Assembly: GCA_044222185.1 (NCBI GenBank)
Contig: JBGANV010000008.1
Coordinates: forward strand, 128,001 to 192,000
From: Planctomycetota bacterium
GTDB lineage: Bacteria; Planctomycetota; GCA-002687715; CAIWVZ01
Length of the DNA: 64,000 nucleotides
Reading direction: 5' to 3'
Shown: positions 1 through 64,000 of the stretch, one piece after another
Numbering within the stretch: the stretch's first letter is position 1
Layout of the letters: each line of letters starts with the position of its first letter
Program-made: the position numbers and the translations under genes
The notes under the pieces: generated by a model
What the model was told of the DNA's origin: nothing
Seen by the model: only the letters and a program-made list of their open reading frames with translations
The model's database searches: none

Positions 1-1935
1 CAGGTCGACGAGCTGGGCGAACTTTTCATCGCGGAACGTGAAGCTCACGGATCCGCCCACGCCCTGGTTGACGAACTCGACGGTGCCATCCAGGCGCGCG
101 TCGCCGAGCGCGGCCACTGCATCGCGCCCGAACGATTTCGAACGTTTCCGCAGGATCTCGTCGATCGAGGGCATCGGACGGGACTCCGGTGCCGCCGTCT
201 TCTTGACGACGTACGTCTTCCCGGCCTGGACGAAATCGATCGCGTCGACCTGCCCGGCGGCGTCCTTCCGGAACGTGAGCGACATCCCGCCCGTGAGCTC
301 GTCGATCCAGCGCCCCTGGTCGTCGGGCCACTTGAGGACGAAGAACATCTGCCGTGGGACATCGAAGCCCAACCGGCCGTCACGAACCTCGACCTTCCAC
401 GTCTCTTTGCGCGGCTCGAACAGGTACGTGCCCTCGAGCGCGCGAAGTTCGGACATGCTCAGCGGCGGAGGCGGCTGGGGCGGCTGCGGCACACCTTGCT
501 TCGGCATGCGGAACGTCGCGCCGCCCTGATGAAGGCGCATGGCGATGACGCGTCCGCCAGCCTCGGGCCGCGGGTCGCGCTCGAACTCGAGCTTGATCGT
601 GTTCGTGATCTTGAAGAACCAGAACCCCGCCTGGTCCGGCCACCTCAACTCGTAGACCGTCTGGCCAGGGACGTCCAGGTGGAGGTGCCCGTCCTTCACG
701 AGCACCTTGCAGTCCATCTTCATCTCCTTGGATGGATAGGTGCCCACCATCTCCTGGAGCTTGGACGCGGGCAGGACACCGACGCCGGCGTCCTTCGGCG
801 GGAACAAGGCGTCCCACACCATGGGCGCGACCGTCGCCTGGAGCATCGCGTGCTCCGCGTTCGTCAACAGCACGACGCCGGCATGACGATCGGGGAGCAT
901 GGCGACCTCGGCCGAGAACCCGTCGATGTTGCCGCCGTGCTCGACGTACCGCTGTCCACCCCAGTCGCGAATCATCCAGCCGAGCCCGTAGCCGGCGCCG
1001 CCGCCAGGCATGTCGATCTGGGTCTTCCACGTCTCCTCGATCCGCGCGGCGCTGACCAGCTTCTTCCCGCCGAGGGTCCCGCGTCCCAGCTGGAACCGCA
1101 GCCACTGCGCCATGTCGAGCGCACTGGCATTGATCGCGCCCGCCGGTGCGATGGCACTGAGATCCCTCATGGGCCGGACACGCTGGATCTTCTTGTCCTC
1201 GATCCAGGCGTATCCCGTGGCGTGATCCTTGGCCGCCAGCATGTCCCGGATCGAGGTGTTCGCCGTCGTCATCCCGAGGGGAACGAACAGGCGCTCCTTC
1301 ATCAGCGTGTGCCAGTCGGAGCCGCCGATCGTCGCGGCCGCAAGACCTGCCGCGAGGAACATCGGGTTGTTGTAGTTCCACGCCTTGCGGAACTCGCCGA
1401 CGGCCTCCGCGCGCGCCACCGCCGCCAGGACGTCATCGGCGGTCGCCTTGCCCCCGTACCAACAGAGGTCCGTCCGCATGAGACCGCACCGATGGCAGAG
1501 GAGGTCGCGAACGGTGATCTCCTCGTTCGCCTTCGGGTCCTTCAACCGAAGGGACGGGACGAAGTTCCTCGCGCGCTCATCCCAGCCCGCAAGCCTGCCG
1601 TCGTCGATCTGCATGGCGAGCAAGGTGCTCGTGAATGCCTTGCTGGACGACCCGATGGCGAAGAGCGTGTTCTCGGTCACCGGCGTCTGGGCGTCGACGT
1701 TCCGAAGGCCGAACCCCCGGGCCAGCACCACGGCGTCGTCCACGACGATCGCGACGGCCATTCCGGCGACGTGCCCCTCGATCCGCGCGGCTTCGAGTTT
1801 CCGCTCGAGGTCGGCGAGCCGTTCGTCACGACTCTCGGGGCGCGACTCGGGCGCCGGCGGCGCGGCCGGCTGCTGAGCCAACGACGGTACGACGACGCAC
1901 AGCAGCCAGAACGACGCGAGAAGCTGTGATTGCAT
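1..1935 (-). CDS. Secreted beta-lactamase-family serine hydrolase; 3' end runs off the window
   Basis: Absent from the ORF track because there is no stop in the window. Manual translation from ATG 1935 gives signal peptide MQSQLLASFWLLCVVVPSLAQ, SxxK (FAIGSSSKAF), LLCHRCGL, YxN (WNYNN), and HGGNIDGF. Confidence 0.9.
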   Translation of the reverse strand, partial: MQSQLLASFWLLCVVVPSLAQQPAAPPAPESRPESRDERLADLERKLEAARIEGHVAGMAVAIVVDDAVVLARGFGLRNVDAQTPVTENTLFAIGSSSKAFTSTLLAMQIDDGRLAGWDERARNFVPSLRLKDPKANEEITVRDLLCHRCGLMRTDLCWYGGKATADDVLAAVARAEAVGEFRKAWNYNNPMFLAAGLAAATIGGSDWHTLMKERLFVPLGMTTANTSIRDMLAAKDHATGYAWIEDKKIQRVRPMRDLSAIAPAGAINASALDMAQWLRFQLGRGTLGGKKLVSAARIEETWKTQIDMPGGGAGYGLGWMIRDWGGQRYVEHGGNIDGFSAEVAMLPDRHAGVVLLTNAEHAMLQATVAPMVWDALFPPKDAGVGVLPASKLQEMVGTYPSKEMKMDCKVLVKDGHLHLDVPGQTVYELRWPDQAGFWFFKITNTIKLEFERDPRPEAGGRVIAMRLHQGGATFRMPKQGVPQPPQPPPPLSMSELRALEGTYLFEPRKETWKVEVRDGRLGFDVPRQMFFVLKWPDDQGRWIDELTGGMSLTFRKDAAGQVDAIDFVQAGKTYVVKKTAAPESRPMPSIDEILRKRSKSFGRDAVAALGDARLDGTVEFVNQGVGGSVSFTFRDEKFAQLVDL

Positions 1936-2052
1936 GTTTGATCCTTCGATCGAACGGCCGGAGTTTCATCTTCGGGCGGCGCGTCGGCCTCGGCGCACAC
2001 GAAGACCCTGCCGGCACTGGTTGGTGGCGCGATCTGCGATTTCCTTCGGTGA

Positions 2053-2070
2053 TCCGGCCAATCGGCCGGA
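2053..2070. terminator. Short hairpin downstream of the radical SAM gene
   Basis: TCCGGCC-AATC-GGCCGGA, a 7-bp perfect stem just past the stop at 2084; no U-tract. Confidence 0.3.
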
Positions 2071-2083
2071 GGAGCCCCGCCGC

Positions 2084-3148
2084 TCACGCTCTCGGCGAGA
2101 GGTCGGAGGCGAGGCGGATCGCCAGTGCACGCTCCGCCGCTCGCGCTCCACCCGGATCGGTGTAGCTGTTGTATCCGCTGCCGAGCGGATACGAACGCTG
2201 GATGTTGTCCCACAACTCGTGAGCAATCTCCCCGAGGTGTGGACTCCCGATGTAGTACCGGGGCGACGAGATCTCCGAGTCTGCGATGTTCAGATGCCAC
2301 GCGAGGTAGTCGACACCGATCTCCTTCGCCATGCGTCTTGCGAGATCCATTTCCTCGGGCGAGTCGTTCCACTTGAAGAGGATGTATCGCCACGCGGTCA
2401 GCGGACGCGTCCGGCCCTGGGCGCGGCGCATCCGCAGGATCGCGCGCAGGCTTTCGATCACGTGATCGAAATCGCCGCCGACGCGGTACTTGGCATAACT
2501 CGTGGGCGTCGCACCGTCGATCGAGAAGATCACGCCGTCGATGCCGCAATCCAGCAGCTCCTGGCGCTCCTTCTCCGTCCGGAAGTAGTGCCCGTTCGTG
2601 CTCGTGAGGATGAAAACGCCCGGGTTGTGTTCCTTCGCGTAGCGGAGCATGCGGCCCCATTGCTTGTGCATGAAGTTCTCACCGCCCAGGTGGAATTCCA
2701 TGTACTCGAGCGTGGGGGATAGCCCGTCGATGATCTTGCAGTACGAGTCCCAATCGAGGACGAGCCGACCATCCCGATTCCCTTCGATCGCCTCGCGATC
2801 GCAACCGGGGCATTTGAGGTTGCAGGCCGCGACCGACTCGATGTAGAGCGCGCGCGGCCTGGGAAGTCCCCGCAAACTCTCCGTGTCCGCCGGTGGCTGG
2901 GCGATCCGATTTGGGCAGCCGCGACAAATGGGGACGTCGTCGATGTCGTTGAGGATCGCACCCCGCAGCCCGGCGTAGGCATCGCCGTTCCAGATCTGCT
3001 CGACGCTCTGATCCCGGATGTTGCCCAGGGGGTTGGTGCGTGCGGCGTCGATGCATGCGCAGACGGCCGTGCCGTCCGAGAGGAACGTCATGGCCTGCCA
3101 CGGGTACGCACAGTAGCGGTTCAGTTTGGGGTCGACGCGAGTATCCAT
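2084..3148 (-). CDS. Radical SAM protein with N-terminal SPASM/twitch-like domain
   Basis: CNLKCPGC (CxxxCxxC), GGE and STNG motifs. N-terminus CAYPW..DGTAVCAC..LGNI..IWNG..CRGC. Confidence 0.85.
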   Translation of the reverse strand: MDTRVDPKLNRYCAYPWQAMTFLSDGTAVCACIDAARTNPLGNIRDQSVEQIWNGDAYAGLRGAILNDIDDVPICRGCPNRIAQPPADTESLRGLPRPRALYIESVAACNLKCPGCDREAIEGNRDGRLVLDWDSYCKIIDGLSPTLEYMEFHLGGENFMHKQWGRMLRYAKEHNPGVFILTSTNGHYFRTEKERQELLDCGIDGVIFSIDGATPTSYAKYRVGGDFDHVIESLRAILRMRRAQGRTRPLTAWRYILFKWNDSPEEMDLARRMAKEIGVDYLAWHLNIADSEISSPRYYIGSPHLGEIAHELWDNIQRSYPLGSGYNSYTDPGGARAAERALAIRLASDLSPRA

Positions 3149-3241
3149 GAGTCCGTCCCTGCCGAAGTCGCAACCGCCAGCCTACGCGGCACGTCGCGGC
3201 GGTCAACCGCGCGCCGCTCAAAGCCTGTAAAGTCATCGGCC

Positions 3242-4282
3242 ATGCCAACACCCATGACTCAGACTTCGAACGCCGTGCCCTCGCCCGAGCGAATCATGCA
3301 GCTCGCCTGGGGCTTCGGTCCGACGCACGTCCTGTCGACCGCATTGGAGCTGGACGTGTTCACGCTCGTCGCGTCCGGGCGTGCGAGCCTCTCCGAGATC
3401 GCGGCGGCCAACGGCGCATCCGCACGCGGTCTCCGCAACTTGCTGAATGCTCTCGTGGGCTTCGGACTCCTGACCCGCAGCGGTGACGGAGATGCAGCAC
3501 GCTTCGCCAATTCGCCTGACGCCGAAGCGTTCCTCGTGAAGGGCCGCCCCGCCTATCGCGGCGACTTCATCACGTTCCACTCGGAGCTTCACCTGAGACA
3601 CTGGTCCAGGTTGACCGAGTCGGTCCGGTCGGGAAAGCCCGTCCTCGCCGTGGACGATCCCGCCCAGGGGCTCCCGTTCTGGGAGAAACTCGTCGGAGGG
3701 TTGTTCGGCACGAACTACCCGGCGGCTCGCGCGGTCGGCGAGGAGCTCCGGCGGGTGCACGGGGACGGTCCTCTGCGCGTACTCGACGTCGCCGCCGGTT
3801 CGGGCGTGTGGGGCATCGGCGTCGCGCACGTGGCTCCGAACGCACGCGTGACCGCGTTCGACCTGGCCGGCACGCTCGAGCTCACACGCCCCATCGCTGC
3901 GAGGGAACAGGTCCAGGATCGCGTCGAGCTGATGCCCGGAGACATCCGCCAGGATGATTTCGGCTCGGGGTACGACGCCGTGATCCTGGGCCACATCTGT
4001 CACTCGGAAGGCGCCGCCCAGACACGGGCACTCCTGGCAAAGTGTGCACGCGCCATTCGGCCCGGCGGAACGCTCGCGATCGCCGAGTTCCTCGTCGACG
4101 ACGATCGCCGCGGGACGCCTCAGGGGTTGCTCTTCGCGCTGAACATGCTCCTGCTCACGACGGACGGTGATACGTTCAGCCTCGCCGAATTCCGGCAGTG
4201 GCTCGCGCAGGCGGGGTTCCGCGACGTTCGCACGCTTGCAGCGCCGGCCCCGTCGCCCATCATCCTGGCCACACGAAACTGA
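3242..4282 (+). CDS. SAM-dependent O-methyltransferase (dimerisation + Methyltransf_2 domains)
   Basis: N-terminal ALELDVFTLV wHTH-like dimerisation region, SAM motif LDVAAGSG, GHICH, and RPGG. Confidence 0.88.
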   Translation: MPTPMTQTSNAVPSPERIMQLAWGFGPTHVLSTALELDVFTLVASGRASLSEIAAANGASARGLRNLLNALVGFGLLTRSGDGDAARFANSPDAEAFLVKGRPAYRGDFITFHSELHLRHWSRLTESVRSGKPVLAVDDPAQGLPFWEKLVGGLFGTNYPAARAVGEELRRVHGDGPLRVLDVAAGSGVWGIGVAHVAPNARVTAFDLAGTLELTRPIAAREQVQDRVELMPGDIRQDDFGSGYDAVILGHICHSEGAAQTRALLAKCARAIRPGGTLAIAEFLVDDDRRGTPQGLLFALNMLLLTTDGDTFSLAEFRQWLAQAGFRDVRTLAAPAPSPIILATRN

Positions 4283-4305
4283 ACATGGATTGGAGGAGAA
4301 CCCGA

Positions 4306-6186
4306 ATGACGCTCCGGTCGCTGTCCATCCGGCTCGCGTGCATGCTGGCGCTTGCGGCCATCGCCGTCGCACAGTCGATGAACCCCCAGATCTTCGACGT
4401 GAAGGCGCACTACACGAAACAGGAGCACAGCATCGCCATGCGGGACGGCGTGAAGCTGTTCACCTCGATCTACGCTCCGAGGGACACGTCGAAGCCCTAC
4501 CCCATCATGCTCAACCGCACGCCGTACGGGGTCGGGCCCTATGGAGCGGACGCCTATCGCACGAGCGTCGGCCCGTCGAACGAGATGGCCGCGGACGGAT
4601 ACATCTTCGTGTACCAGGACGTGCGCGGGAAGTTCATGTCCGAGGGCACGTTCGCCATGATGCGTCCCTTCATCGAGGACAAGAAGACTCCGCAGGACGT
4701 CGACGAGAACAGCGACACGTTCGACACGATCGAGTGGCTGCTCAAGAACGTCCCGAACGACAACGGACGCGTCGGCATGTGGGGGATCTCCTACCCGGGG
4801 TTCTACACCTCCATGGGCGTGATCGATTCACACCCCGCGCTGAAGGCGGCCTCACCCCAGGCGCCGATCGCCGACATGTTCACGGGGGACGATTTCCACC
4901 ACCACGGCGCGTTCTTCCTCGCGCACGCGTTCAGGTTTCTCGCGACGAACACACGAGCGCGCACGGGCCCGACGACGCAGCCGTCGCCGCCGCTCCGCTA
5001 CCCGACGCCTGACGGCTACCGCTTCTTCCTCGAACTCGGCGCCCTCTCGAACGTCAACCGCCTGTACTTCCACGGCGAGAATCCCGTATGGAACGACTAC
5101 ATGGCCCACCCGGACTATGACGGGTATTGGAAGGCCCAGAACATCCTCCCACACCTCCACGGCGTGAAGGCCGCGGTGATGACGGTGGGAGGGTGGTTCG
5201 ATTCGGAGGACCTCCACGGTCCGATGAAGACGTATCGAACGATCGAGAAGAACAGCCCGGGGACGACGAACGTCCTCGTGGCTGGGCCCTGGTTCCACGG
5301 CGGATGGGCGCGATCCGACGGCGATCAGCTGGGCGTCGTGCCCTTCGGCTCGAAGACGTCGCTCCACTACCGGGCCGAGATCGAGCTGCGCTTCTTCCGC
5401 AAGCACCTCAAGGACTCGGCGGACCCCGACCTGCCCGAGGCGTCGGTGTTCGAGACCGGCAGCAACACCTGGCGCGCATTCGACCACTGGCCGCCCACCC
5501 ACGTGAAGCCGAAGTCCCTCTACTTCCGCGCCGACGGGGGCCTGTCGTTCGAGCCTCCCACGGAGGACGGCCCGGATGCCGCGGACACCTACATGAGCGA
5601 TCCGCGCCGACCCGTGCCATTCACGTCGGAGGTTCGCAACACGATGGGGCACGAGTTCATGATCGAGGACCAGCGATTCGCATGGATGCGGCCGGATGTC
5701 CTCTCCTACGAAACCCCTCCGCTCGAGAACGACGTGACGATCGTCGGCCCGCTCGTCGCCAACCTCCACGTGACGACGACTGGGACGGATTGTGATTGGG
5801 TCGTGAAGCTCATCGACGTCCTGCCGGGTGACGCACCGGACACCAGGCCGGACGCCGGGGCCCCACGCTTCGGGCATTTCCAGATGCTCGTCCGCGGCGA
5901 GGTCTTCCGCTCGCGATACCGCACGGGCTACGACAAGCCGACGGCCATGGTCCCGGGAGCGACGACGCCCATCTCCTTCGAGCTCCAGGACGTCTGCCAC
6001 GCGTTCAAGAAGGGCCACCGGATCATGGTGCAGGTGCAGAGCTCCTGGTTCCCGCTCGTCGACTGCAATCCGCAAACGTTCGTGAACGTCTACGATGCGA
6101 AGCCGTCCGACTTCCGCGCGGCAACCCAGCGAGTCATCCGTTCGAGCCGCATGCCGTCCTCGCTCGAAGTGACGGTGTTGGAGTAA
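4306..6186 (+). CDS. CocE/NonD family hydrolase (amino-acid ester hydrolase / glutaryl-7-ACA acylase-like), secreted
   Basis: GGAGG RBS before ATG 4306, signal peptide, MRDGVKL, RTPY, QDVRG, nucleophile GISYPG, GGWFDSED, GPWFHGGW. Confidence 0.92.
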   Translation: MTLRSLSIRLACMLALAAIAVAQSMNPQIFDVKAHYTKQEHSIAMRDGVKLFTSIYAPRDTSKPYPIMLNRTPYGVGPYGADAYRTSVGPSNEMAADGYIFVYQDVRGKFMSEGTFAMMRPFIEDKKTPQDVDENSDTFDTIEWLLKNVPNDNGRVGMWGISYPGFYTSMGVIDSHPALKAASPQAPIADMFTGDDFHHHGAFFLAHAFRFLATNTRARTGPTTQPSPPLRYPTPDGYRFFLELGALSNVNRLYFHGENPVWNDYMAHPDYDGYWKAQNILPHLHGVKAAVMTVGGWFDSEDLHGPMKTYRTIEKNSPGTTNVLVAGPWFHGGWARSDGDQLGVVPFGSKTSLHYRAEIELRFFRKHLKDSADPDLPEASVFETGSNTWRAFDHWPPTHVKPKSLYFRADGGLSFEPPTEDGPDAADTYMSDPRRPVPFTSEVRNTMGHEFMIEDQRFAWMRPDVLSYETPPLENDVTIVGPLVANLHVTTTGTDCDWVVKLIDVLPGDAPDTRPDAGAPRFGHFQMLVRGEVFRSRYRTGYDKPTAMVPGATTPISFELQDVCHAFKKGHRIMVQVQSSWFPLVDCNPQTFVNVYDAKPSDFRAATQRVIRSSRMPSSLEVTVLE

Positions 6187-6224
6187 GTCGGGCTTGAAGC
6201 CGCACCGCCGCGGCCAACGGCGAA

Positions 6225-6252
6225 CTGGCTCCGCGCACGGGCGCGGAGCCAG
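6225..6252. terminator. Hairpin between convergent genes (possible bidirectional terminator)
   Basis: CTGGCTCCGCGC-ACGG-GCGCGGAGCCAG, a 12-bp perfect stem between stops at 6186 and 6285. Confidence 0.55.
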
Positions 6253-6284
6253 GACGGGACGTCACTCGTCTCGATGAAGAAGTC

Positions 6285-7931
6285 CTACTTCCTCTCGACC
6301 ACGGCCTTCGCGCCGAACACCTTCGGGTAGCGGACGTACACCTCGTAGCAGAGGGTCATGAGCGCGGTCGAATACACGCGGCCACCCTCATCCGACCACG
6401 GGTCGATCGGGTCGTAGCTGCCCGCGGCGCAGCCGGCCTTCACCTGGTGCTCGATCACGATCGACTCGAGGTTCTTGTTCCACCGCGCCCAGTTGTCGCC
6501 GCCGAGCTGATACATGGCGAGCGTGCCGTAGTACCAGTAGTACATGTCGATGGAGCCCGACGCCTCGTCCCACACGGGCAGCTTCTTCGAGAGCAGCGCG
6601 GCTCCGGCCTTCACCATGGGGTTCTGGTCGGCCTTGCCCGTGAAGATCCTCGAGCAGAGTCCCACGGCCGTGAGCGATTCCGACTGCGCCGCCGGCCACT
6701 TCGCCGTCCCGCCTTCCGGGCGAACGGGGAGCTCGCCCTTCTTCGTGTAGCCGGTGCGGCCGGTGTCTTCGTCCGTCATCGAATCGATGAAGGCGAGGCC
6801 GTCCAGGATCGTGCGTTCGTTGATGGTGAGGCCGGCATCCTTCGCGGCCTTCAGCGCCATGATCATCCACCCCGTGACGGACGCGTCGTTGTCTCCTGGC
6901 TTCTCGCCGTAGCGCCAAGCCTTGTACGGGTTCTGGCACGCGGCGATGTAGTCGGCCCCGCGCTGGGCCGAGCGACGCCAGATCGGGTTCTTCGTGAAGG
7001 ACGCCGCTTCGCACATGGCGATGGTGGCGCAGGCGTGCGAGTAGGTGTATCGCGGATCGCCGCGCGGCCCGAAGCAGCCCTGGGCATCCTGGCTGTCCCG
7101 CAGCCACTTCAGTCCGCGCCGCACGGCCAGATCGTTGAGCGATTCCGTGCTGCCGTCGTAGCCGGCGCCAAGCAGCGCCAACAGCGCGAGGCCCGTCACG
7201 CCCGAATCGAACGTCGCCTGGCCGCGACCGGTGCATGCCGGTCCGCCCTTGCCGTCACAGCATGCGGTGAAACCGTCGCAGTCCCACGATCCATCCGGGG
7301 ACTGGTGGCGGGCGAGCCATCCCAAGCCGGCGTCGATGCGCGGCGTGCGCGGGTCGCCCTTCTGCCGGAGGTAGAAGTCGCGACGGATGTTCCCGGCGAA
7401 CGGACGCCCCTTGGGAGCGCCGCCCCCGGCGTGCCCGCCGTTGCTCCCGAGGCCGATGGCCGTCGCGCGTCCCCATCCGCCGCGGCTCATGCTGAAGTCC
7501 TCGTTGTGGTTGTCCTCGTCACCCTCGGTCACGCCGAACTTCCCGGCCTCGTTCGCATGCTCGCGGATGCGGTCGTCGGTGTTGTAGAAGAAGGCATCGG
7601 GATCCGCCGAGGCGAGCGCAGCATCCGAGACTTCCGGGATCGCCGAGCGCTCGATCTCCTTGGGGGGCTCCGCCAGGTTCTCCTCGATCTTCGGGGCGTC
7701 GACCTCGCTGATGTGGCCGATGGTCGGTGCGTCGCGCTCTTCGCGCTTCGCATCCTTGTGTAAATAGACCATGCCGAGGATCGCCGCGAGGATCGCGTGC
7801 ACGGCGAGCGCCGTGACGAGGAACGGCGCGCGCTGGGCGGCCGTCTTCACCCTCTCTTCCGCCGTCAGGTGCGGTCGCACCAGGATCTCGCTCAACGAGT
7901 GATGATTCGCGCTGCCGTTGACCGTGCTCAT
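6285..7931 (-). CDS. Membrane-anchored prenyltransferase/squalene-cyclase-repeat (alpha/alpha toroid) protein
   Basis: GAGGAG RBS before ATG 7931, one N-terminal TM helix, QW-like repeats (WLARHQSPDGSW, WLRDSQDAQGCF), DASVTGW, YYWYYGT, GGRVYSTA. Confidence 0.82.
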   Translation of the reverse strand: MSTVNGSANHHSLSEILVRPHLTAEERVKTAAQRAPFLVTALAVHAILAAILGMVYLHKDAKREERDAPTIGHISEVDAPKIEENLAEPPKEIERSAIPEVSDAALASADPDAFFYNTDDRIREHANEAGKFGVTEGDEDNHNEDFSMSRGGWGRATAIGLGSNGGHAGGGAPKGRPFAGNIRRDFYLRQKGDPRTPRIDAGLGWLARHQSPDGSWDCDGFTACCDGKGGPACTGRGQATFDSGVTGLALLALLGAGYDGSTESLNDLAVRRGLKWLRDSQDAQGCFGPRGDPRYTYSHACATIAMCEAASFTKNPIWRRSAQRGADYIAACQNPYKAWRYGEKPGDNDASVTGWMIMALKAAKDAGLTINERTILDGLAFIDSMTDEDTGRTGYTKKGELPVRPEGGTAKWPAAQSESLTAVGLCSRIFTGKADQNPMVKAGAALLSKKLPVWDEASGSIDMYYWYYGTLAMYQLGGDNWARWNKNLESIVIEHQVKAGCAAGSYDPIDPWSDEGGRVYSTALMTLCYEVYVRYPKVFGAKAVVERK

Positions 7932-8111
7932 GGAAGTCCTCCTCGGGTTCTTCCGGGGCGAATCGGCAATCGGGCGGGGTTGACGGCTCAGGTTCGCTCC
8001 ATCGGCGATCACGGGCGGCCGGCGGGTTTCTTAGAAGTTCGTACTCGGCCCGCCGCGGCTGGCAGCGGAACCGCCCCACTGTTAGCCCTTTGCGCCCCAT
8101 CGGAGATAACC

Positions 8112-9623
8112 GTGAAGGTTTCGGATCTGCTGCGTGCGTTGCCGGGAGCGCGGTTCGCCGGATCGGGAGATCCGGATGTCGTCGCAGTCACACACGATTC
8201 TCGTCGCGTCACGAAGGGAGCGCTGTTTTGTGCGCTGTCGGGCGAACGTGCCGATGGCCGCACGTTCATCGGCGACGCAATCGCGCGCGGTGCCGTGGCC
8301 ATCCTCACGGACACGGAGACTCGCCTCACCCCGAACGCTCCTCAGATCCTCGTGACGAACCCACGCGCGGCCATGGCCCACGTTGCCGCCTTGGTGAACG
8401 GGAATCCATCCGCCCGTCTGTGCCTCGTCGGCGTCACTGGAACGAGCGGCAAGACGACGACGGCCACGCTGATCGACAACGTCCTCGGCGTCGTCCACCC
8501 CGTTCGTGGCCTGTTCGGTACGCTCGTGTATCGGTTCGGAACGGATGCGAACGCAGCGATCGACGCCACGCGTACGACGCCCGAGTCCACCGAGCTCCAA
8601 CCCATGCTCGCGGCCCTGCTCCGATCCGGTGGAACGGCCGCCGTGATGGAGTGCTCGTCGCATGCGTTGGCGCTCGAGCGCCTCGTCGGATGCAACTTCG
8701 ACGTCGCCGTATTCACAAACCTCTCGCACGAGCACCTGGATTTCCACCACGATCTGGACGCCTACTTCGAGGCGAAGGCGCGGCTGTTCGACATGCTGAA
8801 ACCCACGGGCACGGCCGTCGTCAACGTGGACGACGCGTTTGGCCGTCGGCTCGCCGATCGCATCCCGGCGGCACGCCGATCGACCTTCAGCCTCGATCCG
8901 CGATCGGGAGCCGACGTGGTCGCCGCGGCACACACGTCCATAGACCACACCCGACTGGACGTGGATATCCCCCGCCGCGGCACGCGATTCACCATCCGGT
9001 CGCCGCTCCTCGGCCGCCCCAACGCCGAGAACCTCCTGGCGGCGACGGCCACGGGGTTGGCGCTGGGCATTCCGCCTGCCCGGCTCACGACGGCCCTCGC
9101 TGCCGTCGCGACCGTCCCGGGCCGGCTCGAGCGGATCGAGAACGACGCGGGCCTCACGGTCCTCGTGGACTACGCGCACAAGCCGGCAGCGCTCGAAGGC
9201 GTGCTCCGGACGACGCGCGCCCTCGCCACGTCGACCGGGGGCCACCTCATCACGGTCTTCGGATGCGGCGGCGACCGCGATCGGGCCAAGCGTCCGGAGA
9301 TGGGGCGGATCGCCGCGCGCCTCTCGGACGAGGTCGTCGTCACCTCCGACAACCCGCGCACCGAGGACCCCCACGCGATCCTCGACGAGATCTGCGCTGG
9401 CATCACCGACCGCGCCGTGCTGCGCATCGTCGACCGCCGCGCCGCCATCGGCACTGCGATCCGCATGGCGAGGGCAGGCGACGTGGTCCTGCTCGCGGGA
9501 AAGGGCCACGAGACCTACCAGGAATTCGCCGACCGGAAGGAGCCGTTCGACGACCGGATCGTCGCGAAGGAAGTCCTGGACTCGCTCTCGCAGGGACGAG
9601 CCGCGGAGGTGACCGCGTCGTGA
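8112..9623 (+). CDS. murE: UDP-MurNAc-L-Ala-D-Glu:meso-DAP ligase
   Basis: GTG start after GGAG; HDSR, GTSGKTTT, TTPES, MECSSHAL, VDYAHKP, FGCGGDRD, SDNPRTED (DNPR indicates mDAP specificity), AGKGHETYQ. Confidence 0.95.
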   Translation: MKVSDLLRALPGARFAGSGDPDVVAVTHDSRRVTKGALFCALSGERADGRTFIGDAIARGAVAILTDTETRLTPNAPQILVTNPRAAMAHVAALVNGNPSARLCLVGVTGTSGKTTTATLIDNVLGVVHPVRGLFGTLVYRFGTDANAAIDATRTTPESTELQPMLAALLRSGGTAAVMECSSHALALERLVGCNFDVAVFTNLSHEHLDFHHDLDAYFEAKARLFDMLKPTGTAVVNVDDAFGRRLADRIPAARRSTFSLDPRSGADVVAAAHTSIDHTRLDVDIPRRGTRFTIRSPLLGRPNAENLLAATATGLALGIPPARLTTALAAVATVPGRLERIENDAGLTVLVDYAHKPAALEGVLRTTRALATSTGGHLITVFGCGGDRDRAKRPEMGRIAARLSDEVVVTSDNPRTEDPHAILDEICAGITDRAVLRIVDRRAAIGTAIRMARAGDVVLLAGKGHETYQEFADRKEPFDDRIVAKEVLDSLSQGRAAEVTAS

Positions 9624-11053
9624 ACAACCCGCTCATCGACGACCTGCGTCCGGGCGCCCGCGCCGCCGTGTTCGGCATCGCTCGATCGGGACTGGCGACG
9701 ATCGCCGCACTCCTCGAACGCGGGTACGAAGTGGTCGCGTCGGACCAGCGCCCGGCGGAGGAGATCGGCGCGCTGCCGAGTCACCCGCGGCTGTGGCTCG
9801 ACCTCGGTGGACACCGCGAAGCGATCCTCGAAGGCGTCGACCTCGCCGTCGTCTCGCCGGGAGTTCCGCTCTCGCTCCCGATCTTCGATGCGGCTCGCGC
9901 TCGTGGAATCTTGGTGATCGCCGAGATCGAGCTCGCGTCGCGGCTCCTCCCCGGACACGTGATCGCGATCACCGGCACGAACGGCAAGTCGACGACGACG
10001 GCGCTGACGGCGGCGATCCTCCAGGCCGCGGGACTTCCGGCCATCGCGTGCGGGAACATCGGGAAGCCGTGGATCTCGTTCGCTTCGGAGGCGCAGAGAA
10101 CGGCATGGCGCGGACTCGGCGCCGAGCCGATCTGGGTCGTCGAGCTCTCGTCGTTCCAGCTGGAAGGGATCACTCGGTTCGCGCCGCAGGTGGCGCTTCA
10201 CCTGAACCTCACGCCCGACCACCTCGATCGCTACCACTCCATGGACGCCTACGGCGCGGCCAAGGCCCGCGTCTTCGAGAACCAGCGTGTCGACCACCGC
10301 GCCGTGATCAACGCCGACGACCCGCTCGTCGCGCGCGTCCGCACCAAGGCGGAGCGATTCGAGTTCTCGCGACGCCGTCCGGTGGCCCGCGGCGCGTGGT
10401 TCGCGAACGACCAATTCCTCCTGCGACTCGGTTCCGGCGAGGCGCGCATGGTGGCCTCGCGGGCGGATCTGGCGATCGCGGGCATGCACAACGTGGAGAA
10501 CGCGCTCGCGGCACTGGTCGCGGCGGCGCTCTCGGGCGCACCGGACGATGCGATCCGCGCGGCATTCCGCACCTTCGAGCCGCTTCCGCACCGCACGGAA
10601 CTCGTGCGCTCACGCGGCGGCGTCGGCTGGTTCGACGACTCCAAGGGCACCAACGTGGACGCGACGCTGAAGAGCCTGGAGGGGTTCCCCGACGACCGGG
10701 TGTGGCTGATTCTCGGTGGGAAGGACAAGGGCGACGACTTCGGGCGATTGGCCGACCTCGTGCGGGCGAAGGCTCATCGGATCCTTACGATCGGTGCGGC
10801 CGCTCCGGCGATCCACGTGGCGCTCGAGCCGGCCGGCCTCGCCGGGCGAATCCTCCACACCGAGACGCTCGCACGCGCCGTCGCGGAAGCCGCCGCGCAG
10901 GCGCGCGCGGGCGACGTCGTGTTGCTGAGCCCAGCGTGCGCCTCGTTCGACCAGTTCCGCAACTTCGAGCACCGGGGCGAGGTCTTCAAGACGCTCGTGA
11001 AGGCGCTTCCGGAAGCTGACGGCAGCGAGGCAGCCGGGTCGATTGCCTCATGA
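9620..11053 (+). CDS. murD: UDP-MurNAc-L-Ala:D-glutamate ligase
   Basis: GTG overlaps the murE stop (GTGA); VSPGVP, TGTNGKSTTT, ELSSFQLE, DHLDRY, DDSKGTNVDA, SPACASFDQF. Confidence 0.95.
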   Translation: MNNPLIDDLRPGARAAVFGIARSGLATIAALLERGYEVVASDQRPAEEIGALPSHPRLWLDLGGHREAILEGVDLAVVSPGVPLSLPIFDAARARGILVIAEIELASRLLPGHVIAITGTNGKSTTTALTAAILQAAGLPAIACGNIGKPWISFASEAQRTAWRGLGAEPIWVVELSSFQLEGITRFAPQVALHLNLTPDHLDRYHSMDAYGAAKARVFENQRVDHRAVINADDPLVARVRTKAERFEFSRRRPVARGAWFANDQFLLRLGSGEARMVASRADLAIAGMHNVENALAALVAAALSGAPDDAIRAAFRTFEPLPHRTELVRSRGGVGWFDDSKGTNVDATLKSLEGFPDDRVWLILGGKDKGDDFGRLADLVRAKAHRILTIGAAAPAIHVALEPAGLAGRILHTETLARAVAEAAAQARAGDVVLLSPACASFDQFRNFEHRGEVFKTLVKALPEADGSEAAGSIAS

Positions 11054-12456
11054 GCATTCCGTCGGGGCGCGTGCATTTCGTCGGGATTGGCGGAGCAGGC
11101 ATGTCGGTCCTGGCCGAGCTCCTCCGACGGCGAGGATGCTCCGTCACCGGCTCGGACACGAACGAGAGCGCGGTCGTCGGGCACCTGCGCTCGCTCGGCA
11201 TCCCCGTCCACGTGGGGCCCCATCGCGCCGAGTCGCTCGGCGGGGCCGACGTGGTCGTCACCACGGCCGCGGTGACCGGCGCGAATCCCGAGCTGACGGC
11301 GGCACGGACGCAGGGGATCCCCGTCGTTCGGCGAGCCGACCTCCTCGCCCGCGTCGTCTCCGAGGGTCGCTCGATCTGCGTGGCTGGCGCACACGGCAAG
11401 ACGACGACGACGGCCATGTGCGGAGCCATCCTCGCGGAAGCCGGTCTGGACCCGACCGTGCTCGTCGGAGGCGCGCCCGTCGGTGGGACGTCGGGGCTGC
11501 GCCACGGCGGATCCTCGTGGTTCGTCACCGAGGCCGACGAGTTCGACCGGGCGTTCCTGTCGCTGACGCCGACGATCGCGCTGATCACCAACGTCGACCG
11601 AGAGCATCTGGACACCTACGGAACCGAGGACGCGATCGCCGATGCGTTCCTCGCCTTCGCTGGGGCCATACCGGATGACGGCGTCTGCGTCGCGGGAATC
11701 GACGACCCCCGATCCGCCGCCGTGGCGGCGCGACTGCGCGGACGCCGCCTCACGTTCGGCACCTCGGTCGACGCGAACGTTCGAGCGAGGGGCGTGCAGT
11801 TGAACCTCGGTGGGTCACGCTTCGACGTGGTCTGGGCTGACCAGGTCACGCCGGTTGCCCTTCGCGTCCCGGGGCTCCACAACGTCCGCAATGCGCTGGC
11901 AGCGTTCGCCGCAGGCGTCGCGGCCGGTGTCGAGGCGGCGACGGCCGCCCGTGGACTCGCCTCGTTCAAGGGCATGTCGAGGCGGTGCGAAGTGGTGGCG
12001 GAGCGTGGTGGGGTCACTTTCGTCGACGACTACGCCCACCATCCCACCGAGGTCGCCGCCACGATCGCAGCCCTGCAGGCTGGCCGCCCAGGGCGGCGGA
12101 TCGTCGTGCTCTTCCAACCTCACCTGTTCACGCGAACGCGTGACCAGGCAGGCGGCTTTGCGCAGGCGCTGTCGGCCGCGGACGTCGTCATCCTCGCACC
12201 GGTCTATGCATCGCGCGAGGAACCGATCGCGAACGTCACGTCAGCGCTCATCCAGCGGGCCGCGAGTCCGGCGGACGCGCGGAGGATGACCGTGCTCGCG
12301 TCCGAGGGTGAGGTCGGCGCCGCCGTCCGCAGCACGCTGCGGTCCGGCGACGTCTTCGTCACGATGGGCGCGGGCGACGTTCGGAAGTTCGCCGCGCCGG
12401 CCCTCGCTCACTTCGCGGCGACGGCCGACAGGATCGGGTCCGGCGACTCGACGTAG
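11050..12456 (+). CDS. murC: UDP-MurNAc:L-alanine ligase
   Basis: ATGA overlap with murD; GIGGAGMS, GAHGKTTTT, EADEFD, DDYAHHPTE, FQPHLFTRT, MGAGD. Confidence 0.95.
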   Translation: MSIPSGRVHFVGIGGAGMSVLAELLRRRGCSVTGSDTNESAVVGHLRSLGIPVHVGPHRAESLGGADVVVTTAAVTGANPELTAARTQGIPVVRRADLLARVVSEGRSICVAGAHGKTTTTAMCGAILAEAGLDPTVLVGGAPVGGTSGLRHGGSSWFVTEADEFDRAFLSLTPTIALITNVDREHLDTYGTEDAIADAFLAFAGAIPDDGVCVAGIDDPRSAAVAARLRGRRLTFGTSVDANVRARGVQLNLGGSRFDVVWADQVTPVALRVPGLHNVRNALAAFAAGVAAGVEAATAARGLASFKGMSRRCEVVAERGGVTFVDDYAHHPTEVAATIAALQAGRPGRRIVVLFQPHLFTRTRDQAGGFAQALSAADVVILAPVYASREEPIANVTSALIQRAASPADARRMTVLASEGEVGAAVRSTLRSGDVFVTMGAGDVRKFAAPALAHFAATADRIGSGDST

Positions 12457-14432
12457 CCCCGCTCGACGAAGAGCACGAGTCGGTCATACACGTCAGGCGG
12501 AGCGTCCTCGGCGTTGATGATCTCCGAGAGCACCTTGCCCTCGTGGGTGATCTGCCGCAGGAGCTTGATGTCGACCTCATCGCAGTCGAAGGCCTCGCCG
12601 CTTTGTGCGACGAAGATCCGGAACTGCCGCAGGCCGTTCTTCACCTCGCCCGTGTCGAGGTAGCCGTTCTCGCGGGGCACGACGGCGAGACGTTCAGCCA
12701 TGGGCGGATCCTCCCACGAGACCGGCCCGACGGCGTTCTGCCCGCGCAACTGGTAGAGCAGTTCAGGGTGGTTCGATGCGTAGAGCAGCGCCGCGCCGGA
12801 GACGGCGATCGGGATGTCGCTGCGCACGTGGTAGCCCTTGTGCAGTTTCTGGTGATCCCAGTCCGCGCCGTCGTTTCGGATGTACCCGGGATTTCCCTCG
12901 GCATCGAACTGGAGCTTGATGTCGTACTCCTCGGGGTGCTGAAAGACCGGAACGTCGTGTCCCAGGCCGAAGGTCCCCGTGTAGAGCGACAGGTGCATCT
13001 CGTTCCAGTGCCGGCGGAGATAGCGATAGGTCTCGCGCGCGTCCTCCTCGCTCTCCGTCGGGAAGCCGATGAACCAGGTCACCGCCACGTTGATGCGGTT
13101 GTCCTTCAGGTTGTCCAGCATGATCTCGATCTGGTCGAGCTTGTTGCCCTTCTTCATGCCGTCGAGCACGCGCTGGACGCCCGATTCGAAGCCGAACTGG
13201 AGCAGCTTGCAGCCGCCGCCGGCGAGATTGCGGACGTATTCCCGGCTCGTGTAGATCTTTTCGAACTTCACTTCGGCGTGCCAGTTCAGCCCCAGCTTCT
13301 CTCGCGCGACCTCACGCGAGAGGTGCGCCAGGGTCCGCGGCGGTGTCAGCGGATCGAAGAAGTGGATGTAACGCACGCCCTGGTTCTGGACGATGTCGCG
13401 GATGTCCGCGTAGACGTTCTCGGGCGACCGCATGCGGAAGCCGACGCGGAAGCTCTCGGGGCAGAACGTGCATTTGCCGTAGTAGCAGCCCCGCGACGTG
13501 GTGTAGAACCCGGCCGCTTCGGGGAGCATGTAGTGACTGAAGTCGATCCCGCGATAGTCCGGGATGGGCGACTGATCCATGTCGACGTTCTTGAAGAGCG
13601 CCGGCCGGACGATCTGGCCGGACTCGAACCGCCAAAGCCCGGCGACCTCGTCGAAGGGCTTCTTGCCCTCGACGGCGGCGACGAGATCGGGCAGCGCCTC
13701 TTCGCCGTCACCCACGATGGCGTAATCGATGTACTCGTAGAAGCGCGGGTCCGTGAGGATGACGTGCTGCGCGTCCGAGATACCGGTCCCGCCGATCAGG
13801 AACTTCACGTCGGGCATGACCGAGCGCACCATTCGCGCGAGCCGCATCGCGGGCGCGACCTGGCGCGAGAACGGGCAGGTCAGCGCGATCACGCGAGTCC
13901 CGAACGCCTTCAGGCGCGGGATCGTGTGGTTCGCATAGACGTCGACGTAGGGGTCGGGGGTCTCGTCCGCCAGGTGGGCGTAGAGCTGGGTCGTGTAGTT
14001 GGTGTTGCGCGGATCCAGGCTCGGCGTCAGGGCGTGGAGGAACCCGTGCGTCGTCCGAACCACTCGGTTGGCGTGGCGGAACTTCACGGGGTCGTAGAAG
14101 TAGTCCGCGTCCCGGAGGTTCTCCGCGGCCTGCCGGGCCGTCTTCATCATCTCCCGTGGGAAGAGATGGAGGCGCCGGTAGACCTGGAGCGTCTGCTCCT
14201 GTTCGGGTGTGCGCGCCGGGATCGCCGCGAGTGAGTCCGTGTAGCGATCGAGAAGTCCGAAGTAGCGGAACAGGTTCGCTTCCTCGAGCATCACGGTGAA
14301 CGCCTCGGCGTTCAGGTCCATGACCATCGTTTCGTTGCCAGCCCGCTTCAGGCAGGCGTCGAGCAGCGGAAGCGTCCCGAACGGCATCGTCGGAGGTGTG
14401 AAGTCCGGTGGATAAATCAGTGAGACTCGCAC
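12408..14432 (-). CDS. Cobalamin-binding (class B-type) radical SAM protein
   Basis: GTG start with GGAG RBS; N-terminal B12-binding domain (YPP...DLN, GDGEEAL), SRGCYYGKCTFC, FGFESG, IGFPTES. Its 3' end overlaps murC convergently by 49 bp. Confidence 0.88.
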   Translation of the reverse strand: MRVSLIYPPDFTPPTMPFGTLPLLDACLKRAGNETMVMDLNAEAFTVMLEEANLFRYFGLLDRYTDSLAAIPARTPEQEQTLQVYRRLHLFPREMMKTARQAAENLRDADYFYDPVKFRHANRVVRTTHGFLHALTPSLDPRNTNYTTQLYAHLADETPDPYVDVYANHTIPRLKAFGTRVIALTCPFSRQVAPAMRLARMVRSVMPDVKFLIGGTGISDAQHVILTDPRFYEYIDYAIVGDGEEALPDLVAAVEGKKPFDEVAGLWRFESGQIVRPALFKNVDMDQSPIPDYRGIDFSHYMLPEAAGFYTTSRGCYYGKCTFCPESFRVGFRMRSPENVYADIRDIVQNQGVRYIHFFDPLTPPRTLAHLSREVAREKLGLNWHAEVKFEKIYTSREYVRNLAGGGCKLLQFGFESGVQRVLDGMKKGNKLDQIEIMLDNLKDNRINVAVTWFIGFPTESEEDARETYRYLRRHWNEMHLSLYTGTFGLGHDVPVFQHPEEYDIKLQFDAEGNPGYIRNDGADWDHQKLHKGYHVRSDIPIAVSGAALLYASNHPELLYQLRGQNAVGPVSWEDPPMAERLAVVPRENGYLDTGEVKNGLRQFRIFVAQSGEAFDCDEVDIKLLRQITHEGKVLSEIINAEDAPPDVYDRLVLFVERGYVESPDPILSAVAAK

Positions 14433-14768
14433 TCAACCACTCCTGCGATAGTTCGGTCGTTGGTTTCGGTGGGCCGCGGCGGCGGCGGAAGCCCCGGGGA
14501 GGCACCCGGCGGACACGGTGCAGAGCTTCCGAAGTGCCGGGAGTCTAAGCCCCTGTCAGAACGCGGTCAAGGAACCATCGGCCATCGGTCACACCCGCGT
14601 TGATCACGCGTGGAGCGCGGTCAACCCGGGCGGGCGCCGCGCCGAGGCCCTCCTTCGGGCGGCGCGTTGCCCGCAAACGACTTGTGGACCACGGTCCGCT
14701 CCGACGGCGGTGCATTCCGCCTCGCCTGACGAGCTTTTCCTGCCCCGATGTGAGGCATACCATCGCCC

Positions 14769-15449
14769 GTGACCCTGCCCGGCGACCTTCGATACGGCGA
14801 TCCCTCGGTCGCTCGCGCTTACCGACACAAGTTCGAGAAGTCGCCTGCGCGCCGTTGGTCCCACCTGATGGAGCTGGGGATGCTGGCGCGCGCCCTGAAG
14901 CGAGTCGGGGCGTTCGGGACGATCCTGGATCTGCCGTGCGGCGCTGGGCGCCTGACCCCCACGCTCGCGCGCGTCGCCGATCGGGTCGTCTGCGCCGATC
15001 TCGCCGGTCCCATGATCGACGAGGCGCGCGACGCCACGGCCGGCATCGCCCGTCCGCGCGACGGCCTTCAGTTCGTCCGGTCCTCGGCGCTTCGCATGCC
15101 GTTCGCGGACAAGAGTTTCGACGTGGTGGTCTGCTGGCGACTCCTCCAGCACCTGAGGAACGCGGCGGACCGCGCGGCGCTCTTCCGTGAGATGGCCCGC
15201 GTGGCGCGGCACGCGGTGATCCTGTCGTTCTCGGATTCCGGAACCTGGCGCGCGCGCTTCCGCCGGCTGTGTGGTCGCGGCAGCGATTCCGCGCGGAGCC
15301 GCGTGGTGATCTCGCGCCAGGCGCTCTCGGAGGAGGCCCGTCAGGGCGGACTCGTCCCCGTCGCGTTCTTCAGGCTGTCGTCGGCGTTCTCCGTCGTGGC
15401 GGCCTCCGCGATGCACGTGGCCCCCGACGCGAACGGGAGCGCCTCGTAG
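14769..15449 (+). CDS. Class I SAM-dependent methyltransferase
   Basis: ILDLPCGAGR, MPFADKSFDVVVC, EMARVAR. Confidence 0.85.
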   Translation: MTLPGDLRYGDPSVARAYRHKFEKSPARRWSHLMELGMLARALKRVGAFGTILDLPCGAGRLTPTLARVADRVVCADLAGPMIDEARDATAGIARPRDGLQFVRSSALRMPFADKSFDVVVCWRLLQHLRNAADRAALFREMARVARHAVILSFSDSGTWRARFRRLCGRGSDSARSRVVISRQALSEEARQGGLVPVAFFRLSSAFSVVAASAMHVAPDANGSAS

Positions 15450-17297
15450 ATGCTCGTGTCCCCGCCCTCGAATGAAGCACCGGCGAGTGAAGCGCAGCCC
15501 GCGCCCGATCACGCGATCGTGGGCGGACCGACCCTCGCGCTGTTGATCACGGTCCTGTTCGTCGTCGGCTGGGTGTTGCCCTCGGCGCTCCTGAACCTCG
15601 TCAACCCGGACGAGGGCCGATACACGGAGATCTCCCGGGAAATGGCCGCGACGGGCGACTGGCTCGTTCCGCGACTGCACGGAGTGCCCCACTGGGCGAA
15701 GCCGCCCCTCACCTATTGGGCGTGCGGGCTGAGCCAGCGCATCCTCGGTCCGACCCACCTCGCGACGCGGCTTCCGTCGGTCTTCGCCTCGCTTCTCGTC
15801 ATCGTGACGATGGCCCTGCTCGGGCGACGGATGTCCGGCCCGCGCGTCGGGTGGTGCGCCGCGATCATCCTGGCTTCGATCGGTCACTTCTTCGCCGTCG
15901 GTCATTCGATCACGACCGACATGCTCACCTGCCTCTGCACGACGTCAGCGCTCGCCGCATGGTGGGCCGGCTACCGAGCAGCGCCGGGGAGCGACGCGCC
16001 GTCGCCGCACCGGTTCGCCTGGAACCTCCTCGCGTTCCTCGCCCTCGGCGTCGGCTTTCTTGCAAAAGGCCCGGTCTCGCTCGCCTTGTTCTTCGCGACC
16101 ATCGGGGCGTTCGGTCTCCTGCGAAGGGACTTCCGCCTGGTACCGCTCGGTCACCTCGCGCTCGGGATCGCTCTGGTGCTCGCCATCGGCTTGCCCTGGT
16201 TCTTCGCGGTCGCGAATCGAAACCCCGATCTCTTCGACTTCTTCCTCTTGCGGGAGGTGCGCGACCGCTATCTGACGGAGCGACATGGACGGGGGAAGCC
16301 GTTCTGGTTCTGCACCGCGGTCTTCCTCGCGGGGCTGGCTCCGTGGACGCCGCTTTTCGTGGCGACGTTCTGGGCCCGCGTCCGATCCCTGGGACGCGCC
16401 CTCGTGTCGCGCATGGCACCAGCCGATGTCGCGTGTGAGCAGTTCCTCCTCGCCTGGACGCTTGGCCCGCTCGTCTTCTTCTCCTTCTCGGGCTCGCAGC
16501 TTTGGACGTACGTGCTCCCGGTGTTTCCCCCGGCGGCACTGCTCCTCGCGCGCTGCGTCGCAAGGTTCGCCGGCCGACCGACCGAAGGCGCAGACCGCCA
16601 CGTTCGGGTTGCCGCGCGCATCACGTGCGGCCTCGCGATCGTGATGGCGATCGCGCCGACGATCTTCATGACGGCGTGGATGCACCGGGACTGGGCGCGC
16701 GGTGCGTCCTGCCTGGCGCCCGGTGCGCTGTGCGCCGTCGCGTGGTGGAGGATCGGCCGTCGGTCGAGATCGGCGGCCTCGCGCCTGTGGTTGCACGCTT
16801 CAGCGGTTCTGGCATTCATCGCCTATGCGGCGTTCGCGGCCCAGCTGCCGCTCGTTGAGGATGGCCTCGGCGATCGCGCGTCGTTCGCATGGGTGAGAGA
16901 CCACCTGCCCCCCGACATCTGCGGCGCGAAGATCCCTCTCACGCTGCATCCCGACGACAATCCGATGGAGTTTCCCGCCGGACGCCCCCGCCTCGTGACG
17001 TGGCGGATCACCCGCAATTCACTCAGCTTCTACACGCTGGGGCTGAAGCCCGAGGTCGTACGCTCGTTCGGCCAGGACACCATCTACGAGCTGCGCAAGG
17101 ACAAGGACGCGGACAAGCCTCCCGGCCTCGTGGAACTCCGTCGCGCCATCTCCCTCCCCGGCGATACCTACGCCGTGGTGCCCCGCGCGTACGTCCAGGA
17201 CCTCACGTCCGCCGGCTTGAGCATCGAACCCATCGCGTCACGCGGCGAGGGGAAACACGAGATCGCGCTCGTGCGACTCGGCACACAGCCGCGGTGA
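15450..17297 (+). CDS. ArnT/PMT-like integral-membrane glycosyltransferase (GT83/GT39 fold)
   Basis: PDEGRYTEISREM, GDWLVP, KPPLTYW, RLPS, LAKGP, and many TM segments. ATG directly follows the upstream TAG. Confidence 0.85.
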   Translation: MLVSPPSNEAPASEAQPAPDHAIVGGPTLALLITVLFVVGWVLPSALLNLVNPDEGRYTEISREMAATGDWLVPRLHGVPHWAKPPLTYWACGLSQRILGPTHLATRLPSVFASLLVIVTMALLGRRMSGPRVGWCAAIILASIGHFFAVGHSITTDMLTCLCTTSALAAWWAGYRAAPGSDAPSPHRFAWNLLAFLALGVGFLAKGPVSLALFFATIGAFGLLRRDFRLVPLGHLALGIALVLAIGLPWFFAVANRNPDLFDFFLLREVRDRYLTERHGRGKPFWFCTAVFLAGLAPWTPLFVATFWARVRSLGRALVSRMAPADVACEQFLLAWTLGPLVFFSFSGSQLWTYVLPVFPPAALLLARCVARFAGRPTEGADRHVRVAARITCGLAIVMAIAPTIFMTAWMHRDWARGASCLAPGALCAVAWWRIGRRSRSAASRLWLHASAVLAFIAYAAFAAQLPLVEDGLGDRASFAWVRDHLPPDICGAKIPLTLHPDDNPMEFPAGRPRLVTWRITRNSLSFYTLGLKPEVVRSFGQDTIYELRKDKDADKPPGLVELRRAISLPGDTYAVVPRAYVQDLTSAGLSIEPIASRGEGKHEIALVRLGTQPR

Positions 17298-17304
17298 GGT
17301 GAGT

Positions 17305-18381
17305 TCAGGCGTCGAAGAACGCCCGGAACCGCGGTGTGAGCCAGTCGAACTCCTTCAAGAACGCGTCGTGTCCGTAGATCGAGGACAGCACCTCGTACTT
17401 CACGTCCCGGCCGGCATCCTTCAGGACTTTGTAGACGAGCTCCTGCTCGTCGGGCGGCACGAGGGCGTCGCGATCGACGGCGATCACGTATCCGCGCGCC
17501 GTGATCTGGCGGATCCCCGCTTCGAGCGACGGGTGCCCGCGTCCCAGGTCAGTCAGATCCATGCACTTCGAAAGCAGCACGTAGCAATTGGCGTCGAAGC
17601 GCTCGGCGAAGCGCTCGCCTTGCGCCGCGAGGAACGACTCCACTTCGAACGTGACGTCGCCTGGCCGAAGGGGCCCGATCGGCGCATGGTCGAAGCGTTG
17701 GTTGAACTCGTCACGCGAGCGATAGAGGATCGTGCCGATCTCGCGCGCGAGCCTCAGGCCGAGCTTCGGACCGCGTCCCGGCTCGTAACGACCGGCGCGG
17801 TACTCGGGATCGTTGAAGATTGCGTGTCGCCCCAGCCGGCGCAGGGCCACGGTGTGCGGCATCGTTCGCGACGTCATGCTGAGCGCGATGAATCGATCCA
17901 CGAAGCGCGGGAACGCCGCGGCGAATTGAAGGACCTGCATCCCACCCAGGCTCGCGCCGGCGATCGCGTGGATCCGCTTGAGGCCGAGTGCGTCGAAGAG
18001 CGCCTTGTGAACCCGGGCCTGATCCAGCGGCGTGATCGGCGGGAAATCAGGCCCGAAAGGGCGCCCCGTTCGTGTATCGATGCTCAGAGGGCTCGTCGAT
18101 CCGTAGGGCGAACCCAGGATGCTCGCGCAGATGATGTGCCACCGATCCGTGTCGAACGCGCGGCCCGGGCCGACCATCTCCTCCCACCACCCCTCGCTCG
18201 AGTCGCTCGGACTGCTGCGAAGGTGGCTGTGCGCGGAGAGGGCTGGGAACACGGCGATGGTGTTTGCGCCGTCTCCCTGACGAGTGCCCCACTCCTCGTA
18301 CCGGATCCGAAGCTCGGGGATCGCCCCACCGAGTTCCAGTCGGAACGGTCCCGGCAGGTTGACGGATGCGGGGTTCGCCAT
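17305..18381 (-). CDS. metX: MetX-family homoserine/serine O-acyltransferase
   Basis: GWWEEMVGPG, GASLGGMQ nucleophile, RFDANCY, YGHDAFL catalytic His. Substrate is uncertain (see findings). Confidence 0.85.
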   Translation of the reverse strand: MANPASVNLPGPFRLELGGAIPELRIRYEEWGTRQGDGANTIAVFPALSAHSHLRSSPSDSSEGWWEEMVGPGRAFDTDRWHIICASILGSPYGSTSPLSIDTRTGRPFGPDFPPITPLDQARVHKALFDALGLKRIHAIAGASLGGMQVLQFAAAFPRFVDRFIALSMTSRTMPHTVALRRLGRHAIFNDPEYRAGRYEPGRGPKLGLRLAREIGTILYRSRDEFNQRFDHAPIGPLRPGDVTFEVESFLAAQGERFAERFDANCYVLLSKCMDLTDLGRGHPSLEAGIRQITARGYVIAVDRDALVPPDEQELVYKVLKDAGRDVKYEVLSSIYGHDAFLKEFDWLTPRFRAFFDA

Positions 18382-19049
18382 GGTCCGACGTGTTAACGCG
18401 AAGCGCGAGCGGGTCTCAACGCGGGCCGAGGACCAGGTTGACGCTGATTCCAGCGCCTCCGCGGCCGTGCGCCGCGCCTGCACCATGGCGACAGCGCCGC
18501 ATGGGCGATGCGCGTGCGCGTTGGAGTTCGCCGCGTCCCACGCGCCCGCGGCCTCGCCCGCGCGGGCCGTCCTGAGGACGAGTCAGCCGATGGACCGAGT
18601 GCCTCGCCGCCGACACGTGATCCGATCGCCTCGATGACGCTGAGGATTGGATGGGCCGACCGCGGGTTCGCGAAGTCGACCGCGGCCGGCATGATTCCTG
18701 AACGACCACCTTGCAGCACTTCGACGGTCCGAAGTGCCGGAACCGACGGAGGTGGCGATCACAGCGAAGTCATCGACGGCACCCGCGGAGGCGAACGCCC
18801 GACAGCGCGTGATTCGACGCCGTCCACGTGCGCGAATTCTCGTACCGAGGATTGTCAAGAGAAAACACGGTCTGGCCCGAGCCGGGGGGCTGGTTGTCTC
18901 GTCGGCGGTCCTGCGTACTCTTCCTGCCCTGGAGGTCTGGTCTGCGCATGTCTCGCATGATCTCGAGCCTCGTTCGACCTGTGACGACGAGCCTCCTTGT
19001 CAACCTCGAACCAGTTGTCCGCGGTGGGATCCCGCCCGAAACCAATCCC

Positions 19050-19586
19050 ATGACACCTCCAGCTCAAGCGCCCATGGACTCGACTGAAACACTCCACGCC
19101 TCCGCGGTCGACGCGAACTTCCTCACCACCATGGATGAGATCTGTGCAGGGACCGCGGTAGCAGTCCCCGAACTCATCGAGTCGGCCGACGAGGATGAAA
19201 CAGGCCTCGCCTTCGCGCGGATCACATCGCCCCTCGGCGCCCGCGCCCCGAAGAAGAAGGACGAAGAGGAAGACGACGACGCGGACGAGGATGCAGACGA
19301 GGAGTCGGACGACGAAGCGGGCGACGACGACGAAGCGGGCGACGACGAGGAAGAGGGCGTCGACGAAGAGGACGACGACTGGGACGAGGACGAGGAAGAA
19401 GAAGACGAAGACGACGACGAGGATGACGACGAAGACGAAGACCTCGACGACGATGACGATTGGGACGAGGACGACGAAGACGAAGACGAGGATGAGGACG
19501 AGGACGAAGACGACGACGAGGATGATGACGACGACGATGACGATGATGAGGAGGAGGACGACGAGGACGAGGACTGGGACGACTGA
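19050..19586 (+). CDS. Hypothetical protein with an extremely acidic Asp/Glu C-terminal tract (start uncertain)
   Basis: Open frame with ~108 codons almost all GAC/GAT/GAG/GAA. First and second codon positions are held while the third varies, as expected for coding DNA. Confidence 0.6.
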   Translation: MTPPAQAPMDSTETLHASAVDANFLTTMDEICAGTAVAVPELIESADEDETGLAFARITSPLGARAPKKKDEEEDDDADEDADEESDDEAGDDDEAGDDEEEGVDEEDDDWDEDEEEEDEDDDEDDDEDEDLDDDDDWDEDDEDEDEDEDEDEDDDEDDDDDDDDDEEEDDEDEDWDD

Positions 19587-19797
19587 GGTCGCCACCGTCA
19601 TGCCCGCCTCTCGCACCTGACCGACTTTCAGCGAGCGCCCGCGGCGCGCCGTGATGGAGCGCCGCCGCCTCAGCGCCCGCAGCGGGCAGCTCCAGCCCGT
19701 GCCTGGCTCCCCGCCTTGGTCGTCGTGATGACCCCGACGACCCGCCGGCAGCTCCCGCCGCCCCACCGACTGACGCCGTCGCGCCCCGCAAAATGAG

Positions 19798-19831
19798 CGA
19801 GGGCGCGAACCCGGCAGGGTTCACGCCCTCG
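19798..19831 (-). terminator. Probable intrinsic terminator of the putative selenoprotein gene
   Basis: CGAGGGCGCGAACCC-GGCA-GGGTTCACGCCCTCG stem, followed on the minus strand by CTCATTTT. Confidence 0.55.
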
Positions 19832-19869
19832 TCATGAGGCCCCTCGAGTGGGGGCCACTCGCACCTGGC

Positions 19870-20760
19870 TCACTTGCCCGAGGTCGCTCGAGGCGCCGGC
19901 GCGGCGACCGGTGTGGCCTTCACCGCGGGAGTCAGCAACTGCTTCTCCTCCGAGAGGAGCTTCGTCTTCTCGGTCTTGGCCGTGGTGAGATCCGTCTCGG
20001 TTTCCTTGATGGCCCTTCGGCCATTCTCGCAGTCGTGCTTCGCGACGTGGTCCTTGTGCTCCTGAAGCTCGGTCTCCAGGTTCTCGACCGATGCCGAGAC
20101 CTTGTCCAGCTTCTTCAGGAACGAGGAGTAGCGACTCACGAGGGTCGCGAGCGCATCACGGAACTGCGTCGCGGCGACCTGCTGCTGGGCGAGGAACACG
20201 GAGCTCGCGGTGATCCCGGAGCCCGCCAGGCGCGTCACCTCGTTGCCCTTCGAATCGAGGAAGATCACCGCGGGCACCGTCTTCGCGTATTGCTCGCGCG
20301 CGGCGTTGTCCCGGATGTCCTCGACGTAGACCTTGGCGTTGTTGAACCACCGCGAAGCGATGATGACGTTGTCGTCGTCGAACATGCGCTTCTCCGCCTT
20401 GGGATCGGGGGTGAGGCTGAGGAACCACACCATCCCAGGGCGAACGGCAGCCTTGCCCATGATCTCGGCGAACTCGCCGTCGAAAATCGCGTGGAGAGGC
20501 GCGGTCGCGCCGCTATACCCCGCGCGCTCGACGGTGATGAGGTGCTTCGTTTCCCACTCGATCGCAAGACGCTCCGCAGCAACGCTGCTCATCGTCTTGC
20601 CGGCGGCACCGCTCGCCGGTCCGCCCCCCGCACTGCGCGACCCACCCGGGGCCGCTTTGCGTGCGCCTCAATGTGCGCACTGCGCGTTCATCGTCGAGGC
20701 GACGACCGCCAGGAGCAGCGGTACGATCGCCAGGCCGATCCTGGCTCGTGACAGTTTCAT
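19870..20760 (-). CDS. Putative exported selenoprotein (CxxU) with thioredoxin-like domain and C-terminal coiled coil; UGA at 20668-20670 read as Sec
   Basis: Strong RBS GGAGGAG before ATG 20760; signal peptide; ...MNAQCAH-TGA-GARK... is in frame with ORF 19870-20592; hairpin right after the UGA; Trx-type VPAVIFLDSKGNEVTRLAG. Confidence 0.75.
20629..20665 (-). promoter_or_regulatory. Candidate bacterial SECIS element
   Basis: mRNA UGA GG CGCACGC AAA GCGGCCC CGGGU GGGUCGC GC A GUGCG: two-stem hairpin with a G-rich apical loop starting 19 nt after the UGA. Confidence 0.6.
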
Positions 20761-20910
20761 GGATCTCCTCCGAGGTTGTCGTCCGCGCGAACCCGAGCAG
20801 TTCTCACGCGCACGTCGTTCGAAAGGCGCACCGAAGCATTGGGTTGAGGCCGTAGCATACAGTTCAGTCGACACTCAGGCCACCGGACTTTTGCCGGTTC
20901 CCATCAGAAG

Positions 20911-21837
20911 TCACCCCGCGTGCGTGAACGCGAGAAGCCCCGCCCCCGCGACACCGGCTCGGTTGCCGAGCTTCGCCCGGACGATCCGGACGCCTTTGTG
21001 CACGAACTCGAGCGAATGCGCACGAAACGCGTCCGCGACAGGCCTCAGCAACAGGGGGCCGAGGACGCTGATCCCGCCGCCAACGACCACGATCTCCGGC
21101 GCGATCACCGAGGCGATGGAAGCGAGTCCGATCCCCAGGTTCCGCCCAACCTGTCCGACGACCCGCAGAGCTCGCTCCTCGCCCGCCCGGGCCCGCTCGA
21201 TGATCAACCGAACCTCGATCTCACTCTCCCCGCCCGCTTCCCGGTAGTACCGCCGCAAGGCGTGGGTTGCGGTGTATTGCTCGAGACATCCCCGCGCGCC
21301 GCAGCCGCAGGGCTCGCCATCGGGCTGAAAGATCGCGTGGCCGATCTCCCCGCCGGTGCCGTAGCGGCCGCGGACCAGGTGCCCCTCGACGACGACGCCG
21401 CCCCCGAGGCCGGTCCCGACCGTCGCCATCAGGACGTTCCGCACGCCCCGTGCGGAACCGATCATCGACTCGCCGAAACAGGCAACCGTTGCGTCGTTCT
21501 CCGCGACGACCGGCAATCCGGATTCCGCCCGCAGGAAGTCCGCGACCGCGAGACCCCGTGTACCCAGGAGGTTCGGTGACGCCGTCACCAGCAGGCCCCG
21601 GCGCCCGGTCACCGTGCCGGGAACCCCCACGCCCACGCCACGTGGCTTGTGCTTGTGTGCCCGCGCCGTGGCCCGAAGCCGCGCGATGGCGTCGCGGAAC
21701 GCACGCTTCACGCCGGCGCGCCCCTCGTGCGCGTTCGACGGGACTTCGTCCGCGTCGAGCACACGCCCCGCGCAGTCGACGATCCCAAACTTCAGCGCCG
21801 TGCCGCCGAGGTCGAGGCCAAATGCCACGTCTGTCAT
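20911..21837 (-). CDS. ROK family sugar kinase (glucokinase-like)
   Basis: GLDLGGT, ENDA, GTGLGGG, GEIGH, and zinc motif CGCGARGCLE. Confidence 0.92.
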   Translation of the reverse strand: MTDVAFGLDLGGTALKFGIVDCAGRVLDADEVPSNAHEGRAGVKRAFRDAIARLRATARAHKHKPRGVGVGVPGTVTGRRGLLVTASPNLLGTRGLAVADFLRAESGLPVVAENDATVACFGESMIGSARGVRNVLMATVGTGLGGGVVVEGHLVRGRYGTGGEIGHAIFQPDGEPCGCGARGCLEQYTATHALRRYYREAGGESEIEVRLIIERARAGEERALRVVGQVGRNLGIGLASIASVIAPEIVVVGGGISVLGPLLLRPVADAFRAHSLEFVHKGVRIVRAKLGNRAGVAGAGLLAFTHAG

Positions 21838-21865
21838 GAATGTCCTTCCGCGGAAGATCGACGCA

Positions 21866-24430
21866 TCAGCCGTCCTTCATTCCGGGGCTCGCGCCCAGGA
21901 TGAAATTCCGGACCGGAGACAGCGGACGCAACCCGCCTGCATTCAGATCGAGGAAGGTTTCTGCACTCTTCGGAACGGGCATCGTTCCGACCTTCGCCAG
22001 CTTGGCGCGGATCTCTTCCGCGCGGGCGTGCTCGCCCGTGGCGTCGAGCACCTCGAGAAGCTCGTCGATGGCCGGCTTCCAAAGCACGATCGGCGGCCCC
22101 GAACCCGGGTTCGGGTCGTCCTGCTCGGCACGTTCCTTCTCCTCACGACGGAGGTCCTGGTCCCTGCGGACGGCCTCCAAGAGGCGCGCCTTCGCTTCGT
22201 CCAGTCGTGCGGCCCTGCGCAGGATCTGCGCGGCAAGGACGCGCGGCATGATCTCGTCGTGCCACGTCGCGTCCTCACGTGACCACCAGGCTTTCAAGAG
22301 ACCCAGGGCATCGTCGACCTGGCCCCCTGCCGCACGAATCAACGCGAGTCGCCCGGTGAGACAGCGGGACGCGGGGTGCGACTTCGGTAATTCGCGGGCC
22401 ACACCGTCGAGGAGCGTGCGCGCGCGATCGATGTGCCCGGCCTTCTGCTCGACGACGCCCAGCAGGTAGCGCGCGCCGACGGCACGGGGCTGCGCGGTCA
22501 CGACGAACTCCAGGTCGCTTCGCGCCGCTTCCCACTGGCGGTCGATGAAGGAGAGTTCCGCCTGGATGAATCGCGCCGGCGCTTCCGTCTCGCCAGAGAG
22601 GCAGGCGCGCAAGTGCTCTCGCACTGCGGTGCGGCGCCGCATCTGGTTCTCGGACTGGAATTCGGCCGGGTCGTTCGACACGCACCCCCAGAGCATGACC
22701 GCAGCGACGATGTGATCGCGGGAGTCGCCGGCGACGACGCGGGGCTCCAGGCCGCCCGGCTTCATGAGGATCGCGTCGACCTCCTGCGGCGCGAGCGGCT
22801 GCTCGCGTGTTTCGTCCGTTGGAACCAGCGCCTGTCGCGATTCGTTGTCCGGGAACGCCATCTCGGCATCGGCGTGCGTGACCCCGGCACCGCGTTTCCC
22901 GCGCGTCCACACGTCGCGCAGCACGAGTGCGGCGAAACCGTCGCCGCTTCCGACCTCACCCAACGACGCGCGAGCGTCCCCTGGTCGGCCCGCGAGGTAG
23001 TTGACCCACGCGGCAAGGCGCCGCCGCTCGAGCGTCGCCGCGGGCGCGAGGTCATCGGACCCCAGCTCGAGCGTCAGCGCGCGCGGTGGGAGTCCAATGC
23101 CGTCGGCGAATGCCTCCGGCGGAAACCACGCGAAGGGGCGGAGCTCCGCTTCGATCGCCCGCGCCCGAAGCTCCGGCCGGATCTGGGTCGTGCCGATCCA
23201 CGCGGCGACCGCGAGGATCGCGACGAACAGAGCGGCCGCGACGAGGAGTCCGCGCTTGTGGCGGTGGAGCAGGCGAGACAACGGGCGAGCCCGTTTCAGC
23301 GTGATGCGGTCCGGAGATTCCCCGCGCGCCACGCGCTCCAGGTCACCCGCGAACGCCGCCATGTCGGCGTACCGCCGCAAGGGGTCGATCTCGATCGAGC
23401 GCAGGATCACCGCTTCGAGGTCCGGTGGGACTCGTGACTCCACCTTGCGTGGTGGCGTCGGGCCGAGAGACCGGATGTGGTCGAAGAGCTCGCCGCGCGT
23501 GCGCTGCGAGAACGCCTCCGTCCCCACGCAGAGCTCGTAGAGCGACAACCCCAGCCCGTAGATGTCCGTCCGGTTGGAGACGACGCTGTTTCCGCCCTCG
23601 ATCAGCTCCGGTGCCAGGTAGCGCGGTGTCCCCATCACCTGGTCGTCGGTGACCGTCAGTTCGGGAAGGTTGGGAGCCTGCGCAATCCCGAAATCGATGA
23701 TCATGGGCTCGCCCGTGCGGTCGACGAGCAGATTGGACGGCTTCACGTCCCGATGCAGGATGCCGAACCCGTGTATGGCAGCGAACGTTCGAGCGATCCG
23801 CGCGACGAAGCGGGCGCGCTCCTGCATTCCGTGAAGGCGATGGTCGGACTGCTTCACCGTCTCGCGCAGCTTCGCGACGGTCTCGCCCTCGACCCACTTC
23901 ATGGCGATCCAGAAGCGGCCGCGCTCCTCCCCCGAGTCGAGCACCGGTACGACGTTCACGAGGTCGAGCTTGCGCAGCATGTCCGCTTCGCGCTTGAAGC
24001 GTTCGACGTCCCGCGCGTCGCCGGCGCCGCGCGCGTCCATCACCTTCAGCGCGACGATCTGACCGGAACCCGCGTGACGGGCCCGGTACACCGTGCCGCC
24101 TCCAGCCGTCGAGACATGCTCGAGACCGGTGTAGGGGCCGAGCCGAACCTCGTCGGGAGCACCGGTGGGCGCGACCTCCGTCGCCGTGATGCGCGCCGTA
24201 CGAATCGGTGTCGCGTCCGGTTCCTTCCGGGTCGGAGGCGGCACGGTGTCCCAGGCGAGAATCCGCGCCAGCTCCTCGGCGTACTTCGGATAGCGCGCGA
24301 GGTACTCGTCGAGGCTCGGGTTCAGGCCCTCCTCACGCTTGAGGATGAAGTCCGCCGCCACGTCCTCGACCGGAGGAAGGCGGCCGCCCGTCGTCACTCC
24401 GAACGGGTCGTCGTCAGGAACGGCCGGCAT
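21866..24430 (-). CDS. Membrane Ser/Thr protein kinase with C-terminal TPR-like region
   Basis: VALKVM, RFKRE, HRDVKPSN, DFG, GTPRYLAPE, DIYGLG, a TM helix, then helical repeats. Confidence 0.92.
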   Translation of the reverse strand: MPAVPDDDPFGVTTGGRLPPVEDVAADFILKREEGLNPSLDEYLARYPKYAEELARILAWDTVPPPTRKEPDATPIRTARITATEVAPTGAPDEVRLGPYTGLEHVSTAGGGTVYRARHAGSGQIVALKVMDARGAGDARDVERFKREADMLRKLDLVNVVPVLDSGEERGRFWIAMKWVEGETVAKLRETVKQSDHRLHGMQERARFVARIARTFAAIHGFGILHRDVKPSNLLVDRTGEPMIIDFGIAQAPNLPELTVTDDQVMGTPRYLAPELIEGGNSVVSNRTDIYGLGLSLYELCVGTEAFSQRTRGELFDHIRSLGPTPPRKVESRVPPDLEAVILRSIEIDPLRRYADMAAFAGDLERVARGESPDRITLKRARPLSRLLHRHKRGLLVAAALFVAILAVAAWIGTTQIRPELRARAIEAELRPFAWFPPEAFADGIGLPPRALTLELGSDDLAPAATLERRRLAAWVNYLAGRPGDARASLGEVGSGDGFAALVLRDVWTRGKRGAGVTHADAEMAFPDNESRQALVPTDETREQPLAPQEVDAILMKPGGLEPRVVAGDSRDHIVAAVMLWGCVSNDPAEFQSENQMRRRTAVREHLRACLSGETEAPARFIQAELSFIDRQWEAARSDLEFVVTAQPRAVGARYLLGVVEQKAGHIDRARTLLDGVARELPKSHPASRCLTGRLALIRAAGGQVDDALGLLKAWWSREDATWHDEIMPRVLAAQILRRAARLDEAKARLLEAVRRDQDLRREEKERAEQDDPNPGSGPPIVLWKPAIDELLEVLDATGEHARAEEIRAKLAKVGTMPVPKSAETFLDLNAGGLRPLSPVRNFILGASPGMKDG

Positions 24431-25049
24431 CGCGCCTGCCCTCGATCGCGGCAGTCATGCGGATCCTCAACCGCGCATCCGTCCGTGCGAACCGCAATCT
24501 GACGGCGCGGTCGGTGAGCCCGACCATGTCCGCGATCGCCAGCGACGAGAACCCACGGGCGCGCAGTCGGTAGATCCGCCGATCCATGCGATCGAACTCG
24601 CGCAGGATCCGGTAGCGGACCTGGACGAGTTCCTCGATGGAGATGCGAGTCATCGGAGTGAGGTCGGGCGACAGGACGGCCATGTCGTCCTCGAGCGCCG
24701 TGCGGCGCTTGATGTGCTGACCGCCGGCCTTCTGGAGGACGACGCGTGTGATGATCCCCCGCAGCCATCGCGCAAAAGACCGGCTGTCCTCCATGTGGAA
24801 GAGCCCGATCTTGCGCATCACGACCTGGTAGGCGTCGTGGAGGACGTCGCGCGTCTCCTCAAGCGTGCGCAGGGGCATCCCCAATCGACGACGCGCCCAG
24901 CGCGTCATCATGGGCTCGTGCATCTCGAAAAGTTGTCCCAAGGCGTCCCGATCTCCGTTGCGAGCCTTTTCGATCAGCGCACGGAGGGACCCCCCGCCTG
25001 TCGTGTCGGTCGCATCTGACACGGGCCGATCGGTCGGGGGATGAGACAT
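24414..25049 (-). CDS. ECF-type sigma-70 factor
   Basis: ARNGDRDALGQLFE, DVLHDAY, SFARWL (region 2) and IADMVGLTDRAVRLR (region 4). Overlaps the kinase start by 17 bp. Confidence 0.85.
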   Translation of the reverse strand: MSHPPTDRPVSDATDTTGGGSLRALIEKARNGDRDALGQLFEMHEPMMTRWARRRLGMPLRTLEETRDVLHDAYQVVMRKIGLFHMEDSRSFARWLRGIITRVVLQKAGGQHIKRRTALEDDMAVLSPDLTPMTRISIEELVQVRYRILREFDRMDRRIYRLRARGFSSLAIADMVGLTDRAVRLRFARTDARLRIRMTAAIEGRRDAGRS

Positions 25050-25154
25050 AAACCAATGCGTCGCAAGCCGTAGAGCGGCGACGCATGAGCCGCTGATTCT
25101 ATGGGCGCCCCTTCGGACTGTGCAAGCGCCGCGTCTCGAACTCTCTGAAATCTT

Positions 25155-25184
25155 TTGCACGGTGCGCAAGCGTGCGGCTACAGT
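25155..25184 (+). promoter_or_regulatory. Possible sigma70-type promoter
   Basis: TTGCAC-N18-TACAGT about 35 nt upstream of ATG 25218. Confidence 0.3.
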
Positions 25185-25217
25185 CCCGCAGTCCCCCATT
25201 TGCCGGAGTCGTATGCC

Positions 25218-26945
25218 ATGCCGAGAGGCGGAAGGTTCCTCGCCATCGGTGTTTTCGCCGTCGCAGCGTCGTTCGTTGCCTACCCCCAGCTAACGGCCAC
25301 AGGAAACATCGGAGTCGTCATCAGCGAGATTGGGCACGGGCCCAGCCTCACCCAGCAGTTCGGCGTGCCGTGGCCGTCGTACATCGAGCTGGTCAACGTC
25401 CGCGCGGCCGCCGGATCAATGATCCCGCCGCCCGTCGTCCTCCCGCCCGTCACGCCGCAGAATCCCAATGGGACCACGATCCTCGCGCGCGTGCGCGGCG
25501 CGCCACCGACGCAGCTGCCGTTCCCACAGGCGGTGACTCTCGGAAGCAACCCACAACCGTCACCGGCGCCACCGGTGGTGACGCCGATCCCCGACGCGCC
25601 GGTCGTCGTGATCGCAAGCGGGCCGTTCCCGCCGAACGCCCTGCCGTCGACGTTCACCAACGTCTTCTTCGCGCCAGCATTCTTCTCCGGTGCGTCCGCG
25701 CAGCTTGGCGCGCCCGGCGTTCCGTTCGAGATCTGTGTGAGCATCCCCGGCGTCAACAACGACCGGGTTTTCTTCGTCACCCCGCCGGTGAGCCCCATGT
25801 GCCCCTCGACGCCATTCGCCCTGCGAAACAACGGCATCGTGTCGGCGGGCCTCATCACGCGTTGGCTCTACATCGACTCGGACACGGACTTCGACTTCGA
25901 CACCCAGTTCCTCCCATCGCCGGGACGGTCGAACCCGGAGATGACTCACGCCAATGGCTTCATCTTCGGCAACGCCCAGGCGCCGACGGCGATCGGAGCG
26001 CCCTTCCAGGTCATCGGCTCGGCTGCCGGCGGGACGCTGCTGCAGACCTCGAACTCGATCGTCCGCGGGGTGAACTTCCTCCACCTGGTGCCGGGCCAGG
26101 GCCTCATCAACCGAACGATCGGGCTCGGCGTCCCGGGCGGTTCGTTCTTCGATCCCATCGTCGGGACGTCGATCACGTTCGGACTGGGCTTCGTCGCGCA
26201 GACAGGCACGTCGACCGGAACGAACCTTCCGAACTTCCTTCCAGGCCTGCAGATCACCGGCGCGAACGTGATCCTCTCCGCGGTCACGGGTCCGGGAACG
26301 ACGGGAACCCTGTTCCTTCCCAGCGGCGCCGAGGCGAACGTGGGCGTGACCGTGCAGCCCGGCACGGCCGGCAACTTCCGGATCGAACGCCTGTTCTCCG
26401 ACCAGGTGTCGGACACGGCGCCGAGCGGCACCGGCGCGCTCTCCGTCGCGCAGGCGGACGTCCTTCCACCCTCGACCGGCGGTGGAAACACGTGGTGCGA
26501 GGTCATCGCGTACGACTACGCCGGCAACCAGTACCGAGCGAAGGTTCGCAACTGGCCACAAGGCGGCGGGTGCGGCACGCCCCCTACGCCGCTTCTCGCA
26601 CTCGGCACTGACGGCCTGGGAACCGGCACGCTGATCGACGTGTGCTTCGATGGCAACTCCAAGGTGTTCAACCTGTTCTCCACCACGCCCGCGGCCACGT
26701 GCGGCGGCCCGCTCTTTCCCCCCGGCGGAATCTGCCCCGATCTGACGACCACGCTGTGCCTCTCGCTCGTGGGGATTCCCCCCATCGACGTGGTGACCGA
26801 TGCGGCCGGCATTTTCGCGTGGCAGAGCGCGCCCGGTCAGTTCGCGAGCCTGATCGGCATCACGTTCGAGGCGATCGGCATCGAGTACACGCTCGTCGGG
26901 CCGACGATCATCAAGCAGTCGCCCGTCAACTCGATCACGTTCTGA
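25218..26945 (+). CDS. Secreted Pro/Gly/Thr-rich beta-rich hypothetical protein
   Basis: Signal peptide MPRGGRFLAIGVFAVAASFVAYPQ, GC3-biased codons, several Cys, ends in ...NSITF. Confidence 0.75.
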   Translation: MPRGGRFLAIGVFAVAASFVAYPQLTATGNIGVVISEIGHGPSLTQQFGVPWPSYIELVNVRAAAGSMIPPPVVLPPVTPQNPNGTTILARVRGAPPTQLPFPQAVTLGSNPQPSPAPPVVTPIPDAPVVVIASGPFPPNALPSTFTNVFFAPAFFSGASAQLGAPGVPFEICVSIPGVNNDRVFFVTPPVSPMCPSTPFALRNNGIVSAGLITRWLYIDSDTDFDFDTQFLPSPGRSNPEMTHANGFIFGNAQAPTAIGAPFQVIGSAAGGTLLQTSNSIVRGVNFLHLVPGQGLINRTIGLGVPGGSFFDPIVGTSITFGLGFVAQTGTSTGTNLPNFLPGLQITGANVILSAVTGPGTTGTLFLPSGAEANVGVTVQPGTAGNFRIERLFSDQVSDTAPSGTGALSVAQADVLPPSTGGGNTWCEVIAYDYAGNQYRAKVRNWPQGGGCGTPPTPLLALGTDGLGTGTLIDVCFDGNSKVFNLFSTTPAATCGGPLFPPGGICPDLTTTLCLSLVGIPPIDVVTDAAGIFAWQSAPGQFASLIGITFEAIGIEYTLVGPTIIKQSPVNSITF

Positions 26946-26960
26946 GCGCCGACCGGCGCG

Positions 26961-27485
26961 TCAGGTACCGGCGGGCGGCGCGTCCGAAGCCGGTGGCGGT
27001 GCATCGCCGCCCTCCTCCGGTGCCGCGGGCGGCGCGTCCGTCGGCGGCGTGCCGGGCGGCGTGAACCCCGGTGGCATGCCCGGCATCTGCCCAGGTTGGA
27101 TGTTCAGCTTCGCGACGCGGAAGCTGCGCACGGTGAGGAGTTCGCCGCCCACCTGGAGCTCGATCGAGTAGGTTCCGGGCGCTTTGAACTGCACCATCGG
27201 CATGGGGAACGCCGCTTCGAACATGGCCTGCGGGAGGGCGGGCAGCGGGGCCCGCAGACTCATGACGGGCTCCTGGTTCGGGTCCCGGATCGCCACGTCG
27301 ATGTTCGTATCGCCATGGAAGTCCGACAGGCTCACGAACACGATGAGCGGAGCGTGCATCGCCGGGAAGTTGGCCGCCCAGATCGCGGAGAACGTTCCGA
27401 TGATGCACCACTTGCCCGTGCCCGCCTGCTGGAATGCCTGGTCGCACAACAGAAGCGCATTGACCTGTGGGAGTGGGCGCGGCAT
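26961..27485 (-). CDS. DUF6941-like hypothetical protein
   Basis: LLLCD..GTGKWCIIGTF..FPA..F.APGTY pattern and a Pro-rich tail. Confidence 0.7.
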   Translation of the reverse strand: MPRPLPQVNALLLCDQAFQQAGTGKWCIIGTFSAIWAANFPAMHAPLIVFVSLSDFHGDTNIDVAIRDPNQEPVMSLRAPLPALPQAMFEAAFPMPMVQFKAPGTYSIELQVGGELLTVRSFRVAKLNIQPGQMPGMPPGFTPPGTPPTDAPPAAPEEGGDAPPPASDAPPAGT

Positions 27486-27600
27486 CGCGAGAGTCTATCC
27501 GGCAGACCCACGAGGACCACAGAAAGCGCGCCTCCGCGCCGCCGTACCGATGCGCTTCCACATACAATCGCCACGCTCCACGACGGAGCACGGAGCCCTC

Positions 27601-29613
27601 ATGCCTGCCTTCCGCAACGCAGCGATCGTCGTTCTCATCCTCGTGACGTCCCAGCTCTCGATCGCGCAGCGCGATCATGGGCCGCGCCCCGGTGCGCTGG
27701 CCGAGACCTGCGGCTCGGCGATCCCGTGGAAGGAGTCCATGACCGCCGCGCTCGCGGCAGCGAAAGAGTCGAAGCGCCCGATCTTCTGGTACATCCCCAC
27801 GGTTCCCGGATCCCCCATGGACCGGAAACCCGAGGTCGATTTCTACATGCGCGCGGGCGCCCTCTCGATGCCGGACGTGGTGTCGCTCATCAGCCGCCGA
27901 TGCGTCGCGGTGAAGGGCAAGCCCTCGCGTGACGAAGCGACCAAGTACGGGCTGAAGGCGTTGAAGTTCATCGAGCCCGGCTTCCTCATCCTCGCGCCGG
28001 ACGGCAACGAGATCGCGCGGCTCGACAAGATCTCCACGTACCACGAGCTGTGGCTGACGACGGTCCTGGATCGCATGCTCTCTGGGGGCGGCAACTTCGG
28101 CCGGCCCTCGGACGCGACGCTCGCTGCGAAGGAGCCGCTCGATCAGGCCGAGCAGCACCTGCTCGATGGGGCCTGGGGACGGGCGCAGGAAGCGTTGGGC
28201 CGTGTTCCCGCGGATGCCGATCCGAAGCGCCTCGCCTGGATCAAGGGCCGCGTTCTCGCCCGCCTGCAAGACGCCAGCGGCGCCGAGGCTGCGTTGACGA
28301 CCGTCGGGACTTCCGATGCACAGGTCGAGTTGGGCCTGCTCGCGCTGCGGCGCGAGGACTGGGCGAAGGCAGAGACGATCCTCTCGGCCGTGACCACGGG
28401 CAATCGCGCCGACGAAGCCGCCTACCTGCGCGGCGTCGCGCAGCACCGCCAGGGCCGACAACCCGACGCCCGGACCACCTGGTTGAAGCTCGCCGAGGCG
28501 TCCCCCACCTCGCGCTGGGCCGCACGGGCCGCCGCCGAAGCGGAGCATCACGCACCGTTCAGCCGCGGCTTCGAGGAGTACGGCTACCTCCCCGCCGATG
28601 CCCTCGTGGAGAACCCCGCCGGCACGCAACGAGAGCGCAAGCCGGCGGACTCCAAGCTGCTCGTGAGTCGCTCGGTGAAGTACCTGCTCGAGCTTCAGAA
28701 TCCGGATGGGAGCTACGACGACAGCAACTACGACTTCGGCGGACGCGACAGCCTCCCCGACGTCTATGTGGCGTGCACGGCACTCTGCGCCGACGCGTTG
28801 CTCGCATGGCGCGACGTCGACCCGGTCCGGATCGACGCGGCAGTGAAGCGCGCATTCGACTACGTCTCCGACGAGTCCCACATCGCTACGGAAAACCGTC
28901 AGGAGCGCGTCTGGGCCCACGGCTACCGACTGCTTTTCTACTCGCACCTCCTGGCGACGAAACCCGCCTACGCAGACCGCGTCAAGGCCAAACTTGATGA
29001 GGTCGCGCACTTGTGCGAATCGCTCCAGCTGAAGAAGGGGATCTTCGCTCACGAGTACCCCAACCCCTTTGCGAGCGCGACGGCGCTCCACGCCCTCGTC
29101 ACGGCGCGCAAGAGCGGTGCGAAGGTGACTCAGCAGGTGATCGACTCGGGTGCCGAGGCGCTCGCGTCGACCCGCGGCAACGACGGCGCGTTCTCCTACG
29201 GATTCCCCGGCAAGGGCGATCGCGATGCCGCGTTCGCTGGCGGTCGCGGCCCGATCTGCGAGCTCGCGTTGCTGATGGCCGGCAAGTCGGACCAGGCCGC
29301 CCTCGGTCACGCCATCGACGTGAGCTTCAAGGAGCACGCGGCTCTCGAAGCGCCACGCAAGTACGACGACCACTCGCCGCCGCACCGGATCGGCGGGTTC
29401 TTCTTCTGGTACGACATGCACGCACGCTGCCTCGCCATCGACGCACTGACGGACGCAGCGAAGAAGCGCCAGATGTTCGCGAAGCAGCTGGCGATCGTGA
29501 CGTCGATCTCCGAGATCGACGGCCGGTTCATCGACTCACACGAGCTCGGGAAACCCTACGGCACGGCCATGGGGCTCATGTGCTTGAAGATGTGCGCGGC
29601 AACGGAGCCGTGA
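27601..29613 (+). CDS. Secreted multidomain protein: thioredoxin-like + TPR + prenyltransferase-like toroid
   Basis: GGAG RBS and signal peptide; IPW..ALAAAKESKRPIFWY and PGFLILAPDGNEIARL (Trx-like, no CxxC); TPR helices; YLLELQNPDGSY and GNDGAFSY. Confidence 0.75.
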   Translation: MPAFRNAAIVVLILVTSQLSIAQRDHGPRPGALAETCGSAIPWKESMTAALAAAKESKRPIFWYIPTVPGSPMDRKPEVDFYMRAGALSMPDVVSLISRRCVAVKGKPSRDEATKYGLKALKFIEPGFLILAPDGNEIARLDKISTYHELWLTTVLDRMLSGGGNFGRPSDATLAAKEPLDQAEQHLLDGAWGRAQEALGRVPADADPKRLAWIKGRVLARLQDASGAEAALTTVGTSDAQVELGLLALRREDWAKAETILSAVTTGNRADEAAYLRGVAQHRQGRQPDARTTWLKLAEASPTSRWAARAAAEAEHHAPFSRGFEEYGYLPADALVENPAGTQRERKPADSKLLVSRSVKYLLELQNPDGSYDDSNYDFGGRDSLPDVYVACTALCADALLAWRDVDPVRIDAAVKRAFDYVSDESHIATENRQERVWAHGYRLLFYSHLLATKPAYADRVKAKLDEVAHLCESLQLKKGIFAHEYPNPFASATALHALVTARKSGAKVTQQVIDSGAEALASTRGNDGAFSYGFPGKGDRDAAFAGGRGPICELALLMAGKSDQAALGHAIDVSFKEHAALEAPRKYDDHSPPHRIGGFFFWYDMHARCLAIDALTDAAKKRQMFAKQLAIVTSISEIDGRFIDSHELGKPYGTAMGLMCLKMCAATEP

Positions 29614-29623
29614 GCTCCGCGAA

Positions 29624-31429
29624 TCAAAGGCCGTAAAGCAGGGGGATCAGCGCCGTCGCCACGATGGCGAGGAGCACGTCGAGCGGCAGCCCGACGGCCA
29701 CGTAGTCACGAAGGCGATACCCGCCGGACCCGTAGACGAACAGGTGGGTCTGGTAGCCCATCGGCATGGCGAACGCAGCCGATGCGGCGAACGTCACCGC
29801 CAGGACGAAGGGCTCGGGCCTCATGTTCCCATGGTGCGCCGCCTCGACGGCGATCGGCACCATCAGCGCCGCGGCCGTTCCGTTGCTCAGGAACTCCGTC
29901 ACGAGCAACGTGATGAGGTAGAGGCTCCCGATCGTCACCCACGCCGGACCGCCCGCCGTTCGCTCGGCGAGCCATTGCGCCACGTCGCGGGCGAGCCCTG
30001 TCGACTGGAGCGCGGCCCCAAGGCACAGCGAACCGGCGAGAAGCAGCAGGACGTTCCAATCGAGCGCGTTGACCGCGTCCTGGAACGTCACGCAGCGGAA
30101 CAGCACGAGTACGGCGGCCGTCGCGAGCGCCGGCACGGCCAGCGAGTCGGTGACCGCCGCGGCCACGACGAAGGCGAGCAGTCCCACCAGCGCGATCGGC
30201 GCCTTCGACCGCAACGGGACGCGCTTCTCCACTCCCTCGACCAGAAGGACGTCCTCTGCCGAACGCAGCCGGCGCAGTCCATCAGGCGTTCCCTGCACGA
30301 GCAGCGTGTCACCAAGCTCGATCTCGTGCTCGCCGACCGACCGGCGGATGTGCCGGCCGTGTCGCTGGATCGCGATCACCGAAACTCCAAACAACCCGCG
30401 GATTCCGATGGAGTCCACGCGGCGGCCGATCCACTTCGACCGGGGGGTGACGATCAGCTCGGCAAGCGTGAAGGCCACCTGCCTCAACCGACCCGCCGCC
30501 TGGGCGTCGCCGTCGTTGCCGAGCGGCGCGAGGCCGCTTCGCTCCACGTACAGCCGCATGATCGCGTCCTGCGAGCCCTTGAGGATGAGCACGTCTCCCG
30601 CGTGCATCTCCAGATCCGGCAGGGGCATCTGGACGACGTCAGCCCGTACGAACTGGAGCAGGCGCAGGTCCTTGCGTTCCGCTCCGAAGATCTCGCCGAC
30701 GCGACGGCCGACGAAGCCGGAACCAGCTTCGACTTCCACCTCCGTGACGAAATCGTCCGAGCCTTCGCGCGGAAGGCTCATCGACAGCGCCGTGCGGTCC
30801 GGGAGGAGCCTCCGGCCGATGGTCACCATGTAGATCGTCCCCACGATGACGAAGGCGATGCCCAGGGGCGTGAACGTGAAAAACCCGATGTCGAGGTGAG
30901 CCCCCGGGCCGTAGACCCGCGCGACGACGTCGTGCGCCTCGGCGAGCGCCACGACGTTCGTGGACGTTCCCACGAGCGTCGTGGTTCCTCCGAGGATAGC
31001 CGCGTAGGAGAGCGGAATCAGGTACCGGCTCGGGGATTCGTCGAGCCGCTCGCACATGGCGAGAACGATCGGAAGGAACACCAGCACGACGGACGTGTTG
31101 TTGATCCAAGCCGACGTGAAGGCTGCGATCAGCACGAGCCACAGGAGCAACCACGCCCCCTTCCGGCGGCCGTGTCGGACGCCGAAGTCCGCGAGGAAGC
31201 TCAAGGCCCCTGTGCGCGTGACGGCGGCGGACACGATGAACATGGCCGCCACGCTCACGACGCCGTCGTGGGAGAGGGACTGGAAGATCCTGTCGCCGGG
31301 AATCACGCCCGTCATCGCGAGCGCCAGGGCGGCGAGGATCCCCACGAGTCCGGGCGGGAGCCACTCGAGCACGAGCAGCGCGATCGTGAGGCTCAGAATG
31401 ACTGCGGTGACGGCTGCTCCTGTCGACAT
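29624..31429 (-). CDS. SLC13 family permease with two TrkA-C domains
   Basis: SAWINNTSVV, LIPLSYAAILGGTTTLVGTSTN, TEFLSNGT, PMGYQTHLFVYGSGGY. Confidence 0.92.
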   Translation of the reverse strand: MSTGAAVTAVILSLTIALLVLEWLPPGLVGILAALALAMTGVIPGDRIFQSLSHDGVVSVAAMFIVSAAVTRTGALSFLADFGVRHGRRKGAWLLLWLVLIAAFTSAWINNTSVVLVFLPIVLAMCERLDESPSRYLIPLSYAAILGGTTTLVGTSTNVVALAEAHDVVARVYGPGAHLDIGFFTFTPLGIAFVIVGTIYMVTIGRRLLPDRTALSMSLPREGSDDFVTEVEVEAGSGFVGRRVGEIFGAERKDLRLLQFVRADVVQMPLPDLEMHAGDVLILKGSQDAIMRLYVERSGLAPLGNDGDAQAAGRLRQVAFTLAELIVTPRSKWIGRRVDSIGIRGLFGVSVIAIQRHGRHIRRSVGEHEIELGDTLLVQGTPDGLRRLRSAEDVLLVEGVEKRVPLRSKAPIALVGLLAFVVAAAVTDSLAVPALATAAVLVLFRCVTFQDAVNALDWNVLLLLAGSLCLGAALQSTGLARDVAQWLAERTAGGPAWVTIGSLYLITLLVTEFLSNGTAAALMVPIAVEAAHHGNMRPEPFVLAVTFAASAAFAMPMGYQTHLFVYGSGGYRLRDYVAVGLPLDVLLAIVATALIPLLYGL

Positions 31430-31564
31430 TGGCCGCTAATATAGCCGCGCCGATTTGACGGGTGCGCGTGAACTGGGAAGCCGCGAGGACTGGTCTCGAC
31501 TCTCAGAACCAGCAACCGTGACAGGAGAGAGATGTCCCCGACCCGTGACCTCAGAGGTGGCCGG

Positions 31565-31981
31565 ATGAGCCTGGAGTTCCTCAGTCGCTATCGCGAAACC
31601 GGTCTTTTCCTGCTCCGCCTCGGCATCGGGACATGTTTCGTGATCCACGGCTGGCCGAAGATCGCCGCCGGCCCGGAGGGATGGGAAGGCCTCGGTGCCC
31701 AGGCACGTGACGCAGGAATTTCATTCAGTCCGAAGGCGCTCGATGCCGTCCTGGGATTCCTTTCCGCGGTCGCCGAGTTCGGCGGTGGAATCTGTTTCGC
31801 CCTCGGAATCCTCTTCCGGCCCGCGTGCCTGCTCATGGCCGCGAACATGGCGGTGGCGCTCTCGTGGCACCTTCACAAAGACCAGAGCTTCGAGCAGTAC
31901 TCGCACGCGCTCGAATGCCTGATCCTGTTCGTGGGATTTGCCCTGATCGGTCCGGGAAAGATCGGCGTCGAGCGCGGATAA
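31565..31981 (+). CDS. DoxX family membrane protein
   Basis: LLRLGIG..HGWPK, AEFGGG, GPGK; four TM segments. Confidence 0.88.
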   Translation: MSLEFLSRYRETGLFLLRLGIGTCFVIHGWPKIAAGPEGWEGLGAQARDAGISFSPKALDAVLGFLSAVAEFGGGICFALGILFRPACLLMAANMAVALSWHLHKDQSFEQYSHALECLILFVGFALIGPGKIGVERG

Positions 31982-32162
31982 GCGCGGCTTCACACATGGG
32001 CGCCGTCGTTCGTATGAAACGACACGTGCATGAGCCGACGACGCCGCGAGTGGCGCGGGAGTTTTCGACCGGACACTTCACGAGCGGGGTAGGCTCCTGC
32101 ATAATCGGCGCTCGTCGACGTGCGGATCCACCGCGCGCTGGCACCGCCGAAACGAGCCTGCC

Positions 32163-32477
32163 ATGTGGAGAAACCAGCTCCTCCATCATCTCGCCGACTA
32201 CGCGTCGGTGCTCGGCGACTGCCTCGGCAGCTGCGCACGGCCTGAAGACCGGCAGGCATTCCTCCGCGCCCTCGCCTTCGTGGGAATCCTCCTCGGCAAG
32301 ATCAACGACGAGGAGCCCTACGCCGAGCTGCGCGAGTGCATCGACGCCGAGGATCGCAAGTTCGGATGGAACCTGCTCTCCCGCGACGATGGCAAGGTCG
32401 CCGAAGTCGCGTGGACGAACTTCCGTGACGCGTTCAACGAGTTGTTCGAGCAGGAACGCGCGCTGAAGCGACGGTGA
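32163..32477 (+). CDS. Hypothetical protein
   Basis: 104-aa ORF with good codon bias filling the gap between DoxX and the M14 gene; no recognisable motif. Confidence 0.6.
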   Translation: MWRNQLLHHLADYASVLGDCLGSCARPEDRQAFLRALAFVGILLGKINDEEPYAELRECIDAEDRKFGWNLLSRDDGKVAEVAWTNFRDAFNELFEQERALKRR

Positions 32478-32486
32478 CCGCGCGGC

Positions 32487-34244
32487 TCACCGTTCGAGCC
32501 GCCCGCCCTTCTCGGCGTCGAAGCGCAGCCCGAACTCGGGCTTTCCAGACGGGCACGAGACGAGCCAGGCGACCTTCACGCTCCCATTGCCAGGGATTCC
32601 GCCGTCGAGCAGGAGGCGCTCCGGGTGCTCCTTCACCAGCGCCGTCTTCTCGCGCCGATAAGGCCCGCTCACGGTGCCACCGGAGATCACGCGGCCGTTG
32701 CGCATCGAGAACGTGATGCGATCGGGCGTGCCGATCCCCTTCTGGTCGGCGATCGCCGCGCGCGTGGGGATCGATGCGCGATTGCGGATCTCCACCTGGA
32801 TGCGCCACAGGCCCGTCGATACTTCCGTGACTTCGGGTGCGTCCCAGTCGATCCGCGGCATCTCTCCCGCATGGTAGAGCGAGAACGCCATGTTGCGGTG
32901 ACACAGCTCCTCCAGCATGAACGTGGGCGGGACGCGCGAGGCGTCCTTCTTCCATCCGCCGATCTCGATGTCCCCGTAGAGCGGATGCTTGTACGGTTTC
33001 CACTCGGCGAACCGGGCGCCGAGTTCGACGCGGTCGTCCCATTTCATCCGGGCGAGGTCGTCACGCGCTTCGATGCCGAGGCCGTCGCCGTCCTTGCGTC
33101 CGTAGTACTGCGGCGCGCTCCACAGCTCGTTCGTGATGGAGAAGATCCCGAGCCCCTCGTAGGTCCAGTTCACGAACCCGCCGTGAACCGTGTAGAGATC
33201 CCGCCAGATGATCATGTACCGGTAGAACGGAAGCATCTCCTCGCCGACCTTCCCGATGCGATCGTAGACGGCCGCGTCCGAGCCTGGATAGTCGCCGAAG
33301 GACTGCGCACCCGGTCCGCGAAGGATCATGCCGCCCGCGTTGTGGTACGACTGCACAGCCGCGATGTTCGGGTGCGCGAGGATGAAGTCGGCGATGCAGC
33401 GGCACTCGGGATTCGACAACGGATAGGCGCCCGCGCCGAACTGCACGTGGTCGGGCTGCCAATCGCTGGGCCAGTTGCGGTTCATGTCGTAGCCGCCGGG
33501 CCCGTCCTCGTTGATCTGGCCGTCGCCGTCGTCGTCGATGCCTTCGGATCCAAGCAGGATGTAGTGCCCATCCTCGCCAGGCTTCACGCGCTTCATGATG
33601 CGCGGATCGTCGGGGTCGGGGTTGAACGTGCCCCCGTGGTCGACGCGCTTGCGCATCTGCGTGATCGACCCGTCGCCATCCAGATCGTTCGGCGGGTCCT
33701 CGTCGGCGACGCCGTCCCGATCGTCGTCGATGGGCATCTTGCCCGAACGCGACGAGCTCGACGTGTTGGGATTGTGGAACCAGTAGTCGCGGCCGTCAGG
33801 ATTCTGCGACGGGAGGATGTAGAACGCCTTCGTCGCCAGGAGGTCCTTCACCTTGGCGTTCCGCTCGGAGTTCTCCGTGAGGAACCACAGGGTGTAAAGG
33901 CAGACCTCGCCGCCTTGGATCTCGTTGCCATGCACGTTGGCGTCGACCCACATGGCGGGGCGTCGCTCGATGGGCGTGCCCCCTCGGTTCGCGACGGTGG
34001 CGACCCACATGTCGCGGCCTTCGAAGCTCTTGCCGATGGACTCGAGCGTCACCAGATCGGGCCACGCCTTGGCGATCTTGCGCATCTCGTCGACGAGTTC
34101 CTCGTAGTCGTAGAAGCGGTTGAAGGCGATCTCGACGCGGGGCTTGGGCGTGACGGGATTTTGCGAGCGGACGGCAGGGGCGCCGACGAGGACGAGACAT
34201 GCGACCGCGAGCGCGAGGGTCCGGGACGTCTTCGGGTGATTCAC
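32487..34244 (-). CDS. Secreted M14 zinc carboxypeptidase-family protein (catalytic residues intact)
   Basis: GTG 34244 overlaps the upstream TGA; signal peptide; IGKSFEGR, HGNE (HxxE), NPDG, DMNRNW, SYHN, TNELW; DxDxDG repeats. Confidence 0.9.
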   Translation of the reverse strand: MNHPKTSRTLALAVACLVLVGAPAVRSQNPVTPKPRVEIAFNRFYDYEELVDEMRKIAKAWPDLVTLESIGKSFEGRDMWVATVANRGGTPIERRPAMWVDANVHGNEIQGGEVCLYTLWFLTENSERNAKVKDLLATKAFYILPSQNPDGRDYWFHNPNTSSSSRSGKMPIDDDRDGVADEDPPNDLDGDGSITQMRKRVDHGGTFNPDPDDPRIMKRVKPGEDGHYILLGSEGIDDDGDGQINEDGPGGYDMNRNWPSDWQPDHVQFGAGAYPLSNPECRCIADFILAHPNIAAVQSYHNAGGMILRGPGAQSFGDYPGSDAAVYDRIGKVGEEMLPFYRYMIIWRDLYTVHGGFVNWTYEGLGIFSITNELWSAPQYYGRKDGDGLGIEARDDLARMKWDDRVELGARFAEWKPYKHPLYGDIEIGGWKKDASRVPPTFMLEELCHRNMAFSLYHAGEMPRIDWDAPEVTEVSTGLWRIQVEIRNRASIPTRAAIADQKGIGTPDRITFSMRNGRVISGGTVSGPYRREKTALVKEHPERLLLDGGIPGNGSVKVAWLVSCPSGKPEFGLRFDAEKGGRLER

Positions 34245-35905
34245 TTGGGATCCTCCGCCGCGACGAGCGTCGCTTGCGCCGCGCCAGCCTTCTCCGACCA
34301 AAGGGCGATGCGAATCTCCTCGCCCGCGCGAGCGCGCACGACCCAACGCAGCTTGCGACCGCCGCCCGAACCCGCAAGCGGCTCGAGCATGGTCCGCGGA
34401 TCGCCGGCCTCGAATCGATCCGGCGGCAGATCGAGGGTCAAGCGCGAAGGCAGCACCGTCCGGGTCCGCGTCGCGATGCGAAAGACCGTGGGCCATCGCC
34501 CGTCGTTGCGCACGACGACCGTGACTTCGTGCAATCCGGCTCCCAGCGCGCGGATCTTGGGCTCGAGGAGCACGACGCGGGGGAACTGCGCGGCGAGATC
34601 CAGGATGAACGACGCGTGTCGCTTCGCCAGGTCGTCCAACCGATCGGCCGTGGGGTTCACGTCCGAGAGCGGCACGAATCCCCCGATCTCCACGTCGCCG
34701 AGGGTTGGATGCTTGAACGGCTTCCACGCCACGAACCCCTTGCCCGACAGGCGCACGTCCGAATCGACGAGGCGGCGCGTCTCGTCCGACTCGGGTTTCT
34801 TGCCGCTGGGGAGCGAGGCCGCCTGCTCGGGCTTCGGCGCCTCGAACACCTTGGCGGCGAAGGCGGGCACTCCGAACTGGAAGTAGGCCCACTGGTGGAG
34901 CGCGCCGTCGGGTTTGTCGTCCTGCTTCTTCTCGAAGCCCAAAAGCTTCTTGAACGACGCGGACGCCTCTTCGAACACGGGGCGATCGTCTTCCTCGATT
35001 CCGTTCGGCACTTGACCGCCGCCCTTCGCGGCGGGCGGGGTCTCGACGAGGTTGTCGCGATGACCGAGCACCAGCACGGCGACGATCTCGTGATGGTCGA
35101 GCACGTGGCGGATCAGCGCGCGCGTCTCCGGCTCGGAGATGGGCGTGATGCCGGCCGCGCGATCGAACTCCTTCCAGCCGTGGGGGAAGTTGCGATCGAA
35201 GTCCACACCGCCGGGGCCGTCTTCGTTGAGGACGCCGTCGCCGTCGTCATCCTGGCCTTCGCTCTCGAGGCGGAACTCGCCGATCTCGCCTTTCTTGCGG
35301 TCGGCGCGCACGAGGAGGCGCGGATCGTCCGGCGACGTGCGCCACTCGCCCAGCGGGTCGCGCACGCGCATCTGCGTGATGATGCCGTCGCCATCCAGGT
35401 CGTCCGGGCCATCTTCGTCCGTCACGCCGTCGCGGTCGTCGTCCACGGGGCGGAGGTTCCCGCGGCGCTCGCGCAACGAGCCCTTCGCGGCTTCCGTCAC
35501 GGCGTCGACGGCGACGCACGGGATCACCTCGATGGCGACACGGGTGAGCAACTCCTTCAGCTTCGCGTCCGTCGATGCGTGATCGAGGAATGCTGCCGGA
35601 AGCCGTGACGCGACGAGCATGGAGCCTGCCGCGTCCGGGTTCAGCCCCGCGACGACGAGCAGACGGGGACGCTTCTGCGGCTCGACGGCCCCCGGGAGCG
35701 CGACGAGCACCGAGCGCAGCGGCGTGCCGGCTGCGGACTTGCCGAATTCACCGATCCGCACGTCGGTCGATGGCCGCGTCTCCGCCGAAGCGAAGAGGCG
35801 GGACGGTTCGACGTCTCGCGGTGTCACCTGCGCGCGCAGGCATCCGATCAGAGAGAGGACGACGAGCCCCACGCGCACCGGGCCGATGATTCGCTGCATG
35901 CTCAC
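34241..35905 (-). CDS. Secreted M14-fold paralogue lacking zinc ligands (probable pseudo-peptidase)
   Basis: Shares DDDRDG..DEDG..DLDGDG.ITQMR, DFDRNF and HPTLGDVEIGG with the neighbour, but HxxE is replaced by GLNPDA. Confidence 0.82.
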   Translation of the reverse strand: MSMQRIIGPVRVGLVVLSLIGCLRAQVTPRDVEPSRLFASAETRPSTDVRIGEFGKSAAGTPLRSVLVALPGAVEPQKRPRLLVVAGLNPDAAGSMLVASRLPAAFLDHASTDAKLKELLTRVAIEVIPCVAVDAVTEAAKGSLRERRGNLRPVDDDRDGVTDEDGPDDLDGDGIITQMRVRDPLGEWRTSPDDPRLLVRADRKKGEIGEFRLESEGQDDDGDGVLNEDGPGGVDFDRNFPHGWKEFDRAAGITPISEPETRALIRHVLDHHEIVAVLVLGHRDNLVETPPAAKGGGQVPNGIEEDDRPVFEEASASFKKLLGFEKKQDDKPDGALHQWAYFQFGVPAFAAKVFEAPKPEQAASLPSGKKPESDETRRLVDSDVRLSGKGFVAWKPFKHPTLGDVEIGGFVPLSDVNPTADRLDDLAKRHASFILDLAAQFPRVVLLEPKIRALGAGLHEVTVVVRNDGRWPTVFRIATRTRTVLPSRLTLDLPPDRFEAGDPRTMLEPLAGSGGGRKLRWVVRARAGEEIRIALWSEKAGAAQATLVAAEDPK

Positions 35906-35984
35906 TCCCGCGCCCGTGGTGGGCGCGAACGGGCGGGAGTGTACCAGCGAGCCGAACGCGCGCGCCGACTTCCGCGCGCGCCGA

Positions 35985-37085
35985 TCAGGTACCCGTCGCT
36001 CCGGCCCTGGGGATGAGGTGGACGGCCGAGGCCTTCACGGCAGCGGTGATCGATGCGCCGACGGCGATTTCCAGATCCTCGATCGCCTGCCGCGTGACGA
36101 GGGCCGCGAGCGGCACGCCGCAGTCCACGTCGACACGGAAAAGCGGCCCCTCAGCCGTCACGGCCGTCACGCGACCACCGAAGGTGTTGCGTGCGCTCGT
36201 GGGCGCGACCCCGCGCGCCAGCGTCACCGCATCGGCTCGGATGCAGACGTGCACGTCTTTCGTCGCCACGTCGGGGGCGGCCGCGAGGAATCGGACGTCG
36301 GCGGCGCGCACGCCCGCCAGTCCGTCGACGACCTCTTCGATGTGACCTGCGAGCACCGTTTCCGTGCCGACGATCCGCGCGACGGAGACGTGGGAGGGGC
36401 GCGAGAACACGTCTTCCACCGATCCGCTCTGGACGACGCGCCCATCCGCGATCACGGCAATCGCGTCGCCGAGGGCGATGGCGTCGGTCGGATCGTGCGT
36501 GACGAGGATCGACGGGATTCCGAACGCCGCCAGTTGCCGGCGCAGCTCGGAACGGGCCGATTGCCGGGCCACGCCGTCGAGCGCCGAGAGCGGCTCGTCC
36601 AGCAGCAACATGCGCGGACGCCGCGCCACCGCGCGCGCGAGAGCGACACGCTGCTGCTGGCCGCCGGAGAGTTCCCGCGGGAGGCGCCGCTCCAGGCCCT
36701 CGAGACCGAAGGCGCCGAGGAGCTCATCGAGACGCGCGCGTCGTTCCGCGGCGGGACGGTCGCGGAGTCCGAAGGCGATGTTGTCCGCCGCGCCGAGATG
36801 CGGAAACAGCGCGTAATCCTGGAACGACATGCCGACGTCACGGGCCTGAGGCGGTTGGTGAATTCCCGCGGACGCGTCGGCCCAGACCACTCCGTCGACG
36901 ACGATCCGCCCCGACTCGATGCGCTCGAGGCCGGCCATCGCTCGAAGGATGGTCGACTTCCCGCCGCCCGAGGGTCCAAACAAGACGGTGCTGTGCGCGG
37001 CCCCCATGGGCCCGCTGAGCGCTGCGGTGATCTGCGGTCCGCGTGGCCAGCGAACCGCGAGATCAGCCTCCCAAGCGGCGCTCAT
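35985..37085 (-). CDS. modC: Molybdate ABC transporter ATP-binding protein
   Basis: GPSGGGKST, FQDYALFPHL, LSGGQQQRVALARA, LLDEPLSALD, TOBE domain (SARN, KASAVH). Confidence 0.9.
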   Translation of the reverse strand: MSAAWEADLAVRWPRGPQITAALSGPMGAAHSTVLFGPSGGGKSTILRAMAGLERIESGRIVVDGVVWADASAGIHQPPQARDVGMSFQDYALFPHLGAADNIAFGLRDRPAAERRARLDELLGAFGLEGLERRLPRELSGGQQQRVALARAVARRPRMLLLDEPLSALDGVARQSARSELRRQLAAFGIPSILVTHDPTDAIALGDAIAVIADGRVVQSGSVEDVFSRPSHVSVARIVGTETVLAGHIEEVVDGLAGVRAADVRFLAAAPDVATKDVHVCIRADAVTLARGVAPTSARNTFGGRVTAVTAEGPLFRVDVDCGVPLAALVTRQAIEDLEIAVGASITAAVKASAVHLIPRAGATGT

Positions 37086-37726
37086 CGTCGCCTCCGTCGC
37101 GTCGCGATCTGAACGACGAACAGGCTCGCGATGGCGAACGCGACGAGTACCGCTGCAGACCGGCCGGCGGCGGCGTAGTCGAGGGCCTGCACGTCGTCGT
37201 AGATCGCGATCGACAGCGTCCGCGTGGCGCCGGGCACGGAGCCGCCGAGCATCAGCACGACGCCGAACTCGCCGAGCGCATGGGCGAAGGCGAGGGTCGC
37301 GCCGGCGACGAGGCCGGAACCGGCGAGCGGCATGACGACGCGGCGCAGCGTCGATGTCCGCGACACGCCCAGACACCACGCCGCCTCCACGAGCCGGCGG
37401 TCGACGCCGTCGAACGCGGCCGTCCACGTGCGGACGGCGACGGGGAGATTGGCGATGACGGATCCCACGAGCACGCCGGTGAACGTGAACGGCAGGCGGC
37501 CGAACGCGCGCCCGATCGCCCCATCCGGCGCGAGGAGCAGGAGGAGGTAGAACCCGACGACCGTCGGCGGCAGGACGAGCGGGAGCGACACGATCGCCTC
37601 GATGACGTCGCGCCAGCGCGAGCGCATGCATGCGAGCGCGTACGCGAGCGGGCCCGCGACGATGGCCAGAACCGCGACCGTCGCGACGGCGAGCTTCAAC
37701 GAGACGGCGAGTGCGGTCCAGTCCAT
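37082..37726 (-). CDS. modB: Molybdate ABC transporter permease
   Basis: LPLVLPPTVVGFYLL, EAA motif, FAHALGEFGVVLMLGG, TRTLSIAIYD. Confidence 0.93.
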   Translation of the reverse strand: MDWTALAVSLKLAVATVAVLAIVAGPLAYALACMRSRWRDVIEAIVSLPLVLPPTVVGFYLLLLLAPDGAIGRAFGRLPFTFTGVLVGSVIANLPVAVRTWTAAFDGVDRRLVEAAWCLGVSRTSTLRRVVMPLAGSGLVAGATLAFAHALGEFGVVLMLGGSVPGATRTLSIAIYDDVQALDYAAAGRSAAVLVAFAIASLFVVQIATRRRRR

Positions 37727-37731
37727 GGTCG

Positions 37732-38517
37732 TCAGTCCGGCGCGTGCTCGAATCCGAAGCGCAAGAGGACGGTGCGAGCGGCGGCGGACCGAAGGAATTG
37801 GACGAAGGTGGCTGCGGCGCTGCGGTCCGTCGCGTCCTTCAGGATGCAACCTCCCTGGACGATGGGCGGGTGCAGTTCCGCGGGGACGAGGACGCTCCGG
37901 CCCGCGGCGACCATCGTCGGCGCAAGCCCGAGCGAGTACGCGATGAGGCCCACGTCCGCCGCGCCGCTCTCGATGAACTGGGCCGCTTGCGCCACGTTGT
38001 CGCCGAGGACGAGGCGCGGCGCGACCGCGTCGTGGAGTCCGCGGGCCTTCAGAGCGGCGATGGCCGCTCGGCCGTAAGGAGCGTGCGCGGGGTTGGCGAT
38101 GGCGACGTGCGCGACCGTCGGATCCGTGAGCACGCTCAGACCGCGGCTCGCCAGGTCGAGGGTCGAAGTCTTGCGCGTCCACAGGGCGAGACGTCCGACG
38201 GCGTAGGTGAAGACGGAACGGGGCTCGGCTCGACCGCGTGCAGCCAGCGCTTCCGGATACGAGACGTCGGCGGACAGGAAGACGTCGAAGGGCGCCGACT
38301 GCGCCAACTGCGTCGCGAAGGCTCCCGAGGACCCGAACGTGGGCACGAGTTCGATGTCGCGGTGCTCGGCCGCGAACGCGGCGATGAGCTCCGGGAACGC
38401 GAATCGCAGATCCGCCGCCGCCGCCACGCGGACCGATCGCACCGCCTTCGGCGCATCCGCCGGGCCGCAGCCGACGAGGAGCGCCGAGAGACAGAGGATC
38501 CCGATCGACCGGTTCAC
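37732..38517 (-). CDS. modA: Molybdate ABC transporter substrate-binding lipoprotein
   Basis: Lipobox LLVGC, AAAADL, FGSSG, APFDVFLSAD, ANPAHAPYGRAA, GDNVAQ. Confidence 0.92.
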   Translation of the reverse strand: MNRSIGILCLSALLVGCGPADAPKAVRSVRVAAAADLRFAFPELIAAFAAEHRDIELVPTFGSSGAFATQLAQSAPFDVFLSADVSYPEALAARGRAEPRSVFTYAVGRLALWTRKTSTLDLASRGLSVLTDPTVAHVAIANPAHAPYGRAAIAALKARGLHDAVAPRLVLGDNVAQAAQFIESGAADVGLIAYSLGLAPTMVAAGRSVLVPAELHPPIVQGGCILKDATDRSAAATFVQFLRSAAARTVLLRFGFEHAPD

Positions 38518-38656
38518 GCTCCGGCGCGGATGCGGGCACGAGCCTCGTTCGTGGCGTGACGACATGATGCCGACGGTACTCCACGAGGCCGAAGCCTTCG
38601 ACCTCGGCAAGGAAAGGTTGCTCGGCGGCCGGTGGCCGTCGAGGTAACCTGCCGCC

Positions 38657-39022
38657 ATGCCGACACTCATCGAGAAGGCCACGCGCATCACGGCCGCGGG
38701 CAACAAGCCGAAGCTCATCGACGAATACGTGGGCCGAGTGAACTCGAAGACCGCCGACGTGAGCGTCGCGCACATGCGCTCGCCGGGCGGTTGGGTCGAG
38801 CCAGGCCAACGCCCCGAGTTCGACGAGTACACGCTCGTGCTGAAGGGCGCGCTGCAAGTCGACTTCGAAGGCGGCTCGCTGACGGTCCGGCCCGGGCAAG
38901 CCGTCATCACTCACCGCGGCGAGTGGGTTCGCTACTCGACGCCGGAGGCCGACGGCGCCGAGTACGTCGCCATTTGCCTGCCGGCGTTCGCGCCGTCGAC
39001 CGTGCACCGCGATCCGGCGTAG
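38657..39022 (+). CDS. Cupin-domain protein (EutQ-like)
   Basis: SPGGWVEPGQRPEFDEYTLVL.G...GEWVRYSTP. Confidence 0.85.
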   Translation: MPTLIEKATRITAAGNKPKLIDEYVGRVNSKTADVSVAHMRSPGGWVEPGQRPEFDEYTLVLKGALQVDFEGGSLTVRPGQAVITHRGEWVRYSTPEADGAEYVAICLPAFAPSTVHRDPA

Positions 39023-39026
39023 TCGG

Positions 39027-39261
39027 CGCGGAGCGCCGCACGACCCGAGCGTTCGCGAGGGCGTGCGGCAGGACCGCCGGACGACCGAGGCGCAGCCGAG
39101 GCGTCCGGTCCGGCCGACGTCGATGCGCTGACAGGCTCCCGATCATCATGCCGGCATCAGTGATCTCGCACCGGGCCCAGTTCCACGCCAGTTGGCCCGC
39201 GCGGGACGCGCGGCGATCCCGCCAGTCCCCGCCGAGACGGCGGTGGACTGGGCGCTCCGCG
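39027..39261. repeat. Dispersed ~230-bp repeat, copy A (11-bp terminal inverted repeats)
   Basis: Bounded by CGCGGAGCGCC and GGCGCTCCGCG; internal GCTGACAGGCTC..CATCAGTGATCTCGCACCGGG. Confidence 0.85.
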
Positions 39262-39321
39262 AAACCCCGACGAAGCGCGGCGTCGCAAACTCTCGTCTCT
39301 CCCGCCTCTCTCTCGAGCGAA

Positions 39322-39533
39322 GCGGAGCGCCGCACGACCCGAGCGTTCGCGAGGGCATGCGGCAGGACCGCCGGACGACCGAGGCGCAGCCGAGGCGTCC
39401 GGTCCGGCCGACGTCGATGCGCTGACAGGCTCCCGATCATCATGCCGGCATCAGTGATCTCGCACCGGGCCCCATCCCACCCCCATCGGCCCGCGTGAGC
39501 CGCGCCGCGATCCCGCCAGTCCCCGCCGAGACG
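39322..39533. repeat. Dispersed repeat, copy B (tandem with A, right end lost)
   Basis: First ~150 bp differ from copy A at a single visible position; period 294 bp. Confidence 0.85.
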
Positions 39534-39656
39534 CCACGACGGTCGATCGGGACCTCGTCGATCGGCATCGCATCGCGTGCGACGGAGGGAGCAACCTGAA
39601 TCGGCGCAGCTCGCGGCTCGATCCCCACGGGGCTTGCCGACCCCGCCATCGAGCGA

Positions 39657-40742
39657 TCAGACCGCCTTGGTCCTTCGCGCGGGCATCGTGCGCCCGACCT
39701 CCGCGCTGAGGTTCGCGGCGCGCATCGTCCAGGCGGCGAGCTTGCCGTCCTTGTCGAGGAGAAGGTGCAGCGGACCCTCGGCCAGACCGAAGCGTGCCCG
39801 CGGGATCGACTTCTCGAAGCCACCGTCGTCGACGATGACCGGCCAGACGTAGCCCCGTGCCGTGAGACCCGCGCGCGCCACGGCGGCGTCCGCTGATCCG
39901 TCGATGGTCACGACGGTGACCAGCGATAGTCCCTGAGGTGCCCAACGTTCGACGAGCCCGTGGAGCGCGGCGGTCTCGCGCCGGTCCGTATCGGAAACGT
40001 AGTCGCCGACGTTCGATTCGAACGTGATGATCCAAGGCCGACCCTGGGGCGTGAGGGGCTGCCCCACGGCGGGATCGGCGGCAGCACCTGGAGATGGCAA
40101 GTCGAACTTGGTCCCGACGGCATCACAGAGCCGACGCAATCGCGTGGCCTCGCGGGAGATCTCGCGGGAGCGCTTCGCGATCGGCTCGAGAAGGTCGAGC
40201 CACGCCTTCTGGCGCGCCGATGACGCCGTGGCGTATTTCACGAGGCGCAGGATCGCTCCTTCGACCTCGAAGTCCCGCGGCGCGACCGAGAACGATGCGC
40301 GAACGATCGCCTCGCGCTCATCGAGGGGAGCCGTGAGCACGGTCGTCGCCGCCAGCGCCCGCGCGCCTGCCGCAGCCGCCTGGAGATCGGAACCCGACGT
40401 CGCATCCACGGCCGCGGTCTCGACGAAGACCGGCGCCGCGTCTTTCTGGACGGTGCAGAACAGCGTCCACCGTCGTCGCATCACCTCCGCGATGCGTTCA
40501 TGACGCGGCGCCACCTGCATTAGCTCCTGCGCGAGACGTTGCTGGCTCTCAGCGGCCTCACGGACCTGTCGGTCGAACCGTGCCAGGGACTCCGCATCCG
40601 TGCCGTCGGACATCGACGGGAAGACGACGGCGTCGTAGTCGCGCAGGATTGCCGTCGCGTCGCGCACCTGCGCCGGGAGGCAAACCCCGCAAACGGCGAA
40701 CACACACGCGAACACACCGAGGCGCAAGACGGCGAGGTGCAT
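39657..40742 (-). CDS. Secreted protein with C-terminal TlpA/thioredoxin-like domain lacking CxxC
   Basis: Signal peptide; GRPWIITF...ERWAPQGLSLVTV...WPVIVD...FGLAEGPLHLLLDKDGKL. Confidence 0.65.
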   Translation of the reverse strand: MHLAVLRLGVFACVFAVCGVCLPAQVRDATAILRDYDAVVFPSMSDGTDAESLARFDRQVREAAESQQRLAQELMQVAPRHERIAEVMRRRWTLFCTVQKDAAPVFVETAAVDATSGSDLQAAAAGARALAATTVLTAPLDEREAIVRASFSVAPRDFEVEGAILRLVKYATASSARQKAWLDLLEPIAKRSREISREATRLRRLCDAVGTKFDLPSPGAAADPAVGQPLTPQGRPWIITFESNVGDYVSDTDRRETAALHGLVERWAPQGLSLVTVVTIDGSADAAVARAGLTARGYVWPVIVDDGGFEKSIPRARFGLAEGPLHLLLDKDGKLAAWTMRAANLSAEVGRTMPARRTKAV

Positions 40743-40799
40743 GGCGCGAGCCTACCACGGCGAGTGTAGGCCGGCGGGCCTGGGCCAGACGGCGAGCCC

Positions 40800-40967
40800 G
40801 ATGCCGGTCCGCGCCAGCTCGTCCCGAAGGACGTCGGTGAGGTCGAAGAGCTTGCGCTCGCGGAGCAAGCGGCGGATGTCGTGGACGACCTGCATGACGG
40901 GGCCGCGATTGCCGGCGGTCGCCTTCTTCGCGTCCGTCCCGTCGGGCAACACGCCGAGCACATCGCC
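40800..40967 (-). pseudogene. Diverged duplicate of the cysS 3' region (matches 41575-41742)
   Basis: Translates to GDVLGVLPDGTDAKKATAGNRGPVMQVVHDIRRLLRERKLFDLTDVLRDELARTGI, 47/56 identical to CysS by manual alignment. Confidence 0.9.
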
Positions 40968-41215
40968 ACCGGCCAGCGACCCGTCCACGCGGATGTCCTC
41001 ATCACCTCCCGGCCACGAGATGCCGATCCCCCGCCCAATCAACCGCCAACGCGAACGGACCGCCTTCGTCGCGTTCACCGGTTGCGGAACCGAGACGAGG
41101 GGCGCGGCGACAGGCCTGACGTCCGAGCACCGGGCTCTCTTTGCGCGCGCCCGCTGACGGTCCCACCGCGAGCCGGCGTGATCGTCGTTCGCGAAAACGC
41201 GGGCGATCGCGACAT
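40968..41215 (-). pseudogene. Degenerate DUF2442-like gene remnant
   Basis: SDVRPVAAPL..P..NAT...RWRLIGRGIGISWPGGDEDIRVDGSLAG resembles the DUF2442 pattern (DGR..PL..WrliG.GIHWPDLDEDISV.GLL) with conserved residues decayed. Confidence 0.6.
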
Positions 41216-41244
41216 CGCAAGTCCTCGCACCTCGCAAGTGCGAC

Positions 41245-41472
41245 GGAGCGCCGCACGACCCGAGCGTCAGCGAGGGCGTGCGGCAGGACCGCCGGTCGAC
41301 CGCAGCGAAGCGAGGACGACCGGTCCGGCCGATCTCGACGCGCTGACAGACTCTCGATGATCACGCAGCCATCAGTGATCTCGCACCCGGCCCCATTCCA
41401 CGCCCGTCGGACCGCGCGAGACGCGCGGCGATCCCGCCGGTCCCCGCCGAGACGGCGGAGGACTGGCGCTCC
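41245..41472. repeat. Dispersed repeat, copy C
   Basis: GGAGCGCC...GGCGCTCC ends with the same internal blocks as copy A; lies just downstream of the cysS stop. Confidence 0.85.
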
Positions 41473-41529
41473 TACGCGCCGCTCGATCGCAGCCGGCGCA
41501 CGGTTCGACCGGAAGCGTTCACGAGATCC

Positions 41530-43004
<1,475 letters not shown>

Positions 43005-43005
<1 letters not shown>

Positions 43006-43820
43006 CACTTGGTGAAGACCGAGTCGTCGATCCCCTTGTTGACCTTGTAGTTCGCGAACTGCATGACCGTCTCCGGTCCGGCCTTGCCGCCCTGCGTGCC
43101 GATGATCGTCGTCTTCGAGACGAGGGTGATGCCGTCGACGTCGGCGTACTCGAACTTCATCGTGTTGGTGGTGCCCGACGCGGCGTCACCGAACTTCGTC
43201 GCGACCTCGGAGAGGAAGAACTTGCCCTTCCGCTCGGTGTAGGTCATGTCGATGTCCTGCGTGCCGCCGGCCGGCGACGTCACGTGCGCCGACTTCACGA
43301 GGCCGCGCTCGTCGAACGTGAGCAGCTCTTCGCGGAACTGCTGCTTCGACGCCTCGGACTTCGCCGTGACCTTCACCTTGTTCTCGCCGTCCATCACGAT
43401 CTCGTCGCCCGTGCGCTTGCCGAGTTCGGACTGGCCGACGACGACGCGGACCATCATCGGCGCATTCACCTTGGCCTGGGTCTTGACGGTGGGCAGCAGG
43501 AGCTCGAGCTGAGTCTTCTTGTCCGCGGGAGTGTTCGCCGGAACGACGACGTCGGTCGCGACCTTCTCGGGAGCCTTCCACTGCACCTGCATGGTCAGGA
43601 GCATGGTGCGTTCAGGGTTGATCGGGAGGTCGATGTCGAAAGCGACGTCCTTCAGTCCGTTCTCCTGAGGGACATACATGAGGGAGTCGTGTTTCTGGAG
43701 CAGCTTGACCGCTGCCGGATCCTGTTTGGGAGCTGCGGTCGCAGGCGGTGTGGCCGGATTCTGGGCGAGGACGATCGAGCCGATGAAAAACGCCGCGATT
43801 CCGAAGGGCAGGCACTTCAT
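43005..43820 (-). CDS. Secreted hypothetical protein (LolA/lipoprotein-sorting-like beta fold)
   Basis: Signal peptide MKCLPFGIAAFFIGSIVLAQ, beta-rich, C-terminal NYKVNKGIDDSVF; TGATG coupling to cysS. Confidence 0.7.
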
Positions 43821-44036
43821 GACGATTTGACTCCAAGGGGTCGATGAGACCCGTGCATCCCGTCGATGCACCCCCCGTGCCAGGACGGGAAGTCCGCCGG
43901 AGGCCGCACATTCTGGGCGTGGGACGCGGGATGTACAACGAGCGCCCCGCCAACACCGGGAAATTGACCTGCCCCGTGGACATGGACGTCCTCAGCCGGG
44001 CGCAGATCGCAGTCGACTCGACACCGAGGAGCAGCC

Positions 44037-44612
44037 ATGGCCTGGATCCGACTCATCCAAGACGGGGAAGCGACCGGACTGCTGAAGCGATTGTTCGACG
44101 AGGCGATCGCGCGAGCCGGCCGCATCTGGAACATCGTCCGTGTGATGAGTCGGCGACCGAAGCAACTGGACGCGTCGATGGCGCTGTACCGAGAGGTGAT
44201 GTTCGGTGAGTCCGCACTCACGCGTGCCGAGCGCGAGATGGTCGCGGTCGTCGTGTCCGCCACCAACGGTTGCTTTTATTGAACCGTCGCACACGGATTT
44301 GATCTCCGGTCGGAGATCGACAAGACCGAACGAGTCGACGCGATCGTTCGGGAATGGCGAAATGCAGAGCTGTCGAAACGCGAGCGCGCGCTGTGCACGT
44401 TCGCCGAAGCGCTGACGAAGAACCCGGGTCACTCGCGAGAGAACGATCTCGCTCCGCTGCGCGAGGTCGGACTCGACGATGACGCGATCACCGATCTCGT
44501 TCAGGTGATCGCATACTTCAACTACATCAACCGCGTCGCTGATGGACTCGGTGTCGACCCGGAGCCGTTTTTCCCGTCGCGCGCTGAACATTCAGAGCAT
44601 CGAACGACGTGA
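44037..44612 (+). CDS. AhpD/CMD-family peroxidase-related selenoprotein (CxxU; UGA at 44280-44282)
   Basis: GAGGAG RBS; LTRAEREMVAVVVSATNGCFY-TGA-TVAHG continues in frame through LSKRERALCTFAEALT and IAYFNYINRVADGLG to TGA 44610-44612. Confidence 0.9.
44299..44320 (+). promoter_or_regulatory. Candidate bacterial SECIS element
   Basis: TTGATCTCC-GGTC-GGAGATCGA, a 9-bp stem (one G-U) with a GGUC loop 25 nt after the UGA. Confidence 0.75.
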
Positions 44613-44648
44613 TGCGTTTTCTTCCATCTCGCGATCGTGCGAAGTAGC

Positions 44649-45524
44649 ATGTCGCGGACAACGGAAACGCATCACATGGTCACGAAGGAAATCTCAGCAC
44701 TGTTGATGTTGCTCGACGATGAAAGCCCGGACGTCGTCGCCGCGGTTCGCGAACGCCTGCTCGCTCTCGGCGAAGATGCTCTCGCCGCCGTGCGTGACGC
44801 AGCGCAGTCGGACGACGCGCGACGCCGCCTCGCTGCACGCGCGACCGAACGCGCGATCCTCGCGAAGCGGTGCGAGCGCGCGCTCGCCGACTACCTCGCG
44901 CAGGACGAGATCGACCTCGAGACCGCCGTCATCATGCTCGCGAAGGTGAACGACCCGTTCATCGACGGCGATGCGATCCGTGGCCGGCTCGACGAGCTCG
45001 GCAAGCGCGTGCGTGAACTCCTCCCGCAAGCGTCGACACCGAGCGAGCGCGCCGCGCTCCTCGGTCAGGTGATCCACGGACAGGAAGGCATCACCGGCGA
45101 CGAGCAGGACTACTATCACCCCGCCAACTCGTACATCGACCTGGTTCTGGATCGGAGGAAGGGAATCCCGATCACCCTCGCGGTGATCTACGTGCTCGTC
45201 GGGCAGCGCGCAGGCCTGAACGTGTTCGGGATCGGCTTTCCGCGCCATTTCGTGGCGGGCTTCATCGATGGCGCGTTCAGCGTTCAGATCGACGCCTACC
45301 ACGGTGGAAAGCTCCTGGACCGTCAGGCCTGCGCGGACATGCTCTTCGCGCAGAACCTCCCCTACCACGAGTCGTTCTTCGCCCGCGCGACGCCCAAGGA
45401 CATCCTGCGGCGCATGCTCGGCAACCTGGCCTTCGTCTACCGCGACCGCAACGACTCGCCGCGTCTCGCACGAAGCGAAGCTCTCCTGTCCAAGCTCGAC
45501 CGGCGGCTCGCCCGCAAGGTCTGA
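44649..45524 (+). CDS. SirB1/transglutaminase-like (Transglut_core2) protein
   Basis: LLDDESPDV, YYHPANSYIDLVLDRRKGIPITL, GIGFPRHF, ILRRMLGNL. Start uncertain (44649 or 44676). Confidence 0.85.
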   Translation: MSRTTETHHMVTKEISALLMLLDDESPDVVAAVRERLLALGEDALAAVRDAAQSDDARRRLAARATERAILAKRCERALADYLAQDEIDLETAVIMLAKVNDPFIDGDAIRGRLDELGKRVRELLPQASTPSERAALLGQVIHGQEGITGDEQDYYHPANSYIDLVLDRRKGIPITLAVIYVLVGQRAGLNVFGIGFPRHFVAGFIDGAFSVQIDAYHGGKLLDRQACADMLFAQNLPYHESFFARATPKDILRRMLGNLAFVYRDRNDSPRLARSEALLSKLDRRLARKV

Positions 45525-45609
45525 ACCTGCGCGGCGGACCTCCGCCCGCGCACCCGGCCGCTGTTAACCTCGCCCACCGCCGAAGTCCGGCGGTGCGAGC
45601 AACGACAGC

Positions 45610-46770
45610 ATGGCCGACGACCTCCTTAAATGGCGCCCTGAGTTCCCGATCCTCCAGAAGTCCGTCTACATGATCTCGAACTCGCTCGGCGCCATGCCGC
45701 GCGGCGTCTTCGACGAGATGAAGAACTTCGCGGAGATGTGGGCGACGCGCGGAGTGCGCGCGTGGCACGAGGGCTGGTGGGAGATGCCGATCACCGTCGG
45801 CAACATCCTGTGCGACATCCTGGGCGCACCGCACGGCACCATCACCATGCACCAGAACGTGTCGATCGCCGAGAGCATCCTGCTCTCGTGCTTCGACTTC
45901 TCCGGTCGGCGCAACAAGGTCGTGTACACGGACATGAACTTCCCGTCCGTGATGTACGTCTTCGAGGCGCAGAAGCGACGCGGTGCTCGCATCGTCATGG
46001 TGAAGAGCGACGACGGCATCGGGGTCGACACGCAGAAGCTGCTCGACGCCATTGACGAGGAAACGCTCCTCGTTCCGATCTCACACGTCCTCTTCCGCTC
46101 GGCATTCATCCAGGATGCCAAGGCGATCATCGAGAAGGCGCATCGCGTCGGGGCGAAGGTGATCCTCGACGTGTACCAGTCGGCCGGCACGGTGCCGCTG
46201 AACCTCACGGAACTGAAGACGGACTTCGCCGTGGGCGGCTCGGTCAAATGGCTCTGCGGCGGGCCCGGCGCGGGTTACCTCTACGTGCGACCCGATCTGG
46301 CGGCGACGCTCGAGCCGGCCTACACGGGCTGGCAGGCGCACGAGCGGCCGTTCGAGTTCGAGATCGGCCCGATCCATTACGCGAAGGATCAGTTCCGCTT
46401 CCTCAACGGAACACCGCACGTGCCGGCGCTCTATGCAGCGCAGTCCGGCTACAAGATCATTCGCGAGATCGGCGTGCCCCGCATCCGTGAGAAGTCGAAG
46501 CGCCTCGTGAAGATGATCATGGAGCGCGCGCTCGGGCACGGCATCAAGATCACCTGCCCGGCCAACGAGCATCAGCGCGGCGGGACGGTGGCGCTCGACG
46601 TCCCCGAAGGCAAGCAGGTCTGCGACGAGCTCATCCGCCGCGAGTTCGTCGTGGACTACCGCCCCAAGTCGGGCATCCGCGTCTCGCCGCACTTCTACTC
46701 GACGGAGGAGGAGTGTCTCGCCGTCGTCGACGAGGCCAAGAAGATTCTGCGGGAGAAGAACCTTGGGTGA
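45610..46770 (+). CDS. kynU: Kynureninase (class V PLP enzyme)
   Basis: SNSLGAMP, NFPS, DVYQSAG, GGSVKWLCGGPGAG, RGGTV; coupled to a kynB-like gene. Confidence 0.78.
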   Translation: MADDLLKWRPEFPILQKSVYMISNSLGAMPRGVFDEMKNFAEMWATRGVRAWHEGWWEMPITVGNILCDILGAPHGTITMHQNVSIAESILLSCFDFSGRRNKVVYTDMNFPSVMYVFEAQKRRGARIVMVKSDDGIGVDTQKLLDAIDEETLLVPISHVLFRSAFIQDAKAIIEKAHRVGAKVILDVYQSAGTVPLNLTELKTDFAVGGSVKWLCGGPGAGYLYVRPDLAATLEPAYTGWQAHERPFEFEIGPIHYAKDQFRFLNGTPHVPALYAAQSGYKIIREIGVPRIREKSKRLVKMIMERALGHGIKITCPANEHQRGGTVALDVPEGKQVCDELIRREFVVDYRPKSGIRVSPHFYSTEEECLAVVDEAKKILREKNLG

Positions 46771-47392
46771 GCGACGGATCTGGGACATCTCGCGCACCGT
46801 CGACGAATCGACGGCCGTCTGGCCCGGTGACACGGCGTTCTCCCGCAAGTGGGTGATGCGGATCGACGGCGGTTGCTCGTGCAACGTGTCGACGGTCACG
46901 CACACGGTCCACTGCGGGACTCACGCCGACGCACCGCTCCACTTCGTCGATGGCGCCGCGGGAATCGACGCCGTGGACCTGCGGAAGTACCTGGGACCGT
47001 GCCGCGTGCTGACGGCGAAGAGCGCCGATTGCCTTCGCGTCACCGACCTCGCCGGCCTCGATCTCGCGAAGGAAGAGCGGCTGCTCGTCCGCGGTCCGGA
47101 CGCGCTGCGCGACGACGAGTGGCGCGACGAGTTCTTTCATTGCTCCGTCGACGCCGCGCGTCACGCCGCGACTCACGGGCTTCGACTGCTCGGGCTCGAC
47201 ACGCCCTCGATGGACTTCATGACGTCGAGAGAGCTCGAGGCTCACAAGGCGTTGATCGCCGGCGGGGTCGCGATCCTCGAAAACCTGGACCTCTCGGCCG
47301 TGCCCGACGGTCGCTACGAGCTCATCGCGCTCCCGCTGCGCATCCGCGGCGCCGACGCGTCGCTCGTCCGCGCCGTGCTCCGCGAGATCTGA
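46763..47392 (+). CDS. kynB: Kynurenine formamidase (cyclase family)
   Basis: WDIS..VWPGDT, HCGTHADAPLH, GLDTPSMD, ILENLDL, YELIALPL..GADASLVRAVLR. Confidence 0.85.
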   Translation: MGERRIWDISRTVDESTAVWPGDTAFSRKWVMRIDGGCSCNVSTVTHTVHCGTHADAPLHFVDGAAGIDAVDLRKYLGPCRVLTAKSADCLRVTDLAGLDLAKEERLLVRGPDALRDDEWRDEFFHCSVDAARHAATHGLRLLGLDTPSMDFMTSRELEAHKALIAGGVAILENLDLSAVPDGRYELIALPLRIRGADASLVRAVLREI

Positions 47393-47417
47393 CGCCGCGC
47401 CGCGCGTGGCGCGCGGC

Positions 47418-47969
47418 TCAGCGACGCATCCGCGGGACGGATTTCAATCGATCGACGTCGGCGAGTGCCGCCGCGAACGCGGCGCGGAGCTCGTCACCGC
47501 CGACGTCCGCATCCAGACCCTCGTCGCGCAGGCGCCAGGAGTTCGCCGTTCGAGAGCGCGAAAGCCACGCGGGTTTGCCGATCGCGCCGAAGTCGTACCG
47601 GGCTCGCGTGACAGGCGAGGACTCGGGCAACGGGGTCTGATCGCAGACCGAGAGGAAGTAGGCGCAGCTGCGAACGTCGCTCAGAGGCCAGATCGCGCCG
47701 TCGTGCCAGGAGTCGTTTGCATCCGTGCGCCATCGAAACTGGACCTGGTACCACGTCGACAGTCCTTCGCAGACGCGGCCCACCTGGAACGAGATCACGC
47801 GGCTCGCGTGGGATCGGTCGCGGATCTGCACGTCGGACGTCGGCAGCCACTCCTCGATCTGCGCGTATGTCGTGAGATCCGAACCCGAGGTGGGCGAACC
47901 GACCGCGGAATCGCGCCCCGCCACCAGCAGCATCACGCCAGCTCCCACTGCCGCCATCTTCGCGAGCAT
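47418..47969 (-). CDS. Hypothetical protein with signal-peptide-like N-terminus
   Basis: GGAGGAGG RBS before ATG 47969 and a hydrophobic N-terminus; no motif recognised. Confidence 0.55.
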   Translation of the reverse strand: MLAKMAAVGAGVMLLVAGRDSAVGSPTSGSDLTTYAQIEEWLPTSDVQIRDRSHASRVISFQVGRVCEGLSTWYQVQFRWRTDANDSWHDGAIWPLSDVRSCAYFLSVCDQTPLPESSPVTRARYDFGAIGKPAWLSRSRTANSWRLRDEGLDADVGGDELRAAFAAALADVDRLKSVPRMRR

Positions 47970-48084
47970 CGGGCCTCCTCCGTCAGGCGTCGCGAGCGAA
48001 GTGCTCCGATTCCGCGGGCGATGGCCTGGATCGCGAAGAGCCTACAGCGGGTGGGCGACGATGGGCAGGTGGGCTCTTGAAGAA

Positions 48085-48337
48085 CACGCGGGCATCAGTG
48101 ATCTCGCACCGGGCCACAATCCACGCCCGTTGGCCCGCGCGAGACGCGCGGCGGTCCGGAGCGCCGCTCGAACCGCAGCGATAGCGAGGACGAGCGGCAG
48201 GATCGCCGGTCGACCGCAGCACAGCGAGGACGACCGGACCGGCCGATTTCGACGCGCTGACAGGCTCTCGATCATCACGCGGGCGTCAGTGATCCCGCAC
48301 CGGGCTCCGCCGAGACGGCGGAAGACCGGCGCTCCGG
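48085..48337. repeat. Dispersed repeat, copy D (right-half fragment followed by an internally deleted unit)
   Basis: 48085-48153 matches the CATCAGTGATCTCGCACCGGG..GCGCGGCG block; 48156-48337 is bounded by CCGGAGCGCCG / CGGCGCTCCGG. Confidence 0.8.
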
Positions 48338-48345
48338 CGGCGCGA

Positions 48346-49791
48346 TCAAACCGCGGCGGGCTCGGCGGGCGCGGGCCGCTCCGAATCGGCGGCGCGGAAC
48401 TCGCGTTGCTTGACGATCTCGAGGGCGGCGGCGCGGTAGCCCTCGGCGAGCGTCGGGAAGTTGAAGATGTGATCGATGAACACATCCACGTCGTCGCCGG
48501 CGAGAAGCGCCATCTGCGCGACGTGAATGATCTCGGTGGCGCCGTCGCCGATGATCTGGGCACCAAGGAGCTTCTTGCCCGCGGCGTCGGCGACGAGCGT
48601 CAACATGCCGTGCCGGATCGCACTGATCTGACCGCGCGCGAGCTCGCTCAGCGACACGCGACCGAGGATGATCTCACCGTGCACCTTGCGCGCATCCGTC
48701 TCCGACAACCCCACGCTGGAGATCTCCGGGACGGTGTAGATGCCGATGGGTATCATCTCCGGCGCATGCCCCAGATCGAGGCCGAGCGAGTGGCGAACGG
48801 CGCGACGGCCCTGCTCCATCGACGACGACGCGAGCGACGGTGGCCCGATCACGTCACCGACTGCGTAGATACCGGGCACGCACGTCTGACAGAACTCGTC
48901 GACGACGATCAAACCGCGATCGCTGAGCTTCACGCCCGTGGCGGGGATGTTCAGTCCTTCGACGTTGGACACGCGTCCGAGTGCACACAGCAGCTTGTCG
49001 CTCTTGACCACCGTCCCATCGTCGAGAGTCGTGACGACGGCCGAGAGCCCGTCCCATTCGACGGACGTGGGCGACCGACCTCCGAGGAACGTCCCGCCCT
49101 GCTCTTCGAACGAGCGCACGAACCGCTCGCTCAACGTGGAGTCGACGCACGTCAGCGGCAGTTGTGCCTTGTCGATCATCGTGACCTTCACGCCGAGGAC
49201 CTGGAAGATCGAGGCATATTCGCTGGCGATGACGCCGCCGCCCAACACGGTGAGCGACGCCGGGAGGTAGATCATCGAGAGCACGGAGTCGCTGTCGAGG
49301 ATGAACTCGTGGTCGATCGGCACGTTGGCTGGCGCTCGTGGACGCGACCCGACGGCGATCACGATGACGTCCGCCGAGATGTCGCGGGTCTTGCCCGACG
49401 GAGCCATCACGCGCAGCGACTTCGGCCCCGTGAACGACGCGCGTCCGTGCCACAGTTCCACGCCGGCACGACGCAGTTGATGATCCATCACGCGAACGTG
49501 ACCGCGCACGACCGTCTCGAGACGCGACATGAGCGTCTCGACCTTGATCTCGGGCGGGATGTTGACGTCCAGCGTGCCGCCGGTCCGCTCGCGAAGGCTG
49601 GCGAGATTCACGGCGGTCTCGCGCAGCGTCTTGCTCGGAATCGTGCCGCGATGAACGCACGCTCCGCCGACGCCGAGCTCTCGCTCGATCATGACGACGC
49701 GTTTCCCCGCCTTGGTGCCTTGGATCGCGGCTGTCTGTCCCGCAGGTCCGCTCCCGATCACCACGATGTCGACGTGCGCCATCTCGCTCAT
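48346..49791 (-). CDS. sthA: Soluble (Si-specific) pyridine nucleotide transhydrogenase
   Basis: IGSGPAG, GGACVHRGTIPSKTLRE (CxxxxT, no redox disulfide), GGGVIASEYASIF, GIYTVPEIS, FNFPTLAEGY. Confidence 0.92.
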   Translation of the reverse strand: MSEMAHVDIVVIGSGPAGQTAAIQGTKAGKRVVMIERELGVGGACVHRGTIPSKTLRETAVNLASLRERTGGTLDVNIPPEIKVETLMSRLETVVRGHVRVMDHQLRRAGVELWHGRASFTGPKSLRVMAPSGKTRDISADVIVIAVGSRPRAPANVPIDHEFILDSDSVLSMIYLPASLTVLGGGVIASEYASIFQVLGVKVTMIDKAQLPLTCVDSTLSERFVRSFEEQGGTFLGGRSPTSVEWDGLSAVVTTLDDGTVVKSDKLLCALGRVSNVEGLNIPATGVKLSDRGLIVVDEFCQTCVPGIYAVGDVIGPPSLASSSMEQGRRAVRHSLGLDLGHAPEMIPIGIYTVPEISSVGLSETDARKVHGEIILGRVSLSELARGQISAIRHGMLTLVADAAGKKLLGAQIIGDGATEIIHVAQMALLAGDDVDVFIDHIFNFPTLAEGYRAAALEIVKQREFRAADSERPAPAEPAAV

Positions 49792-50651
49792 GAAACCGCA
49801 TCCATGGAACTGAGCACCCTCTGGCTCGTGGCGACGAGCGCCGCCACGTCGTCGGGGTAGAGATTCAGCGCTTGCACGACCGCGAGGTTGCGCAGGTCCT
49901 CGACGTCCAGGCTGCCTCCCAGCAACATCCGGTCGGACAACTCGTCGGCGAGCGCGGTCATGGCGGCGAGTTCCTGGTAGGTCGGAGCCTGCTCCCATGC
50001 GTGGTGGAACTCGATGGCCTCGGCGACCTGCTTCGAGAGGTTCCACTTCGTCGCGAACTGCGCGCCCACGCCGGCGTGCATCTCGTCGATGACGGGAAGC
50101 ACGGCCTCACGCGACGGCATCACGACGCTCTTCGCCACCGCGGCAGCGGCGCCGAAGATCACCGACTTGCCCATGTCGTGCAGCAGGCCGCAGATGAACG
50201 CACCTTCCACGTTGCGACGCCGCGCCCGCGCGATCTCCTTCGCGAACAGCCCGCTTGCAAACGAGTGCCGCCAGAGATCGCGGGCCTCCGCCTCGAACGG
50301 TTTCACGGTGACCATCCGCGACCGGACGGAGACGGCGAACGCCATGTCGCACAACGCCGCGAACCCGATCCGGCTGATGGCTTGCTGCAGCGACACGATC
50401 GGCTCCCGGCCTGCGTAGAGCGGGGAATTCGAGATGCGGAGCACGTTCGAAGCGAGCGCCTGATCGCGATGAATGAGCTCGGCGAGCTTCTTGGCGTCCG
50501 TGTCTGCGGACTGCGAGAGCGACAAGACCTGGTTGGCGACCTCGGGCAGGGGCGGAATCTCCAGCGTGCCTGATGCCAACGACTTGGCGAGGTGCTCGCG
50601 CACCTTCGCCGTCCACTCACCCGTGTCGATGATCACTTCCGTTTCAGCCAT
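49788..50651 (-). CDS. HDOD domain protein
   Basis: PPLPEVA, DQALASNVLRISNSPLY, LWRHS, GLLHDMGK, KWNL..AIEFHH. Confidence 0.92.
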   Translation of the reverse strand: MAETEVIIDTGEWTAKVREHLAKSLASGTLEIPPLPEVANQVLSLSQSADTDAKKLAELIHRDQALASNVLRISNSPLYAGREPIVSLQQAISRIGFAALCDMAFAVSVRSRMVTVKPFEAEARDLWRHSFASGLFAKEIARARRRNVEGAFICGLLHDMGKSVIFGAAAAVAKSVVMPSREAVLPVIDEMHAGVGAQFATKWNLSKQVAEAIEFHHAWEQAPTYQELAAMTALADELSDRMLLGGSLDVEDLRNLAVVQALNLYPDDVAALVATSQRVLSSMDAVS

Positions 50652-50753
50652 TGCCCCCGCCTTGCTTAGGTGATTTCGGCAAGGCAGGGGTTTCGCCCCA
50701 AGGGCTGCGCGGGAAGCCGGATCCGTCAGGCGGCGTGCCGCAGTGCGACGGTC

Positions 50754-53700
50754 TCAGTCACCTTTGACCGCGACCCGTACGCCGTCGCACCACGACTTCG
50801 CCTCGTCGGAGTAGTAGAGGTAGGCGCGGGAGGCGGCGCCAACGTAGGTTCCAGCGACGGCAGCGACGAGATTCAAACGGATGTTGACCACCTCGGACGG
50901 CTTCAGGCATCGCTTGTAGAACACGACGTCGCCGTCGCGGACCTCGTAGAAATCGGCCAATCCTGCCTTCACGAGTTCCTTCAATTGATCATGCCGAGGC
51001 TCGAGGCCGCCGGGGATGCCGACGATCGCGACGGCCATGGGCTGCCCCTCGGCGGTCGCGTTCGAGAACGTGACTTCGAGGTCGGTCGTTTCGCCCTGGC
51101 GCACGCTCGGCGATGCGAGCTTCGTCGCCAGCTTCACCTTGCAGTCGCCGGCCGACGGCGGCTTCTGCGTGTGGTAGCGAACCGTGATCGCGTAGGGCAT
51201 CTCCGATCCGCCATCCATCGCCAGCTCGATGCGATGGTTGCCGGCCGTCAACGTGTTCGTGAACGCCGGCATCTCGAGCGCACCTTTGTCGTCCGTCGTG
51301 AACGGGACCGTGCCGATCGCCTTGCCGTCGACGAGGAGCGTCACCTTCCCCGGAGCCTTCGGGCGCGCATTCGCCGCGTCGTATCCGAGGATCGCCTTCA
51401 GCGCGAGGATCGTGCTCTGCGTCGCGCCGAAGCGACCCCCCTGGCACTGCTGGAACAGCCAGATTGCAGCACGATCGCACGAAGGCATGTGACCGCCCGC
51501 GCGCAACCACGCCATGATGGCGAGGGATGTGGTCTCGACCTCGAGGCTCGTTCCGCTCGACCGCGTGATGCTCGTCGTTGCGCCCCGCACGGCGCCGTCC
51601 GTCCCCTGCTTGCCGTTGAGCCTGTCGAGGATCGCAGGCGCCTGCGGGTGCTTGCCCAGGTACATCACGTTGGCTGCGAGGGCGAGGAAGTAGGCATCAT
51701 CCGACTCCTTCGCCCGCGCCGCGACCCACTCGATTTCCTTCTCGAGTCCACGCTCGCCGGCCTCCAGCAGCGCCCACACGATGTAGGCATTCGTGATGTC
51801 GTCGGGCGCACCACCGAACGAGTCGAGCGCCTGCGGATTCCGCGTGAAGCCACCCTTCCCATCGCGGCGATCGCGCAGCCAGGAGCGCGTGCGCTCCAGC
51901 ATCGAGCGGTCGACGCCGTAGACGCGGCTCATGTCGACGAACTCCATCACGCCATAAGCGGTCAACGCTTCGTGTCCCGGATTGCCGCCAAACCACTCGT
52001 AGCCTCTCTCCTTGCACTCATACCCGGTCAAGCGCTTGTATCCCGAGTCGAGGAGCTGTTTGGCGCGCGCGAGCGTAGCGCCGTCGTCGACGTGATGCGT
52101 CGACAGGTACTCCATGACCAGCACGTTGGGGTATGCCGTCGAGCTCGTCTGCTCGAAACAGCCACACGGCTCGGTGAGCAACCCCTTCAGCGCATCCGTC
52201 AGCGTCGCGAGAGGCGAAGGGTAGATCCGCGCCTCCGCCACAAGGCTCGACGCGTCGAGCTGGTCGGGAATCACCAGGTCATGCGCGATGCGCTGCGTCA
52301 ACCGGCCGCCGAACGCGACCATCACGGGGAAGCCCGCGGGCACCACGCGGATGCGGCGCTTCACCTCATCGGTGAGCACCCCGGACTGCGCACGCACGAC
52401 GACGTCGACCCACCCGTTGAGCTTCCCTGCCACGAGGGTGAGGCGGCCCCGAGCCGAACCATTCGCGGGGACCTGGATCTCCGGATCGTTCCCCTCCTTG
52501 GTGACCCCGGCACCGGCGTCGGCCGTCAACGTCGCCGCCATCGCCGCGTCCGTGGCGTTGTTGATCGCGACCGGTATCTCCAGCACGTCGCCCGCGGTCA
52601 CGACGAGCGGAAGCTTGGGTTCGACGAAGAACGGCTTGCGGGACTCGATGACGGCATCCGCCGATCCCAGCGCTCCGTCCTTGCCGACGGCGTCGGCCAT
52701 CACGCGGAAACTCGTGATGGAATCGGAGAGGTCGAACGAGACCGCGGCGCGCCCCGTCGCGTCCGTCGATACACCGCAGTTCCAGTAGAGCACTTCGGTG
52801 AAGTCAGTTCGTTCCGAGGTCCGCCGATCGGGACGGCTCGCGTGGGCGTATTCGCGAACGACCACGCGCTTCTTGAATTCACCGATGTCGAGGGCCCGCG
52901 CGCGGTCATCGTCGCCCAAGAGAGCATCCCGCGCTTCCCCCGCCGGGGCTTCGAACTTGGGCTCGTTCTTCGGAGCGGCGGCCTTTCCCGCCGGAGCCGC
53001 GCCGAGGCGTGCGGCCCCGTCACGCGGCCCCGCGCCCATCCGCAATTCCTCCACGACGGCATCGACCATGGCGGCGCCGGGACCGCCGCCACCCGCGAGC
53101 CTTCCGAACTTGGTCACTTCGGGTTCTTCGACGACCGCGAAGGCGCGGCGCGCCGCATCGCCGTGCCTGGCGACGAACGCGCCCACGTCGACCCACGCGA
53201 ATCGCCTCCAGCCCTGCGTGCCGAGCAGGAGGTCGATGGCGACGTCGGCCGCGGGCCCCGTCTCGAAGAACCGCTCCGAGTCCATGAGCTCCTTCACGTC
53301 GGAACCGATCAGGGCCTGCGCAGGCAGTCGCGGCGCTCGCTCACGACGCTCGATCTGGTTGAGCACGGCGTCATCCGTCACACGCAAGCCGACGAGAGCC
53401 GGAACGGGCTTGCCGTCCTGGTCCGTCGTCGTGACGTCGACCGTCACCTTCTGCCCAGGCACGCCGCGTGTCGTCGAGGGTTTGACGGCGACGATCACGG
53501 CACGCGCTGGCTTGCGATAGATCAGCCGCTCGGCGCGAGGCGTTCCCTTGGAGTCAAGTACCGTCACCCGGAGGATGCCGTCGAACTCGGGCGCGATCTC
53601 GATGTCGCGCGTGACGCTCGTGCCCGCTTGCGCGGCGGCCGACTCCCGCTTGATCTCCTTGGCGAATCGAGCGACGACGACGGACACGGACTCATCGGAG

Positions 53701-54788
53701 GTGGCGCCGATCGACAGGCGCAGCGGTTCCGTGGGGCCGATCACGCGCCGCGCCGCATGCAGCGTGAATCCGCGGGGCAGCACTTCGGGCAGTTCGATCA
53801 CCTGCGTGTTGCCCACGGGCTTGTCGATGGCAAGCCTGTAGCGCGTCCCGGCTGCAGGAACGAAGCCGAAGCGCCCCCTCCCCTCGTGTCCCACTTCGAA
53901 CGTGGCGACTTGCGACCCGCTCGGGTCGAGAACGCGGCCGGACAGATCAACGGGCTTGCCGCGGACGTCACGAGCCTCGAAGTAGACGTGGTTCTCCACG
54001 CCTGCGACGAGATCGCCGCCTTCCGGATGGATCGCCACGTCGACCTTGTTCAGGACGATCGGGATCGTCTTCGCTGCCGTCTCCTGAACGCCGCCATCCT
54101 CGATCACGCAGGCAAGCGAGCCGTCGCCCGTCTCGACTTTCGAGGGGAGGACGAACTCGACGTGCCCCCGGCCGAGCCCGTCGAGGCGCGTCTCGCTCCG
54201 GTGGATTTCCCCACCATCGACGCGGGCGACGATCGTGACCTTGGCACCGGCCGGGATTCCGCCCTGGGCGCGCGTGACCGTGAGCGACGCCGCGACCGTC
54301 TCGCCGGCGCCGTAGCCCTTTCGCTCGAACTCCAGATCCGTGCGGAGGCGGGGCACGCGGTACGCACGCACGTCGAACTTGAGCTCGGCCGGCGGACAGC
54401 CGATCGACGGAAACGACGCCACCGCGGTGTACTCACCCCCGGCGACACCCTCGGGGATGGTCCATTCTGCGCCACCGCACCCGTTGGAGATCGACGCGCC
54501 GAGCTGCGCCACCGGATCGCCCTTCGGAGACTTGATCACGAGGCGTGCGGGACGGACTCCGCTGACGGGCACGCGCGTCGATGCGTCGAGGTGGAATGCC
54601 GTGAGCCGCACCGTTTCGCCCACGCGGTAGATCGGTTTGTCGCTTTGGATGAACGTCCGCGCACCCGGCGATGCGCTCGGCGTCAGGTCGACATCGGGCG
54701 TCGGCATGAGCGAAACGGCGACGAGGGCGACGACGAACGCGAGGCGAGCGCCGAGAGGCCGGATTGCGGCGGAGACTTCGGGAACCAT
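50754..54788 (-). CDS. Alpha-2-macroglobulin family thioester protein
   Basis: SDKPIYRVGE (MG2), VTDDAV, RTDFTEVLYW, FDLSDSITSF, thioester PCGCFEQTSS, GYEWFG, ALTAYG, ASRAYLYY. Confidence 0.92.
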   Translation of the reverse strand: MVPEVSAAIRPLGARLAFVVALVAVSLMPTPDVDLTPSASPGARTFIQSDKPIYRVGETVRLTAFHLDASTRVPVSGVRPARLVIKSPKGDPVAQLGASISNGCGGAEWTIPEGVAGGEYTAVASFPSIGCPPAELKFDVRAYRVPRLRTDLEFERKGYGAGETVAASLTVTRAQGGIPAGAKVTIVARVDGGEIHRSETRLDGLGRGHVEFVLPSKVETGDGSLACVIEDGGVQETAAKTIPIVLNKVDVAIHPEGGDLVAGVENHVYFEARDVRGKPVDLSGRVLDPSGSQVATFEVGHEGRGRFGFVPAAGTRYRLAIDKPVGNTQVIELPEVLPRGFTLHAARRVIGPTEPLRLSIGATSDESVSVVVARFAKEIKRESAAAQAGTSVTRDIEIAPEFDGILRVTVLDSKGTPRAERLIYRKPARAVIVAVKPSTTRGVPGQKVTVDVTTTDQDGKPVPALVGLRVTDDAVLNQIERRERAPRLPAQALIGSDVKELMDSERFFETGPAADVAIDLLLGTQGWRRFAWVDVGAFVARHGDAARRAFAVVEEPEVTKFGRLAGGGGPGAAMVDAVVEELRMGAGPRDGAARLGAAPAGKAAAPKNEPKFEAPAGEARDALLGDDDRARALDIGEFKKRVVVREYAHASRPDRRTSERTDFTEVLYWNCGVSTDATGRAAVSFDLSDSITSFRVMADAVGKDGALGSADAVIESRKPFFVEPKLPLVVTAGDVLEIPVAINNATDAAMAATLTADAGAGVTKEGNDPEIQVPANGSARGRLTLVAGKLNGWVDVVVRAQSGVLTDEVKRRIRVVPAGFPVMVAFGGRLTQRIAHDLVIPDQLDASSLVAEARIYPSPLATLTDALKGLLTEPCGCFEQTSSTAYPNVLVMEYLSTHHVDDGATLARAKQLLDSGYKRLTGYECKERGYEWFGGNPGHEALTAYGVMEFVDMSRVYGVDRSMLERTRSWLRDRRDGKGGFTRNPQALDSFGGAPDDITNAYIVWALLEAGERGLEKEIEWVAARAKESDDAYFLALAANVMYLGKHPQAPAILDRLNGKQGTDGAVRGATTSITRSSGTSLEVETTSLAIMAWLRAGGHMPSCDRAAIWLFQQCQGGRFGATQSTILALKAILGYDAANARPKAPGKVTLLVDGKAIGTVPFTTDDKGALEMPAFTNTLTAGNHRIELAMDGGSEMPYAITVRYHTQKPPSAGDCKVKLATKLASPSVRQGETTDLEVTFSNATAEGQPMAVAIVGIPGGLEPRHDQLKELVKAGLADFYEVRDGDVVFYKRCLKPSEVVNIRLNLVAAVAGTYVGAASRAYLYYSDEAKSWCDGVRVAVKGD

Positions 54789-54954
54789 GTGGAACTCCGT
54801 TCCAGGTTGACTGCGGGCTGGCGGTCCGTGCACGCCCTCTGACGCGGCGCCGCGTCCGGAAGTTCCGCGGGGCCAACGCGGCCCGGATCGGGCGCCGATC
54901 GTCCCGTACTCGCATCTGCATCCCGCGCGGGTCCCTCAAAGGCGCGTTCGGCCC

Positions 54955-54960
54955 TATAAT
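54955..54960 (+). promoter_or_regulatory. Possible -10 box for the clostripain gene
   Basis: Perfect TATAAT in a very GC-rich intergenic region ~77 nt before ATG 55037; no clear -35. Confidence 0.35.
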
Positions 54961-55036
54961 GGCCGCCCTTTGGGTTCCGCCTCAGCCTCCCCCGAGGCGT
55001 GTTCTGTCCGACACGAGAGACTCTCGAGATTCCTCC

Positions 55037-58000
55037 ATGACCAAACCACTTCCGCGACTGCGTCTCGCAGCCCTGCTGTGCATGCTCGCCACGACCGTGT
55101 TCGCCCAGGGCACGGCGAGTCAGCCGACGACGTCGGGACCGAAGACGGACTCGCAGCCGACCGACAAACGCGCGTCGAAGGATGTGGACTTGCGGAAGGA
55201 GTGCGGTGTTCTCGGCGACGTCTTCCGCCATCGGACGGCGCTTCACTTCCTGCGAAACGACAAGGAGGCGCGGGACGCAATCCTGAAGACGATCGATCCC
55301 GAGTCGGCGAACTCGGTCCGCAGCTTCGTGGAGAAGGACGAGCGATTCACCGAGCTCGACTATCACTTCGTCGAGAAGATGCGGAACTGCGAGCAACGCA
55401 TCCTGAACCGTCTCCGCGCCGATCGCTTCCAGGGGCTGGCCGACTTCCTCGAGGCGGTGAAGGAGAAGGCCTACCCGCAATCGGTCCCCTTCGCCAACCT
55501 GGTCGAGACGGTCGAGCTCAATGCGCGGTGGGCGGCGCGCTCGGGGCGGCTCGACAAGGACGATGACACGCTGAAGGACAGCCTCAAGAAGCTCGCCTCC
55601 GAAGCGGTGCGCATCGAAGGCACGTCCGGTCATTCCATGGACGAGATCGCGAAACTGGCATGGAAGGAGACGAAGCCGGACGACTTCCCCGCGAGCTGGT
55701 TCGATCAGAGCTCGGAGATCGTGTCGTACGAATTCGGCGTGATCCCCGAGGCGAAGGACTTCCCCCAGTTGGATCTGGCGACGGCGACGCGCGAGCAGTT
55801 CCTGACGTTGCCCGGCGTCGACGACGACATGGCGGACGGGTTCATCAAGTATCGGAAGCGCAACGGCATCCAGGGACCCGAGGAGCTGCGCTTCGTCGAG
55901 CAGATTCCGGCGCACATGGCCGAACCACTGCAATCCCTCTGCAGCGTGAGCCGGAGCGAGGTTGCCAAGCGCCCGAAGAAGAAGTGGACCGTCATGGTCT
56001 ACCTCAATGCCGCCAACAACCTGGAGCCGTTCGGCATCGGCGACATGAACGAAATGGAGCGCGTGGGCTCGACGTCAGAAGTGAACGTGGTCGTCGAGTG
56101 CGCACGCTTCCGCGGCAAGCAGGCGCTGAAACCCAACTCCCAGTACCTCTCGAATCCGTACTCGGATTTCAGCGGCGCGTTCTACTTCGGTCTCGACAAC
56201 TCGCCGGGGACCCGCCGCTATTACATGCTGAAGGACGACGACAAGGTCCGCCTGCGCTCCGTCCTCGTGGAGAACATCGGTGAGACCGATGCCGGGCGCC
56301 CCGAGCCTCTCGCGAATTTCGGCAGATGGGCCGTGGAGAACTATCCGGCCGAGCACTATTGCCTCGTGATCTGGAACCACGGCGCCGGCTGGGCCGGTGT
56401 TTCCATGGACGAGAACACCCATCACGGCATGGATCTGCCGGAGGTGCGCAGTGCGCTGGAATCGATCACGGCGGCGCTCGACAAGCAGGGAAAGAAGAAG
56501 ATCGACATCGTCGACTTCGACGCCTGCCTCATGGCGACGGTCGAGGTGGCGTACGAGCTGCGCGACCACGCCGATTTCCTCGTCGCGTCGCAAGAGACGG
56601 AACCCGGCGACGGGATCCCGTACACGGACTCCCTCGGCTGGCTCGCGCGCTTCCCCGAGGCTCCGGCCGCGTCGTTCGCCAAGGCGCTCGTCGAGACCTA
56701 CGTGAAGTCGTACGCACCCGAGGGCTCGCAAGTCGGCAGCGGCGACTTCTGGTCCGGCGGCGAAACGAAGTCGGTGATCCGACTGTCGCGCGTCGCCGAG
56801 GTGCGAGACGCGATCGAGGCCGTGGGCAAGCTCCTCCAAAAGAAGAACGACCTTCTCGGCGACGTGGCGGACGACCTCGTGAAGGAGTCCCGCAAATACA
56901 TGGGTCGCCTCGTCGACATGCAGGACTTCCTGACGCGCGTCTCGAAACACGAGAAGAGTGACCAGGAGCTGAAGGCCGCGGTCGAGCGCGTCACCGACCT
57001 CATCGGTTACCCGAACGACGGCAAGGACAAGCTCGTGAACGAGGTGGTGATCACCCGACGCACGGCAGGCGCCGTCGTGTGGGGTTTCAACGGCTGGGCG
57101 ACCCCACCGCGCAGCCTCGCGCCGTTCGTCTCGGGCTCGCGTTACGCCAAAACGCCCCTCACGGGTCCTGATGAGAAGGGCAATTACACGGCGAACATCA
57201 AGTTCCCACCCATGCTCCGCAACACGAAGAGCGGCAAGATGGAGTTCGTGAAGGAGATCAATTACCGCTTCGAAGACGATGGCGAGAAACGCACGGTGAA
57301 AGACTTCGCGAACACGTTCTTCACGACGGATTTCCCGTCCGACAGCGCGGTCGTCGCCGAGGGACACAACATCGGCAACAACCGATCGCACGGGATCTCG
57401 CTCTACTTCCCCGCTTATCTCGGCTTCGACAAGAACTATCGGCGGCTCCAGTTCTCGCAGGACTCGGCCTGGGCAGCGTTGTGCGAGAAGTTCCCCATCA
57501 AGAAGATCGAGAAGCGGGCCCCCATCGCGCTGCTCGGACTGAATCACGTGACGAAGGCCGACCGCGAGACCTTCGGCGCGCTCGCCGTGCGCGAAGCCCT
57601 CGAGAAGAAGGTCCGCGCGCACGATTGGAACACGACGTACGTGTCCGATCTCGGCACGATGAAGCGGACGGCCGACGGCATCCGAGATCCCCGTCCCTAT
57701 GGCGAGGACTGGGCGGAGACGCTCGCGCATTACACGGACGGCACCGTGATCCTCGACAACCACAGCGGCGGCGAGCTTGGCGGCGGTGGAGCCGACATGT
57801 CGGAGATGTTCGCCATGATGATGGGCGGAGGTTCGGCGCCGCGGTTGCCCCGGGCCGTCGGCCCCGAGGGGCGCCAGGTGCTGCGCTATCTGCAGGCTGG
57901 CGGGCGGCTCCTCCTCGGCACGTCGGCTGCGACGCAGACCGTCTGGGACACACCGCTCTATCGCGACGCGCTGGGCCTCGAATACGTCCGCACCTGGAAC

Positions 58001-58405
58001 CGCGGATACGCCTTCAAGCTCGCGCGGCCGGCGACGGCGAAGCCAGACACGACTTTCGAAGTCGAGCCGGCCCGGAAGGGCGAGGCGGTCACGGTGTTCG
58101 CCGCGCGCGACGGCGTCGAAGGCATCGAGCCGTTCGCACTGCTGCCCGACGGCCAGATGATCGGCGCCAAGATCGCCCGCGTGGATTCGACCACGCGCAA
58201 GCCCTACCGCGCCGTGATCCTCGGCTTCTACCTCACCGACGTGAAGGGTGACGACAATCGCCGCGCGATCCTGAAGGAAGCCCTGGAGTTCCTAACGCCG
58301 TCGGCGGCTCCGGCACCGTCCCTCCCGATCGCCGCCGACTCACGACCGGCGCCGGCGGGCGAAGTCCTGATCGGCACGAAGTCGACGGGGACCGGCGGCG
58401 GCTGA
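55037..58405 (+). CDS. Secreted clostripain-family (C11) cysteine peptidase with helix-hairpin-helix domain
   Basis: Signal peptide; LDLATATREQFLTLPGV..FIKYR (ComEA-like HhH); KKWTVMVYLNAANNLE, WNHGAGW (His), DFDACLM (Cys), SQETEPG. Confidence 0.88.
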   Translation: MTKPLPRLRLAALLCMLATTVFAQGTASQPTTSGPKTDSQPTDKRASKDVDLRKECGVLGDVFRHRTALHFLRNDKEARDAILKTIDPESANSVRSFVEKDERFTELDYHFVEKMRNCEQRILNRLRADRFQGLADFLEAVKEKAYPQSVPFANLVETVELNARWAARSGRLDKDDDTLKDSLKKLASEAVRIEGTSGHSMDEIAKLAWKETKPDDFPASWFDQSSEIVSYEFGVIPEAKDFPQLDLATATREQFLTLPGVDDDMADGFIKYRKRNGIQGPEELRFVEQIPAHMAEPLQSLCSVSRSEVAKRPKKKWTVMVYLNAANNLEPFGIGDMNEMERVGSTSEVNVVVECARFRGKQALKPNSQYLSNPYSDFSGAFYFGLDNSPGTRRYYMLKDDDKVRLRSVLVENIGETDAGRPEPLANFGRWAVENYPAEHYCLVIWNHGAGWAGVSMDENTHHGMDLPEVRSALESITAALDKQGKKKIDIVDFDACLMATVEVAYELRDHADFLVASQETEPGDGIPYTDSLGWLARFPEAPAASFAKALVETYVKSYAPEGSQVGSGDFWSGGETKSVIRLSRVAEVRDAIEAVGKLLQKKNDLLGDVADDLVKESRKYMGRLVDMQDFLTRVSKHEKSDQELKAAVERVTDLIGYPNDGKDKLVNEVVITRRTAGAVVWGFNGWATPPRSLAPFVSGSRYAKTPLTGPDEKGNYTANIKFPPMLRNTKSGKMEFVKEINYRFEDDGEKRTVKDFANTFFTTDFPSDSAVVAEGHNIGNNRSHGISLYFPAYLGFDKNYRRLQFSQDSAWAALCEKFPIKKIEKRAPIALLGLNHVTKADRETFGALAVREALEKKVRAHDWNTTYVSDLGTMKRTADGIRDPRPYGEDWAETLAHYTDGTVILDNHSGGELGGGGADMSEMFAMMMGGGSAPRLPRAVGPEGRQVLRYLQAGGRLLLGTSAATQTVWDTPLYRDALGLEYVRTWNRGYAFKLARPATAKPDTTFEVEPARKGEAVTVFAARDGVEGIEPFALLPDGQMIGAKIARVDSTTRKPYRAVILGFYLTDVKGDDNRRAILKEALEFLTPSAAPAPSLPIAADSRPAPAGEVLIGTKSTGTGGG

Positions 58406-58979
58406 TTCCACGCAGGTCGCGCGAAGAAGCCCAGGACGGTCGAGGCCGTCGATGTCCGGAACCGCATGAACCCTCGCGGTTCCGGTACCTGGAGATCAAT
58501 CCACGCGACCACGACCGTCTCCTCGAAGCTCCGAACGACTCCGACGGCGGGACGAATGCGCGCGGAACGCGCTGATGCGACCCGAGCCCAGCGACCGCAA
58601 CTCGGAGCCGACGGCGCGACCGAAGACGGGTCAGGCGTCGTTACGGAACACCGTCGCGACCGAAGCGCGGGGACCTCGTCGACCGGCCCGTCGCGCCTCG
58701 CCCGACACGGCCGGTCGAAGCTCCGCAGGCCGCCGCGGTCGAGAGAGAATCAGGAGGAGCGACTGCATACGGGTCAGCACACGCGGCCCCGGGTCGCCAT
58801 GAGTCCGCCGTGTGCGCTCGGGACGCCGGAACTCATTCCCAAGGTCTTTGAGACACGCGCGCTCGCGCCCACCATCCGGAGGCGCGTGCACGACTGTCGG
58901 CTCCTCCGATTTGACGGGTGGGCCGCGGTGGCCCGCCCGGCTCCGATCCGGTGGCAATCCGGCTCCGTCGGGCAGCCGC

Positions 58980-61900
58980 TCAAATTCCCGTGCGGTAGCG
59001 CGGCCACGTGAACCGGAAACCCACGGGGCTCGCGGGATCCAGGTAATAAGCCTGCATCGTGAACATCAGGTTCGCCGCTGGGTTCGGCGCCAGGATCCCG
59101 TTGACCTCGAAATGGCCTCCCGGCGCCGTCCTTGCACCCGACCCGAACACTGCGAAGGGCTGCGCTGGACCATGTACGCCGAGACCGTCAAACACCACGA
59201 CTTCAGTCGGGCTCGAGAGTCCATAGACCATGTTGTAGGCCGCACTCGGCCAGGGAACGACCTCGAGCGGGTTGAGGAGGTCGAGTTCCAGCGTGAACGC
59301 CTGGTTCGGCGCACAGCCCTCGAGAACGATGTCGAAGGGCGCGCCCGGCACGAGCGGATCGGCGAGCGGATGGTGGCCGATCGTCCCGAGGTTGTTTGCG
59401 GTCGCGCCGAGGCCGACACGCAGCGCGAGCGCATTGGAGACGTTTCCGTTGCAGTACTTGATCGCAATCGCGAGGCCTCCGTGGTGCTGGGCGAGGAGGA
59501 ATCCGCTTGGAATCGTTGCGACGAAGTGCGGCAGCGGAAAGCTGGCCAACTGCGTGTTGAGCGCGACTCCGTCGGCATGAACCTGCCATCCAAGGAGGTT
59601 CGGGCTGCCCTGGAGCGATTGCGCGGACACGAGCACGGCGACATTGACCGACGGCGACAGCGCGGTCATCAGCGGAATCGAGCCGGGAGAAAGCCCAGTG
59701 AGCTCGACCCCGTGAACCGTGAAAGTGGCGGGTGCCGTTGCGCCACCGTAACCCGGCGGGTTCACAACGGTCACGGAGTGCGATCCGAGAGTCAGCCCCA
59801 TGGTCTCGAGGCCCGACGCCGTCAGCTCCGTCGAGCTCACGAACGCTGTCGTCGGGACGACGACGCCGTCGATTGCGACGGTGCTCGTCGGCAGGAAGTC
59901 GACGCCGGTCACAGTCAGTGGCGATAGGGGACCACAGATATGACGGCTCGAGGGCGACAACGCGCTGATGGAGGGATTCGGCTGAACGACGCTGAATGGC
60001 AGTGAGGAGGACGTGCCTCCGCCAGGCCCGAAGTTGACGACCGTGATCTGTCGAGTCTGAGGTGTCGACGTCATGGCAGACGTGATCGTCGCCGTGAGCC
60101 GAGTGTCGGAGACGAACGCCGTCGAGAGGCTGACGCCCTGACGCCTCACGACCGACGTGGCGACGAAGTTGGTCCCGTCGACGGTCAGCGTGACTGGACC
60201 GACGCCCGCAAGCACGGACGTGGGTGCGATGCTCACCAACGTCGGTACCGGATTCGTGATCGTGAACGTGACGCTGTTGCTGGTCCCGCCGGCGGGAAGG
60301 GGGTTGAAAACCGTCACCGACGCGGTCCCCGCCTGCGCGACATGCGTGGATCCAACGCTGATCGTGAGTGTCGTCGAGTCGACGTAGGTGGTCGGTCCGA
60401 TCTGAGCTCCGTTCCATCTCACGCGACTGGATGTGTTGAATCCCGTCCCCGTCACGGTGAGGGTGAACGTGGGGCTTCCAGCCAGCTGCGATGAGGGCGA
60501 GATAGACGTGATCATCGGCACCGGATTGGGCGTGAGTGACACCAAACTCGTGATGCTGCCGAATGGGGTTCCCACGCCGCCGTCTTCCTGTTGAGTGACG
60601 ACGATCGCGTGCCAGCCAGGCTGGAGCGCCATGCCCGTAACCTGGGTTCCCGTGACCGCGCGATCGCTGATGAGGGCCGCCGACGCGCCGCGCCAGCCAC
60701 TGTTGGGTGCCGGTCCAAAGAGGTGCCAGGAGAGCATGCTGGAAACACCAGTGACGCTGATGCTGTAGTTCGCGGCCGCCGGGACGTTGAATTCCTGAAC
60801 TCGGATCGCGCGATTCAGGCCCCAGGCCACTGTGAGCGGCGTGCCCACCGTGAGCGTCGTGACTCCCGCATGCTCGACCTTGCCCGGCCATCCCAGAAGA
60901 CAGGGCTCCGCGCACCAGCCGGTGACGGGACTCACGCTCCCAGTTGACCCGTCCGCGATGAGAAACTCGGGCCACGCCGCTGCCACGTCTTCGCTCAGCA
61001 CGCCGGCCATCGCCACTGAGCAGTTGCCGAGGCTCGAAACGCCGACGACTTCGAAGTGAGACCCGCCCGGCGCGATCGTGATGATCGAGGACGTTCCGAT
61101 GTTCGAGCGCGGCGCGCCGCTCGTCAGCGCGAGCGAACCCGTCGCCGAACTCGTCCCGGAAAGCCCTGCGAATCCAAAGGCGTAATCGACCGCCGGCATG
61201 GCCGGACCCGGTGTGCTCCTGACGATCGCAAGCGCGTGCCAGCCGGCGGCCAGCGTAATGGGCCACGTTTGGCCGGTCGATGTGAAGCCGGATGCGACTG
61301 GTGTTGGAGTCGACCACGATTCGGGGCCAGCATCCGGGTCGTAGATCGCCCAGTACAGCCCGCCCGATGCAGAGAGAAGGAAGTCGGTCCCGAAGTTGAC
61401 GAACCCGCCCCCGGCCCCCGGCACGTCGAACTCGTAGAGGTCGAGTTGACGATTGGCGTCGAGCGTTGCGGACACGCGAGACATGCATGTGATCGGCGTC
61501 GCCACACGATGTTCGAGAACCCGGATTCCCGAAACAGGGAAGCAGGACTGCGCGTGGACGACTCCCGTCGTATTTCCGAGTGGATGGTTGCGGCCGTCCG
61601 CGAGGACGATGTCGACGGGGCTTTGCCACGCGGCTGCGCCACCGAGGAAGAAGCCGGCGCAGTCCGTCGAGGCGACGCCATTCCACACGCCTGCGCTCGG
61701 TTGCACCGTGAACTGCGTGAAGGGAACGCCACTGACCTGATACGGAACGTTCGGGGACAACGTCACGTTCGGTGGTGCCGAGGCGAGGAGAGCGCCGAAC
61801 CTGAACGTCTGCGCTGTAAAGGACGACGAGGTGCGAAATATGGCGAACACGTAGGTGCCCGCGGTCGAGATCGCGAGTGACGCGGCGGTCTGGCTCAGGT

Positions 61901-62441
61901 TCGTCCCCGAGAGCAGTGGGGTAGTCCCAGAGCGCGTCACGACCGTCGTCGGAGAACTCGGTCCGTAGAGTCGCCAGGCCGCCGTGTTCGGTCCATCGAG
62001 ATAGACCGCGAGCGTGGCGTTGCCAGCCGACGCGGGCGAGACCGTGAGTTCGATCAAACGGATGACATCGCCGGCGCCGAATGCGATCTCCTCGTAGCCG
62101 TCGCTGAGATTGCCTGCAGCGACTGCCGATTGGAGCGTGGCGGGCGACGACCCGGCATTGCGGCTGGCGCTCCCGGTCTGGACCGGTGCCGTCCCACCGT
62201 TGGGGGGAAACAACACGAACTCGCACGCTCCCCCCGCCGCGTCCGAAACCGAGTTGTTCTGGACGAGCCGCCAATCGGATGTGGACGACAACGCGACCCC
62301 CGACCAGTGATTGTCATCAGGGTCGAACGCCCCGAGCGCCGTCGGGCTCGCGCTGATCGTGACTGGTGTCGTCGACGGCACGACCTGGGCCACCGCAACC
62401 GCCGGAATGAGAAGAGCCAGAAAGAGGGTGCGTGGATTCAT
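58980..62441 (-). CDS. Large secreted IPT/TIG-repeat surface protein
   Basis: GGAGG RBS, signal peptide, three NPVP.I.SISP...LTV.G..F...T.VS.T.LT IPT/TIG repeats, C-terminal ...FTMQAYYLDPASPVGFRFTWPR domain. Confidence 0.85.
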   Translation of the reverse strand: MNPRTLFLALLIPAVAVAQVVPSTTPVTISASPTALGAFDPDDNHWSGVALSSTSDWRLVQNNSVSDAAGGACEFVLFPPNGGTAPVQTGSASRNAGSSPATLQSAVAAGNLSDGYEEIAFGAGDVIRLIELTVSPASAGNATLAVYLDGPNTAAWRLYGPSSPTTVVTRSGTTPLLSGTNLSQTAASLAISTAGTYVFAIFRTSSSFTAQTFRFGALLASAPPNVTLSPNVPYQVSGVPFTQFTVQPSAGVWNGVASTDCAGFFLGGAAAWQSPVDIVLADGRNHPLGNTTGVVHAQSCFPVSGIRVLEHRVATPITCMSRVSATLDANRQLDLYEFDVPGAGGGFVNFGTDFLLSASGGLYWAIYDPDAGPESWSTPTPVASGFTSTGQTWPITLAAGWHALAIVRSTPGPAMPAVDYAFGFAGLSGTSSATGSLALTSGAPRSNIGTSSIITIAPGGSHFEVVGVSSLGNCSVAMAGVLSEDVAAAWPEFLIADGSTGSVSPVTGWCAEPCLLGWPGKVEHAGVTTLTVGTPLTVAWGLNRAIRVQEFNVPAAANYSISVTGVSSMLSWHLFGPAPNSGWRGASAALISDRAVTGTQVTGMALQPGWHAIVVTQQEDGGVGTPFGSITSLVSLTPNPVPMITSISPSSQLAGSPTFTLTVTGTGFNTSSRVRWNGAQIGPTTYVDSTTLTISVGSTHVAQAGTASVTVFNPLPAGGTSNSVTFTITNPVPTLVSIAPTSVLAGVGPVTLTVDGTNFVATSVVRRQGVSLSTAFVSDTRLTATITSAMTSTPQTRQITVVNFGPGGGTSSSLPFSVVQPNPSISALSPSSRHICGPLSPLTVTGVDFLPTSTVAIDGVVVPTTAFVSSTELTASGLETMGLTLGSHSVTVVNPPGYGGATAPATFTVHGVELTGLSPGSIPLMTALSPSVNVAVLVSAQSLQGSPNLLGWQVHADGVALNTQLASFPLPHFVATIPSGFLLAQHHGGLAIAIKYCNGNVSNALALRVGLGATANNLGTIGHHPLADPLVPGAPFDIVLEGCAPNQAFTLELDLLNPLEVVPWPSAAYNMVYGLSSPTEVVVFDGLGVHGPAQPFAVFGSGARTAPGGHFEVNGILAPNPAANLMFTMQAYYLDPASPVGFRFTWPRYRTGI

Positions 62442-63138
62442 GGTCGGGTCCTCCGGGACTTCGCTCAGCGGGCCCCACGGATGGGCCGCAGCGAACTCAT
62501 GTCCGTATCAACGGAATCCGAAGCCGTGGGCGTCGCGGAATCCCCCGGGCGGCCTGATTGCAGCCAGACCGGAAGCGGCGCGCGCCAACGGTGCGGAGTC
62601 CGCCCACGGCCTGGCCGTCCACGGCTCTGCGTTGATCCAGCGACGCGGGATTCTCGGTGCGGAGGCAACAGGCCGCGTCCGAAAGGACGGGACTTGGTTC
62701 GGAAACTCCAGCGAGGCGGCGACGTACGGCCTGCGCCGGACGCGCGTGGTGCAAACTTCGATCGTTTGAAACGGTCCGTTCCGGTCCGCGCCCGACGACG
62801 TTCCTCAGGGGATCACGCTGGCGGTCGTCGAGACGCTCCGCGCGTCCGCCAGTCCAGGAGTCCCATGGGAAGGAACTTGCCGTCCGTTCGATGACTGCGC
62901 CGGGCCGTTGCCGCTGCAAAGTCCGGTACTGCGCGGGGGACGCAGACTTCGCGGGCTTCTGCAACGACATGCGGGATCGAGCCGTCGCCGCCCTCGAAGA
63001 AGCTCGTCAGCGCGATCGGCCGCCCGTCGGGTAGTCTGACTTCATGGCCGACCGCGAAGTTCATCGCACGCTCACGATCGACTGCGGTCCGCGCGCGGCG
63101 TGGGCGGGGTCGACGTTCGGAGTCGGCTGAGGCGTCGC

Positions 63139-64000
63139 ATGGAACCGCACGAATCCGCTTCGACGCTGAACGAGTTCCTGCATCGCTTCCTCGACGACCG
63201 CGACCGCGGCCGGATCGCCTCGCTCGAGGAGTATCAGGCGACCTTTCCCGAAGCGGCGGACGCGATCGCCACGGAGTACGAGCGACTGACCTCCACGGGC
63301 GACGCCGAAGCGGCGAGCCCGGATGCGATGGCTGAACGCCAGAGTTCCCTCGGCGGCGGCTCGCGCATCGGCCCCTATCGCATCGTCCGTCGTCTGGGAC
63401 GCGGCTCGTTCGGGCTCGTCTTTCTCGCCGAGGACGTCCGCCTCGCGCGCCAGGTCGCGCTGAAACTACTGGCTCGCGCGGGCCTCGAGTCCGACCGGGA
63501 ACGCGCCCTCTTCGAACGCGAAGCCGGTATCGCCTCGCGCCTCGACCACCCGGGAATCTGCACGGTGTTCGACGTGGGACGGCACGGAATCTGGACGTGG
63601 ATCGCCATGCGCTACATCCCCGGCGAAACGCTCGCAGAGCGCCTCACGGCGCCGAGTGATCGCCTGACGCTGCGCGAGATCCTCACGATGATCGAGAAGG
63701 TCGCGCGCGCACTGGACGTCGCGCACGAGACCGGCGTCGTTCATCGCGACGTGAAGCCGGGGAACATCATGGTGACGCCCGACGGCGAGCCGATCGTCGT
63801 CGACTTCGGACTCGCGCGCGATCGGTCGATCGGGGCACCGACGCTGACGTTGAGCGGCGAGGCCACGGGAACGCCCGCGTACATGTCGCCCGAGCAGATC
63901 GATTCCGCGCGGGGGGTCGTCGACCATCGCACGGACGTGTGGTCGCTGGGGGTGACGCTCTACGAAGCGGTCACGGGCGAGCGCCCCTTCGACTCCCCCA
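63139..64000 (+). CDS. Ser/Thr protein kinase (runs off the window)
   Basis: Absent from the ORF track. Manual translation gives LGRGSFGLV, VALKLL, LDHPGI, HRDVKPGN, DFGLAR, GTPAYMSPEQ, DVWSLG. Confidence 0.93.
   Translation, partial: MEPHESASTLNEFLHRFLDDRDRGRIASLEEYQATFPEAADAIATEYERLTSTGDAEAASPDAMAERQSSLGGGSRIGPYRIVRRLGRGSFGLVFLAEDVRLARQVALKLLARAGLESDRERALFEREAGIASRLDHPGICTVFDVGRHGIWTWIAMRYIPGETLAERLTAPSDRLTLREILTMIEKVARALDVAHETGVVHRDVKPGNIMVTPDGEPIVVDFGLARDRSIGAPTLTLSGEATGTPAYMSPEQIDSARGVVDHRTDVWSLGVTLYEAVTGERPFDSP

What the first reader, a model, noticed from the sequence alone, without database searches (positions are those of the whole stretch)
19870..20760. Candidate new selenoprotein family: exported protein with CxxU on its mature N-terminus and a Cys-less thioredoxin-like domain
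Seen: a strong RBS and ATG (20760) lead into a signal peptide, then Q-C-A-H-TGA at codon 31. The frame stays open through a Gly/Ala-rich linker into ORF 19870-20592 (296 aa total), and a hairpin follows the UGA directly. A 30-aa signal-peptide-only ORF would make little sense. Established: CxxU plus a 3'-adjacent hairpin is the hallmark of bacterial Sec insertion. Inference: cleavage after MNA would leave QCAHU as a flexible redox or metal-binding arm. The downstream Trx-like fold (RPGMVWF...VPAVIFLDSKGNEVTRL) has no CxxC at the usual site, and a lone Cys sits in the coiled coil (KHDCENG). I do not recognise this architecture among known bacterial selenoproteins.
Basis: partly seen in the sequence, partly recalled or inferred. 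Interest (0 to 1): 0.9.

Follow-up and report, generated by a model that had tools for sequence, protein, structure and literature searches.

The report
Secreted selenoprotein family with N-terminal selenocysteine
This gene very probably encodes an exported protein whose stop-like TGA codon is read as selenocysteine just behind the signal peptide, and it belongs to a large, so far unnamed family in Planctomycetota that gene callers routinely cut short.

Summary
On the minus strand an RBS and ATG (20760) open a signal peptide, then Q-C-A-H-TGA (codon 31, 20668-20670). The frame runs on to 19873, 296 codons.

The TGA is not an accident. In the 23 genomes of the same order, 23 of 24 strong orthologues carry an in-frame TGA at this spot: 11 QCU, 6 QUU, 2 QGU, 2 QU, 1 QUC and this QCAHU. 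One has Cys only (QC). Nine of nine loci read elsewhere in the phylum have G-U-C or G-U-GGGG-C there, and Cys-only relatives match them (C-GGGG-C).

The genome has tRNA-Sec, selA, selB and a Sec-containing selD. An independent DNA assembly shows the same TGA.

Models (pLDDT 89 and 93) show a disordered Sec-bearing arm, a DsbD-gamma-like thioredoxin fold without CxxC, and a helical hairpin.

A hairpin follows every TGA, but it is not stronger than in shuffled sequence.

No Pfam or NCBIfam model matches, and a 2026 inventory of 119 selenoprotein families lists nothing like it.

CxxU and the "Cys-less" domain are peculiar to this member. The function, redox arm or metal hook, is inferred and untested.

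The parts
20765..20771 (-). Shine-Dalgarno-like GGAGGAG, 5 nt before the start codon
   Evidence: Read directly. An RBS-like GGAG/GGAGG also precedes the ATG of most orthologues (upstream strings printed).
20683..20760 (-). Signal peptide, codons 1-26. It has a K/R n-region, a hydrophobic core, and M-N-A before the predicted signal peptidase I cut.
   Evidence: translation. All 20 orthologues listed begin with a comparable signal peptide. The cleavage site is inferred from the small residues at -3/-1 rule (recalled); no predictor was run.
20668..20682 (-). Mature N-terminal head Q27-C28-A29-H30-U31. The TGA (Sec codon) is at 20668-20670.
   Evidence: Orthologues have Q-C-U, Q-U-U, Q-U-C, Q-G-U, Q-U or Q-C at this place. 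The DNA contig of run X3 covers 20384-20847 and shows no difference at the TGA.
20629..20665 (-). SECIS-like hairpin. The core stem GCGGCCC/GGGUCGC with loop CGGGU lies at 20637-20655. The loop begins 19 nt after the UGA.
   Evidence: Every one of the 19 loci has a hairpin whose loop starts 15-36 nt after the UGA. The energy is not better than shuffles.
20593..20667 (-). Gly/Ala/Arg/Ser-rich flexible linker, codons 32-56. It holds the hairpin at RNA level.
   Evidence: Mean pLDDT is about 50-57 over mature residues 1-30.
20164..20586 (-). Thioredoxin-fold domain of DsbD-gamma / Thioredoxin_7 type without CxxC. The conserved cis-Pro column is P163 (20272-20274). Asn141 (20338-20340) sits where most of the family has Cys.
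   Evidence: - Model md57eee112a61: pLDDT 89.
- Foldseek: 4ip1, E 2.6e-5.
- VIA: 1vrs_D, Z 11.5, rmsd 2.8, 110 aligned.
- Profile against PDB: 2kuc_A, E 1e-5.
- Column counts.
19936..20151 (-). Antiparallel two-helix hairpin (coiled coil), mature residues 178-249. It contains Cys244 (20029-20031).
   Evidence: secondary structure. One search gave generic helical-hairpin matches. The Cys244 column is Cys in 23 of 145 sequences.
19870..19935 (-). Pro/Ala-rich C-terminal tail and the terminal TGA stop (19870-19872)
   Evidence: pLDDT falls to 82-89 at the end.

Best explanation
The gene 19870-20760 (minus strand) encodes one exported 296-residue selenoprotein. It is not a 30-codon leader followed by a separate 240-aa protein.

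Proposed reading:
- Codon 31 (UGA) is read as selenocysteine by the genome's SelA/SelB/tRNA-Sec/SelD system. A GC-rich hairpin in the linker-coding RNA just downstream helps.
- After signal-peptidase cleavage, the mature protein starts Q-C-A-H-U.
- A Cys/Sec pair therefore sits on a roughly 30-residue disordered arm. The arm is tethered to a DsbD-gamma-like thioredoxin-fold domain that has lost its CxxC, and to a helical hairpin.

My reading of the mechanism, which is inferred and not shown: the arm is the reactive centre. The Cys/Sec pair cycles between selenolate/thiolate and a selenenylsulfide (a diselenide in the U-U relatives). It exchanges with periplasmic or extracellular substrates that dock on the thioredoxin-fold surface around the cis-Pro loop. 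This would resemble the way the C-terminal Gly-Cys-Sec-Gly arm works in animal thioredoxin reductase.

Placing the UGA right behind the signal peptide also means that a failed Sec insertion yields only a harmless signal peptide (inference).

Odds: UGA decoded as Sec, about 0.9. The arm acts in redox exchange rather than metal binding, about 0.45.
For: Shown by tool results:
1. Conserved in-frame TGA. 23 of 24 matches with E <= 2.2e-65 in the 23 genomes of the order carry it. Read in frame, the heads are 11 QCU, 6 QUU, 2 QGU, 2 QU, 1 QUC and 1 QCAHU, plus 1 Cys-only QC. Nine of 9 loci read outside the order carry G-U-C (4) or G-U-G3-4/R-C (5) directly behind the signal peptide.
2. Cys in place of Sec in uninterrupted ORFs. 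Examples: P0008 QCASY, P0097 QCKCG, P0101 QCGGGCC. P0076 G-C-GGGG-C matches L071/L073 G-U-GGGG-C. In a paralogue clade, L061 GPVCQPSM matches L060 PPGUPPSM.
3. Sec machinery is present. tRNA-Sec scores 74.7 bits against a cut-off of 47 and ARAGORN calls SeC(tca). selA scores 487 bits, selB 330 bits, and selD 371 bits with its own in-frame TGA. selA was found in 23 of 23 genomes of the order.
4. The stop is always TGA, also in 7 genes that end in TAA/TAG.
5. The TGA stands in an independent DNA contig (X3 record 5, 20384-20847). The two strain variants seen, 20611 and 20710, are third-position synonymous changes in this frame (my reading).
6. Anatomy. Models have pLDDT 89.0 / pTM 0.80 and pLDDT 92.6 / pTM 0.85, and the first 7-30 residues are disordered. 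The DsbD-gamma fold is supported. No Cys sits at the CxxC position.
7. A hairpin with its loop 15-36 nt after the UGA occurs in 19 of 19 loci. The post-UGA window holds the best hairpin of 11 windows in 12 of 18 genes. The loop starts at 14-28 nt in 23 of 32 sequences against 48% of shuffles. Compensatory pairs are seen by eye: L018/L019 GUGCU-AGCAC against L020 CCGCU-AGCGG, and L022 against L057.
8. Of the best 150 library representatives, 120 lack a signal-peptide-like start and are about 200-250 aa. That fits calls truncated after a hidden TGA.
Against: - No selenium incorporation, protein or N-terminal peptide has been seen.
- The SECIS evidence is weak on energy. Against dinucleotide shuffles the mean z is -0.6, and only 3 of 22 sequences have at most 2 of 40 shuffles as good. 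For this window z is -0.22 and -1.1.
- The advantage over other windows of the same genes is confounded by the linker's higher G+C (0.62-0.83 against 0.50-0.70).
- Cys-only relatives have Gly/Pro-rich linkers too.
- No Rfam family matched, and bSECISearch was not available.
- Sequences counted are relatives, not independent draws.
- The redox mechanism is by analogy only. Some orthologues have a single Sec and no nearby Cys (QGU, QU). The domain Cys that could act as partner is missing in this very protein (Asn141).
- Gene neighbourhoods give no functional hint. Neighbours differ between families: ROK kinase, M14 peptidase, GAF-HTH regulator, TonB plug, amidohydrolase.
- Tandem UGA-UGA decoding by one SECIS is assumed, not shown.
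Confidence: 0.55

Rival explanations
1. Same selenoprotein, different chemistry. The N-terminal head is a soft-metal or metalloid binding hook (for Cu, Ni, Hg, or selenium/arsenic species) on a flexible tether. The protein would be a periplasmic metal chaperone, scavenger or sensor rather than an oxidoreductase.
For: - Cys-only relatives carry Cys/His-rich heads typical of metal sites: P0101 QCGGGCCKPGGGCH, P0097 QCKCGREHKDGKGH, P0076 GCGGGGC.
- Other family branches, among them three paralogues in this genome, start the mature protein with His: A-H-G-[FW] in L080-L082, and P0025, P0046, P0049, P0051, P0061.
- This protein has His30 between Cys and Sec.
- Sec lies at mature position 2-3, next to the free amino terminus, in most members.
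- The preprint 10.1101/2022.07.06.499078 (passages read) argues that CU motifs in several bacterial selenoproteins bind a mercury-like metal.
- The thioredoxin domain has lost its CxxC.
Against: - No metal-related neighbour genes are conserved.
- An N-terminal Gln may cyclise and remove the free amine (general chemistry, recalled).
- Members with the head QRGGRGG have no ligand residues at all, so the head is not universally a metal site.
- Most known bacterial selenoproteins with a thioredoxin-like fold are redox proteins (PMC13188914, section 7 read).
Confidence: 0.33
2. The TGA is a true stop. A 30-codon ORF makes only a signal-peptide-like leader, and the real protein starts at ATG 20592 (MSSVAAE...) as a cytoplasmic thioredoxin-like protein. 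This is how gene callers read it.
For: - Database proteins of this family are mostly called this way. P0002-P0006 are 240-244 aa, and 120 of the best 150 representatives lack a signal-peptide-like start.
- TGA is the commonest stop in these genomes: 17 of 20 terminal stops.
- The hairpin is not better than shuffles.
Against: - Leader and body are in the same frame, separated only by TGA, in all 32 Sec-type loci read. The stop is never TAA or TAG.
- Relatives with Cys there have one uninterrupted ORF of signal peptide, head, linker and domain.
- In several orthologues no ATG lies between the TGA and the conserved domain. In L026 the first Met follows the invariant Trp, and in L017 it lies inside RMEIAW.
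- The linker motifs GGAGRV and TRSPEVAR upstream of the called starts are conserved and fold onto the domain: pLDDT is above 95 from mature residue 21 in the L027 model.
- A full Sec machinery is present.
Confidence: 0.04
3. Sequencing or assembly error, or a recently broken gene (pseudogene), in this one genome.
For: None found beyond the fact that the window probably comes from a metagenome-assembled genome: 16 contigs, 93.8% complete.
Against: - An independent run's DNA contig (X3) carries the same bases across 20384-20847.
- The TGA column is shared by orthologues from 21 other genomes of the order and by other lineages.
Confidence: 0.01

Closest known systems
C-terminal domain of DsbD (DsbD-gamma) and Thioredoxin_7-type periplasmic thiol-disulfide proteins (PDB 1vrs_D, 4ip1, 2kuc_A, 3f9u_B)
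   Same: - Exported thioredoxin fold with the cis-Pro loop.
- Best structural matches: VIA Z 11.5, rmsd 2.8, 110 of 118 residues; Foldseek E 2.6e-5.
- Profile-to-sequence match to 2kuc_A, E 1e-5.
   Different: - No CxxC after the first central strand.
- The reactive Cys/Sec sits on a disordered N-terminal arm outside the fold.
- A C-terminal helical hairpin is added.
- Pfam Thioredoxin_2 scores 14.9-15.9 bits, below its cut-off of 27.
C-terminal Gly-Cys-Sec-Gly redox arm of animal thioredoxin reductase (motif recalled, not from a call)
   Same: A vicinal Cys-Sec, usually followed by Gly (Q-C-U-G in most of the 11 QCU orthologues), sits on a flexible terminal arm next to a redox-type domain.
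   Different: - The arm is at the N-terminus of a secreted bacterial protein.
- There is no flavoprotein domain.
- The window's own motif is C-A-H-U.
- No homology; this is an analogy of design only.
CU-motif bacterial selenoproteins of the SAO system, HgcA, the KCU-star family and MbdU (Haft preprint 10.1101/2022.07.06.499078; table in PMC13188914)
   Same: - Cys-Sec dipeptides in exported or metal-linked proteins.
- Routinely truncated in databases at the TGA.
   Different: - None of their NCBIfam models matches any of 17 family members.
- In those families the CU lies at or near the C-terminus or inside a fold, not behind the signal peptide.
- They occur in other organisms (anaerobic Firmicutes and the like).
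Thioredoxin-like selenoproteins with UxxC/CxxU in the fold's active site (Trx, Grx, DsbA-like, thiol:disulfide interchange protein PF13098; table in PMC13188914)
   Same: A selenoprotein with a thioredoxin fold. This member even has the spacing C-x-x-U.
   Different: In those families Sec replaces a Cys of the fold's own CxxC. Here that site is empty and the Sec is about 55 residues upstream, on a disordered segment.

Membership tests
Bacterial selenoprotein (UGA decoded as Sec) | In-frame UGA conserved at the same column in orthologues | tested here: met
   23 of 24 strong matches in the order carry it; the heads were read. Nine of 9 loci read outside the order carry it too.
Bacterial selenoprotein (UGA decoded as Sec) | Homologues with Cys at the Sec position | tested here: met
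   - L029/P0008: QC.
- P0076 C-GGGG-C against L071/L073 U-GGGG-C.
- P0097, P0101.
- L061 C against L060 U.

Bacterial selenoprotein (UGA decoded as Sec) | SECIS stem-loop shortly downstream of the UGA | tested here: inconclusive
   - A hairpin is present in 19 of 19 loci, with the loop 15-36 nt after the UGA.
- The position is enriched: 23 of 32 against 48% in shuffles.
- A few compensatory pairs are seen.
- The energy is not better than shuffles: mean z -0.6.
- No Rfam hit.
- bSECISearch was not available.
Bacterial selenoprotein (UGA decoded as Sec) | selA, selB, selC (tRNA-Sec) and selD in the genome | tested here: met
   all are over their curated cut-offs. selA was found in 23 of 23 genomes of the order.
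Bacterial selenoprotein (UGA decoded as Sec) | Selenium found in the protein | not testable with these tools
   Needs 75Se labelling or mass spectrometry.
Thioredoxin-fold superfamily (DsbD-gamma / Thioredoxin_7 type) | Thioredoxin fold with conserved cis-Pro loop | tested here: met
   The Pro column holds Pro in 138 of 145 sequences.
Thioredoxin-fold superfamily (DsbD-gamma / Thioredoxin_7 type) | CxxC (or UxxC/CxxU) at the N-terminus of the helix after the first central strand | tested here: not met
   The alignment A1 shows no Cys in that segment in any of the 17 sequences. The window has L-T-P-D-P-K there.
Thioredoxin-fold superfamily (DsbD-gamma / Thioredoxin_7 type) | Score over a Pfam gathering threshold | tested here: not met
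   PF13098 scores 14.9-15.9 bits against a cut-off of 27. No thioredoxin family appears among the 17 members at E <= 0.01.
Named bacterial selenoprotein families in NCBIfam release 20.0 (SaoC, KCU-star, MbdU, Trx7/PDZ, TsoB and others) | Match to the family's curated HMM | tested here: not met
   The best hit is TsoB at E 0.048, 11.7 bits against a cut-off of 805. For the 17 members there is only coiled-coil noise.
Thioredoxin-reductase-type Gly-Cys-Sec-Gly arm | Vicinal Cys-Sec on a terminal flexible arm | tested here: inconclusive
   Met in 11 of 24 orthologues (QCU). The window itself has C-A-H-U. The arms are disordered in both models. The flavoprotein context is absent, so this is an analogy, not membership.

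The most novel reading that the evidence does not exclude
A phylum-wide family of secreted proteins uses the first two or three residues of the mature chain as a 'selenium hook'. The hook is Sec, Cys-Sec or even Sec-Sec (tandem UGA-UGA), exposed by signal-peptide cleavage. It is held on a Gly-rich tether above a thioredoxin-fold platform that has given up its own CxxC.

This would be a new way to build a selenoenzyme or metallochaperone active site: terminal, disordered, and interchangeable with Cys- or His-headed paralogues. It would also be the first natural bacterial case of two adjacent Sec codons served by one downstream hairpin.
Probability: 0.35. Interest if true: 0.85.

Novelty: new variant of a known kind. 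Interest (0 to 1): 0.72.

Why it matters
- **A missing family.** If read correctly, this adds a widespread family to the bacterial selenoproteome. The library holds 878 representatives at E <= 1e-3. Matches occur in 63 of 401 sampled Planctomycetota genomes, and that count is a floor. Current inventories and HMM libraries miss the family, and gene callers truncate most members.
- **Sec in an unusual place.** The Sec sits on the free N-terminal arm of an exported protein, next to a thioredoxin fold that has lost its own active site.
- **Tandem Sec-Sec.** Six orthologues from three taxonomic families have tandem Sec-Sec. That makes a question about the decoding mechanism directly testable: can one bacterial SECIS serve two adjacent UGAs?
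- **A search target.** The organism occurs in activated-sludge and bioreactor metagenomes. Metaproteomes of such samples could be searched for the predicted N-terminal peptide.
- **Annotation.** A profile of this family would repair hundreds of truncated gene models.

Tried and rejected
- **Rfam** at E <= 10 on 20500-20800 gave nothing.
- **Hairpin energy against dinucleotide shuffles** gave no support. Mean z was -0.6, and 3 of 22 sequences had at most 2 of 40 shuffles as good. I therefore do not use hairpin energy as evidence. Levene's test on loop positions was not significant (p 0.22).
- **The GGCGC-NGGN-CGCGTC hairpin** of one clade, which I first took for a SECIS, encodes the peptide GAGRV. 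That peptide is also conserved in relatives without Sec, so I dropped the hairpin.
- **Gene neighbourhood.** No neighbour is conserved across the families of the order.
- **The search for homologous proteins** found only 5 close, truncated relatives. One is named 'paraquat-inducible protein B' by its source, which I take to be a mislabel.
- **The search for related loci** gave nothing with the single protein. With A2 it gave 5 named Planctomycetota contigs and 2 metagenome contigs, mostly duplicates of loci already held.
- **RNA evidence.** Contigs from RNA libraries X4 and X17 lie on both sides of the TGA (19983-20644 and 20695-20845; 20679-20829), but none bridges it. No run's RNA contig covers 20645-20678. 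This shows neither read-through nor its absence, and these libraries may hold DNA.
- **Foldseek and VIA** found nothing that combines the thioredoxin domain with the helical hairpin. The hairpin matches are generic.
- **Literature search for adjacent Sec codons** returned irrelevant papers.
- **Not in print, as far as I searched.** Searches were. The word 'Planctomyc' occurs 0 times in PMC13188914, PMC12013277 and PMC13326102. Table 1 of PMC13188914 was read in section 7, parts 1-2.
- **Supplements were closed.** Table S9 of PMC4807772 (selenoprotein candidates in two Planctomycetes) and Table S2 of PMC12013277 could hold a member, and I could not see them.
- **Not used:** Complex prediction, because I claim no binding.
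- **The NiSOD-hook likeness** of one relative (P0115, A-H-C-D) rests on recall only and was not tested.
Full report
**What is there.**
On the minus strand, GGAGGAG (20765-20771) precedes ATG 20760. Codons 1-26 form a textbook signal peptide. Then come Q27-C28-A29-H30 and TGA (20668-20670). The frame stays open through a Gly/Ala/Arg/Ser-rich stretch into the ORF that gene callers would report (ATG 20592 to stop 19870-19872). In all this is 296 codons.

**Can this organism make selenoproteins?**
Yes. Its assembly (16 contigs, 93.8% complete) has the full machinery:
- tRNA-Sec scores 74.7 bits against a gathering score of 47, and ARAGORN calls SeC with anticodon tca.
- It lies 80 nt downstream of selA (487 bits, cut-off 268).
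- selB scores 330 bits (cut-off 242).
- selD scores 371 bits (cut-off 125) and itself carries an in-frame TGA (GGGUACK).

These results are. selA was found in 23 of 23 genomes of the same order.

**Is the TGA conserved?**
A six-frame search that reads through stops found the protein in 26 of 61 relatives. With a profile of 17 full-length sequences it was found in 22 of the 23 genomes of the order.

Of the 24 matches with E <= 2.2e-65, 23 have an in-frame TGA. I read all 24 in frame. Each has an RBS-like site, a signal peptide, an invariant Gln, and then one of these heads:

| Head | Count |
|---|---|
| C-U | 11 |
| U-U | 6 |
| G-U | 2 |
| U alone | 2 |
| U-C | 1 |
| C-A-H-U (this window) | 1 |
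| C alone, no TGA | 1 |

Outside the order, 63 of 401 sampled genomes of the phylum have a match at E <= 1e-15. That is a floor, because a stricter filter was used. All 9 loci that I read there have Sec directly behind the signal peptide, as A-G-U-C (4) or G-U-GGGG-C / G-U-GGGR-C / G-U-GGR-C (5). Three of these 9 were listed with 'no stop inside', because the match began just after the TGA. The stop column therefore undercounts.

The internal stop is always TGA. This holds also in 7 genes whose own terminator is TAA or TAG.

Named relatives are metagenome-assembled Planctomycetota.

**Cys counterparts.**
The library of 1.84 billion representatives holds 878 relatives at E <= 1e-3, 328 at 1e-10 and 65 at 1e-30. 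Uninterrupted full-length members show Cys where the others have Sec:
- QCASY, QCPSY, QCKCG and QCGGGCC.
- G-C-GGGG-C, the exact Cys twin of G-U-GGGG-C.
- In a paralogue clade, GPVCQPSM against PPGUPPSM.

Other members have heads with neither Cys nor Sec (QRGGRGG), or start the mature chain with His (A-H-G). The latter include three paralogues in this genome.

Of the best 150 representatives, my crude hydrophobic-stretch rule finds a signal peptide in 30. By eye, 3 of those are internal fragments. The other 120 are mostly 200-250 aa proteins that begin at profile positions 50-65. That is the pattern expected if a hidden TGA cuts the call, although contig ends may also contribute.

**Is it a sequencing error?**
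No. A DNA contig of an independent run (X3) covers 20384-20847 with one difference, at 20611, and none at the TGA. The two variants seen (20611 G>A, 20710 C>A) are third-position synonymous changes in the read-through frame. That is only two cases, so it is anecdotal.

**The RNA signal.**
Every one of the 19 loci first examined has a GC-rich hairpin whose loop begins 15-36 nt after the last UGA. Loops often read GGU, GUC or CGUGC. The selD gene of this genome has a similar stem with a GUC loop about 33 nt after its UGA.

- The post-UGA window holds the best hairpin of 11 windows in 12 of 18 genes (mean -19.7 against -11.6 kcal/mol). But that window is also richer in G+C.
- Against dinucleotide shuffles the advantage nearly vanishes. 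Mean z is -0.6, and 3 of 22 sequences have at most 2 of 40 shuffles as good. This window's z is -0.22.
- Loop position is moderately enriched: 23 of 32 against 48% of shuffles. The sequences are related, so this test overstates.
- I see two clear compensatory switches by eye in one clade (GUGCU/AGCAC against CCGCU/AGCGG), and one more between L022 and L057. These occur while the encoded peptides differ.

I rate the SECIS as compatible but not proven. The case for Sec rests on comparative evidence.

**The protein.**
Two AlphaFold models were made:
- This protein: pLDDT 89.0, pTM 0.80.
- A typical Q-C-U member: pLDDT 92.6, pTM 0.85.

Both agree on the layout. The head and the first 7-30 residues are disordered. 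Then a thioredoxin fold follows, and then a long antiparallel helical hairpin.

The fold is closest to DsbD-gamma:
- VIA: Z 11.5, rmsd 2.8, 110 of 118 residues.
- Foldseek: E 2.6e-5.
- The family profile matches a Thioredoxin_7-type protein, 2kuc_A, at E 1e-5.

The CxxC site is empty in all 17 aligned members. The cis-Pro column is kept (138 of 145). A Cys at the start of the next strand ('SRFFNC') is kept in 16 of 17 and in 92 of 145 sequences, but it is Asn141 in this protein. Cys244 in the helical hairpin is shared by only 23 of 145.

This member is therefore atypical twice over. It has C-x-x-U instead of vicinal C-U, because of a 6-nt insertion, and it has no domain Cys.

**Known or new?**
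No Pfam or NCBIfam model reaches significance for this protein or any of 17 members, apart from coiled-coil noise. The ESM Atlas places it among unnamed Planctomycetota clusters (0.96, 0.93), then Thioredoxin_2/_7 clusters (0.82-0.85).

The May 2026 review PMC13188914 lists 119 prokaryotic selenoprotein families. I read its Table 1 and found nothing with this architecture. Neither it, deep-Sep nor BSepDB mentions Planctomycetes.

**How it most likely works.**
Shown:
- The protein is exported (signal peptide).
- The TGA column is conserved.
- Cys twins exist.
- The Sec machinery is present.
- The arm is disordered and sits next to a CxxC-less thioredoxin fold.

Inferred:
- Signal peptidase leaves Gln as residue 1.
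- The Cys/Sec pair on the arm is the reactive centre. It cycles through a selenenylsulfide and uses the thioredoxin-fold surface as a docking platform, by analogy with the Gly-Cys-Sec-Gly arm of thioredoxin reductase (recalled).
- Putting the UGA right behind the signal peptide makes failed decoding harmless.

The main rival keeps the selenoprotein but reads the head as a soft-metal hook. In its favour are the Cys/His-rich heads of Cys-only relatives, the His-headed paralogues, His30 here, and Haft's argument for CU motifs. Gene neighbourhoods do not help to decide.

**Verdict.**
This is a real and well-supported candidate selenoprotein, and a member of a large unannotated family. The function remains untested.

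Noticed in passing
G000:C14:427704-428624 (L012): The genome's selD is itself a selenoprotein (…GGGUACKIG…). It has a GGCGCAG/CUGCGCC stem and a GUC loop about 33 nt after its UGA. This is a handy local reference for what this organism's SelB may recognise.
   Followed up: partly
G000:C1:1631186-1632718 (L001, L011): tRNA-Sec lies about 80 nt downstream of selA on the same strand. selB is elsewhere on the contig (C1:529551-531440).
   Followed up: no
L080, L081, L082 (G000:C14:323826-324533, C16:125949-126494, C14:369841-370374): Three distant paralogues lie in the same genome. Each has a signal peptide ending A-H-G-[FW], so the mature protein would start with His. They have a Gly/Pro-rich linker, keep the FFxC cysteine, and have a CPDCGHER motif in the C-terminal helical part. 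There is no Sec at the N-terminus.
   Followed up: partly
L060 and L061 (G008:C184, G018:C212): A paralogue clade has its Sec/Cys pair further into the Ser/Gly-rich linker (PPGUPPSM against GPVCQPSM). It also has a Cys/His-rich insert (CFDPYC..LHCKH.HCK.P.C) inside the thioredoxin domain. This may be a separate selenoprotein subfamily with a metal site.
   Followed up: no
P0115 (library representative): One relative starts its mature chain A-H-C-D. From memory this resembles the start of the nickel hook of Ni-superoxide dismutase. It is a lead only and was not tested.
   Followed up: no
window 18828-19586 (+): A 252-aa ORF whose last 130 or so residues are almost only Asp/Glu, with no Pfam match. 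Long ORFs overlap it on the other strand (18855-19766, 19222-19824). Which of these is real was not settled.
   Followed up: no
window 20911-21837 (-), 21866-24430 (-), 15450-17297 (+), 17305-18486 (-): Neighbours of the gene:
- ROK-family kinase (E 5e-63). It also lies next to the gene in 5 other loci.
- Ser/Thr protein kinase with a TPR tail.
- PMT-type glycosyltransferase.
- Alpha/beta hydrolase.
None has an evident link to the selenoprotein.
   Followed up: partly
G102:C7:31594-32379, G107:C123:1804-2667, G343:C113:11024-11725: A few family matches elsewhere in the phylum carry TAA or TAG inside the match as well as, or instead of, TGA. These may be pseudogenes or adjacent tandem copies. 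They were not read.
   Followed up: no
G046:C5:178514-180407, G054:C6:660923-662516, G332:C418:1291-3001, G182:C1:455029-456675: In several other lineages, two family genes with an in-frame TGA sit in tandem on one strand.
   Followed up: no
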